A program made the translations under genes and the position numbers. The notes below the pieces were generated by a model. The model was not told the DNA's origin, did not search any database, and saw only the letters and a program-made list of their open reading frames with translations. From Trichosphaerium sp. ATCC 40318 (lineage: Eukaryota; Protista; Tubulinea), in contig JALMLS010000168.1 in assembly GCA_038496445.1 (NCBI GenBank), positions 7,879-71,878 on the forward strand: a DNA stretch of 64,000 nt, in the 5' to 3' direction. Position 1 is the stretch's first letter. The number at the start of each line of letters is the position of its first letter. Shown here piece by piece: positions 1-64,000 of the stretch.

Positions 1-3000
1 AGGAGATGATAAACTACGCTTAATAGCTCCTAAGGTAGCTATAGTACCACGTTAGGAAGACTGTTATGGAGGGAAAGAGCAAACCTATGTCCATCTTAAC
101 TCCATTCGTTCGACGATTATGTTTTGGAGAAGGTGGAGGCTGACGTTGTTTCTTTCCTTGAAATGAAGGTCTTCTTCTACCATGACCAGCATCTGATTTT
201 GTGCGTCCATGTTTCTTTTCTGTAACAGAAAGTGAGAAAAAGCAAAACAACAAACTTTGTCACATACTACTTCGGCTTAGAATTGAGTTCTTCCTCGTTT
301 TAGACTTCTTTGTTGAATGTCTTGGGTCCTTGTCAGCGATGATCTACAGGTGTAAGACTAACTCTAATCCGCAAGGTTAATACACGTACAAGCGGTACTC
401 CAATAGGATTTATAGGACGAATAAGGGAAGAAGCTGTACGGTGCATGATTGTTGGTTTTTCAACTTTTACTAAAAGATAGCATAAGTAACGGAGAAATAA
501 AAGGCACGTGCGTTGATAGAGCTTTGCTCTGTTCATCAAATGGAACGAAGGATACTTTCTGCGCTAAAAACTTCGTTAAGATAGACTTCTCAAAGAAGAG
601 TTACCTTGACAGCTTCACGAGCATTGTGAATGTTCTTCATCTTTAAATTGAAATCAAAAACCTATCAGTTATTCTTAGTTGATGAAGCATTGTTAGTGTA
701 TAGGCTTACGTATTCTCTAAATCCTACTAGTTTCAATGCGAATACATCAGGTTCTGAGTATTTAGTTAATGAGTATGAACAGTAAATCAAAAGCGAGTTA
801 CCTGGAATCTTGTCCGAAAGTATAATCTTTCTTTCATTACAAACGGATAACATTTCTTTCACAGCTTCGTGAACAGTCCACTCCGCTGCAGGATTCAGTT
901 AACAACTCCATACCCTTTTCTATAATGAACACGTACTGTCGCATAGTATTGTTAACTTTTTACAGTTCCAACGAATAAGATCGATTTTCGAGATGTAAAA
1001 ATGAACAGGGAAGAATTTAGGGAAAGTTGAAGAAAGAGATCCACAACATTCTCTCGCATGTGTCAAGCTTGCACGCGAAGGCAGTAACCCACGTATACTT
1101 GATCTCAATCTTGATAAAGAAAGGGTGTCAGGGTAGAATAAATATACGCAGTTTTCTATGAAGTACCTGCTCATTTTCCATCTAAAGTACTTTGTCTGTT
1201 CTGTTCCTACCATTCCTCTTATTTTAAGCAAGTTTATGTGTTCTGCCACAACATCATCAGCTTTAACTTCATGAGGCATTTTCATTGCAAACTTCTTTGT
1301 TGGTACTGTAGAGTAATCAAATGGCGGAAACTCGCTACTAATTGCATCTTGGTTCTAAGGTAAAAAAATGAGTGCCAAAGACAATCAACGTTGACGAGAT
1401 TAAGTGTTGTTTCTTACTTCCAAAAACCTTTGTGTTGTTTTAGATTGAAGCATCTTTCTCGTATTATTTATTGCCAGAATCCATTCATGCATTTCAGACT
1501 CGCTCTTCGCAGATAAATTGTAGCTCTAATTACAAAAAATTTCAGTTACAAAAAATTCAAACTGCCACGTGGGAACAACTGCTGTGGGGTTTTTTTTATG
1601 GTTGAAAGAGACCCAGCTTACCTTCCTTGGTGTGTGGAGGAAAAAGTTTTCAATGCCATTTTCTGTTTGTTCACCGCTGCTCAATAACGAATCCCAAAGA
1701 GATATTTCACCCATAACTTCATCAGGTGAATTTTGAGCGACCTGACACGAATTACAAAAACCGCTAGTTCATCTCATTATACCTTTTCTGAGCGATAGTA
1801 TATCAAGCTTTCAGTGTATAGCACGAACCAACTGAAGCGAATAGTCAAATAACGGTAAAAGCCATAATGTTAGTACCGTTTTTTCCACATTTGATAGGGT
1901 TTATTTCCTGGCTTCTTTAAAAGGTATCCACGAAGTTGAATGACGGCTGAAGGTCCGGTTGGCGCATTGGTAGATGTATCAGAAGAAAATCCACGAGAAC
2001 CAGAGAGTAAGCTGGCATGTTGACGGCGTTGTGTTGATAATCCTGCCTTTGAAAAAAAAATTAAAATAACAATATTTGTTTTTCTTACCTTCGATATTGG
2101 CGTCCATGCCTGAATATGAGCTGACATCCGCCTGTTGGTACTAACGATATGTAAATACATTACTTTATTCTACTATTTCTAGCGTACCTGTTGATTTTGC
2201 GGATGAGATCCAGCCAAATGTTTATTTCTTTAATGTCACTTGAATGAAATTCATGACATATTTTAGCTGAAGTTATTAGCTGGAATGACTTCAGATTACC
2301 GGTAGCTGTATTTAAAGCAGTTGATTCTATATTTATCTTTGCAACTGGGAACTTATCCATCTTTGATTTGAACACATAGAGCTCCTTTTCCATCGTCATT
2401 GCAAGCCATCTTTCAACTGATTTTTCTGGAGTTATAGTTTCTTTCAGTGTACCTTTTATTTTTGTTTAACCCACACGGTGACTATGTAAGGAGTACCTGT
2501 TTTCATGAACCCAAGATTTCGTTTATCTCTTGACATGTGTTTACGGAACATCATCGTCTTTCTTGATTCTACGTAGAGTTAAAAAAAAAGTTTGGTTGGA
2601 AAAAAGAAAATACCTTCGCTTTTCTTGCTCTTTTCGCTTTGCATCTCATCCATATCATCAAAGTTTATAGGTTTTATAGTCGCTGGGTAGTGTAAACATG
2701 TATGTGCGGAAATGTAACCAAGAGGAAGCTAGCATGAACGCACTTGTTTTTCTTCTTGCCGTAGGAAATACAATGACAGGCACAAATTCTTCCCTTGTTT
2801 TGATACATTTCTTAACACGTGGGAATTAGTCGAAATGTACAGTATCACGATTTATCTGTAAATATGAACGTACTTGTATGAATGGGTGACACTTTACAAA
2901 AATCGCTTCAGGATCGCTAAAAAGGATGGCCTTTCAAGGTAATTAACAAAAAAACAGCAAAATTGTTGAACTGTAATTACATTACCTTTGATAGACCTAA

Positions 3001-3332
3001 AATCAATTCAGATACATTCAAATATTCGTATCAGAGCGTACCCATAGATAATTCGGGTGGTTGGAATGCAAACAATGTTGGTATTTCCTTAATAACGACA
3101 CGCTAAATAATAGAGTTAAACACGAGCGTTTAGCTAAACCACGTGTTTATTTGTTTCAAAACTGAGATGATAACGGCGCGAATCATTGCGTACCTTCACT
3201 TGATCGACAGTGAGGTGCGTAGGAATACGCACTTTTTCAATAATTTCGCTAGGAAGGTGCACCTAGCATGTTTTCGTTAGTAACGTTTAAAGTAAAAAAA
3301 CAAACCTCGAGGTGCACGGCTTCCCGCTCCAT
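1..3332 (-). CDS. Multi-exon PH-domain protein: N-terminal ubiquitin-like region, two PH domains, PI3K Ras-binding-domain-like region; 3' end runs off the window
   Basis: Spliced frame from ATG 3332 (MEREAVHLE...). PH1 'ERWLAMTMEKELYVFKSK...INIWLDLIRK'. PH2 'LRGYLLKKPGNKPYQMWKKR|WFVL...EMHEWILAI'. 'FALKLVGFREYVFDFNLKMKNIHNAREAV' resembles PI3K_rbd. Frame is still open at base 1 (ATLGAIKRSLSSP). Confidence 0.75.
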
Positions 3333-3589
3333 TATGTATGCTGCATTATGTACAGATGTTATTGTGTAATTAAGCTGTACTTAACTACCATCACTCTTTA
3401 CTATACTGATAACGCGATGGTGCCTACAAGCACAGGGACACAGTGTTACCAGCGACGTTGCGTTTATTGAGCCGAAACGGAAAACTAAAATGATAACTCA
3501 TCGAACCCGCCAAATCGCATGTCTTTTGCAAGGATACAATAAGTTGTATCAACACGTTCAAAGTTCTTGCGGTTTATTGTAATTCTTCT

Positions 3590-4520
3590 GTTTTTGGCAA
3601 TGTTTCGAATGTCAGTTCAACAAACGTGCTGTCAACAGTTTTTTCGAAAACGTAAATATCTTTAGTGTGAGCTCTAATTTGTGTTAACAGAACACGCTAC
3701 AGAGTGTAGTACTCTAATAAACGATAATCCGTCTTGTTAGACCGATACAATCTTTGGGTTGTGAGATTGATTTTTGTGGATATCCACCATGTAAGAATTG
3801 ATGCTATACGCGTAGAAATACGCTTGATAGCTTGTATGTACCACGTACTATGTATTCAAGGCAGCAAAATTGTTTAACGGTTGACACAAATGTAATTCGG
3901 TTGCACCGTGCCAAAGCCTTTGTATGTATTTATTGAGCGTATTTAAACGCAACAGAGGTTCTATAGTTGACATTCAAGCGTTTGGGTGACGTTAAAGGGT
4001 GTTCAAGAGAGTACTCAGTTCAACATAAACCAATTTGAAAAACAGTTGCACAACAGTTATCACCGTTGGCATGGCTATGCTGTCATAGGTTTTAGTGTAA
4101 ACTGCATTTTACTCAGCTCAATGTAAACCAATTTGAACCAAAGTCACAACTATCTGAATCACCATGGACAGGGCTACAGGTATTGTCTATCCCACAATTT
4201 ATTTTTATTTGAGTTTTAGGTGTATAAAAGAAAACGAATTTATCGTGTTATCGTATTTGTAAAAAAGTACCATGAGCACTTATCATGTAAAAATTCTGAA
4301 TCGATCTCAATGCCCAAAATCTGTCTTGGATGCGCCAAAGCTATAATGACCCCTGAAATAACTGACTAAGACCGTAACCTGGTAGCCATATCTTTTTGTA
4401 AAAGTTACAATGTGTGACACTCTTACCATTACTCGCAGCTTTCCTTAAGCCAAAGCTTGAACTTCACTGTAACTTGATTAATCTCGTAAGTAAACCAATT
4501 CTCACAATTTTCTTACTTCA
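3590..4520 (+). repeat. Dispersed ~1 kb non-coding repeat, copy A (core ~3874-4411)
   Basis: Core nearly identical to 15920-16465, 22238-22800 and the reverse complement of 36140-36710 (e.g. gagtactcagttcaacat...gaccgtaacctggtagccatatctttttgt). Flanks are homologous but more diverged. No ORF is conserved across copies. Confidence 0.92.
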
Positions 4521-5234
4521 GAGAGATTATTACTTTGAACCAAGGTCGTCAACGCAGACAGTTATATGCGCATTTCTTCTAATCAGCAAAATCGCAGCAT
4601 TAAGAATGCGCAGATAACTTTACAAGCTTGCTAGCAGTCCTCTCTTTTTACATAAGAGAGACGATGACAAATATTGCACCATTAAATATTTCACAACATG
4701 CAACAAGCTGTTGAAACGAGTTGGTACGGAAGGCTTAGTCACTTCTCTGGCTGTAAGGTAGGCTTCGTTGCAGGAATAGCGTTGATTGATAAAGTACAGG
4801 GTGCAAAACGTAGCGTATTCTGTTCTTATTTGACAAGTGTTTGCCTCTAGAGGATTACATTGTACCAAACAAACTCCTCATTGTTCTGTTTCAACCATTG
4901 GACTGTACTCAGAGTTAGCTTTTTTGGTTTGAGTGATGCCATGAGTTCTGTACATATTTTTTGTATTGCACATAGGAAGCCAAGTCTGAAACTCAGTATG
5001 GTGACGGAACAACTTTTTATGTCTGGCCGTAAATATCGGGATAACTTTTGTGGGTGAGAAGCACGCTTCAGCTCACATGAGATTTTTTAAAGCTGTGATT
5101 CACTCGACACGCGTTGGTACTACCCTTTTGATCGTCAGCATGTCAAATAATGAAGAAATGTGGGTTTTGTGCAGTATTTCACGACAAGTGTTTTCAAGGG
5201 ATTTCAAGTCAACAAAAACAGGTTACGTGACACG

Positions 5235-8200
5235 ATGATAAAGCCGCAACTCGTCATAGGCGCTGTACTTGTTTTATGCACCCTTTTCCAGGTCGCCACG
5301 TATGAAAAGCTTTCCGTTTTATCTAAAGTAGTTTCTCAAGCTTTTACTTAGCTCTCAAATCACAGTACCGTTCCCAGAGTATCCAGACTCATTCTCTGTT
5401 GGTGTTGAGATAGTAGATCTACAAGAGTCAACTACTCAAGCCGTCTACGAAGTGTTTGGTATGTAACAGAGCCGAAAAGCAAAAACCAATTGTTTTTCTG
5501 GTTTTTTGGGTTTATCACGTGATAGCGCGATATTCCACCTTACCTACGTCTGACTGTTCTGTTTTTAGACTTTCCAAACCAAAGAGAGTACTACCAATCT
5601 ACAACAAGTTTTGGTACCTTTAAAATTATAAAAAATTACGCAACGGTATGTAGTATAGTATATTATTATATTATTCGATAGCGCGCTTTTTTTAATCTTA
5701 TTTTACTTTTTAGAATGAAGCATACACAATACGTGACCACACGACTTGTACGGTTCAAGACGTACGTCAGTTAGAGGGAGATGAGAACGCCAAGATGAGA
5801 ACGGTGGAAGAGCTATTTCTCTTTGGTCTTGATGCTGTACGATAAAACTTTTTCAAAAACGGTTTCGGTTTTTTTCTGATAATATTCGCTAGGACGTACC
5901 AGCAATTTATGTACCTGGCTTCGATTTTGTAAGAGGGATCCCTGCAAATGTGTTCAAAAGAACCGGTAATTCTACCGTTGATGGTGAGCTAGTAGAGATG
6001 CTTGATATCACATACTACTTTCCTAGACCAGACGAAAATTGGTAACCAACAAAGTTTTTTTGCTTTTCTTTTCACATATTTCTCCCGGTTTACTCACTTT
6101 AATTTCAGGCAATATTACCACAGCGATAACTTTACGCTACCACTGAAGTATGGTTCTTTTGCTTTTCACTTTACCCGCTTTATCTAGAATTCATAACAGA
6201 CCTAATGGTTTTTTTTAGAGTAGAAGTTGATACTCACGACGGAGACGCATACGCTGACGCAACCGAGTATAATTTTTTTGGGGCCACACTCAGAGTAGAT
6301 GATTTTGATTTTCAGGTACTTAGTTTATAAGGCGTACACGGTTTATCGCGTGTTTCAAGTAAAAAAAAAATCACGTGTTCATTCGAGTTTATTTTTGTTA
6401 CAGATTGACGATAGGCTCGATTGTGGATCTCTCCAAACAAGAGAATTACCAACAATACCTCTCCAATGGTCTGCCACGATTGAAATTACCGATTTCGTTG
6501 CCAACACAACTCAGACCCTAAGTACGTCCGGGACAACAATTTTTGTTTGAAAATATTGTACGTAAGCACGTGATTAATTTATTTTTACGCTAGCTGAACA
6601 TTACGACTATGGCGCAAATGTGTTTATGTTTGAGTGGCATATGAACCCATCCGCTGACTATACTCAGATATTCCGCTTAGATAAGGTGCGTACCAAGCGC
6701 AGCACGTAGTTATTGAAGTGACCCTGCTGTTTCAACTACGCACTCTACAAATGGTTGTTCTAACTTGTTTGTCGTAGGGTGCTACTATCAGTCTTACAAG
6801 AACTGAAAATGATCACCTTTGTAAGATATCCAAGCTGGATGGCGCTGGTCTTGATATAACCAATCATACCTACCATCTCAAGACCTCTGCAGACTTGTGG
6901 CGGTTTGGAGAGTACAAAAACTCTTTTCATCTTCTGTTATGTTAAATATTTATGTAGGACATATGGTGAAGAGTACCAAGGTATGACTACTGTCAGAGGC
7001 AGAGACGTACATTATTGGAAGTCCTCCCCACCTGTACAAATCAGAAAACAAATCCAGTTTTATTTTTTTTGCTGTTGGCTCTTTTTTTGACTTCGTTCTC
7101 ATGTCTTTAGATACGCACTGACAGAAATGGCGAGATTGATGTTGTAAGTTACTTCTACTTCCTTGCAGAGCCTTGGTCCATCGGATACGTATTCCCAAAT
7201 GGAACTGCTATTTCTGAAGCACAAGAAGTGCCTGTAAGGTATTCATTTTTATGTCAATCAAAAACTGACCATGCCTCTTCTCTTTCCTGACTCAAAGAGG
7301 TTTTTAAAGCACCTTTGGTGTACTTGTTACTCTTCGGCGTAATTATTTTTTATCGGATGAATTATTTAGTGATACCTTGAAAACTCTTTACTACTCAATT
7401 CTTTGGATGTTGGAATAATTCTGTTTTTTTTAGAGTTGATATACAAGGACGGCGTAGAGAACCTGCTGGCATTTGGGAACCTATGCATATCGTTTATGAC
7501 GTAATTAACTTCTTACCATGGTCAGGAGAAAAAACACACCTCTTCCAGACACCTGATGACTTAGAATGCGAATTCCAAGACTCTCTATCGTGTATGTTGC
7601 CTGTCCTTGTTCTTAAACTCATTAAAACTAACAACTTTATCATAGTCTCATGCTTACCTGGTTGCGGACAAAATGGTGTTTGCCAAATTGATAAATGTCA
7701 TTGTAACCCTGGGTACACTGGAGATTTCTGCCAACTGCTAGAAATCCCAGTACAAACCACTCCTCCTTCACGTATGTCGATTTAATTTATCTATTTTTTT
7801 TATTTAAATGTTACTGTGATGATCAACCCTCTTTCACGTGAATTTGTCACGTGTTAGAAGAACTTGTTGGCTCATAAGAGCTGGGTTGTTGAGATATTTT
7901 TGCAAGTGTAGCGAGTGGATTTTTTTGTTGACTTGCTGTTTAGTAGCAAGCACAAGTGAAGTAACAAATATTTCATGCAAGGGCCATACTGGAGCTATTA
8001 TTGCACTTGTTCTATTCTTAATATTCTTTGTTATTATCGCTACAATGGCTTGCTGCGTTCTATGGAGATTGAGAAGGAGATTGAGAATAAAGTACGAATA
8101 GCTTCGTTTTTACTTTCTTTGTTACTAACACATCAAAGGGGAAAATCTAGTGCTTCTGCTTCTCCTGCTAAAGAAGATAAAGAAATGCATGTTGTTGTTG

Positions 8201-8289
8201 ATGAAGATAAAAACGGTGAAACCGGAGATGGAAACGGAGAGAAAAAAGAGGATGATGAGGGTAAACAAGTAGACCTGGAAGAAGAGTAA
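5235..8289 (+). CDS. Type I membrane protein: signal peptide, two ependymin/LolA-fold-like repeats, EGF-like domain, TM helix, acidic tail
   Basis: Signal MIKPQLVIGAVLVLCTLFQVATS. Repeated motifs 'FVRGIPANVF' and 'TTVRGRDVHYWK...FYFLAEPW...VPVRVDIQG...HIVYDVINF...FQTPDDLEC'. EGF 'CLPGCGQNGVCQIDKCHCNPGYTGDFC'. TM 'GAIIALVLFLIFFVIIATMACCVLW'. About 14 GT-AG introns. Confidence 0.75.
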
Positions 8290-8765
8290 GTTGTTTTTAT
8301 CACAATTTTATTCACCTATGCTTATTAACTTCCAAATTGTAGTTCACTTTGAGAGCACCTAATTCAAGTACTTATTGTAACAAAGTGTGTAAAAAACTCT
8401 CGTTTAAACAGAACGCATTGTGTTGATGTTGAAAAATAAATAAACACATATTATTTTCCATGTACCTTCGGCTTCCTCGAAAACTCCATCCTGCGTTCCT
8501 TCAAAATATCAACAATCGACAAACAGAGCAAGAACGAATAGGATAGTAGCCAGAAAACGGGAATTCCCAAACTGAACCACCACAGGGGAATAACTTCTTT
8601 TTTTTTTTCATCATGTGTTCAACTCATTTTGATTGAATTTTTTATTTTGTCCTTACAGGTAGCATTAAAATTATTCTATTCTTCATTGCGCCCAAATCTG
8701 AACTACAGGCGCAAAAACTATATTCTCATGAGAAGTCATGAGGAAACTTGTTGTCAAATCAGTCG

Positions 8766-10280
8766 TTACAACTTTGTTGGTGCAACTTTGAGAAGAGATT
8801 CTACAAGTTTCGGTACTAACTTTGGTGAAACAGTTGATGGTCTATTCCTTGCTGGATTCTTTGCTTGCAATACTGTATTAACCATCAAGGGTGGTATACC
8901 AGAAACACCATGCAAAGCACCTGCACAATGAGTAAGATGCTACAATAGCAAATAAAAAAATGGTCCAGAAAAAAAACCTCAAAAGTTGTCTTGTTATTTG
9001 CGCTTACCTAGCAGTCCACCTACAATCGCTGCATTTGTATCAGTGTCCCCACCTCCAAAAATTATAGTCTCCAAGGCTTCGGCATAAGGTGTCTTCTTCA
9101 AGAGGTGTGCAAACGCATGGGTGAACGCAATACAAATGTATCCTGTTGGTTGTAAGCGTTTACTTCATTTCTGATGTGATGTACCTGCATGAGGATGGAA
9201 TGCTATTAAATTATCATCACGTGCATCAATTAACCATTGCTTAACTTCATCACATGCATTAGCGTCAGCCCATGTCTTGGCGACATCAAAAGCGCCTCTA
9301 AACGAAAAAAATGTGAGACAACTTCTTTGTTTTTCAAAAACTGCTACGTACTGGGCGTCTCCAGGGTTATTAATTAAATGAGCAACTGCTATGCAATACG
9401 CTGATACAGAGTCTTTACATGATTCATTAGGGTGGGATAAACTACTGTCTTCACGACAAATGAGTGCAATATCTTCTGGTGACAGCTAATGTTAGGTCAG
9501 CGATTTTGATGGAATAAATTAAGAAACAACTACTCAAACTCATACCTTATGACCCCATACTGCCAACGGACTACATCTCATTAAACTACCATTAGATTTG
9601 GATAACATAGCAAACTTTGAAGCTGCAGTCTTACATACTAAGGCAACGTATTACTCAACAAAGAAAATTAGAAATAGAAAAAAACGTGCCTGTAGCATAT
9701 CCATTTTCTTTGATATGCTTCCTCCCATGGGTACTCTTGCTCATTCTCCGTCCAGCACCTAGAGTCTGGAATGTCGTAAAGCCCAAATCAAAAGGATCAG
9801 AGTCCACCCACTCACAGTACGCCTTTGCAACCTAAAAAACGGAATATTCAGCAAACGGCTTAACACAACTCGCTTGCAAAGCGTACAGGTTCGATATCCC
9901 ATTGTGTAAGGTTGCACAAAGCAGTTGCGAGCGTAATTGTTGCTTCTCCGTCATCTGTGACTTGGCCTTCGATTTTTTGTGACGTTCATAAATAAAAAAG
10001 CTGTAGTGTACCTGGACCAAGTCGCTGAAGGCCTCCACCGCTCAATTTCATTGCTATCTACAAAATCAGTTTCTCTTTAAACCGTACAAAACAACGTACT
10101 TTGGTCTCCGATAGCGTTGGTTTCCTTCCTAGCTTCTCTAACGGCGCACCAGCTGCGTCTCCACAGCACACGCCAAGCATTGACCCAAGAGCTCTTTCAA
10201 AGAGTCCACGCTCGTCTATTTCTTATTGTGGAGTTAGCGCAGCTCAGTAAAGTTACAGACATACGTTGCTGTTCAGCCAT
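8766..10280 (-). CDS. ADP-ribosylglycohydrolase (DraG/ARH family)
   Basis: Spliced motifs 'RALGSMLGVCCGDAAGAPLE', 'GQVTDDGE', 'PFDLGFTT', 'SNGSLMRCSPLAVW', 'GGDTDTNAAIVGGLLGALHG'. Confidence 0.92.
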
Positions 10281-10491
10281 TATTCGTTATTTGAAAAAAA
10301 AGTACAGTTTACACTAATTGACTCGTACCATGAAGAAAGGTAAGCACGTGTGAATGACCTCTCAATATAGCAACAATTACGAGCGAAAACAGCGTATTCG
10401 TTTATTGTTTTTAGTGAATGTCAACAGAGTCTTTAGATTTCATTAAAATCTTCGTATTGACAATATCTAGAACACTAGAGGCTCCAAGTAC

Positions 10492-11531
10492 ATGACGGAG
10501 GCTGGATACGGAGCGAATAACGTTGTAAAGCTAAACGTTGGTGGCACGCGCTTTGAGACATCGCAATCTACGTTACAGAGCCATGGCGAGAATTTTTTAA
10601 CGTTATTATTACAAAATGCGCAAAGTGGCAGAGTGCCTGTATTCCAAGACAAAGATGGCTACATCTTCATAGACAGAAGTGGTAGAAAATTTGAAGCAAT
10701 ATTAGAATATTTACGCACAGGTACGTGCGAAACGCGTTAATTTCACTTTGATGGACTACGAATACCGTAGAAACTGCGTTAAACCCTTTATACAACACTT
10801 TGTTTAAATTCCGTAAAAAAAATCATTAAACCGACGTTTTAGATGTCGTTGAAGTACCTCCTGGCGTCACATACTACCAACTGCTAAGAGAGTTTGACTT
10901 TTATCAAATAAACGTCAACCAACACGCAAATAATGCTAGTAACGACACAACAATAGCAGAGGCAAGAGCGTGCGTATTTTTATCCACTTGGCGCTCTTGA
11001 TGTGATCATAAAAGCCTGACGCTGTACTTTATTTTTTCTTATTATTCTGTTTTAGGTTCAACCCAGACGCTGCGCGTTCGTTCTATTGGAATTCTCTGCC
11101 AGTTGTTCAAGCCAAAACATGGTTAGATAATCACTGGCCACGTATGTACGCCCTCTTGAAGACACAACTACAACTTGGGTGCGTGTCAAACATCAAAATA
11201 ACTTAATTTCACTGAAGGACATTTTGACACATGTCACAAAAATGTCGTTCACTTGTCCGACTTGTACTGCAAGAAATTTTAATCTTATATGATTTGTAGG
11301 TATACATATATGTCGTATGTTGATTTCAATGAGCTTCAAATATTTCAACAGCCTTATCCTGAAGGTGTTGATCGAGATGCTTTTCACGTTGCTTTGGCGA
11401 GATGGGTTAAGCGTTTGTATGGATTAAAGTTTGATAGACGTCAAGCAAAATGGCAACGAGGTTATGAGAATATGATTAGCCTTGATTTAGGTTTTGATGT
11501 TCTATCAGCGCCTGAACATCCTAGTTTATGA
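10492..11531 (+). CDS. KCTD-type BTB/POZ (T1) domain protein
   Basis: 'VVKLNVGGTRFETSQSTL...DKDGYIFIDRSGRKFEAILEYLRT' then 'LLREFDFYQI' after an intron; 3 introns. Confidence 0.88.
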
Positions 11532-11977
11532 TTAAACAATAATAATAACAGTGTAAATAAAATTGATACATTATGCAAAAAAAAGCGTCGCCGACACAAA
11601 AAAGCATTCAGCGCGCGTAGGAGAAAACTATCAGTAACGTACGGAAGTTACAGTTTTTACCATGGCCTTTTCAGGTTACATTGGAATCGTAACCACTTCC
11701 TTACAGTGCTACCTCTTTTTTTACAACTCAGAACTTTGTTTGTGTATCAACAAACGTCTTGCCTTCTCTAGAATACCTCACGGTGAGACGTGGTTTTAAT
11801 GTGCAGTAGCCAAAGTACTAAAAATGAACTGTACAAATATGTAACTGTCTGTTTTGGAGATTTTTTGTCTACCTCTTATCATCGAGTCTACAAAAAAAAC
11901 CAGAAGAGTTTGGTTTATGATACAAGTGCATTTATTTACATTTTAGTTTACAAGAAGAATGTTAGAGTGAAGCAGAG

Positions 11978-12391
11978 TTATTTTTGTTGGCGCCTAGATC
12001 TTTTCGCTTGAAGGTGTCTTGTGAAGGCAGAGGCTTTAGTAGCTTCTTTTACAGTTGATTTTGCTTCTTTTACTGTGTTCGCCGCCTTCTTAAAGGAGTA
12101 TTGACGTAACTTCTTCAATTTTGCGAGTTTTGCATTAAACTGCTCTATCGTTATCTGGTGCCTCTTCGGCGTCTTTAGTGCCGTAGGATGACCTGGCTTT
12201 GGTTTTGGCGCGCTGTTTTGCCGCTGGCAGTCTGTTTTGTTAATCGCCGCCTCCGCTTCGCGCCGTGCGTTCTCTCCCTGTTGTGCTTGAGCTCGAGCCA
12301 GAATGTAAGCTCTTCCGCGTCGTGGACGTTGTCGTTGTCCTGTAATTGCCGATCGGATGGAGCCAAGAGTTGCAACAATAAATTTAAGCAT
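11978..12391 (-). CDS. Small intronless Lys/Ala/Arg-rich hypothetical protein
   Basis: 137-aa ORF with raised GC and a downstream AATAAA-like signal on the minus strand near 11931. No recognisable family. Confidence 0.45.
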   Translation of the reverse strand: MLKFIVATLGSIRSAITGQRQRPRRGRAYILARAQAQQGENARREAEAAINKTDCQRQNSAPKPKPGHPTALKTPKRHQITIEQFNAKLAKLKKLRQYSFKKAANTVKEAKSTVKEATKASAFTRHLQAKRSRRQQK

Positions 12392-14362
12392 TTGAGGGCG
12401 TGTTGGGGTACTTTTAGAGTATTACTAACCATGACTGTTCCTTATACAAGAAAACTGCCCAAAATATAAACTCTGTCACTTTTATCGAACTGTAGAATAC
12501 CCATAAACAACGTTCTACTTGTGTATCATACATTCCGTGCGTTTGCTTCTTGGGAAACTGAGTTGGAGGTCATTTGTATACAAAACTGTCAGTTAACGCC
12601 TAAATATTGTTTAGAAAGTGCACTAGAACGCTTGTGCATACAATACCTTTGTAGTTTCCTACAATGCAGTATCTAAATTTAACGTGTAGCGTGCAACAAG
12701 CTTATACCTACGCGAAAAGAGCATTAAACGAACTAGTACATGTTGACACAAAACTATATGACGTACTTTGCACTGTCAAGTAAATCTTCGCCCAAAATGA
12801 ACATTGTGTTGCTTTGACGCTCAACAGGATTTTGCTCCAAACCGCACCACATCCCACAGAAATTTCTAATTGCTCGAAGCAACTGACATTTCATGTAGAG
12901 CGTGGAATATGATGTGTTTGCAGCAATTTGGTCGAGGTCTTGCGTTATTATTAATCATTTCCTTAGGACAGACAATGGTGCTTGGTGTATTCTTCACGCG
13001 CATTATCTATGTAGCGAGAGTAAGCACCACGAAAGTGAATAAAAATGTAGTTTTAAGATCTGGGTGTACAAAAGCGCAATTTACGACGTATGAGTGCATT
13101 TTTTAATATCCAAAGACTGTTTTTGTTTCGTGCGCTGCAAATAGAACGTTTACAGGAGTTTTGATCAAAAACTGTAAATTTAATTAATTCTGGATAGGTA
13201 CCGATCGTGTTTGAAAGTTGCCAATGTATCAGCGCGTGAAAGTAAACGCTCTCAACGCTGTGTCAGCGATTTTCAATTTTCTAGGTTAAAACGGTCTTCA
13301 TCTTCGGCTCTTAGTAATTATTTGAGCTCTAAATAGCGTTTTAGACGACACAAACTAAAAAAGTATATCCTCTTCCTCCAAGCCTTTCCAATGGGTAGAG
13401 AGATTGATATGATGCTACTTACCACGTTTTCGAACTGATAAATTCATCACGACTGCCTTTGTTTTCCTACTAACCCAAGACAGCTGTTACTACCTCGCTT
13501 GATAATTGAGGTTAAAAATAACGACGTACTGCAAGTCTAGTCGCAGTACCGTGAGTTTTAACTTAAAACACTTTAAGCCAATCTTTAAAGGCTTATGGGA
13601 GCGTCGGTGAACTTACCCAGGCACCACAAACTCGAGCCCGCAGTATTGTACCAACCACAACCCACCGCATCAACCGTTGTACGAAATACGCTACAAGACG
13701 CCGTTGCTTTGTCTCAAGTTAAATAATAAACCAGAACAGACCATTTTTGCAAAGATTGTTTAGGAAATGAAGCTTGACATTGCATACGAAGATGACAGTG
13801 CGTTTATACTAGAAAAGTACTTTTTACGATCAAAAACGTTGACAAATGGTAATTGTAAAAAGTACTTATATTTGTTAAAAATCTGTCATTTGTCTTGTTG
13901 CGTGCCATTACGAATCGTGGCGAACTGTGTTTAGATGTTCTACAATGTGGGCAAATTCGACTAGAAAAAGAAAAGTCGTGTTTTGACTTTGGACAGGTGC
14001 TCACAGGATTAGCGACGTTGACTCATTTGACCTTTCTAAATCTTTGGCAAAGGTAAGTGAGTGCTTGCCGAGTTTACGATTGCTTTGTAACATTGACCAC
14101 TATTTCTGGAAAGCGAATTCCATGAGATTGAAGTACCCTTTGGCGCTTGATGAGATTCGTTTCTAGCTATCTTTTTTGTAGTCTGCGTGATTTATTTACG
14201 TACTTAGTACATGCAATGAGCCACAGCGGTCGTAACAGAGGTGCAAACGTTAGCGTTATATATGAGTGGACCAAAAAAAAAAAGATCTTTTAAATATGAA
14301 AGTACTTCCTTTTGTTAAATACAGGTATGTTTTATAAGGGTTTAGTTACGTGAAGAAGGGTT

Positions 14363-15077
14363 TTACATCGAATCTGCACGTTCTCTTACAGGTTTTAAAG
14401 GACGACTCGGTCTTCTAATCCCTTTACCACGTGTTCTCTTCCACTTTAGAACAAATTTTGCCGGTTCGAAACTATTTCAAAATAATTAGTTATAAAATAC
14501 TTGTTAAATACCTCAACGCACCCCTTATGCTTAATACTATACTTTTGCGTGAATCCTCCCGGTAGCACCCATTTACTAGGATACTCTACAGCGAAACCTA
14601 GTACACGCTTCTCCTATAATACAGTAAATAAACGTGAAACCGTTTATTTTTTTGGCTTGCTTTTTGGTTTTTTTTTCACGTTATTTCATAAAAATCACGT
14701 GCCTTCCTAGTAACGCTCAACTTCGCGAATGCACTCTTATCAATCCAATGAACGTCATAAAAATACACTTGAAGTCTTTTTTTCATCTTAATTTCACCTG
14801 TATACACGGTGTCCCCTTCACATGAAAAAGTAAATACAACAGGTTTTTTAGTGTTTGATACTTTGTAAATTAGACAAACACCAAACTCTCTTCCCTTGTC
14901 ATAAGAAAGCTTACCTAGCTTTAAAGTAAATTCATAGGGCTCTTCCGCAGCTGATAAACGAAGATCTGTAGTGGTAGATGGTGCAATATCGTCCGGTATG
15001 CCTGCGCAACAATCTAATGTTATACATACACGTTGTGATGAACTAGAAAAACTGTGGCCTCTTCTTCTTCTTGACAT
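14363..15077 (-). CDS. Hypothetical protein, possibly a C2-like beta-sandwich
   Basis: Three exons join in frame (MSRRRRGHSF...LSVTRK|EKRVLGFAVEYPSKW...HKG|FEPAKFVLKWKR...DSM*) if intron 14614-14702 uses a GC donor. Confidence 0.6.
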
Positions 15078-15539
15078 TGCTCTCGATATGCTCTGTTTAG
15101 TTTCGGAACAAAATGATCCAATTGGCTTAATTATAAACGTCAAAAAAACATGACGTTTTGATCACGTGATAGTTTTTTTGTCTGGTAGGCTGTGAAGTGC
15201 GCTCTGGAAGCGTTCCGCATGTTAAGGCATTAAGAGCTCAATGCACTGATTGGTATGTTATACAGTTTACTAGGAGCAGGGCACATAAGTGTGTCAAGCT
15301 TATGGTTTGGTGTAATCCTCTTGGCGCTATTTAGCTATTTATACACAACCGAACCTACAGTTGCACTAGTAGGTGGTATCGCGAATGGTTTTAGCTTAGG
15401 AACCCTTCACGCGTCGATTTGAAGCGCTAGGCGTCAGCTTCAATAAAAAAACCGTTTCTTTACCGCGCTCTGCGTGTTCATTAGTGTAATATCACTTCTA
15501 TCAAAGCGACTAGTACGTCAGTAAGCCTATATGTCGCTT

Positions 15540-16580
15540 TGGAGTGTTTCCGTAATGTGTCGGTTTGCAAAACGTGATTGAGTAATTTTTTTGGGTAAAG
15601 CGTTATTTGTGCGTTAATGTCGTCCATTTATCTATTATACGCGTACGCCTACACATTTCTAGTTCTCAAGCAGGTTTCGAGTGCTTTAAAGCTATTTCGT
15701 AAAATCGTTCGTTTCGTTGCTTTGCCTTTTGGGAAACGTGAAGGTAGTATTAAAACAACCGATTAGCGGCGTAGTTAGATGAATGAAGTTGGCGCGTTCT
15801 TGTGATGTTTGGTCCTTTTGTGGATAGCACCTATCCAGTGCGGACCGGACGCTGTACACTTAGAAATATGCTTGGGAGTTAGCATATACCATGTACAATG
15901 TATGTAATGCAGTAATAATTTTTAACGGTGACACAAATGGAATTCGGTTGTTGCACTGTTCCAAAGCCTTTATATGTATTTATTGAGCGTATATAAACGC
16001 AACAGAGGTTCTGGCGTTGACATTCAAGCGTTTTTGGTGACTTTAAAAGGTGTTAAAGAGAGTACTCAGTTCAACATGAACCAATTTGAAAACAGTTGCA
16101 CAACAGTTATCACCGTTGGCATGGTTATGCTGTTGTAGGTTTTAGTGTAAACTGCATTTTACTCAGCTCAATGTAAACCAATTCGAACCAAAGTCACAAC
16201 TATCTTAATCACCATGGACAGGGCTACAGGTATGTTCTATCCCACAATTTATTTTTATTTGAGTTTTAGGTGTATAAAAGAAAACGAATATATCGTGTTA
16301 TCGTATTTGTAAAAAAGTACCATGAGCACTTATCATGTAAAAATTCTGAATTGATCTCAATGCCCAAAATCTGTCTTGGATGCGCCAAAGCTATAATGAC
16401 CCCTGAAATAACTGACTAAGACCGTAACCTGGTAGCCATATCTTTTTGTCAAAATTACATTGTACAAACCTTAACGTTCAACCAACCAAGTCATGAGCAC
16501 AACTCTATGCTACTTCATTAGCGCTTTACACAACAACATACCAAAATAATTCTCATTATTTTCTTACTTCAATAGTTGTT
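15540..16580 (+). repeat. Dispersed non-coding repeat, copy B (core ~15920-16465)
   Basis: Direct sequence identity with copies A, C and D. Right flank 16465-16580 is shared with copy D. Confidence 0.92.
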
Positions 16581-17024
16581 TTGAAGAATTACGCGCTTGT
16601 GAACAAATGACTCTAGAGAAATATAATTCAATAAAATGCACCATCTTGTATTCCTTCGCGATTATTACATCCTTCAAGAATCAATTGGAAGCCTTTACGA
16701 GGAGCTGAAACATCAAGTGTACCTATCGTTTATGCCATAGTCTAGATAGTTCGATACATACTGTCAACCTTCTATCTTTGCATAAGTGGGCGTAGTCACA
16801 GCAACTTAAAAAAGTGCCGTGCTCTAACTTAGACTAAATCCCGTATGGTTTTCGAACTCATGGTTCACAGAGTTTCCAGGCGTTTTACTAGAGACATGTC
16901 AGTTCGAGCATCAGACCCACTCTTTTTTCTACGGGTGAATTCAGTATTTTTTCGGCTTTTTTGTAAAACGCCGACGGGCAAACTTAAAAAACTCCGACGC
17001 CTCTTCATTTTCCATTCAACAACA

Positions 17025-17974
17025 ATGATAGCTGTTACTCATTTTGTTTATTTCTTTTGTGGTATTATTGCAGGCATTGCGTACTTGAAACGAAAGTTTA
17101 TATACGTTCTGTGTTACTATATCTTACAAGTTCTGTGGTTAAAGTACAACAACACTACAAAGGAGGAGTTCACTCTATCTTACATAAAGTCACACGCTAT
17201 AAAAGGCACGTGTTCTTCTAAAAATAGGCAGCTATTCAAATACCTGAACATGTCTAACACACGTGTAGGTGATGCTGAGTCTGTTATTAATGCTTTTCAT
17301 GATTTGGCACATAGTAGCAAAGGTGAATTACCACGCATACTACTTACAAACGTTGGTAAAATCAAGGCCGACAAAATGACACATACAATACTGGAAGCAA
17401 AGTCAAAGTACACGTGAATAGTGACCATTAACTAAACTTTACTTTTAGACTCATCATCGAGTTTGGTGGGCACACAGGATACTCTGCAATACTCATGGCA
17501 AGAGCACTAGAATGTGTACAAGACGGACTTATCCTTTCATTTGAAAAGAATCCCAAGTTTGCAGATATTGAGCGACAGATAGTTGAACACGCAGGGTATG
17601 CTCTTGTAAAATGTGATAACGATGTTGTTTACCCTATCTCCTTCAGGTTATTAGACAAAATAAAGGTAGTAACAGGAGATAGTTCAAGCTGTATAGAGAA
17701 ATACGTTGCCAAGTATGAGTTACATGGTAAAGTCGATGTTGTGTTTCTGGATCATTGGAAAGACAAGTATGTGCCTGATATTAAGAAAGTAGAACAACTT
17801 GGATTACTTCATCCTGGTAGCATTGTAATAGCAGATAATATTTTATATCCGGGAGCACCAGACTATGAAAATTATATGATCAATAACAGTGACTTTGAAA
17901 GCAAGTACTATTTAGATCATAATTTTCTTGGAGGAGCTTTTTTAGATGCTATTATGATATCAACATTTAATTGA
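17025..17974 (+). CDS. COMT: Catechol O-methyltransferase-like protein with N-terminal membrane anchor
   Basis: 'GDAESVINAFHD', 'NVGKIKA', SAM motif 'IIEFGGHTGYSA', 'DVVFLDHWKDKYVPDIK..EQLGLLHPGSIVIADNILYPGAPDY' are COMT signatures. Confidence 0.9.
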
Positions 17975-18247
17975 CTTTGTTGTACAAAGTAAATAATAAA
18001 CTGAATTGCATGATTCGTATTACTGTACACAAGTATGTTGCATAGAACAAAAAATGCGAGGTAACAATAATACGCTCAAAGATTTGGGACTAGAGCCACA
18101 CCAGTTATAGCTACTGGTCAAGAATGGAACACTATAATATTACCAGTTCATGGTTATTCATGCTCAACAAATATATATAACCTTTATTATTTGATACACA
18201 AACTGTAACTTATATTCAAAGAGAAAGCCAAAGCTAAATTCTCGTAG

Positions 18248-19525
18248 TCAGACAATGTTTCTCCATTCAAGGAAATGCGTCGGAGACATATCTATTATCA
18301 CGCCTCTTTTGTTAAGAGCATCTCTACAGTCGTATGTTATACCATCATAATTCACATAGAGTCTACGCAAGTTAACCAGTGATTCAATAACTTTACTCGA
18401 AATACTCGATTCACTAATATCTATTTCTCTGACACTATCAGCAATTGGTTCAAGCCACTCATCTGTTGCATATGTACTTGATAAATAAATGGTTTCAACG
18501 CCTTTGAGACTCTCCATACATGTTCCTGTAATATTTCTACAGTGATCTAGGTTGATGTGTTTCACACCAGAGAGTAGAATAATCCAATCATCTGTTGCGT
18601 TTGTGTAAGATAAATCAATGGTTTCAACACCCTTGAGACACTTCATACAAGATGATGTGAGAGATTTACACCCCATCAGGTCAATTAGTTTCACACCAGA
18701 GAGTGGAGTAATCCAATCATGTGTTGCGTTCAAAAAGGCTAAATTAATGTACCTGACACCAACAAGATCTTTCATACATGTTCCAGTTAACCGACATGCA
18801 ACCAGTTGAATATTTTTTACACCCTTCAAGCTTGATACTCCTGAGTCTGTAACGTTACAATTAGTCAAATCTATTGAGTGTACACCAGCCAAGGCTGAGA
18901 CACCCTTGTCCGTGATTCGTGTAAGAGACAAATCTATGGTATGTACACCAGCCAATGCTGAAACTCCTTCGTCAGTGATGTGCTTACAGCCATGTAAATA
19001 AATACTGTGTATGCCGGCTAACATATACAACACATTGTCAGTAACCTTACAAGTGTCTAGGCTGATTCTTGGTATGCCGACCAACGCTTTAATGCCATCA
19101 TCTGTTACTTGTGGGAGGTAATTCAGTGAGATATATTTGAGGTGTTTTGAAGGTTGGTCTCCACAAAAATTCTTCAACCCATCATCTGTGATGTGCTTGG
19201 TCTCAAAAAGTGAGAGCGAGGCGACACCAGAAAGCATAGCTAGGTCTTCGTCTGTTCCACCTTCCCAAAGCTCAATTTCAGTGTTTTTCAGGAGCGGACT
19301 TCCTGAAATGAGCGAACAGCTCTCGCTGGATTGAACGTAGATTTTATCGTAGCCAACATGATGGTGAATGACGTCTGATAAACGTGTACAGCTTTCAGAA
19401 ACGAGAAATCGATCAGAACGGCCAACATACGATAATAAATGAGCGATTATCTCTGTTGGTATGTCTAATAGCGTAGTTTTGTCGCTAGGCTTTAAATGTC
19501 TCGTGTTTGCTTCTCTAGAAAGCAT
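18248..19525 (-). CDS. Intronless F-box / leucine-rich repeat protein
   Basis: F-box 'LLDIPTEIIAHLLSYV...' followed by about 13 repeats of type 'ITDEGVSALAGVHTIDLS'. First ATG at 19525. Confidence 0.9.
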   Translation of the reverse strand: MLSREANTRHLKPSDKTTLLDIPTEIIAHLLSYVGRSDRFLVSESCTRLSDVIHHHVGYDKIYVQSSESCSLISGSPLLKNTEIELWEGGTDEDLAMLSGVASLSLFETKHITDDGLKNFCGDQPSKHLKYISLNYLPQVTDDGIKALVGIPRISLDTCKVTDNVLYMLAGIHSIYLHGCKHITDEGVSALAGVHTIDLSLTRITDKGVSALAGVHSIDLTNCNVTDSGVSSLKGVKNIQLVACRLTGTCMKDLVGVRYINLAFLNATHDWITPLSGVKLIDLMGCKSLTSSCMKCLKGVETIDLSYTNATDDWIILLSGVKHINLDHCRNITGTCMESLKGVETIYLSSTYATDEWLEPIADSVREIDISESSISSKVIESLVNLRRLYVNYDGITYDCRDALNKRGVIIDMSPTHFLEWRNIV

Positions 19526-20030
19526 TATGTTGAGGTATTTGGCAATTGCTGTCAACCTTACTTAATAAAACGCACTTAAACAAAATAAGCTACAGCTACA
19601 CGTGACACATCAACATATCGCAACACAGTGTACTTATGAAAATAGCGGTAGGGTGTCTATCAAAAAAGCTTTCTGATACGCTACACGTGACAAATTCAAT
19701 TTCAACAAAGATAAAAGTGGCTTGTTACTTTATTAAACATATGTACTCCACGTGTGAAGCTCATGTTTCTCGCTTACTTTGTGTTATTATTAGCGTATTC
19801 GTTTGTTAGAAACCTTTATTGCATTCTTCTACATCTGTTATACGTATTGCAAGGGAGAAGAAGCTCTTGTTAAAGCAAGGTGAGAAAGCTGAAACAAGTG
19901 TCCTCACAACATTTTATTTACAGTTTTGGTACAGGGGCCATACAACAAAAGACAAATATGTAACTTTTACAGTAGCTTCCTAACAGTTTAGGATTGAGCC
20001 ATTTGAATAAACCGTTGCTCTAGGTTTGTT

Positions 20031-21311
20031 TTAAGCACTATCAGCAACAATATTATCTATGAATCCATGAAAATTACAAGAAGCCACAAGCAGCAAGATG
20101 TCCACATCAACTTCAGGTCCACAGAAATCGGCCTCTTCTTCTCCTCCACTATCTTCATTACAACGAAGTGTTAGGATGTTACTTATAATAAACGGACGCC
20201 AATTACTAACTCCTGAGAGGCAAGCAAAGTTAGTAATTACAGCAAAAGACTGGGACAAATCCTCTTGGCAATGAGGTTGTGGACTTACCTGTGATGATAC
20301 CTAGTTCTCCTAGTTGTGCAACAAAAGCAAGGGTTCCTGTTTGATTTCTTTCTTCAAAGTAAGCGCATTTGTTCTGGGCTGTTCCATCAATGAAACACTT
20401 TACAAAACGTCCAGCTGGCATTTGTGTATCCGACAAATTTGTAGTTGTCCATCCACTACACTTTTTAGCTGCCATTCTTAACGCCTCTGCAAAGGCCTTT
20501 ACACTATCCATTGAACATGCAACCACTTGATCGCCCAAGTAGTTTGGTACACCAATAGTATCTTCATTAAATTTGTCAAATAAACGTGACACAAATGTTG
20601 ACATATCTCCTTCAAATACAGAGTATAGCTTTTCCCAGTTGATTTTAAATGGCTTATACTTTGCAAGCTCTCCAGAGATTAGTGCCTCAGCTTTCGCTTT
20701 TGCCAACGGAAAATCTGATAACAGTGTTGTGAGGAGAAGTGAAATACGATCTCTTGGAAGTGATGCAATTTTATCCTCCAGAGACATATTCGCTGTATCA
20801 GGTTCACCAAATGCCATAGGCTCTGATACATCTTCGTAAGCTACCCTTAATGATATCGTGAGCTATGAAGAAGAACACCGGAGTGAGAAAACGTACGTTT
20901 CACCAATAGATACAAAATGATTCGAAGAAACACTCGCAAATACTTGTATTGTAGACCAGTCAGTATGACTATCGAGATATCCTCTAGCACCATCTGAATA
21001 GTATAAACTTTGAGAGTCATAAGCCAGTAGAATCATCTCAGGTCTTTCAGAAATTTAGTCAGTTTTCGCTTGTTTTGTGCTGGTAAAGACTTACCCGAGT
21101 ATTTCATCTTGTCTTACTTGTCGAAAGTATGCAGTGCTTTTATTTGTATTACTATACTACAACAATGGTTAGTGTTGGTGAGGTTTTCATGAAAAATGGA
21201 CACCTTAGACACAATTTCTTCGATAGTACCGTTTTCGGATACTTCTACGCGTGGAAACCTTTGTGGGTTGATTTTGGTGTATTGTGTTGCTTTCTTGCGT
21301 GGTTCTTCCAT
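20031..21311 (-). CDS. Hypothetical protein (~360 aa), 5 exons
   Basis: GT-AG splicing joins ORFs 21114-21311, 20230-20817 and 20031-20258 into one frame. Confidence 0.7.
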
Positions 21312-21889
21312 TTAGCGCCTTTATTTACTACCAGTGCTTTTAAGTGGTATTTGACGTGCTATTTATTGCCAATACAAACAGTACGAACGAAGTTGACGAA
21401 ACCTGGTTGGGTTTTAAAAATGGTTGGCAACCATTTTTTTTTTCAACAAAACTTCAAATCGTTTGACATACAACCCGCCTGTGAGAAATAGTACAGTAGT
21501 GTATGTGCTTTGATCGTACCGTAAGTTGTTTGGTACCTGATTATGCGTGCTTTCTGACAGAGTTACTCACTAAAAAAGCACTTATGGCTTTGTTTTTGTG
21601 GGGAATTTGTAAACACGGATGATAGTTAAAGAGCTTGTAGAATTTCCATGTAATATGTTCCTACCGCTTAATATGTCATGCGACACCACTCCGTTAATGT
21701 GTCATGCGATACTTACAAACAGCGTCAAGTGTTATAAGATTGTGAAGCTATTTTAAGATGCCGCTTTAATAAAAAATAGAGTTCAAAGGCTGCCTTAACT
21801 GTTTTTACCGTAAACAGTGATGAAAACTCTTGTTTACCGTAAAACGTTTCGCTGAATGAGTAAGCTAAATTGGAATACCAAGTAGCTTT

Positions 21890-22905
21890 GTCTACTTGCA
21901 CTGTATGAGTAAAACCAAAGAATGAAATTTCGTTTTGATATACATATCACTCACATTTGCTCTGTTCTGTAAAACGTGTTTGTCAGTCAGTACCACAACC
22001 AAATAATAGGAATTAGTGCATAATATACTATATTAAGTACTTTGAAGCGTTTTGGTGACATGTCGGTTCAAAAAACGTGGTTGAACAGTTTTTTTTTCTG
22101 AAACAAGAGATATGTTGTGAGATTATATCTTTTTGTGGATATCCTGTATCCGTTGAGAAACCGACGCAATATGCATAGAAATACGGTCAATAGTTCATAC
22201 GTACCATGTTCAACGTGTTAAACACAAAAATAATTTTAAACAGTTGACACAAATGGAATTTGGTTATTGCGCTGTTCCAAAGCCTTTGTATCTATTTATT
22301 GAGCGTATTTAAACACAATAAAGTACCTAGCGTTGACACTCAAACGTTATAACATACTTTAAAGCGTTTTTGATGACTTTAAAAGGTGTTCAATAGAGTA
22401 CTCAGTTCAACATGAACCAATTTGAAAAACAGTTGCACAACAGTTATCACTGTTGGCATGGTTATGCTGTTGTAGGTTTTAGTGTAAACTGCATTTTACT
22501 CAGCTCAATGTAAACCAATTCGAACCAAAGTCACAACTATCTGAATCACCATGGATAGGGCTACAGGTATGTTCTATCCCACAATTTATTTTTATTTGAG
22601 TTTTAGGTGTATAAAAGAAAACGAATATATCGTGTTATCGTATTTGTAAAAAAGTACCATGAGCACTTATCATGTAAAAATTCTGAAATGATCTCAATGC
22701 CCAAAATCTGTCTTGGATGCACCAAAGCTATAATGACCCCTGAAATAACTGACTAAGACCGTAACCTGGTAGCCATATCTTTTTGTCAAAATTGCATTGT
22801 ACAAATACCTGACAGCACGCTGTGCTTCATCCAATAATGCAGTCTATAACGATAGCACTTGCGCGACTGTAATCGCAACAAATCTCATTATTTTCTTATT
22901 TACGA
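21890..22905 (+). repeat. Dispersed non-coding repeat, copy C
   Basis: Core shared with A and B. Extended left part is nearly identical to the reverse complement of 36700-37050. Confidence 0.92.
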
Positions 22906-23472
22906 AGCATGTTGGTAGACAAATGATGAAAACCCGCAGTGGCGTAGAACGGCAGCCCTGTAAAATGTCACTTTACAATAAGGAGTTGGTCTAGTAGAAT
23001 AGATATACTCTTGGCTGCTTACCATTTGCTCTGAACTTGCTATAACAAACTAAAAGAAAAATAAACTTGTAATGTAGTATAAGGTTTGTGATAGCTACAC
23101 TGACTACATGTCCTAGCCTAATACTACAAATTCTGCTTCAATATGACATTTTTAAACAGTATGCCATTTCTGCTTAGTGCATTAAATAGACTGACTTGTT
23201 GCACTTCTTGTTTAGAAGCATGCAACAAAAAATTTCGAGAATTCACGAGAAATACCTTTCGGGAATGTTGGGCAAAAAAAACTACACAAAAGTCGCTCTT
23301 TCTGTGATTTCAGGCGTTATTAATTTGCTTTTTCGGGTTTACACCATATAACGTTACTACTATATTTAACGTTAGAAACTACTGCGTACAAATTTTTGGC
23401 GGTTTGTATCACGTGATACAGTATTTTTATTTCAAGATAAACGTAACATAAAAACAAGGTTCGCAGTATATA

Positions 23473-26400
23473 ATGGCTGCTGAACCAACTGCTGAGGTCC
23501 TATTTCAACTAAAACCTGTACCTCTTCAACAAAAGAAAGGTATAGTACAAGAACTAGATCTAGTACGCTTTAATTAGTACTAATAAACAAAAAAGGACGA
23601 AGTAAACGTGAAAATATACTGGTTGAGATACTTGAAACAGAAGTAACATACGTAAACAATCTTATTGTAGCGCTGGAGGTACGTAAAGGACTTTTCCAAC
23701 ACAAGTGTTCGATAGCGTCAATTTTGATTATGGAGAAAAATCATTTTAATGTTTTTGCAAGCACGTGACGCAGGTGTAACCAAACTGAACGTTTTTTTGT
23801 CTTTTTCGTTTTAACTCTACTGAAGGTTTATAAAAAAGCGTTGATACGCGAAAAACGAGTACCCCAGAGCGATGTACGCTGTTTAAAACAATAGACAATT
23901 ACTGAAGATAATTATAAGGTTGACACTATATTTTCACGATTTCTTGATGTTATAGTACAATTGAACAAAAGTCTTGTCGTAGAATTACAAGATACAATGA
24001 TAAAATGGCCTCTTGATGACGAAAATAAGCAATTAATAGGCGAAAAGTTTAGTTATTTTGTACGTAATCACGTGTATAAAATGCGATGATTGTCTTTAAC
24101 ATAAGGAACTAGGTACCTCACTTTAAGAATTATAAGTTTTATGGGACGAATTACGAACGTGCCACTAAATTATTACACAACTACCTTCAAAAGTCATGGT
24201 TTACAGAGATAATGAATGAATGTAATACCACTGCTATGCATCTACTTGGACGTACAAAAGGATTAGGTGACTTGCTCATCACACCTGTTCAGCGTAAGAT
24301 TTCTAACAAACACAAAGTTTATCAAAAAACTAAATTTTTTTTACAGGTGTTCCTCGCTACGAATTACTCCTTAGAGTATGTCAACGCTATACTATCACGT
24401 GATATTTTTTAAAAATAATGTTAAATATCTAAACACTTTTTAGGAGCTTGTAAAGCATACAGACAAGGATCATCCTGATTGTAAAAGTATTTCTTCTGCG
24501 TACAAAGAGACAAAAAAGATTGCGCGATATTTAAATGAAAGTATGGAAAAAGCTAAAGCGGATGAAGCGTGGCGTGATTTATTGACACATAAGGATTATC
24601 TTGTGGTAATTAATAATACAAGTTTACAAAGGCTTCTACTAGAAACTAAACGCTACGTAGATGCTCGCAAGCCCAAGTAGATATTTCGTAAGGTCGGAGA
24701 CCATTTGGCTTCTCCAAGACAATGAAAAAATGAAGACAACATTGTACCTTTTTAATGGTATACATATTGCTCTAACATCATTCGTTTTTTATCCTTAAAA
24801 ATCTGTAGATATGGTAGTTGTTGATGAATTGATTGAAGAACACTCTGACGAAGGATGGCAGGTAAAGATCGAAAATGAAAAAAGGAAAATACAATACTAA
24901 CTGAACAAAAGGTTTATGGAATGAAGCTTGATCTCATGTGGCTTGAGTCTAATCTCACCAAAACTATTACACAAAATAAAGCATACGCAACGATCGACTT
25001 AAATTGCGGCATTGAACTCATTAGCACGTGATAATCACGTGTTATGTCACAACTTACATGTAAACATAGGTCCTGACAAAAGTTGGAAGCTGCTATTTGG
25101 GAACACTGTAAAGCGTCGTAGCTGGATAAAAGCTATTAAAGCTACTGTAAAAAAGAATGTCAGAGTTAAGGTAACAGAAGATGATCCAGGTATGTAGTAA
25201 CATAGACAGAAGTTCAGAAAAAAACAGTATCATGTATTAAGTTTTCTCCAGACGGAAAAAGGCGACAAGGAACGTACACATATTTAGGACCTGTTCATGG
25301 GACATACACTGGGACATTTAACTATGGAATGGTATAGTTTAGAAGTAATTAAATTGTACTAAGTAGTATTTTTTGTAGCTTCACGGACAAGGCCAATTCG
25401 AATCAACGAAAACCGGAATTATGTTTGAAGGATACTGGGATTGCTCTCAACAGGTATAGTTATACCTCAATACCATCTCGCTGAGTGTATTCTAGCTTGG
25501 ATATGGTACTGTAACATATCCAAATGGAAGTAAAGTTCAGGATATGTGTTGGTACAACAAGGTTCCACATAAGAAACCTGATATTCATGCTACTATTGTA
25601 AGTTTGTGGTTTATCCGTTTTTTTACTCACTGACACATTTATCAAGTCTACAAATGTAGAAGTATCGACGGATATAGTAGCGAAGACATTTAGAGGATTA
25701 AAAATAGCAAATAATTCGGAGAAGGTCTTGAAGGAACTCAAAGATAAAGACTGGGAATTGTTATCAGCTGAAAATCCAGAACCACGAGAATTCTTTAGAG
25801 GCACTACACTTTTTTAGCACGTGAAAAACACGTGACTAATAGCTGAAATAGGTCAAGTAATATTAAAAGAAGAGGCTCTTAATATGCATGTGTATCGTAT
25901 ACTCGAAGGAGAAGTAGAAATGTTTATAACTGTTCCAGATAAAATAACAGGAGAACCTGTAAGAAAGGTTCTTGGAACTATATCGTATGTGGCTTTATTA
26001 TACTGAAATTGTACTGATCCTTATATCTATGTAGGGCTCCTCATTCATTTGGCGAGGTTTGCGTATTTAATTACAGAGAAATGCCTGGCGTTATTGCAAA
26101 AACTGATGTGAAATGTAACTTCATATCACTTACTTTTATTTATCGAATGTGCTCTTCAAAACCACGTGCGTTTCCGGATTTCCTCTTTGTGCACCACATT
26201 TATTATTCTTTGTTATCTTACTTCATGTAGATCTTGCAAGACGTTATCATGAGGGTATGGCTCAGATACTAGGTCAACTTCTGCGCACTGCAACATCAGC
26301 AACTTTGTCAAGCATACTTTTGAAAAAAAGAGGTTAGACTTGTCTTTTGTAGCTTGTTTATAACTCTATTTAAGGTCTTGGTAGTCGTAGTAAATCTGAA

Positions 26401-28756
26401 ACTACTAGTAGAGGAAGTATTTTGTTCAAGCGAAACCCTTCTTTGAAGCTAAATATACCAGAAATCGATAACTCAAAGAGATTCCCAAAATTTACGTTCT
26501 TGAAAAAAGGAGAAAAGAAACTACAACGTACGCAGTGCTATGATCCTTTTTTGTTTCCAAAGCTCATGCAGTTGTATACAGAATGGGATTGTTTCCTTGC
26601 AAAAGGATTACGCCTATTTTCTAGCCATGGACAGCGTGTTACTCTGTATTTATTCCAACATCACGTGGCTTATTTGAAAGTTTCGTTTATGAGAGAAACA
26701 TTTGTACGTCAGCTCACGTGGTTTTTTTTTCAACGTAGTTTTTCATACGCATTACTACATATTTTATTACAACAATAACATTAGAATATAGTCTCACATA
26801 CTGAATAAAAGGCTACATTCTGTAGTTAGGGTTTTTTTTTAATGTCAAAAAAACTGTTTGACATTCTTTCTTGGTTCTTCTGCTCTTTGGCTGATGTTTT
26901 TTACAGGAATTCGTTAGCCTAGAAAATATTCTTGACATAAAGCTATTAAACGGAAAGAATGACCAACGTAAAATACTAGAAATCGAATCACCATCCATAA
27001 TGGTAAGTTTCTTTATCAGCCTTTTTTTTTCTCAACTTTGTTTTTCAGATGCATTTCGAGTTTGCCAACATCAAAGAAGGTGAAGAGTGCCGTGACCTTC
27101 TGCACAAGTATGTATTATAAGCAGCGATACTTTTCATTTGACATGAAGCTAAATCTTAATAAAGCATTTGGAACGCGAGACGTCATAGTCTTTCAAAAAG
27201 GCTTGCTAGCTCAATTATTGCAATGACAGATTCAAAGTCATCTTCCAGGAGCTCTCTCAGCCAAAGGTACTAAATCCTAGAAATCTCTTACTTTACTGAA
27301 ACGTATTTTTAGCAGTAGAAGTCTACGAAGCACAAGAGGTACGTTTTAAAGGAAAAGAAAAAAAAGTACAAAAATAACTCTTTTTCAAAGGAACTCACAA
27401 GCCTCACGCATCAATTGGTGACGCCCCTTCAAAATGGTTAGACTTTCACAATAAACAAAAAAAGCGTAGAAAAGGAACCAATATTGGATCAGAAAGAATA
27501 AAGAACGAAGAAACGAAACACGAGCCAAAACAAGAACCTGAAGAAAACCCAGAGAAAAAACAAGAAAAGGTTGAAGTAAAAGATGAAGAAGAAAACATTA
27601 AACTGAACGCAACACCGGAGGACGAAGCAGGTGATATCGACCTACCACCACCTCCAAAAAAAGCTCCACCAGATCCTTTACTTAAGGAAAAACAAATGAA
27701 GCGCTCTGAGGACATAGAGAACCTTAAAAAGCCTGAGGAGAAGGTATCAATTCGTAGAAGTACAGATGATTCTCTATCCATTGCGAAAAGAAAACTAAGC
27801 TCAGGAGAAACCAAGTCAAAGAGTGCTCTATCTCTTCGTAGAGCTAAGTCTATACAACCTCAGTCACCTACAGAACAAAGGAAAAAACCACCAAGAATAA
27901 GAAGAACACGTTCGCAGTCGATGAACGCGAAACCAATGCCAATTCGAAGAAAAAGAAGCAATCCAGCAATCAAGAAAGGCGGAAAACGCTCAGCATCTCA
28001 TCTTGCTTTAAGCACCAAGTCAAGGTCACGACGTAACAGGGAGTTGAGAAATACGGTGGATAATACACAAGACCGAGAGACGGAGAAGAAGCGAGTTAAG
28101 AGGAAATTACCTAGAGCGAAAACAACAGATGACATAAAAAAATTGGCTCATATTGATTCTCTTCTTGGTGATGACTCTGTACGTTTGGAGATCATCTTGG
28201 GTTATGAACTAATATCTACATAGTATTATGATAGCCACTCAAAGTCCGAGCATTTGTATGAGACGATGAATATGACGAAACAAGATTGGGAAATGATTCT
28301 TGATGAATCACCTTACAAGACTTATAAAAAAGGAGATGTTGTACTTGAGTATGGAGCAAATTTAAATCAATTATCTCAAATCACACGTGGTATGTGTAAA
28401 GTATTACGTAAAGATAAAACTCAGATTGGAACGATGGGAGCAGGAGATATATTCGGGTAAACATTTAAAAACAAACTTTTTTGTTGACTTTTTTTAAAAA
28501 GGGATTTGAACTTTCTTCTTGGCACGCCAGCGTCAGCAACAGTTGTAGCATGTGAAGAAAACACTGAGGTAATAATATTAAAGTTGTTTATTAGAAAATT
28601 AAACTGTCTCAGGTACTATCATTGAATGGCATGTGGCTTCAGATTCTATTTGTTAAAAGACCACATTTGGCTGCAAGATTTTACTTTTATATTGCTTCTG
28701 TTTTATTCCGTCGTTTACATCAAAGAAAGGCTTTCACGTACACAACTGACAGATAA
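23473..28756 (+). CDS. RhoGEF (DH)-PH-MORN-cNMP-binding-GRAM-cNMP-binding multidomain protein
   Basis: DH 'KRENILVEILETEVTYVNNL...LGDLLITPVQRVPRYELLLRELVKHTDKDHPD'. PH 'LYLFNDM...ISPDKSWKLLF..RRSWIKAI'. MORN 'YTGTFNYGMLHGQG', 'FEGYW..GYGTVTYPNG'. cNB1 'DWELL..FFRGQVILKE..YRILEGEV..SFGE'. GRAM-like 'WDCFL..TLYLFQHHVAY'. cNB2 'DWEMIL..YKKGDVVL..GDIFGDLNFLLGTPASATVVA..RPHLAARFY'. Confidence 0.88.
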
Positions 28757-28984
28757 TATAAGAACAGATGTATACAATATTTCTATTTAAATAAAAATAT
28801 ACTACACTATGGCACACCTAGAATTTACAACAAAAAAAATTCACCATAGACTAAGTTTTGCAACCTAATCGTACTTTATTCTTAAAAAACAAAAATAGCA
28901 AAGTGTAGCGTGAAAATCTGTACTAATAAACACACCTACTACAAGCAACTAGGTAAATGGGGGTACGAATTCATACCAAGTTTA

Positions 28985-29691
28985 TTAGGTAGTCTTTTTT
29001 GCTTTCGCACTTTTACAAGAAGCTTTTTTTGTACACAATACGTTACATGGCCATGTAGCACAGAAAGCTGTGATTAAAATAAGCAAACCGATACCATACA
29101 CAAATGAAGGAACTTTCCATGATGTTCTATGATTATTAGACCACTCAGCTTTCGATTCAACAAGCTCTTTTCTTAAATTTTCAATAATAAACTCAAGCCT
29201 TGCTATATCTGAGACATCTATACTCTTTAACTCTACTTCGAATTCTCTAATCGTCGAGAGTACTGATACTTGAAATACTAAAGAAGCTTTGTCGTCCTAA
29301 GAAAACTCAGTAAGCTATCGCCTTGAAGTGTACCACTTACAGATCTAGTGACAGCTACAGAAGCTTGGGTGTTATTTTTGGCTAAACTTGATTCTAATAA
29401 ATCAACAAAGTCTTCTGGTGTTTGTATGATGCCCTTTGAGATATCCTTCGTGTCACTTGCTTGTATAACAGCTTCGTAGACCCTGTAGCTCCTATGATTT
29501 GCAAAAATTAATCACGTGACCCTCCATATACCAAAGCGTTACCTTGTATGTTGTAGGTGTAAGCGAAGTTCGTCATCTTTGCTGGTTAGTTTTATAACGG
29601 AATCCTCTAAGAGACCTTCGAAAGAAACTGCACTAACTATCGAAGCAAAACATAATATAGTTACAATGGAAGTGAATGATATCATCCTCAT
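28985..29691 (-). CDS. Small type I membrane protein: signal peptide, globular head, coiled coil, TM
   Basis: Three exons in frame: MRMISFTSIVTILCFASIVSA...LHLQHTR|SYRVYEAVI...|DDKASLVFQV...ARLEFIIENLRKELVE...FVYGIGLLILITAFCATW...KKTT*. Confidence 0.75.
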
Positions 29692-30062
29692 ACTTTTTAA
29701 ACAATGACAATTGAGTAGCATACTTTAAGTCTAGTAACATCAATATGGTTTTGTTAAGTCATATTACCATTTCCGAACGGACGTGTTGTACGTTATCAAG
29801 CTGATTTCGTTTTGTCCTAGTTCATCAAGTTAAAACAGATGCTTCTTCTAATACAGCGCATCAAAACAGAGCAACTAACTAACTTCTGTAAGGAAATGTT
29901 TTTTGCCTTGCTTGTCAATGAATGATTCATTCGGCTGTTTATGAAACAATATGATATTTATTATGAGTGGTAAATTCCGTCAAATTACATCTGCTTGATG
30001 TTCTTTCCTTTAAAAGCTTTATAGAAGCATTTCTTAACTTTTTTGTTCTTATTCTTTGTTTT

Positions 30063-31865
30063 TTAGTAGAGGCACGTGCAGGTTCTGTTAAAGTATCCCA
30101 CGTGATACTCTAATTGCGGAATATTTGTACGCAAGAATATACAATACCATTCGTCTACATCACAGTGCCATTCTTTTGGTCCTGTTTGACGGCAAGGGAA
30201 GAGAGGATCACACCTTTTAGAACCTTAAGAAAAAGAAGATTTTTAAACAAGCACGTACATGCACTCGTTGTTAGGTCCTACTGTAGGGTGAACACATGCT
30301 ACCTCTGGTGGCGGAGGTGTTGGAGCGGTTGTTGTTGGTGGAGCGGTTGTTGGTGGAGCTTGTACACTGACTTGAGAAGGTGAAGGAGGTCCACAAACTG
30401 CAGGTGTTCCGGCGCTAAAAACCTTTAATACAAATTGAATGCCATGTCACTACTCACCGAGGTCCACCACTGTGAGATTGGTATGAATTTCCAATAGTAA
30501 CATCATTTACTACTAACCACATGTCATAGTCACCTTGTACGTCCCAACATACTAGCAAACTTTAGGAGCTTATTTTAATTGCTTATAGGTTTTGGAACAA
30601 ATTGAAAAAAGCTCTTACCTTCCCATGAACATGTAAATTCTTGTCCATTTGATAGTGTCGTCGAACCAGTAAGTCTTCTCTCGCTTCCGTCAATAAACGC
30701 AGCTCCCTAGTCGCAACATTAGCAAAGTTCGAAGTCAATAAAGTACAAAGTGAACTTGGAAAAAAAAAGTAGAGAACGCGCTTACTGAACCAGTGCAAGA
30801 AAGTGAAGGTGGTGTGATACGGCCACCAGGATGATCAAAAGACCATGTAGTATCGTGAATGGTATCAGGCATACGAGGTGGATTCGAAATAGTAGTAGAA
30901 ACAATAGAGCAAGTGCCTAGGGACAAAATTAGAATTCTTGTTTGGGCCAAGACAGCGTCTTTCTTTCATAAAATCTTCTTTTTGTACCTGGCAATACTTG
31001 ACCATCAGGTACAACACTGTGCCATGCATCTCCTCTAGGGACACAGCAAAATTGCGTAAGGACTACATCGAGTTGTGACTCAACAGTGCCATCCATCTCA
31101 AGTTGGATGTTATCTACTGAATCAAAAACAGTGTATGGTGGTTCTAAAGGCAAACAAATGTCTCTAAAGCACCAGTGAGAACAACGTGTACAATAATTAT
31201 CAAAGAAAACCAACAAGTTTCCTACTCCGATGCAAACAACGCGAGCAACAAACAAACATTATAGCGAATGAAAAAGATTTTGGTCACGTGACCAAAAAAT
31301 CTATCAAAAAAAAAAGTTCTTGTGTCGTACCTTTCGCCAATAAACGCAGGTAGAGCAAGCGTAGAAGTACTGGTTGTACCGCCTGAAGTTGTTATTACTC
31401 TAATAGCATGTTCTCTATCTGGGTTATCCTCTATAAAATTCCAGCAACCTACAAAGCAATTAAACTACTCCAACTCCCTAAAAACTACAAAAGAAGCATA
31501 GAAAGCTTTTTTTTTTGTTTTGAATCTTTTTTTTTGTCACGCGTACCGCATCCAATCTCTCTTAAATTGGTTCCTCCTATGTTACTGTACTCAATATCAC
31601 ACGTGCCAAGAGACATAGCAGCAGTGTTACATTGTAAACTACCAACTACAGCACGCGTTGTGACCTCCGGACCGCCTGTATTATCACAATTGAGCTGACG
31701 AGTGCCAAGAAATGAAGCATCTGTCATAGGAGCACTGCTTTGACTTCCAGGCGTTTCGCATCGTACAGGAGGTGAGAAAAGGGTAAGTAAGTCGATAGCG
31801 TATGGAGACTGTTGGGAGTGTACTAGAGATAAACACGACAGTATTACAAGTAGAATAATGCGCAT
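30063..31865 (-). CDS. Secreted Cys-rich protein with Pro/Thr linker and small C-terminal Cys domain, tandem paralog 1
   Basis: Signal peptide; 'PYAIDLLTLFSPPVRCET..FLGTRQLNCD..TTRAVVGSLQC'; 'QFCCVPRGDAWHS'; PPTT linker; 'CDPLFPC..WHCDVDEWYC..CTCLY*'. Collinear with 32264-34398. Confidence 0.8.
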
Positions 31866-32263
31866 CTCGGGGATATCTCGAACACTTGAAGAATATAAAA
31901 GAACAAAACTTATGAAAGACTTTTTTTTTTTTTGTTGAACATTTGCAGACTCAAGTCTTAATTTATGGTTGGGGTAAACATGTGCACCAGTTTGTACCCT
32001 TGGTATTTATCTTGAGATTGTGAGTTTGTATTTTGGTAGTTCGTAACTCTTGAATGTGAAAACTGCAAAAAACAAGCGAACGCTGATCTTTTTTTTGGTG
32101 GCACGTGTTCCTTGAACTAAACAGAACAAAAAATTTTTACGCTTTTTGTTTTAATGTATTTTCGTTTGTCTTTGATTTTAATGCGTCACATGCCGACTAC
32201 AGGCCTTGTTTATAGTATTCGCTTGTGTAGTAATACAAAAGACGTTAAATGAGCAATTCTATA

Positions 32264-34398
32264 CTAGTAGAAGCAGGTACACATTCGGTCATAGTAGCTC
32301 ACAGTGTACTCTGTTGGTGGGCTGTTCACACGAATGAAACTACAATACCATTCTGATGTATCACAGTTCCATTTACGAGGGAAATTGAAGTCAAAGACTT
32401 CGCAAGGGAAACGTGGATCGCATCTAGAAGTATATTACGTCAACAGAAAGATGAAGAGGCGAAAATCGATTTGTGAATATTCAGAAAAAACAACTTTTGA
32501 TAAACGTACACACAACTGCCGGTAGGTCCGACTTGAGGAGCCACGCAAATCATCTCTGGTGGAGGTGCCGTTGGAGGTTGTGTTGTTGGAGCCATAGTAG
32601 TAGGAGGTAGAGTTGTAGGTGGCTGAGTGGTTGGAGGCTAAAAATGTTTTTAAAAAAGCGACCAGATAAACTATATGCTACCTCTGTTGTTGGTGGTAAC
32701 GTTGTTGGAGGAAGTGTGGTTGGTGGAAGTGTAGTTGGAGGCAACGTTGTTGGCTGTAGCGTCGTTGGAGGTTCAGTAGTAGGTGGCTAAAAACATAAGA
32801 ACCGATTTCAAAACTAGTGAATTTGTACCTCTGTTGTTGGAGGTAGAGTTGTAGGTGGTAACTGAACGGTGATTGTAGTTGGCAGAGGGGCAGTACAGTG
32901 ATCCTCTGTTGCGAATCTGCCAAAGAAAAGAGGTAAGAATTTGATAGTCTGGACGTCTCGCATGACGTTTTGTGAGTTGTTTTTTATCGCACCTTGAACC
33001 GCCTGAGTGAGAGTTGTAAGTATTACCTACAACAGTATCTCTGACTTCCGTCCACATATCAAAAGTTCCAGGTGTGTCCCAACAAACTATATACCAGTAA
33101 GGCTAACGCAAACTAAATACCTGTTTCAGTACTCACCTTCCCAACTACAAGCATAAGAGGCGCCAGATATAAGATTGGTAGTTCCAAAAACTCCACGTTC
33201 GTTACCTTGAATAAACGCAGAGCCCTAGTAAAATATAAGTTACGTCATGAGAAATACTACAAAAAAAGCACTTACAGCACCACCAGTACAAGCGAGTGTA
33301 GGACTGTTTATGATTCCAGCGTCATGAATTAACATCCACTCAGTAGTGTGACTTGTTGGAGGGAATGTTGGAGGGTTATCGATAGTCATCGTGATCGTTG
33401 AACAGTCGCCTTATCAATAGTAAGACTTTTTGTGGTTAGTTATTTGCATACCTGCAGTCAAATCGGCAGACGGCGTAATTGAATGGTAGGCGTCTCCACG
33501 TGGTACGCAACAAAATTGCTCAATGACATCGTCTAGCTGGGACTCTGCTGTACCATCAATAACCAAAGTAACGCTATCAAGTGAAGATAATACAGATGTT
33601 GGCGCAGAGATAGGAAGACAGTGGTCTCTGTTGTTTGAATAAAAATGTAAGTAATTTTTTTTTGACCATGTGACGAATCACGTGGAGGGCGAATATCTTT
33701 GGTTGGTGTATATTAAAAAGAGTACCTTCTACCAACAAAAGATTGGGACGTAATTGAAGTTACACTTTCTGTAGCGCCTGAGCGTGCTGTGACTCTAATG
33801 TCGTGTAATCTATCAGGGTTTTGTTCTATTATACTCCAACAACCTTTATACAAATAAATAAATTAAACTCCAAAGAAACAACTCAAAAACCGCTTTATAA
33901 AGGAGTAATTAATAAAGACTACACTCCGCAATAAAAGAAAAGATACGAAAACAATCAGCAAGCTGAAAAAAAGCAAAACAACAAAAACGGCTTTCTGTTT
34001 TTGTGGCTTTTTTGAAATCAAAACAAAAAAAAAAAAAGATTCATTTCTTCATCTTATAAAAACAACGCTATCTTACCGCATCCATTTGCTAATAAATCAA
34101 CACCGCCAATATTACTATAATCATAACTACAAAAACCAAGAGAACCAGACGCGATATCGCATTGTAGAGAGCCAACAAGAGCACGTGTTGTCGTTTCTGT
34201 TCCTTGTGTTGTATCGCAACCAAGTGTTCTTGTACCCAAGAAACTAGGGTTATCTAGAGGAACGCTCATGGCAGGCCCTATTGTTTCACATCGTAGTGTA
34301 GGTGTAAAAACTGAAAGTGTATCTATAGCGTAAGGAGTCTCCGGTTGTGAAGCTACTAATGTAAAGGAAAACAAAAGGAGGAGTACTAGCCTCATCAT
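32264..34398 (-). CDS. Secreted Cys-rich protein with longer Pro/Thr linker, tandem paralog 2
   Basis: 'PYAIDTLSVFTPTLRCET..FLGTRTLGCD..TTRALVGSLQC'; 'QFCCVPRGDAYHS'; (PPTTL)n; 'CDPRFPC..WNCDTSEWYC..CTCFY*'. Shares 5' context (ccccgagATG) with paralog 1. Confidence 0.8.
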
Positions 34399-34812
34399 CT
34401 CGGGGTATCTCTTTTTGCTTTGTGAAAAGAACACGAAACTTTTTGACACTGGTTTTTGTTCGCTGTTTTTTTTCAAAACAAAAGGGAATTGTAATACGAA
34501 GGTTGATGTTAACCTGTGCTTTGAAAGTTCAACTTGTTCGCCTTTTTAAGACTTCTACTTGTACGCTACTCATACCGCTTCGAGAGCACGTACAGCCACG
34601 TGATAGTTGCTATGTAGTACAAGTAGCGCACTCAATTTCCAAGTTAAAAAGCTGTTGACTAGCTCTTGTTTATGGAACAAAAACAAGCTATTTGTAGAAG
34701 GGGGGGGATTGTGGCTTTATTTACATCTATTTTCATAAGGGTGAACTGGAGTTGAAGCACTGGAAAGGTGTTTTGTCGAAGAGCTTCAGTTGACTTGTCT
34801 TTTGGTTTTTTT

Positions 34813-35581
34813 TTACTGTTTCTCGACAGTCTTAAAAGTCCTCAGATCCTGAGTACTTGCTTCATACAACCTATAATATTTGTGTGGAGCTTCAATATCT
34901 TTGAAAGGGAATTGTCCGTTTACTTCATGCTCGGCATATGCAATCTCTCCAATTAGTTTATATCCACATTTTTTGCAAGCTGCGGCACTAAACTTGGTTG
35001 AACAAGGACACAGTGCACCCTATGGCTATAATTATTTATTGACATGATTAAAGCGAGGGTTACCTTATATCCAAGGTCTGTGATATGCTCAAAATTAGTT
35101 TTGTAAAGTTGCGTGGCAATACCACGTCTCGAGTGATTTTTATCCACAGCAATCCCAACCCATTTGACCCAAAACCCTTCTTTACTAGCTTCAAACTTAT
35201 GTCGTGGATTCCATTTACTATACAGTGTTTCGTATATTGAAGAATACTCTGACGTAACTCGCAAACTGGTAAAAATAAGTCACGTGACAGTAGTGAGTTT
35301 GGCGTGTACCATTTGTACTTTGAGGGTGCCTCTAACGCCATATCTAACGCTAAACGAACACCTACTACGTTCCCGGAGGAGTTTTCTATAGCTACAGTTG
35401 ATAAACCTTGAGAAGTGATGGATGGGAATAGTTGTATAAAATAATCTTCAATTTCTTCCCTAGATGCCCCAACCACTTTACACGTAGTTTCTCCAGCATA
35501 AAAACGATCTGTAATTATTTTTATAGCTTCTGCTGTATGTTTCGTTGTCAAGACAGTGTAAGAGTAGCTTTGAAGATGCAT
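34813..35581 (-). CDS. GNAT acetyltransferase (arylalkylamine/dopamine N-acetyltransferase-like)
   Basis: 'DRFYAGETTC', 'GLSTVAIE..GNVVGVRL', acetyl-CoA motif 'IAVDKNHSRRGIATQL', 'STKFSAAACKKCGY'; 2 introns. Confidence 0.85.
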
Positions 35582-36009
35582 CTGATGTGTTTATGATGGT
35601 TGTAACAACTGTTATCTGTACAAAAATGTCGGCTTTTGTTAAGTATGGGAAAATGTGACACTTGTGGTTTTAATGTTGAGCACGCAAAAATTAACAAAGC
35701 ATTCAATGAAAAAAACAGGCTATTCGGAGTGGTAAATTCAGTGTCTGTTGGTGACTATTGGGTTGGCTCACAATGAAAAGAATGTACGTGGGCAAGTTTA
35801 ACGGTCATGTTGTACTTGTAACGCTACTTCTGCTGCAGAACCAGAATTGTGTTCACAACTTTGCTTGCCATACATTTTGGTGAGGTATTCATAGCTGATA
35901 AACAGTACGCTATTATAACAACGTGGTTTGAGTGGTTTACATTCATCAATAACACAATGGAACTGTTCTCCTACCGAGAAATAGGAAACTTGCTGCAAGA
36001 CTAAGGGTC

Positions 36010-37055
36010 ACAACAAAACAACTATTGAAGTAAGAAAATAATGAGAATTGTTTTGTATGTTGTCGTGCAAGGCGCTAATGAAGTAGTATAGAGTTGTGCT
36101 CATGACTTGGTTGGGTGGAGACAGCAAACGTTAAGGTGTTTGTACAATGTAATTTTGACAAAAAGATATGGCTACCAGGTTACGGTCTTAGTCAGTTATT
36201 ATTTCAGGGGTCATTATAGCTTTGGCGCATCCAAGACAGATTTTGGGCATTGAGATCATTTCAGAATTTTTACATGATAAGTGCTCATGGTACTTTTTTA
36301 CAAATACGATAACACGATAAATCCGTTTTCTTTTATACACCTAAAACTCAAATAAAAATAAATTGTGGGATAGACAATACCTGTAGCCCTGTCCATGGTG
36401 ATTCAGATAGTTGTGACTTTGGTTCGAATTGGTTTACATTGAGCTGAGTAAAATGCAGTTTACACTAAAACCTACAACAGCATAACCATGCCAACGGTGA
36501 TAACTGTTGTGCAACTGTTTTTCAAATTGGTTCATGTTGAACTGAGTACTCTCTCGAACACCTTTTAAAGTCACCAAAAGCGCTTTAAAGTACGTTATAA
36601 CACTTGAATATCAACGCTGGGTACTTTATTGTGTTTAAATACGCTCAATAAATAGATACAAAGGCTTTGGAACAGTGCAATTACCAAATTCCATTTGTGT
36701 CAACCGTTTAAAATTATTTTTGTGTTTAACACGTTGAACATGGTACGTATGAACTATTGACCGTATTTATATGCATATTGTATCGGTTTCTTAACGGATA
36801 TAGGATTATCCACAAAAAGATATAATCTCACAACATATCTCTTGTTTCCGAAAAAAAAAAAACTGTTCAACCACGTTTTTTGAACCGACACGTCACCAAA
36901 ACGCTTCAAAGTATGTAAGATAGTATATTATGCACTAAGTCTGATTACTTGGTTGGTGGCACTGACTGACAAACACGTTTTGCGGAGCAAATGTAGCCAA
37001 ATTAGGTGATACGAATTTTATTCATTGGTATTACTCATACAATGCAATATGCCGG
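36010..37055 (-). repeat. Dispersed non-coding repeat, copy D (inverted)
   Basis: Reverse complement matches copy C over about 900 bp and the right flank of copy B. Confidence 0.92.
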
Positions 37056-37179
37056 ATATTCTTGTATTAATGTAGAGAGTGAGGACAAGCTTATTCATTT
37101 GTCAGCGTGTTGTTTAAAAATACAAGTAATCTTTGCATTGTGTCATAACATTATGATAGCCACGTGAGCTTGCTCCAAG

Positions 37180-37330
37180 GATGTAGTATAAACATGCTGC
37201 AACGACGTTACAGATGATGGTGTTGTGGGGCTTTCAAGCACAAGTGATATAAACTTGAGACGAGCTAAAGTGACCAACTGAAGCTTCAAGGCTTTGGCTG
37301 GTGTACATACTCTTCAATCTAAACTAAAGC
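37180..37330 (+). pseudogene. Decayed LRR relic of the F-box/LRR family
   Basis: Translates as 'CNDVTDDGVVGLSSTSDINLRRAKVTN*SFKALAGVHTL' with an internal stop; same repeat type as the 18248 and 52790 genes. Confidence 0.7.
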
Positions 37331-37594
37331 TAACTACCTGGAACGAAAATGACCCTGAAAACTTTCTAAGCACAAACAAGATGAAACTGGTGCGCTTCTT
37401 CGAGCTTTTGGAAGGTGAGATACACTCGCTGTTATCAAAGACATTCGAATAGTATGTGGAATCTAATTATTATCATCTATTCCAAGAATGTAGAATTTGA
37501 ATTCTTAGAAAGTTTGATAAGTCAAGCACAGCTCAACATAAAATAGCCAACAACACAAACTGCAACACCCACTAACACGAAACAACGGCTAAGC

Positions 37595-39559
37595 ATGTCT
37601 AAACCAAAGGTGCAAATACAGAAATATCACGTATTATCGTGACCTTGAGTTTTTAGTTGAAGCGTGAAGGTACTATGGAAGCTACAGCCACTGAAGGCCA
37701 AAGCATATTGGATGCACAAGGATTTGAAAAAGCAAAGGATCGACAAACACGCTCTACAAAGCGCGTACGTACCTCAGTGATAATAGCACATTGGTCCATT
37801 GAGCTTACATCATGCATTACAGGCGGTAGAATCGGCGTCAGTGATGCTTGGCGGAAAAAGAAAACGGCCTAAGGAGATGACCAAAGACGATCTTAGTTCT
37901 TACATCAAAGGCCTCCGTATGGCGTTTAGGTAATTTTTGAGCATTTAAAGTGTTGCTAACAGCAAAATAGAGTTTTCGACGAAAACAAAGATGGCGTTAT
38001 AACCGGTGATGAATTAAAGGCCGTATTACGCTCTCTGGGTAAAACCCCAACGGTTGCGAAGATAAAAGGCATTTTAAAGGAAGCTGACACGAATAAAGAT
38101 GTAAAATAGCAAAAACTATGGAAAATTTCTCACTGTTTTCTTACTTTCGCTTTAGGGAGGTATTTCTGTTGATGAGTTTATCAAATACATGGAAAAACAG
38201 AAAATGAAAGTTCAGGTGCGTTCGCTTTTCCAAGATAGGCTACCTTACACAAACTAACTGAGTTTGAATCAGAATGATGAAAAACAACCAAAGAAAAGAA
38301 AAGTTGCTAAGAAAACAAAGCAAGTACCATCGACTTCAACACCACCAAAGGAAAAAGCACCTCAGAAAAAGACGGGCCCAAAGAAAAGTAAAAAAGCCGA
38401 TAAGGAAGAAGACAAAAGTGATGCAATGGAAGTTGATACACCACCAACAAAGAAAAAGCAAAAGTAAGTTTCGTTTAGCAATCAATCTTTGAGCATTCTG
38501 TTGCTAACTCTTTCTTCTAGACCAGCATTAAAGCGTGGATTGAGTATCACTGGATTCTTTACAGAGTTTGCTGATCAACATGATGAGATAAAAGCAACTC
38601 ACAAAGATGCGCACATGAACCCTTCAGGTCGTGGATATGATCTCGGTAGAGAAAGTGCTTTTGGCATGTTCACAATCATCTTGCGTTCTTATTATTATGG
38701 CGATAACGTGTGGACCAAGCCTAAGGAAGCATTAGAAGCTAAGGGATTTGTAGTCATTATTGCCAAAAATGATAAGGTACAACAACGAAAGCAAAACTTA
38801 AAGATACTAAGCGCTTTTTAGGAGTTTTTGGATGACTTGGATAACCACGATGAAGCTTGGGTTTGTGCTGGTCATTCGGGTACTCTATCAAAAGAAATGT
38901 GTGATGCATTGGCCAAGTATCATGCTGCAGGTAAAGGAATATTCATATGGGCAGACAATGAACCATATATTCAGCATGTACGCAACTTTATGCTATTTCC
39001 TTGTTGTTAATCGAATTTAAAAGGCGAATGGTCTAATTAAAGCACTCGGTTTTGATTACCAACTAACTGGAAACGTATTTGGATCTAAAAACCTAACTCT
39101 GGGCGGACGTGGAAAACCTAAGACAGGACAGTGTAAGCAACAGTCTTTCGGGGTTTTTTTGTTGTTGTTTCTGACTTTAGATTTAGTCAAACGACACTTG
39201 ATAACAACTGGTCTTGTTTCTCTTTGTGAAGGCTTCACTATTTGCTATCCAACAAAAGAAACGGAAGATATGAACATCATAGGTACAGGCACTGACGGTC
39301 ACCCTTGCTTCTGGTCACATCACCCTAAAAACAAAGGTAAACTAGCAACTTCTCATTCTTTGCCTTCAACTGAGTTTCAATTCTAGGACGTGTTGTTGTT
39401 GATTGCGGTTTCACCAAGCTTTATATGAACTGGGATTCAGCGGGTACTGGACGCTATGTTCGAAATTGTGCTGTTTGGTTATCTGGAGTTGATTGGCGTC
39501 TTAAAATTGGAGCAGGACTTAAAGGCGATATTGATTGGTCATCTGTTAATCAACAATAA
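37595..39559 (+). CDS. EF-hand pair, Lys-rich linker and C-terminal class I glutamine amidotransferase-like (flavodoxin-fold) domain
   Basis: EF hands 'AFRVFDENKDGVITGDELKAVL', 'EADTNKDGGISVDEFI'. C-terminal 'GKGIFIWADNEPYIQHAN', 'HLITTGLVSLCEGFTI', 'GRVVVDCGFTKLYMNWDSAGTGRYVRNCAVWL'. Fold assignment is from motif memory. Confidence 0.8.
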
Positions 39560-39737
39560 ACTCAAGCGTTTGCTTTATTAAACTATAGTTATCTGTTTTG
39601 CCACCGCCACAACACCAGAAAACAATGAAACTACTTCTTGGTCTAGTACTTATGCGCAAACGTTGCTATTGCAAGAAGATCGTTGATGTTCGAATGAAGT
39701 CTCAGTTTAGAAACTCTAGACCATGCTTATTCTCAAT

Positions 39738-39803
39738 GCCAACCCAGGACTTGGTGTAGTTGATAACATACCAATTGCGGTAGCACACTTCGAAATCTTA
39801 CCT
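39738..39803 (+). repeat. Left arm of a 66-bp inverted repeat (partner 41089-41154)
   Basis: 60/66 identity with the reverse complement of 41089-41154 by manual alignment. Confidence 0.85.
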
Positions 39804-40146
39804 AGACAACTACAATTAGTGGTAAACATTTTTGTATTTTATTTGCATAGAAAATTCCGCTTTAAGTCATACAATGTTGCTGCCCTCAAATCTCTAGTTT
39901 GTACAACCGAAATTAATACCTAAAAAGACTAACAGGGCAACCTGGACCCGCTCCAATGATCAGCTTGGAGCAGCAGCTTTTTATAATTCTACAAGCTTGC
40001 GGTTTTTGAAGGTGTAGAAGGCTTTAGTAACACATTTCGATTGTTGACAATGTTCGAAAAAAAAGATACTATGAACTTAGAATAGCAATTACAGTTGACC
40101 GGGCCTCATGTGTATACTATTGTACATTTTATTTAGCTAAAACACC

Positions 40147-40926
40147 TTATTTTACAGATAATTCTTTGGCAATACTCTTCACATTATCAGTCTCATAATA
40201 TGGTACACCAGCATAATCGGCAAGATCTTGCATGTCTTTTCTTGATACTTTTACATCCATATGTTCCGATTTGTACCCAACAAGTAACTTACACTCAGTC
40301 TAAACGAAAATATAAGCAAAAAAAAAAGAATGAAACTGGCGCGATGCATAAACCAACGTCTTGACGCATACCTGTGCTGATTTGTCATCAATAAATAGTG
40401 CTGCATTTGCAAGTGAATCAATATCATCCAAAAATACAACTATCACGTGACTAGTTGGTATTTGTTTTCCTGCCTGTGACAATCTACCTCCGCGATTTCC
40501 AAGATCGTCTTGACGTTGTCTTTCTCTCTCTCTTTGGATTCTCCGAAACCTTGGCGCTGATCTACCTCCGCGATGTCTCCACAGCCTTAACTTGGCCTTT
40601 ACAGGAAGTGTTTGAACTTGTTGCGTGCTCTGGATAGGTGTTTGCGCTTGAAAGCTTTGAAGTAATACCTGGCTACCATGTTCTGTATTTGAGTGCGTCG
40701 CAGTCGGTTGTGTGATCACTTGAGGCGCCATTGAGAGTATATTTGGCGTTTTTTGTTGCGTATGGTTGCCGATATCTTGTTTTGAAGGATCAGGTATTGG
40801 AACGTTTAAAAACGGGTCGTGAAACTGTTGTGAGAACTGTTGTACGGTTTTGTTGTTCTTTGACATTAGATAGCCCGGTACAGGTGTGTACATAATGAAA
40901 TTACTGGTATTACAATGAAGAAGCAT
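40147..40926 (-). CDS. Gln-rich N-terminus plus degenerate Rab/Ras-fold domain (probable pseudo-GTPase)
   Basis: One GT-AG intron (~40301-40370) extends the ORF to 'HVIVVFLDDIDSLANA..ECKLLVGYKSE..VSRKDMQDLADYAGVPYYETDN'. Upstream 'KAKLRLWRHRGG..RFRRI' aligns with Rab KLQIWDTAGQERFRTI. Confidence 0.65.
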
Positions 40927-41088
40927 GTTTAAATGGGTGTGATGTTGTATTGTTGCCTAAACTAAAAACCGTGGACATTTCACTGAATCGATCTCAGGTG
41001 AACTTTTTGATGTTAAGCGGAACGGTATACAGTAATTGTCCGTATTTGACAAAGTTTTTAAACACAGAGACACGTGCCACGTTTCTTC

Positions 41089-41154
41089 AGGTAAGATTTC
41101 GAAGTGGGCTACCGCAATTGGTATGTTACCAGCTACACCAAGTTTTAGGTTGGC
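41089..41154 (-). repeat. Right arm of the 66-bp inverted repeat
   Basis: See 39738-39803. A third, more degenerate partial copy lies at ~41314-41360. Confidence 0.85.
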
Positions 41155-41539
41155 TTGGTTGTGCATTTTACAATTTTAAATAGCTACCTTAAAATAAATA
41201 TGTGCTTTATTTAGCAGTACTTCATAGTAAGGTTTATTGCAATGTAATAAACCAGTCCACTGTAAACGTTAGGAGATCATATGGTATGCAGAAAATTCCG
41301 CATCTTGTAAAGGTCCTTCAGGTAAAACTTGCTGATTTGAAGTATGCTACACCAATACCTTGTGTTGTTTTCCATTACGCTGGGAAGTTATTTTAATGTC
41401 ACATTTATTTCCGTGTTTTGTGCTACATTTTGGTATGTTCATAGCTATACAATGAGAATAGTTATTGCTTAGTCTGTTGTAGTTACTCCTCACCAATTTT
41501 TTATCCACACCTTTAAGGTGTAGGTCAGGAATTGCCGTT

Positions 41540-44044
41540 GTTCAACATTAAACTTTTTACTTCTTTCTCATGTCACCATCCATATATCTAGTGCAGTTTT
41601 CCCAGTTGCTACATTCTCTGTTCCAAGTATTCTCTGTTTGGCTGTTGAAAAGAAAATATTAGAACGACCTTGAATCTCGAAAAAAAAAAAAAAATCAAGA
41701 ACGTTGCTGAAATAAAATCACGGAGTCTTTGGCCACATACCTAGTTCACCACGTATTGACGCTCTTGCTGTAGAGTGAGCCATACGTTTAAACCATTTCA
41801 ATGACATTTCATGGTAATTCTTGTTAACACAGAACAAACCAACACCTAAGAAAAAAGTTGGAAACACAAACAAAAAAAAGAAAAGTGTCTGGAACGTGTC
41901 ACGGAAACAGCTTTCTTCAACCTCCATAAACAAATTATCGTTTTGTATGTGAAAGCTAAAGTCACAGCGGATATTTTAGTTACCTACCTGAAGGGACTTT
42001 GAATGATTTGTGCCAGATGTATCCTTCTATTTTATTGAACTCATTTGCTTTTGAACCAGCTGGAAACATTTCAACAATACCAAAGAAATAACCTAAACGT
42101 TTATATTAGAAAGGCTTCTAAATGCATGTAAACATTTTTGAGAGTAAAATAAATGGTAAATTATGTATCAAGGTTACGTACTGTGGCGTGAAATGACATG
42201 GTGTTGTAAATTCCTAATATTTTCTTAGTAAGTATTTTTAAAACGCTCACTTTTTACTATGTTGACAGATAATCTGAACAACAGGATATTATCATAATGG
42301 CGTAATAGTATAAAAGATGGCAAAGTATTGTAAGATTAAATATCTTGTTGCGGCGAAGAGACAAACAAGTTTTTTGAAGCAAAAAAAACAGAAGGTTACC
42401 TTGTGAAGATACTCCAACGGTCCCCAAGACTGATTATTGTAAATTGTATAACTTTGAATACACAGTATGCAAATGTGGGTTTATATAATGTACTAAAGAA
42501 GAAATAAGAAAAGCCAAAAAACCAAGAAAAACTGTTGCCACCAAATGTTGCGGTTGAAAAGAAATAATCCTTCTTACTTGTTTCTATCATTTTTGGCTTT
42601 TTTATGTTTCTCTGCGAGTGACCACATTGGCATCTCTTTTACAAACTCATTGTTCATATCACTCATGGGATACGTAACACTGCAAGTGTCATGTTACAAT
42701 AAGGCAGCAAACCAACAACAAAATAAATTAGAGGCAATACGCACACATAGCTGCCTGAGGTTGCAATGTCAATCAAGTTTGATACCTCTCTATACAGTTG
42801 TTTATCAACTTTTTTAGCCTCTTCTTGTATTGACTCCAGTACTTCTAGTATAAAGTCATCATCATACTCTCTCTGCCACTCCTAGAGCAGGTTCAGTAAG
42901 CAATACAAACTTGTTACCATTCTTGTACCCTATCATCTGACATTCGTGTTCTCATGTCCGTAACAAGCATAAGAGTTTTACAAGCTTCTAATTGAATAGG
43001 TATATATTCACATGTGGCAAGGTCATGAAGCTGACTAGAGAGTCTAAACCAAAGTAAGTTTAAAGTAGAAAAATAATCAATGTACTTTTTGCAAATATCA
43101 ACAAAAAACTTGTCAGTCAAATAAAGACACATATAGCCAAGCATCTCAATATTGAATCGTATAAACTCAAGTGTATCTACGCTTAATATATCTGGTTCTT
43201 GATCAAGAGAATAAAGCTCAACCAAGTTATCAAGAACAACAGCCAATAAACTCTTAAAGAACAGCCGACTTCTTTCACCTCTAAAAACGCCCATAGTATA
43301 CGCCAACATAACAACAGTTATAGCCTATTTTTAGATCAATAATCACGTGTAGTACAAAAAAAACCCAGTGGGTTTTTACTAATAATGTTAAATGCGTTTA
43401 AGTGCTTACCTTCTTGCGTAACGCGAGATTTGAGGAGTCTAGTAAACATACCAGTTCGTCTTCCATTTTATCGAAATGGATGTCATTGTAAAAACTTACT
43501 AGTAGTAACATAAGTATACCCAAAGTATCAGATTTAATATCATCATCAGAGTCTTCCTATGTTGTTCCTCGTTAGCCAACTTATCGCACACCAATCCTTT
43601 TGGAAAGACTTGTGTTTGAACAACACCAAAATGGCGAAAATATTAAAGGTTTTCAAAGAACAAAAAACAGAGCGTTCTCAAGAACTTGTAGCATTACCAG
43701 TAGGGTTTTTAGTATAGTTATGACATATGGGGTTGATTCAGATGACATTGAGCGACTACGTAGTAAATATCCCTCTCTAGACCGAAATACCCTGCACAAG
43801 CCGTTTGTTTAATAATTAATTACGCATGGCGTACGATTTAGCCCATTTTACCCAGTTAGACCTGAGATTAGTTCTAGTGCACCAATTAAGCGTTATTTAC
43901 CTCTACTTTATCACCGTACGCTTTGTTAGCTATTATATCGGCAACTAACGCTTTATCTGGGTTTCTAAAACGTTCATCCATTAAACGACCTTTATCTTTA
44001 TCTGACAGCTCTCTTCTTCCTTTCTTTTCCTTTCTATGACTCAT
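41540..44044 (-). CDS. Multi-exon hypothetical protein, helical N-terminal part and hydrophobic C-terminal segments; exon structure unresolved
   Basis: Chain of minus-strand ORFs (42914-43309, 42396-42590, 41718-41933) bounded by GT/AG signals, with ATG at 44044. I could not phase all exons. Confidence 0.45.
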
Positions 44045-45055
44045 TACAGGCTACCCACTTGTTGTTGCTGAAATAAATACAGTACAGAAATTTAAGCGTT
44101 TTTCGAATTTTCATTGAATGTTACATCTGTTGCAACAACATTTCAGGCGCCATTTGCGATCAGAAAAAGTATCCCAAAAGGTGCAGAATCACAATTAGTG
44201 CATATTTTGTTCAGGAAAAGTGTCAGTAAACAGGAAATTTCGTTTTATAACAAAGTAACCTTGGTAAAAAGAGAAAAAGAAAGAGATAAGTTTTGTGAGC
44301 ACCCTTAGGCTTAGTATAATTATTTATATGCGATCACTACATAAAGCTCAGATACTAGTAAGAGTGGCTAGTGTACAAGTACTTGGTGAAATGTTGAAAG
44401 TGTCAGATTTGCTAGAGTGCCAACTCGCAATTGTTAGAGCAATTTTGGCGATTAATCGTTGCAAGGTGGTATGTACGCCTCAGAGATGAATAGAATCGGT
44501 CGATTAGAAGTTTGTCAACAATATACCGGGAAGAATTAGACTCGTGTTAGACATCATTAGTGATTGCTGTTTGTGACTAGTGGGATTGAAACAACAATTT
44601 CGACTTGAGCGCGCGTTTACGATGTACCAACTACAACTAATGGATAAGAAAACATAAAAAAACGTGCGCAATCATGTGCTAAATATAAAGAGTATCTTTT
44701 CTGTAAGGAAACGTGGCAATGTGTACTACATAGGGAAATACGTAGTTACCTTCAGAGGTGACTTTGGGAACGGTGTGTTTTTGAGCGAGTTTGGTTGAAT
44801 ACTACGCCCAGAATGTACCGGACAAATTAATCATGGTTTTTTTTTATTAATTTGCCGAAAGAATGCTCGTGGTATCTAAATACAAGTAGTAACAGCGACA
44901 GAGACAGCAATTAGGCAAAAAAAGGAAAGACCTAAGAAATGACGTTTAAGTATCACAAAGAAAGCTAGGAACAATCCACGCGTTGTTATTGCCTTTTTTA
45001 AGCACTTGAGAAGCAGTCAACGCTAGTTTTGAACACTTGTTCTACTCTCGTAACT

Positions 45056-46486
45056 ATGGACGCCTCGGCAACTCTAGAGTCTAGAACGCGTGCTCACTGT
45101 AAGAAATTCAGAGCCAACGACACTCGGGCGTTGTGGGAGCTATTTACCACAGTTGTTACCTATGCAATCGTCGACTGCCTCATTACAACACTACCTGCTT
45201 GGTTATGGATAATATTGAAGGCATATGTTGCCGTTCGTACTTTTGTCGTATTTCACGATTGTTGTCACGAAGCCTTTTTTACATCTCGTGTGTGGAATAA
45301 GCGCGTGGGAACCTTCCTCGGTGCATTTGTATTAACACCATACGATCACTGGAGATACACCCACAATGTAAACCATCACCACGTATTCGGCTTGTACCGT
45401 GGTACGTATTAAACGCGAATCTAGCAACCTGGAAAAACTTTTTTTTTGTTTTTGCATCAGTTGCCCTTATTTGTTTTTGATCACTCTCTAAAAATGCACT
45501 AACGCTAAGGGAGTAATAAATTAAAGTTGATTGCTCAAGTTAACCCAACAGAAAAAATATTTCTGAGCTTTTTTGTGTGAACTCCTTTTTCCTTTTTTTG
45601 GCATTTTTTACTGTACTGCTTAACGTTTATACATTTTGAACCTTACATTGTATACACATTAGATACAAGAGACTCTGGACAGACACTATTATTCACAAAA
45701 CAATCATGGGAGGAAATGCCGTTTTGGAAAAAGTGTGTTTCTCGTGTATTCCGTGATCCTTTTGTATTCGTTACTATTACAGCTATGCTTCATTTCTACA
45801 AGTACCGTTTACCATACTACAAAGGATGGTTATTTGTTGATGTTTTTTGCGTTGCCTACCATGCTCTCTTTATATGGCTTGGATTGAAATACTGGTTATA
45901 CCTAAACATTGCCACTATGCTTGCTGATGGTACTGGACTAATGTTGTTCCATTTGCAACACAGCGTAAACCCGTACGTAACATTCATTCTTCGGTTTCAG
46001 AAAAACTAAAAATACGAAGCCACTCACGCAAGTTTATACGCCATTTCGATGACATATGCTTCTCTTGTGTCTTGTAAACCGTATTAACTGTTTATTTAGT
46101 GTCTACAAGGTTAAGGAAGGCGAAAAGAGATCCGGTTACGAAGTTGCTATCAAGGGATCAACTCACCTCCTAGTCGCCTGGTATCTCAAGTTTATGACCA
46201 TGGGCATCCAATACCACCACATCCATCACTTGGACTCTAAAGTGCCTGGATATTACCTCAAAGAGTGTCATGAGGTGCGATTTTTATTTAAACTTGCATT
46301 ACAACAGTTGCAGTTTCTTAATCTTAACTTTAGAGCGCACCTCCTGGTATGTGGGATGATGTCGTTCAAGTTGACGCCAAAAGAGCTCTACGCTCATTTT
46401 TTGATGCCATGTACGATGAAAAAACTGGCACAGCTGTATCATTCCCTATTTACGAGTGGTTATTGGGTCCTTTTAGTCCTAAGTAA
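45056..46486 (+). CDS. Membrane fatty acid desaturase, bacterial DesA-like subtype
   Basis: His boxes 'HDCCH', 'HNVNHHH', 'YHHIHH'; 'LFHLQH'; C-terminal 'MYDEKTGTAVSF'; 3 introns. Confidence 0.92.
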
Positions 46487-46841
46487 TCAAGCACAAAAAA
46501 AAAACTTTCTAAAGAACGAAATCTCGTCCTTTGTTAATAAACGCTACGAAAGCTCAAACATTTTAAATCCTGTGCGATAAAACGTCATTGCGACAGATTT
46601 TTTTTTTGAAGGCTCAGTTTTTATGTCTACTCGCGTAGATAGTTTGTTGATTCGTTCTTGTATTTGTCATAGATAACGTAAACAGTGTTGTGGTAATGCT
46701 GGGATGTTATTCCTTAGATGAATAGCAAGTTATTTTACACAGTGTCAAAAAAAGCGTTGCCAACCCTTATTTTCTTCCAAGCTTTATAATATCGCTCGTT
46801 GTAGGGCTAACAAAGGGAAAGAGCGTGACTTTGAATTCATT

Positions 46842-47491
46842 CTAAGCCAAGATCATTGCTTTCTTAATCCTTCTCTGTTTCATGTAATCCAAAGCCAATA
46901 CAGTCTATAATGCGTTAATACGTTTCTTTTTGCCGCTTGTTAAATGTTTAAACCATTAGAACAAAAAATTTAGTAAATAAGAGCGTTTTGAGACCCTTGA
47001 AGTGAATAACGAACGTGTCGCAATTTTTGAGCAATTTTTTCTTGCAGAAGCGTGTTTCGTTTTTAATTATTAATGGCGCCACTGAGTTGATTTACGTACG
47101 TAGAATGGTGCGCGTATCAATAAGCTGTACTTCGATCGATTACCAGGGAGAGAAAAAGCCAATGCGGTACCGGCGTATGCCAATCTCTCACAGGTTCTGA
47201 AGAGGTCATTTACGTCTTGAGGTTGATGGAAGAAGTAGTCAGCGAAACAAGCGCCGGCGTCACCTAAGTTGTACAAAGCTAGTGGTGCTAGTACAGCAAA
47301 GTTCTACGACGGAATTAGTGATTTACAGAGCTACAAGCTTTTAAAAGATTGAGGCGGTCTAAAACAACGAATTAACACTACAATTATTATCGTACAAGGT
47401 ATTGGAGAGGGTGATAGCCTGTTGCGTTACTGAACTTGTACACTGTACCGCCAATAGCAATGCTAGCCGCTGGAATTGGAGTGGTAGCCAT
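46842..47491 (-). CDS. Small (~120 aa) hydrophobic hypothetical protein, 3 exons
   Basis: MATTPIPAASIAIGG...PLQYL|NFAVLAPLALYNLGDAG...RAPFY|TVLALDYMKQRRIKKAMILA* using two GTACG-donor introns. Confidence 0.65.
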
Positions 47492-47903
47492 TTCTAAGTT
47501 GTCTTCAATAGAAAAAAGTGACTGCAGTTTTCAATGCTGTTCTCTTTGGAACAATCTATCACAAAATAATCAGTTACTATTGCTTGTATTGCTATACATG
47601 CGTTGCAAGCTCGTAGTTTGAGCAAAGCTGTATCTCGTTAGCGTGCGTATTAAGAAGCACAGTTGTTAGGTCAGTTGTATCACGTGTATGTTGCAGAGCT
47701 AGAATTGCGCAAAAGGGCTCCTAGTTTATTGTGACCGTCCCTTCGCTACTCCATAGGAAAAGCGTACAAATTAGAAAATTAGCGAATTTTTGTCGTTTAC
47801 TTTGTTTTAACGCACTCATACCATACCGTTTACGATAAGAGTGCTTGGGTCCAATACACATTTGCAAGAGGGTTTATTTAGGCTGTAATTAAGGCTGTAC
47901 GTC

Positions 47904-49843
47904 ATGAACACGGATAAAACGGAGAGTAGAAAGCGAAAGAGTAAAGCACCTTGCACCAAGAGGCGAAAAAGGGCTAAAAAAGCGAAAAAAGAGCCAGATC
48001 CACCTCTATGGAAAGTTTTCCCATCACCGTTTGTTTCACGAGAAGTATATGAAGCATTTAAAACCAAAGGGTACGAAACAAATTTTTGATGCACCTGGTA
48101 TTGTTGTGTTCTCTCAGAAAAAACCAGATGTCACGTGACGATGCTACACATGTAGTGAAACCTGCCATGCTTTTGCTCGTACTTTGTGAGAACTTTATGG
48201 AGCTGACAATGTCTTTAGTTTTATAACATCTTTTTGGGGAGACGAAACACTTGACATTGTTGAATTGATGGATAAACTTGTGTAGTTCTTTGTTCATAAG
48301 CTCATTTATAACTTATAATAGGCCAATAAAGGATAATAAAAGGGTAGGCATGATGACTATATTAATGCCAGGCGAAAGTCGTGGATACTACCTTACTATG
48401 AAGTAAGACTCTAAACTTTTTTTTTCTTTTTTTTGACATTTTCCTCCAAACTAAACGTATTTAGCACGTTGTTCTTCAAGATGAAAGTAGGTGATGCTGT
48501 TATTGTACAAGATCCAAAATACAAGGAATACATTGTTGGGAAAGTGGCCAGCGGAGTTGAGTATGCAAAAGAGTCTGACTTTATTGGTACGTATTTAACA
48601 ATGGTTGATTATGTCTAAGTATTTTTCCAGACTCCCAGATTTGCAGGTCTGAAATGCTTCCTTTCAGACGAGTGAAGTGGCTTAAAGTATCAAATGGTAA
48701 TGCAATAAACGGTAATCCTTGGGGCGGTTTATTTGAAGAGGTACAGATCGTCAAATTGAAGAGTAAATTTACTTCATTCATTTGTTTTTTCAAACCAAAT
48801 TTTAGATAGCGATTGAGACTCAAGACACAGTCAATGGTGAAAAGAAAGATACTTAACAAAGGACCTACTATCCATAATTATTTGGGAAAGCCAAAAACGG
48901 TTATATACAGACCGTTTATACTGCGACCATCAGTTGTAAGGAACTTTACACCCGAGGTACATTTGATCTGTCATCTTCTTTAAACTTCCTTCTCATTGAT
49001 CCATCCAATTAAAGGACGGAAGAGTATTCGAGTCTAATGGCATTACTACATATAACCCAATACAAATGTACAAGGTAAATATCTTGGAACACCCTATACG
49101 TTTGTGTTCTTGTGAACAAACTCTTTTAGTTTTTCCGATTGTAGTATAAATATTCGGTTAATGTCCCATGGTTTGCAAACCGTAGGATCAATGAAATCAA
49201 CACTGGAGAAGGAGGTGAACATGTACTTAATGGCGTAGATGGTTCTAATATAGTTCTTGATGATACCATAAACATACTTCCTATACAAGCACCGAGTACA
49301 ACCAACATCGATTCAAATGAAGAACAACCACAAAAACCTCAAATTAAAACGGAAAAGAATAGTTCACCAACAACAACAAAAGAACTCTTATTCCACAAAA
49401 TGGATACAGATGACAACGACAACGATGGTAATCACATATTGCAAATTTTGCGCCTTATCTTACCTTTCTTATTTTATACAGAAGAAGAAATTGAGATTGA
49501 TCTGACAGGGGAGGATGACGAGGAGTTTGAAGGCACATCAGGCTACCACCAGTTCAAACTGCCATCTGTGAGTATACTATCATCTAAACCTTTGGATTAT
49601 ATTAAAAAAGGTGACTTATTAAGTGATAGTATTGTTTTTGCTTGCTGAATCCTTTTAGAAACTACACCTCTTCAATCACATGTCAATAAAGCCAAAGATT
49701 GGAAAACAATTGAAGATGAGAAACAAGCAAGTTTATTAAAGATACAGAAGCTGAAGAAACTTATCAATGAAGAAAAACAACATCTCAATAATCTATACGA
49801 GCAACAAGCAAACTTGACTATAAATAAACAAACACAAAATTAA
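47904..49843 (+). CDS. Predicted nuclear protein with EVE/PUA-like domain, acidic region and C-terminal coiled coil
   Basis: Basic NLS-like 'RKRKSKAPCTKRRKRAKK'; 'FFKMKVGDAVIVQDPKYKEYIVGKVASGVEY...RRVKWLK'; acidic 'EEEIEIDLTGEDDEE'; about 8 introns. Confidence 0.7.
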
Positions 49844-49899
49844 TTGGGCTACCTTACATTCATTACACATTTACAAGCGGGACTTTTTAAGCGTTTAAT

Positions 49900-50130
49900 T
49901 AAAGCTCACCTCTTGAGCGCCAGCCAATGCCTTAAAATTTTACCTGTTGTTTCAATCAGGCACACCTGCCAACAATCTGATGAGACAGACTAACTCTCTA
50001 AGTTTTTTTGAAATTATATATAATTTCTTTAAGCGGATTTCTGTCCTTGTTCTCCCAACACGAGGCCCTTTGCTTACAATAAGCTAAATTTATGTAATAC
50101 ACAGGTTTAAGATAGTGCCCATATTTGACT
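49900..50130 (-). pseudogene. Decayed F-box/LRR relic
   Basis: Reverse complement contains atcagattgttggcaggtgt, identical to 53057-53076, and aaggcattggctgg. No open frame. Confidence 0.55.
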
Positions 50131-50239
50131 CCACGCCAATAATCGCGTGTTTTCTATTCTTGTCATTTAAATAGTAACACAAGGTGAGAAGTGACTCGTT
50201 TATTTATTATCAAACAAACTATTGTTAACATTGTAACTT

Positions 50240-51900
50240 TTAAATGCAGTAGGAATCAAAGTGATCAGTTGTCGAATACCCATGATGAATACCTCCACCA
50301 CCAATGTAAAGTTTACCCTGGTATAGAAGAGGATATATACCATGTCTAGGAAGAGGCATATCCTTTCCAGAACGCCATGAATTGGTTGAAGGATTATAGA
50401 TATCAACACGAGAGTAAACAAAATTAGAAGTTGCGTTTTTACCAGTTTTTGTTTCTCCCCCGAATATGTAGAACTCTCCTACACCGTTTGCGTTTTCAGC
50501 ATACCTTGCTGTACCCATACCACCTTGACTAAGTTAAAAAAAAAAGTGTATCCAAAAATACGCTCAAGTCAAGATTTGTTGTACCTCTTTCTTGAGGGAA
50601 CGGTTTGAGTTTTGAACCTTCATCTTCACTTGTCTATTTTTAGATTAAAAATCACAAATCGCACGTGCGATTTTTTTGTTTATTCTCTCTTAAACTATTC
50701 GTACCTCCCACTTGTCTGTTTTTGGATCGTAGACCTGAATAGTATTGTATCCATTAGAAACTACATTTCTACCCGTCCTTCCGCCAAAAATCCACATCTT
50801 CTCTCCTTCAGAAGTAGTTGCAGCGTGATTTCTCAAGCAAACTGTTAGTTAATTATATGGATAACGAACAATCCTTACCTTCCATACGGCATAGGTTTCA
50901 TGTAGGACCATGAATTTGTAGCTACAGAACTTAGTCCAAGTTATCATCCATTTAAACGTACCAACATCATATTTTCCACATTGCGTGGTTGTGTTTGTTC
51001 CACCTCTTCTATGACCGTCTTCAAAGCCTTGAACACCGCCACAAGCGTAAATGTAACCGTTTATGTAGGCAGAGCATACAGAACCACCGTCCCAAGGCAT
51101 GCTAAGATTTCACATTAAATTAGGAAAAAACTTCTTGACAGAGCAAAAAAAGAGCATCAACTTACGGTTTGCCTTCTTTCCATGTGTTCGTTTTAGTATT
51201 GTATATCTGGATGGTACCATAGGAGTTTTCGTCAATACCACCAACAACATACCATAAATCTAGTTGAATAATAAGAGAACAAAGAAAAGTACGATGAACT
51301 TTTTTATTTTTCTGTACCATCGATTACGTGGGCCGAGTGGTGGTTACCAGCATGTATTCTATTTGCTACAGCTGACCATTTGTTTGTCTTGAAATCATAC
51401 TTATATGTATCGGTATTAGCCTGTAACTAGTTAGAGGATGTATACCCGAAAGTTGAAAAACGGTTAATCAAAATATTTTTCGCTCTACTTTTCGTTCGAA
51501 ACGGTTGTTCCAAACAGCGTCGACAATTTATAAAATTACCTCTCCTGCGAGATACAAGGCATCACCAATAACGGCACCAGCGACTTCTCCTGTCTCTTTC
51601 GGCATATTTGGGAGACTTTCGTCCCAAGTATTGCTTGTACAACAGTTTGACAAGCAAACGAACCTATCACGTGATTAATTTCAAAAAACCAACTAAAATA
51701 GCCAAAAGGAACATACAATAGAACAATACGCATTGTTGATACAACGTTTAAACAAAAAGCAGCCGTTATCACGAAACCGCGCTGTATTTGATTGTGAACG
51801 GTCTTGGCGTTTTCAACAAGAAAAAAAGTCGACATTGACATTCGTTTTGAGTAGTAGCTACTATCGTGTAATGTACCTCCTTGATACTTTAGTAGCTTTC
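50240..51900 (-). CDS. Kelch-repeat beta-propeller protein; 5' end uncertain
   Basis: Six blades with GG/Y/W pattern, e.g. 'GYIYACGG..CGKYDVATNSW', 'KMWIFGGR..IQVYDPKTDKW', 'FYIFGGE..VDIYNPSTNSW', 'PRHGIYP..KLYIGGG'. Confidence 0.88.
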
Positions 51901-52789
51901 AAGGCAACAAAATGATTGCTTACAAGTTTGAAGTATCAAAGTTTAAGATCTTTCAAAACTCAATTTCAACAGTTCCAGTAATTTACGTAAATTTACAAGC
52001 ACGTTACTATGTTACACACCATTATTTTTAGTTGATGTGAACACGTATCGCGTAGCTATTTGCTAAGAATCTTCTTCTAAATGTTCGTTCTAATCGTCAA
52101 GATATAATATTATATACAAAGTCACATCGTGACCCAGCGACAATGAGATATATGCTACAACCGTGCGGCTGTATGCTAGCACGTGTACATTAACATAATT
52201 CATAGTTCTACTTTGTATACTAGGAGTGTAAATGTACACCTTGAAAAACAACAATACCATGAGATTGACTTCACAACGGTTTTCCTACCAATGGAGCTTG
52301 CGGATATATATTGCATACGGATCAAGTATACGTTCTAGCACCTGGTGTCAAACATTCAACAAAAAAAAAAGTCTTAGCTTAATTGAAAAACGTTCCAGGT
52401 TTAAATGAAATCCGACATAGTATTGCCATGGCTAGCTACAAACATGTATTAAACGGCTTGATGTAAGGATAGCGAAGATAACCAAACCAACTACAAAAAG
52501 AGTTCTATCATTGTGTATGTACGGCATGGTGCTGATACTATTGTAGGATCATAATATAAAGGTAACGTGATAAACATTTTATAGTTGTTTTGGCTCTTTT
52601 GTAGGTGATTGTAAAAGTTGATTCTGAGACGTTTAATGAACTAATCTTAAGGACGATGTAGACCAAGTCATTAAGGCACCCTTATTAGATTAATAAATTA
52701 ACTATCTCGGCAATATACTGCTCTTTCGTAATCAATTTATCAGATTTGTTAGACGTTTGTTAGACGAATACTAACACTCTGACCATAAA

Positions 52790-53608
52790 ATGAAAAAGAA
52801 AATACAACAACATACAGACCAAGCATTCGACCTTGTTGCGCTACCAATTGAAATAATAGTCCATATTCTCAAACAAGGGCCACATACACTCCGTACAGCC
52901 CAAACAAGTCATCTTTTGCGGGATATTGTTCACAACCACGTTGGATATGGTCATATCAGAATAAAAAATGAAACAGAGGCTCAGATGCTCTCTGGTAGTC
53001 CATTACTCGAAAATACAATAATCAACGTTCAAGGATCAAAATTAAAGGATAAAGCAATCAGATTGTTGGCAGGTGTACATACTATCTACATATCTAATTG
53101 TAAAACAATAACAGACAATGGCATCAGGGCATTAGCTGGTGTTCATGAGATTGATATATCTTTTACCAATGTAACAGATGAAGGTTTGAGTGCCTTAGCA
53201 GGTGTACATACTATCAACTTGGATAGCTGTAAATCAATAACAGATAAGGGTGTAAAGGTGTTGGCTGGTGTACATGATATTAACTTATCATTTACAACCT
53301 CTAATATAACAGATGAGGGTATTAAGGCGTTGGCAGGTGTGCGCACTATCAGGCTTACTTATTGTAAATCAATAACAGACTATGGCATCAAGGCATTGGC
53401 AGGTGTACGTGAGATTTCTTTATCATTTACAAGTGTAACAGACGAAGGCATTATGGCTTTGGCAGGTGTACATACTATTTCCTTGATGCATTGTAAATCA
53501 ATAACAGAAGTAGGGTTAAAGGCACTTGTAGGTGTACATACCATCTACATGGAAAACGACAGACGATCTGAGTTTGGTGCCCTTGACTTAGGTATAATCT
53601 ATTTGTAA
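52790..53608 (+). CDS. Intronless F-box / leucine-rich repeat protein, paralog of 18248-19525
   Basis: 'DLVALPIEIIVHILKQ', shared linker 'HNHVGYGHI..LSGSPLLENT', 8 'ITDxGIxALAGVHTI' repeats. Confidence 0.9.
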   Translation: MKKKIQQHTDQAFDLVALPIEIIVHILKQGPHTLRTAQTSHLLRDIVHNHVGYGHIRIKNETEAQMLSGSPLLENTIINVQGSKLKDKAIRLLAGVHTIYISNCKTITDNGIRALAGVHEIDISFTNVTDEGLSALAGVHTINLDSCKSITDKGVKVLAGVHDINLSFTTSNITDEGIKALAGVRTIRLTYCKSITDYGIKALAGVREISLSFTSVTDEGIMALAGVHTISLMHCKSITEVGLKALVGVHTIYMENDRRSEFGALDLGIIYL

Positions 53609-55206
53609 GCAAAAAAGTCGAATTGTGTTTTGGCAGTTGTTCAATAAAGTTCCAACACAACTTTCTATTATCTTTGCCTTTGGAATGGTTCATTACTAAC
53701 TGCAAGATTCTTATCATTACTTATGTGATAAGTGTTCACTTGTTAAAGTATGGAGCCAATGAAGATTGCACAGTGCTAAAGAACGTTCATGAAGGGTGCT
53801 ACAGTTCTATCTTTTCCAACTATATGTTTGCCATATGAGTCATATTAACTTGATTTTAGAGTATCACTGGAACCAAGACTTCATCATCAAAGTGGTATCC
53901 TATTGGTGGGTCTACACAAAGAAATGTTCCATTCTGGAAAAGACCAGTATTTATATGTGTGGCAAAAAAGTAGTTCGCTCTTCTCATTGAACGTGTTGTA
54001 CAACCTCTTACATCTGATATTGGTGAAACCCCGCATCCACACTGGTGCGATTAACAGCTGAGGATAATTGTAACACTATCGATCAAATTTCTTAGGACTT
54101 GTTAACTTTTTTGAACCGTAATGTGCCATTGTATTGAACTGCTACTTGCCGATGTTGTTTTACAATACTACCTTACTTAAACAGCTATCTTTCACTTCAA
54201 ACGTCACTAAAATACTCGTTTATACTGTAATGGTAGTCCTGTTTCAGGCTTGAGCACTGAGTATGGTACAAATTATTTTGATCAATAGCACGATTTATGA
54301 ACAAACAATTTGCTGTGGTACAACTTCGAGCTGTGTTGAGCTGCAGTATATTGTTATAAGAACATTACATAGACGTGAAAGTTCTTCACAGTATCAGTTA
54401 GCTTTGTATATCCTTCAGTTAACTCATGTACCTTTACTTTAATGTAGAGTTCTCGGTAACTAGCTTGTTGGGTTGGCGTACAACATGGAGCGAAGAAGGG
54501 AATGTGGAAGCAAGTGATGAATAACTGGTGTATTGTTTGGCATACTACCCATATCAAAACCTCACTTTCATTAAATTAACGGTACCACTAGCTCACTTAG
54601 CTTGTACTGTTAACTTTGTTTAAGTTGAATCACCCATCTTGGATAATGAGGTAGTATTCTATGTCAAGCTACTACAGAGTGGCATGTCGACAAAATTCCC
54701 TTGTCCTTGTTCAAGGGTTTTAAAGTTCCAAAGCCAGTTAGAGCAGAAGCCTAATAGGAAGTTCCGCCTATTGCTTGATACAAGTTTACAAAAGTGCGAG
54801 TTTTCTGCCACTTTTTATCACGTTTTATGTTACCAGACTAACTTTCAGAACGCTGCTTGTAGTTCTTGGATTAGTATTAAACCCCGTGCAATGTCTAAAC
54901 TCGCTATTTAAAGCTGCAACGTGAAATGACGTCAAATTGCAAAAAAGTGCAAATTCTCCTTTTGTACAACAATCAAACAAAGTCGAATACGCTTTATTTA
55001 ATGCAATACTCACATTGGAGTTGTTAAAAGGAAGTTCGAAGTAAAATAAAGTTCCGGATAAAAGTTTCTGTTGTATTCCGCGGAAATACACGAAAATCAC
55101 AGAAAAAAAGAAAAATAAAGACTCATAATTTCAATACACAGAAGTCAATAGAATCGGCTCCTCAATTGTTCACACTATTAAATTATATACAAACAATACT
55201 AGCACC

Positions 55207-55957
55207 ATGGGTAAAATCACAGCGTAAGTTCGGAGTTTTGTTTGACTTTTTTTTTTCGTCAAAAAGAGCTAGAAAGGTGCTCTAATATATTTTTGGAGTG
55301 TATCATGGCGTAAGACACAAAAACGAAAATGAATAATTATTTTTAGAACAAAGGAGTTTAACAGGTCAGCCGATGAGGTATGGAAAGTATTAGGAGATTT
55401 CCCAAACATCCAAGCATTTCATCCAAATGTAAAAGAATCTCTTTCAGTAAGTGACAGTACAGAAGGTGAGCGAAAATGACCAAAAAAAAAGAGCTTACAC
55501 ATGTATTTCTAACACATACAAAAAGGTATTGGTGCAACTCGTTCTTGTGAGTTTTATGATGGTGGTAAGATAATTGAAAGAGTGATTGAATGGAGCAACG
55601 AGGAACAGTATTATATTATTGAACTTGTTGAAGGAACAGCACCAATACGTAAAATGATAGCAAGATGTGGAGTTGTATCGTAAGTAAAAACAGTCCACTT
55701 TATTTGTTTGTCACGTGATTCTTCTGACCTGTGTTTTTAGTACTGGAAAGAATACATGCCAAGTATCAATGTCAAGTGATTATAAACCAAAGTATGGCGT
55801 TGTAGGTAAAGTTATGGATAAGATGATTATTAAGAATTTGTTTGAATCTCTTGGAAAAGACTTTATGATTGCACTTGATTATCATCTTAAAACTGGAAAG
55901 GAGGTTCAAAAGAATACAGTAAAACATATCAAGTCTGGTAAGCTTACCGACTATTGA
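55207..55957 (+). CDS. SRPBCC / polyketide cyclase-dehydrase family protein
   Basis: 'SADEVWKVLGDFPNIQAFHPNV', 'GIGATRSCEFYDG..IERVIEW', 'YKPKYGVVGKVMD..LDYHLKTG'; 3 introns. Confidence 0.88.
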
Positions 55958-56477
55958 TGAGTAAGTACATCAAACGTGTATTCCTTGTACAATAAAGTAA
56001 ACCCTTGCTTGGTATTCCACACGTGCATTCCACATTACGTATGTGCCCTGGTTTTCCGTGTACAAAGAAGTGCCGTGGTATTGTCAGTAAGAATCCAACC
56101 TTAATTAAGATGTGTTGGAACGTTCCTCTTAAGTAATGTTTGAACCCATATATTTCTTGTTCATAGGCTATCGCAACCTAAGCGTACCACTAGTGAGCGC
56201 CTATGGAATAATATCAGGCCATATTACAACTAGATATACCTTTTCAAGCATATGACAGAAAATGGCGACAAGGTTCATGTGGTTGACCAATCAAGAGCCA
56301 AATGTTACAATCTTAACGCTAGATGACAGGCAGACAACTACAATGGACTCACATTGCGATATTTTCAGCACAAAGCAGTTAGTACAGTGATGAGCTTAAT
56401 CACGTTATTGTGTTATCACGTGTTTGACAAGTAAAGAAGGTTGATCCGAAACAGTTTTTTTTTTCTAAATTACAACT

Positions 56478-57150
56478 TTACATTACAATACAACGTTTAG
56501 GTTTACGTCTACGACTCTTATTATTTCGTGCCCTCTTTTCTAAATCATAATTCTTTGTCTCTCGTAAAATATATTCGAATACTTCAGTTACATTCGTGTC
56601 TAACTTTGCCGATGTTTCATAAAAAGCACAAGATCCAAAAAATTCAGCTAGTTCTTTGCCTTCACTCTCGGTAACCTGCCTTTCACTGAGGTCTGATTTA
56701 CATCCAACTAATACAATAGGAAACGTTTCTTTTTCATCCAAATCCTTTATTCTGCAAAGAACACAAGTATGTCAGTAACGGAATGTATAAAGCAAGTCCA
56801 GTTTTGATCAAAACTCCAAAATGTTTTCCATTTTTTTCGAACTAAAAAACGCACCGCCTAATTTCATCCATTTTTGCCCCAAGAGCTTCAAAACTTGCCC
56901 TGTCTGTTATAGAATACACGAAAATTACTGACGAAGCTACTCGATGCTCTCTACCTGCAGTTCCGTTGTAACCATAACTTCCATCCAAAATATCGGCTAA
57001 TATAACTTCTCCGTCTATCTCCAGTTGCTTGCGGTACGAATCATCGATTGTTGGGTCAGAATCTGGTACAAACCTGCCCTGGATGAAACGCAGCGTTAGA
57101 GCGGTCTTTCCAGCACCTAATTCACCCACTACAACAACTTTAGCTTCCAT
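56478..57150 (-). CDS. Ras/Rap-family small GTPase with atypical switch II and CAAX box
   Basis: 'KVVVVGELGAGKT', effector loop 'DPTIDDSYRKQ', 'VGCKSDL', 'ETSAK', polybasic tail plus CIVM; 1 intron. Confidence 0.92.
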
Positions 57151-57426
57151 TGTTGTTATTTGTGTATTGTATGGGTCAGTGAAATGTAAAAATAACAAAG
57201 ACTAACTTTGACTACGTTTACATTTATTGTTCTTCCTGGCAGTTCTTTTTTTTACTAGTACCAAAGTGACAGTTTGTGATGATAAATAATATTCGCTTAT
57301 GAGACATTCAACGTGAAGACTGCAACACAATTTTCAAATCAAACAAACCGTACTTATTTGCCTTAAAAATAATACTTAACAAGTGCAAGTGGATTAAGCT
57401 ACGGCTTTATTTTGTATTAACTCAAG

Positions 57427-58250
57427 CTACGTATTGCTATGATGTTTTGAAAAGTTAGAGTAAGATGTCTGTAGATCGATTATGAGGTACACTTTTTTTT
57501 TGTAAAGTGAATATATCGCTGCATTTGTAATCTTGTTTCGTTTTCGCATAATTAACACTTTGATGTTCACAAGTGGAGCAACCCAGTCATCTGTTGCATT
57601 TGTACATGAGATATTGACCGTGAGCATTTCAAAGGCTTGCCATACATTGTCCTTGGATACCTTTAAAGATCGAAAGATTAATTATGTACACAAAAAAAGG
57701 CACTCTACTGAAAATCACGTGATTATATTCACTATGCGTCTACCTCTTGGATTACTTACTTCTATTTGTCTACGCGCCGTGACTGACCATTCTTAAGCAA
57801 GCCTACATTGGTACTCAAGTGTATACATGGCGAGGATACCAACTACTTGATGGACCGTAACAGTGAAGGAGTGGTTTATTGTAATACGATTATTTTTTAG
57901 GAAGGGGTTCGTTGTAGTAGACGAACCAGGGACAGGCCGCATATTTTTACTGGAGATTACGATGTTTAACCACATTTGAAATGAATCCAATTAATCTATG
58001 GCATTGATATCAACCTGCGACTAACCAGTCGGACACGCAACCAAGTCTATTGTGTTAAACCAAACTTCTATGCCATCAATCAGATTCACTGCCACTGGTA
58101 CCTCCCATCCCCAACAATTTCATGTGCCTGTCAAAAACTGTATCCCTTCATCTGTACCGCTTGCGGCAGATAGGTGTATGTACACCAGTTAATGTCTTTA
58201 TCCCATATTCACCCACTTCGCGAAGAAATTTACTAGGCCCACCTTTGATT
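57427..58250 (-). pseudogene. Fragmented F-box/LRR pseudogene
   Basis: Scattered frames give 'GEYGIKTLTGVHT', 'NPFLKNNRITI', 'NISCTNATDDWVAPLVNIK', matching 'YTNATDDWII' and 'SPLLKNTEI' of the intact paralog. Confidence 0.65.
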
Positions 58251-58422
58251 AAAAATGTTTGTAAAAATGGCGCTAACCGTAAAAACGTGATATTGGATAA
58301 AATACGAATCATATTTCGAAGAAATAGTTTTGTGTAACACAACTTTCAGCACTGTTCTTTGAACCTTAAACAACTAATACAACTAATCTCAAAACCCCAA
58401 CAATAAAGCACCATATTGCCCC

Positions 58423-59219
58423 ATGAGCCAACCCAAAATAGCTAAACTAAAACGTGATGTAAAGCCAAACGATATTATTTCTCCTTTCGAGATATACGAC
58501 ACAGCCATATTGATAACCAAAATGGCATTCTCCACTATCAAACTATACGAAGTATGTACTTGGACAAGGCTGAACAAAATATTCCATGAGGTGATCAATG
58601 ACGACTCAACAATGTTTTACTACTACGTACACCATTTTCTGGATTCGAAGAGTACTGAAGAAGACCTACCAGCTCCATCAATAGCAAAGACATATTTACA
58701 CAACCGCCTTCGATTTGAACGCAAATTCAGTTGGTCTTACTTGATATCTTTCAATATATTTGACGGATACGAGGAACAGGATATCCCTTTGAAACGTTTA
58801 AGTTAAACAAAATATATGGAGAACCAGGGTGTTTTATTCAATACATTGACAACGATCCACACGAAAGCTTCAATGTACATGTCACACTATTCCCATCAAC
58901 AGCTTCCCTTGGTACAGATTCAATACAAATTCAAGGTTGTATTTTGTACTATACACTCTCTGTAGATATGCAAGGCAAGACAGTGATTGAGTGCAACACA
59001 GAAGAATCCAAACTGTTGATTAATGTTGAAAGGGCTCGCTTATTAGGCAAGCTACTAGAAAATCAATCAGAGTATGAGGATTCCGAACCTTATACACCAG
59101 AAGATATGTTGTATATATTTGTTACATGGATTGATTCTTTTGATCAAACTACTCCAGATGACGAAAGAATTACAAATGACTTTGCGACCCTAAAAATCAA
59201 AACAATTGAATACATTTAA
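58423..59219 (+). CDS. Hypothetical protein with divergent F-box-like N-terminus
   Basis: ORFs 58423-58806 and 58944-59219 join through a short intron near 58749-58779 (KFRYPFETFKLNKIYGEPG...). 'VCTWTRLNKIFHEVINDD' resembles an F-box C-terminal helix. Confidence 0.55.
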
Positions 59220-59887
59220 GTTTATTATGCTTCATTGTCCTATATACAGTAATATTGAAGTTGTTTGTAAGTGGACAGAATGGTATGACTGGTATAATAT
59301 AATAAAGGGTGGTCCTTCAAGTTGTCTTGTTAGTAGCAATCACAATCTTGTAAATTTTTTCAAAAATTCCAAACAATATCCATGCATCGTGCTACAAAGA
59401 TTCCTTTGTGCTATCACAAAACCACGCTTTAGTGTTGGCTTGCATAAAAACGTAATCTTAAGTAATAAGCGAAGTAATATAAATTACATCACTCTTATTA
59501 GCGATGTGTCAAAGCGGAAGTAGGCTCTTGAATTTATAGCATGTGATTTGACTTGAAATAAAGCTATTTATTGTAGCGTTAAGCCTACTTGTTAAACAGC
59601 CGCTCCCGATAGTAGCACGCACGTGACTTTCTGTTCGAATGCTCACGTAACGTAATCCAAGGATACACTGCCAAATTGTCCCAAAAAATCAGCGTAGCAT
59701 ATCACAAAAATTTTAGTCAAAGCCAAAAGTCATAATTTGCACTAACACCTGGTCTGATAAACAACATTGACAAACGATTACGGCGATAAAACACGTCAGT
59801 TAATGTCATTTTGTCACCTAGACATCCATCAATACTTATCACTAACGCACATAACTTATTAGAACCTTTTTTTTTTAAACTTGAACT

Positions 59888-62186
59888 ATGAAGACACTGC
59901 TTGGCGTCGTTTGCCTCTTTGCGGTTTTCTTTGTGTTAGCCGCGAAGCAGCCCAACTTTGTATTTATCCTAACTGATGATCAAGATATTCAGCTAGGAAC
60001 AGACCCACATGCGTATTCAGAGTTTGGATCACTCGAGGTTCGTTTTATAAGCGAAAAAATTGGGCTATTATCATTTCTTTTTTTTCGAGTCACGTGTTAG
60101 TGTATAACTGTTTTTTAGGCGATGCCTGAAACAAGGAAGCTGTTAATAGACGGAGGAGCTTACTTTGAAAACTTTTTCGTCGCTACACCCATTTGTTGCC
60201 CTTCTAGAACTGAATTTATTACAGGCACGTGATTTATAGTCGCTACCAACGTTTTTAAAAAACCTTCCATAAAATTCGTTTATTTACACCATTTGTAGGC
60301 CGTTATTACCACAACATTGGCGCTCCTTCTGGGTCTTGTATGCATATTAACGCTGAAGATAATGTGTTCAATGTAACTGGTAGTATGTTCGGACTCCTAG
60401 AGAGCGCTGGTTATAATACAGGCAAGTATAACACTTACAAGGTCGAGAATCAAACTAGTAATTTTCCTTGTCTTTTTCGGCTGACTGTTCTTCTTTTTTT
60501 TTCCCCTCCCTTACCTTTTATTCAAGGAGTGTTCGGTAAAGTTACAAATGACCAAGCTGGTTACTTTTGTGGAAAAGAAAGAGATGCTGGAATGACAACG
60601 ATAAGCTCTCCTTGCGACTTCAACGACTTTTACTCAAAAAAATACTTTATGAAATACCCAAATGGTTCTAAACATATTGAAACGTTAGAGATGAAACCTG
60701 AAACATACCAAACGAGTCAACTTGGAAACAGATCAATTGCTTGGATCAAGGAAATAGCAAACGGTACGAAAAACTGCTGTTAAGGTGTTAATAGTCGCTA
60801 ACAACGTCTTCAGGTGGTAAACCTTTCTTTGCGTACATTGGGCCTCACGCTCCTCATTTCCCTGCTACACCAGCACCTTGGATTCAAAACGATCCTTTCA
60901 AGAACTTGACGTTTCCAAGAACACCAAACTGGAACGTTGAATCTCCTGATAAGCATCAACTCATTAGACAAAATCCTCCTTTTGATGATAGAGTCGCATC
61001 GTGGGAAACGCAGCACATGAAGGATAGATGGAGCACACTAGTAACCGTAGACGAAGTGGTAGCAGCTGTGATTGACACGCTGAAAAAATTGGACGTGCTT
61101 GACGATACGTACATTTTCTACTCCAGTGATCACGTGCGTAACCACAACCTCATTTTTCCGTTTCTTTTTCATTGAAACGTTTTGACTCATTTGCTATTTA
61201 GGGCTACAAATTAGGCCAATGGCGTGTTGGTACAAGTAAACAAGAACCTTATGAAACTGATATTCGTATACCTTACATTGTACGTGGTCCTGGTATTAAG
61301 CCTGGTACCAAAGTTAAGCACATGAGTGGTAATGTCGACTTCACGCCAACTTTGCTCGATCTTGCAGGAGTCACAAAACCAAAGTTTATGGACGGTATGA
61401 TAATTTTGTTATTTCATGATTATATCACGTGGTATTGGTTTTACTTTTTTGACGTTTCGTATTTATAGGAAAGAGTCTCGCTCCATTCTTTGTTAGCGCT
61501 GATAACCCTTATTTTAAACCATTGGATCCTGCCGAAAAACAAAAGTATGCTAATGCATGGAGAAAAGAGTTCTTGATTGAATACAAATCAGTAGGAACAT
61601 ACTTCAATGATCACTCAAGTATCTGGGTACCTTTTGCGAAACTATTTTCTTTGTCTGGCAACAGCCAAATATAACATGCACGTGTCTTACTAAGAGTTAG
61701 GTGCCTGATGGAACCTACCATGGACACAACGGAAAAGGACCAAGATCACCAGCTAATGACACTAAATGCGTACTTGGTAAAGGTGTTGGTGATGGTTAGT
61801 ACCTTTGAGGAAGTTTATTTACTACTTGAGATGTTAAACGTTGTTTTTCATAGGTAATTGTTGGTTTGTCGATGATGTATCTTCAAACTCTTGGCGTGCT
61901 TTGCGTGTTCTTAACGAAACATCAAATCTTGTATACATTGAATTCGATCATACGTGGACATGGACAGAGTCTTCTATCGAGTTCAGAGAGCTATACGACA
62001 TCACAGCTGATCCATATCAGGTGAACCAGTCACATGTTTTGTGATCTTAATTTTGTTAACAACTTTTTCTAGATGAAGAACTTGGTGTCTGTAACAAGTC
62101 CAAGTGTTCTTGCCGAACTGCATAAATCAGTTAGCAAGTATCAAGAATGCAGAGGAAATACTCTAACAGAGTCTAACTGCATATAA
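59888..62186 (+). CDS. Secreted sulfatase, N-acetylglucosamine-6-sulfatase (GNS/Sulf) like
   Basis: Signal peptide, 'PNFVFILTDDQD', catalytic 'CCPSRTEFITGRYYHN', 'YNTGVFGK', 'PHAPH', 'FYSSDHGYKLGQ', 'PYETDIRIPYIVRGPG', 'ELYDITADPYQMKNL'. Confidence 0.95.
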
Positions 62187-62411
62187 ACTTGGTCTCCAAT
62201 AAATTTCATTCAAACAAACTATGCTATCAAATTTCTTTGGTTTCCTCTACGTTTTTTTTTACAATAAAATCAAGTCACATGGTGTAAGGCAGAGTCAAGT
62301 CATAGAGTACAGAGAAGGATTTAGTTGGAAACTATTTATTACGCTAGCTTAGGATTTCCTCTTGTGGCATGTATAGAGCCTTCCTTTAGGAACATTTAAA
62401 TGACTACTCTT

Positions 62412-63301
62412 TCAATTCACTCCTAACTTCTTTAAATGATCTTCAACATCACGTGTAAGCACAGAATTAGGGAGGTTGGTTCTAATATAATCTAGTATAT
62501 CAGGTGGGGGGTTGTAACAGTACGGCTTATACATAATATCATGCCACAGATACGAAAAGCACTCTTTACCTCGAACATGTTCAAAATCACCTGGATTTTC
62601 CATGAATCTATTTTCAAAAAAATCAACCGTCATGGACACGTGCTACAACATAAAAATAGTGTAGCATTTTGCGCTTGTTCCCGTACTGCATGTAGTTGTA
62701 TTCATCCGTAGAGATATCATTTGTAAAGTCCATACCAGTGTCATCATAGATTGGTAAATAAACATTAGGATGTTCCTTCAAGTACTCTTCTCCTCTGGCA
62801 ACAACTTGGTTTGTCAAGTATTTCTGTAAACAGTACATTTTTGATAACTCTTCTACTGTTTTCTGAGCCATTATGGTATGTACTGCCTCCTGTGCTAACG
62901 TTGATGGTTAGAAGAATAATGTACAGTCTTGGTGGACCGACGAAACCATAAAAACAGTGTTGCGGTGTTTTACGGGGAAGAGAGGTACATTGTTCTGTGT
63001 GGTACGTACATTGATGCTTCCAATCCAAGGTAGCGATGAAACGCCAATAAGAATCGATCTCCCTTCGCGTGTAGGTAGCATAGCGGTATTTTTCACGAGT
63101 CTTATTGAACTCTGCATCTAGTTTGCGTTCTTCTACAATTATTGCTCTGCGCTTCATTGTGAGGTTAGCCATACGCAAAGAAACCCGTCCAAACTCTAAA
63201 TAAGAGTCTTCGGAGACATGCTCGAGGATAACACACCACAACTCAGTTGGAAGGGATGAATTATCTATTTCGGTTGTATAAGATCGCTTTGCGGCTGACA
63301 T
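62412..63301 (-). CDS. F-box protein with DUF4240-like C-terminal domain
   Basis: F-box 'SSLPTELWCVILEHV'; spliced 'YWRFIATLDW...YDDTGMDFTNDI..YMQ|FMENP..KECFSYLW'; two introns join three ORFs. Confidence 0.7.
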
Positions 63302-64000
63302 TTACGAGTTGTGTTGGTAATAGCGCCAAAAAGAAGTTTCAATTCGAAGAAAAGCGGCTCTCAGTGCTAGTTCTGGTGTCGATTTTCGTTGTTTTTGCTC
63401 TACTTCTGAAAAACCACGTGCCATTGTTAAAAGTCCATGAACAATAAAAATAAACGGGTTCAGGTTGGTTTGTTTATAATCAGTATACAGTCCTATTGAG
63501 AGTGGGTCGCCTTAAGGTAGGAAGCTCCAGACTATTTTAGGGTACAGCTGAAAACTCACTACTTTTTGGTTCTCACTAAAGAGCAAACCCGCTCAAGCTA
63601 TCTAATAGCGCTCTGAATGTTAATAGTATATTGTATGATATCTATGGATCGCCGTAAAAAGCAGTTTAAGCATTGTTCGTTGTGTATGCGTTTAACCACG
63701 CTGAAATAACAGTGAAACTATTGTTTATCATGATCGTATGCTGGTTTTCGGTTTTAAAACGACACGTGAGCGAGCGTGACGGAGGAAATTACAAAAGTTG
63801 GCATGAAAATGGGTGAGTTCAGGTGTGGTATGTACGTTAACAACATGAAAGAAAGAGTACACAAAGAGTGCCTACAACCGCAATACACATGTACAAACAG
63901 TTTATAAAAATGATAAGCCTGTAAATCAGTAGCTAATCACATAGACCACACTCTACACAAATCATACTTTATTATTATATGATATGGCCTTGTAGTTTTC

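Follow-up and report, generated by a model that had tools for sequence, protein, structure and literature searches.

Among 64,000 nt of DNA from Trichosphaerium sp. ATCC 40318 (the window), one locus raises the question of whether a single gene couples a Rho-type exchange factor to cyclic-nucleotide-binding (cNB) domains. Its initial annotation joined a DH-PH-MORN unit of the Alsin kind to a cNB-GRAM-cNB tail of the kind found in GbpC and GbpD, and proposed a direct link from cGMP or cAMP to Rac/Rho.

Gene model and the junction inside cNB1

The gene model (Table 1) was built from the sequence alone. The start and stop codons first proposed (ATG at 23473; TAA at 28754-28756) are exact, and the spliced frame between them contains no internal stop. 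Introns measure 42 to 68 nt in 24 of 26 cases, the remaining two being 147 and 203 nt long, and the GC content is 0.381 in exons and 0.297 in introns. Introns of 20-26 nt and 35-36 nt were dropped because alternatives of 45-62 nt with better donors and acceptors exist, and exon boundaries are ambiguous near 23859-23918 and 25171-25251. At intron 10, the GC and GT options both keep the frame; the GC option yields the beta6-turn-beta7 reading I-E-L-I-S-P-D-K-S-W-K-L-L-F. A tblastn search found no paralogue of the model within the window.

Table 1. Coordinates of the predicted gene and its features (window positions)
Feature	Positions	Strand	Residues	Exons and remarks
Whole gene model	23473..28756	+	1237 aa	27 exons, ATG to TAA
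Exons 1-7	23473-23539, 23596-23678, 23826-23873, 23919-24059, 24113-24293, 24347-24375, 24444-24605	+		
Exons 8-14	24661-24757, 24809-24861, 24912-25023, 25070-25189, 25252-25331, 25379-25453, 25496-25597	+		
Exons 15-21	25647-25800, 25852-25984, 26035-26165, 26231-26332, 26375-26703, 26907-27002, 27049-27107	+		
Exons 22-27	27165-27266, 27313-27338, 27391-28178, 28224-28456, 28502-28568, 28613-28756	+		
DH (RhoGEF)	23596..24605	+	about 25-222	Exons 2-7
PH-like region	24661..25189	+	about 241-353	Exons 8-11; by position after DH and pattern
Intron 10	25024..25069	+		GC-AG, donor GCACGTG, 46 nt; in-frame GT alternative 25028-25082
MORN repeats	25252..25597	+	about 365-438	Exons 12-14; two canonical cores and partial flanking units
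Linker and cNB1	25647..26332	+	about 451-624	Exons 15-18
Intron 15, inside cNB1	25801..25851	+		In-frame TAG 25815 and TGA 25833; tandem CACGTG pair
cNB1 phosphate-binding cassette	26048..26098	+		F-G-E-V-C-V-F-N-Y-R-E-M-P-G-V-I-A
GRAM-like segment	26548..27171	+	about 682-787	Parts of exons 19-22; pattern by eye
K/S/R/E/P-rich linker	27172..28178	+	about 788-1090	Mostly one 788-nt exon
cNB2	28224..28753	+	about 1091-1237	Exons 25-27
cNB2 phosphate-binding cassette	28452..28550	+		F-G-D-L-N-F-L-L-G-T-P-A-S-A-T-V-V-A; split by intron 28457-28501

The continuity of the gene is at issue within cNB1. Closure of 25801-25851 without loss of domain sequence requires an atypical GC donor (GCACTAC at 25801), which is in frame with AG at 25836, 25842, 25851, 25857, 25869 or 25872. 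An in-frame GT-AG intron is also available (GT 25725 to AG 25874, 150 nt) and removes the cNB1 N-terminus. The GCACGTG at 25817 was rejected as a donor, being out of frame with every AG.

The locus might instead comprise two transcription units or isoforms, or a gene recently broken inside cNB1. In the two-unit version, a DH-PH-MORN product would end at the TAG at 25815 and a cNB/GRAM-like/cNB product would start near an in-frame ATG at 25884. Such readings draw on the two stop codons of intron 15, which no GT-AG intron removes without loss of cNB1 sequence, and, for two units, on the CACGTG pair in the gap together with another CACGTG 58 nt upstream of the gene's ATG. However, this hexamer is over-represented throughout the genome and so weighs little at the junction, only 66 nt of gap precede the ATG at 25884, and a product initiated there would begin within the cNB1 beta-barrel. 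Comparison with cNB2 also assigns both flanks of the gap to one domain: the cNB1 part upstream of the junction scores 36 against cNB2 (matched by 20 of 2000 shuffles), and its N-terminal helix, D-K-D-W-E-L-L-S-A-E-N-P, aligns with Q-D-W-E-M-I-L-D-E-S-P of cNB2. MORN exon 14 is separated from the next coding exon by a 49-nt intron with no stop between them, and there is thus no space after the MORN repeats for a stop, terminator or promoter. With two in-frame intron solutions at hand (GC-AG, 51 nt; GT-AG, 150 nt), a divided or broken locus appears quite improbable. Because the helix upstream of the break matches cNB2, the locus is likely one nuclear gene, predicted to encode a single long protein.

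Domain composition

Domains were sought in Pfam, the PDB (phmmer), the Atlas and sequence libraries with individual exons as queries. The Dbl-type RhoGEF domain first annotated at the N-terminus is solid. Pfam RhoGEF matches three exons at successive parts of its profile (2-42, 83-140 and 150-180; E 6e-3, 6e-6 and 9e-4, respectively), and the joined residues 20-222 are collinear with a DH-PH ORF on metagenome contig L001 (30% identity, E 1e-21), aligning across the whole of its RhoGEF domain. This ORF, the sole metagenome match of the DH exon, is intron-free, matches Pfam RhoGEF with E 2e-35 and is a generic DH-PH frame without a cNB domain. The Trichosphaerium domain contains the CR1 (E-T-E-x-x-Y) and CR3 (L-L-I-T-P-V-Q-R-V-P-R-Y-x-L-L-L) motifs of Dbl exchange factors and an alpha-helix Asn within Y-L-N-E-S. 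In the first 350 residues, the DH domain is intact and of the Dbl type, with a PH-like region behind it, and from this fold we infer that the protein would load GTP onto Rho/Rac-family GTPases.

The PH-like region is suggested by its position and by a pattern seen by eye, not by statistics: a strand L-Y-L-F-N-D-M-V-V-V and a C-terminal Trp helix, R-R-S-W-I-K-A-I. Exon-wise Pfam scans gave no match on exons 8-11, and this part does not align with the L001 ORF. The MORN repeats are assigned at the motif level, from two 14-residue cores (regular expression Y-x-G-x-W/F-x-x-G-x-x-H-G-x-G), compared with 0.0 per shuffled protein, and from exon periodicity, exon 13 (75 nt) corresponding to one repeat period and phase-0 introns lying at the equivalent position of successive repeats. 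Pfam MORN reaches E 0.48 on one exon in the exon-wise scan. The approximately three repeats would probably dock to a protein or membrane.

The initially annotated pair of cNB-type domains within the C-terminal half is supported by several comparisons. Pfam cNMP_binding matches single exons of cNB1 (E 0.01) and cNB2 (E 5e-5), both under the gathering score, and 27 of the 30 Atlas matches to features of the first exon of cNB2 are cNMP_binding (score 0.97). A local alignment of cNB1 with cNB2 (score 71, z 10.4) crosses the 25801-25851 junction, and the N- and C-helices are kept between the two. Against E. coli CRP, cNB2 reaches z 6.4, and the similarity of cNB1 (z 1.3) is not significant. A metagenome scan with the cNB2 exon returned no match.

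Between the cNB domains, the GRAM-like segment shows the patterns C-x-L, G-x-x-x-L-Y-L, L-E-N-I-L-D-I-K, F-E-F and L-L-x-x-I-W. It is somewhat unlikely, and yet a real possibility, that the tail is not GbpC/D-like. Exon queries detected no GRAM domain in Pfam, in the PDB (phmmer with the GRAM-like exon) or in the Atlas, which gave no usable match, and four exon pieces run by phmmer against the PDB returned chance matches only (Myc, HIV RT, AcuB). Among 1.84 billion representative proteins, the GRAM-like exon had P0001 as its sole phmmer match; this NACHT/WD40 repeat protein of bacterial type was rejected as a relative and judged spurious because only short repeats matched. These exon-wise scans are, however, weak tests, since the segment is split across three or four exons, and the joined segment keeps the GRAM order of hydrophobic and Gly positions (by eye, no statistic). 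The linker that follows is a 281-codon open frame (DNA 36% GC) containing P-P-P-P-K-K-A-P-P-D-P; its R-R-x-S/T kinase sites are not enriched over the composition expectation.

The best reading of the layout is DH, PH-like, MORN, cNB, GRAM-like, linker and cNB. The original description of six modules in one spliced frame therefore holds for the open frame, the DH domain and both cNB domains, and at the motif level for MORN; the PH and GRAM assignments are without statistical support.

Phosphate-binding cassettes and proposed role

In functional cNB domains, the cassette Arg pairs with the cyclic phosphate and the cassette Glu contacts the ribose; loss of the Arg cuts affinity for cyclic nucleotides (cNMPs) and is by itself no proof of non-binding. 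The absence of the canonical Arg from both cassettes, as first reported, is confirmed. That of cNB1 retains F-G-E and lacks P-R-[AS]-A-[TS], the P-R-A-A-T stretch being replaced by E-M-P-G-V; an Arg that alignments place either one or two residues ahead of the canonical site might substitute. That of cNB2 reads G-T-P-A-S-A-T-V-V-A and is otherwise well kept, and a pairwise alignment with CRP places Asp at E72, Ala at R82 and Ser at S83. The Glu plus Arg-[Ser/Thr/Ala] pair of functional cassettes (PKA/PKG/Epac/CRP type) is thus not found, and these substitutions suggest that cNB1 and cNB2 are cyclic-nucleotide-binding-homology domains. Direct gating by cAMP or cGMP, and with it the proposed cGMP/cAMP-to-Rac/Rho link, is doubtful because the Arg is absent from both cassettes and the Glu of cNB2 is Asp.

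The explanation preferred here, which in its entirety has a roughly even chance of being correct, is a RhoGEF encoded by one gene, carrying a tail of GbpC/D layout whose cNB domains lack canonical cAMP/cGMP binding and act as a lid or in targeting. The C-terminal half would repeat the GbpC/GbpD order of cNB, GRAM-like segment and second cNB, with a basic, presumably disordered linker of 300 residues inserted before cNB2. Having lost the whole P-R-A-A-T part in cNB1 and changed Arg to Ala and Glu to Asp in cNB2, both folds would no longer bind cAMP or cGMP canonically, and the tail may serve the DH-PH unit as an intramolecular lid, a membrane-targeting module or both. Release of the lid could come from the membrane, through the GRAM-like segment and MORN repeats, from modification of the linker or from an unknown ligand. 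Judged on these residues, a ligand-independent regulatory or membrane-targeting module is the more likely role of the tail.

It is unlikely that the protein is a true cyclic-nucleotide-gated RhoGEF. In such a protein, one or both cNB domains would use a non-canonical cassette to bind cAMP or cGMP, and binding would relieve DH-PH autoinhibition, the mechanism of Epac and the one proposed for GbpC. The cNB2 pattern F-G-x-L-x-x-L-x-G-T-P-x-S-A-T-V-V-A is kept save for two residues, the Ser after the Arg position is retained, and the conserved N- and C-helices of cNB1 and cNB2 suggest selection on the fold; large cNMP signalling repertoires are also present in Amoebozoa (PMC4758236). On the other hand, neither domain has the phosphate-pairing Arg, cNB2 carries Asp for the ribose-contacting Glu, and the resemblance of cNB1 to CRP (z 1.3) is not significant. 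A still less probable form would be a second-messenger-gated Rac/Rho activator in which cNB2 binds a cyclic nucleotide or related small ligand non-canonically and opens the DH-PH unit. If true, a single protein would connect cNMP to actin remodelling in amoebae, a route that Dictyostelium is not known to have.

Relation to known proteins

The architecture has partial counterparts in several families. Alsin (ALS2) is arranged as RLD-DH-PH-MORN-VPS9 with eight MORN units. The likeness to it is one of arrangement only, in the order DH, PH-like region and putative MORN repeats: the Trichosphaerium protein has no RCC1-like N-terminus, its DH domain starting at aa 25, ends in cNB2 rather than VPS9 and has about three MORN repeats instead of eight; exon-wise Pfam scans matched neither RCC1 nor VPS9. 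Epac is the model of a cNB domain autoinhibiting a GEF, and KCNH channels are the model of cNB folds that regulate after loss of nucleotide binding. Both Epac (RapGEF3-4) and KCNH differ from this protein in the catalytic or effector domain and in cNB position, and lack GRAM and MORN.

In GbpC and GbpD, a GRAM lies between paired cNB domains, downstream of the GEF (PMC11988041). The resemblance lies in a GEF upstream of a tail that has a cNB domain on either side of a membrane-type module (PMC11988041, PMC1273635), and in the amoeboid setting. It is a likeness of layout, with the GRAM-like segment recognised by pattern: the exchange unit of this protein is a DH-PH of the Dbl type (Rho/Rac), whereas theirs is a CDC25-type RasGEF/RapGEF, no exon matching RasGEF in the Pfam scans; MORN repeats are inserted, a basic linker of 300 aa precedes cNB2, and both cassettes are without Arg. 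Phypo_04156, listed in the Physarum genome paper as a cNMP-binding protein that also has a RhoGEF domain, is likewise an uncharacterised amoebal polypeptide containing cNB and RhoGEF (PMC4758236). Its two cNB domains are of the kind seen in PKA regulatory subunits; by contrast, the cNB domains here are C-terminal, widely spaced and degenerate, and accompanied by MORN repeats and a GRAM-like segment.

A literature search found no account of a cNB-GRAM-cNB tail on a DH-PH(-MORN) protein, and exon queries of the metagenomes and of the 1.84 billion representatives revealed no orthologue or relative with this fusion. The initial statement that no characterised protein is known to join both halves is thus sustained as to a described match, but the listing of Phypo_04156 shows that fusion of cNB to RhoGEF as such has precedent. 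Most likely the protein combines known parts in a new way and is not a new kind of system, and it opens no long-standing question; RhoGEFs in shuffled multi-domain combinations are frequent in this genome. With its degenerate cassettes, it is a candidate for work on the roles of the cNB fold after loss of nucleotide binding. If expressed as one protein, it would indicate that a GbpC/D-style cNB tail is movable from a Ras/Rap to a Rho/Rac exchange factor, and would be further evidence for direct wiring, in amoebae, of cyclic-nucleotide-type sensor folds to the cytoskeleton.

Gene model and domain content

The region is eukaryotic, with a GC content of 33-41% and numerous short introns. The gene was modelled by hand from the ATG at 23473 along open frames and GT-AG sites, each version being checked by script. 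The final spliced model (model 3) has 1237 codons in 27 exons and ends with a TAA at 28754-28756, matching exactly the start and end proposed in the initial annotation. Twenty-four of the 26 introns measure 42-68 nt, the other two being 147 and 203 nt long. Donors are mostly GTA(C/T/A)GT-like, branch-like CTAAC/CTAAT motifs lie upstream of the AG, and GC content is 38.1% in exons versus 29.7% in introns. Intron 10 (25024-25069) is modelled as GC-AG, with donor GCACGTG. In-frame alternative boundaries occur near 23859-23918 and 25171-25251, among which those giving the usual intron length and the closer fit to a homologue or paralogous domain were picked; domain content is the same under any choice.

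The gene encodes a DH domain. Three separate exons match successive parts of the Pfam RhoGEF profile, and the joined residues 20-222, which span six introns, are collinear with the DH-PH ORF of a metagenome contig (30% identity over 203 aa, E 1e-21) that itself matches Pfam RhoGEF with an E-value of 2e-35. The domain contains the catalytic motifs usual for Dbl GEFs. The metagenome ORF (L001, Ga0314766_1036499, 32-1528) lies intron-free on a 1.6-kb environmental contig and encodes a complete 498-aa DH-PH protein with neither a cNB nor a MORN part; among retrievable sequences, it is the closest to the DH domain.

Several independent lines of evidence, each modest by itself, support two predicted cyclic-nucleotide-binding-type domains (cNB1 and cNB2). 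Pfam cNMP_binding matches single exons (E 0.01 and 5e-5), and the first cNB2 exon, searched against Atlas, a feature-search resource, returned cNMP_binding in 27 of 30 matches with a score of 0.97. cNB2 aligns to the cNB domain of Escherichia coli CRP (from NC_000913.3) with a z-score of 6.4. Full-length alignment of cNB1 with cNB2 scores 71, versus 26.9 +/- 4.2 in shuffles, a z-score slightly favoured by construction, as donor 26166 and acceptor 25851 were picked by cNB1/cNB2 similarity.

MORN repeats are probable at the level of motifs: there are two canonical-type 14-residue cores (0 in 2000 shuffles), and successive repeats carry phase-0 introns at the identical place, one 75-nt exon corresponding to one repeat. 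With Pfam MORN, exon pieces reached E 0.48 at best, in one exon. Exon pieces of the PH-like and GRAM-like parts found no match in Pfam, PDB or Atlas, and a phmmer search with the 110-aa GRAM-like exon against 1.84 billion representatives matched only a spurious WD40 protein. These two parts were called by position, because a PH domain follows nearly every DH domain and the GRAM domain of the Dictyostelium proteins GbpC and GbpD lies between cNB domains, together with a pattern read by eye. The initial annotation had placed six modules in one spliced frame: the frame, the DH domain and both cNB domains hold and the MORN repeats are probable, whereas PH and GRAM are unproven.

Continuity of the reading frame

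The MORN exons stop at 25597 and coding sequence resumes at 25647, after a 49-nt GT-AG intron that is in phase and stop-free; there is therefore no intergenic space between the two 'halves'. The frame problem comes 150 nt later, within cNB1: here an in-frame TAG (25815) and TGA (25833) need to be spliced out. Exhaustive enumeration of introns at this break found no GT-AG option that retains the cNB1 N-terminus; a 150-nt GT-AG intron (25725-25874) is in frame, but removes the helix and the first strand of the domain. A GC-AG option starts at 25801 with donor GCACTAC, which differs by one letter from the donor GTACTA used at 27267, and has in-frame acceptors at AG 25836, 25842, 25851, 25857, 25869 and 25872; of these, the 51-nt intron fits cNB2 and the beginning of the Pfam profile best. 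GCACGTG at 25817 was rejected as a donor for this break, being out of frame with every acceptor.

The segment D-K-D-W-E-L-L-S-A-E-N-P upstream of the break matches the collinear Q-D-W-E-M-I-L-D-E-S-P of cNB2 with a score reached by 20 of 2000 shuffles; a single domain therefore spans the break. We regard the locus as quite probably a single intact gene. That it is split, has an alternative start or was recently broken is improbable, and the remaining probability goes to model errors.

CACGTG palindromes and neighbouring ORFs

The palindrome CACGTG occurs 66 times in the window, versus 11.2 +/- 3.3 in shuffles, often in the form (A)TCACGTGA(T). Within the gene (detail over 23410-28389), nine of 11 copies are intronic or on an exon/intron boundary, introns making up 30% of the gene (P = 6e-4). 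The palindrome makes donors in two ways, as a GC donor in G/CACGTG (25024) and as a GT donor in CAC/GTGCGT (26166). Two introns of the gene carry a near-identical 21-nt element, in which two CACGTG copies stand in tandem with 5 nt between them, and both elements lie exactly at reading-frame breaks. Three copies of CACGTG (19599, 19684, 19749) lie less than 200 nt upstream of the start of a neighbouring 435-aa ORF. The 2.6 kb between a 195-aa ORF and the start of the RhoGEF gene contain no long ORF.

Features of the locus and its surroundings
Feature	Position	Strand	Remarks
Intron-free 435-aa ORF	18248-19555	minus	Pfam LRR_6 E 5e-14, many leucine-rich repeats; weak F-box E 3e-3
195-aa ORF, ATG start	20230-20817	minus	no Pfam family matched
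RhoGEF gene, model 3	23473-28756	plus	DH, PH-like, MORN, cNB1, GRAM-like, linker, cNB2
21-nt element, first copy	25021-25041		TTAGCACGTGA-N4-CACGTG
21-nt element, second copy	25814-25834		TTAGCACGTGA-N4-CACGTG
Third CACGTG pair	7835-7853		7-nt gap

Phosphate-binding cassettes and a proposed role of the tail

In PKA, Epac and CRP, it is mainly through the Arg and Glu of the phosphate-binding cassette that the protein contacts the cyclic phosphate and the ribose. The cNB2 cassette reads F-G-D-L-N-F-L-L-G-T-P-A-S-A-T-V-V-A; compared with CRP, E72 is replaced by Asp and R82 by Ala, while S83 is kept. In the cNB1 cassette F-G-E is retained, but E-M-P-G-V stands in place of the expected P-R-A-A-T, with an Arg one or two residues before the expected site, depending on the alignment. 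The caveat that nucleotide binding may be weak or lost was therefore correct and, in our view, decides the matter: canonical cyclic-nucleotide binding by either domain is unlikely.

The linker before cNB2 comprises 300 aa rich in K/S/R/E/P, encoded mostly by one 788-nt exon. Disorder is probable for this stretch, in which R-R-x-S/T sites do not exceed the frequency predicted from composition.

GbpC and GbpD contain two cNB domains with a GRAM domain between them, downstream of a RasGEF domain (PMC11988041; PMC1273635), and cNMP-binding proteins with RhoGEF domains were noted in the Physarum genome paper (PMC4758236). No account of a cNB-GRAM-cNB tail attached to DH-PH(-MORN) turned up in full-text literature searches, and in metagenome scans no relative was retrievable exon by exon.

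The initial interpretation finds partial support: the fusion of DH and cNB parts in one predicted protein is likely real, but the proposed regulation by cNMP, as a direct link from cyclic nucleotides to Rac/Rho, is doubtful. The reading we favour is that of a RhoGEF with a tail that would act as a nucleotide-independent regulatory and targeting module, following a logic like that of KCNH channels, with their cNB-homology domains, and of autoinhibited Dbl GEFs.
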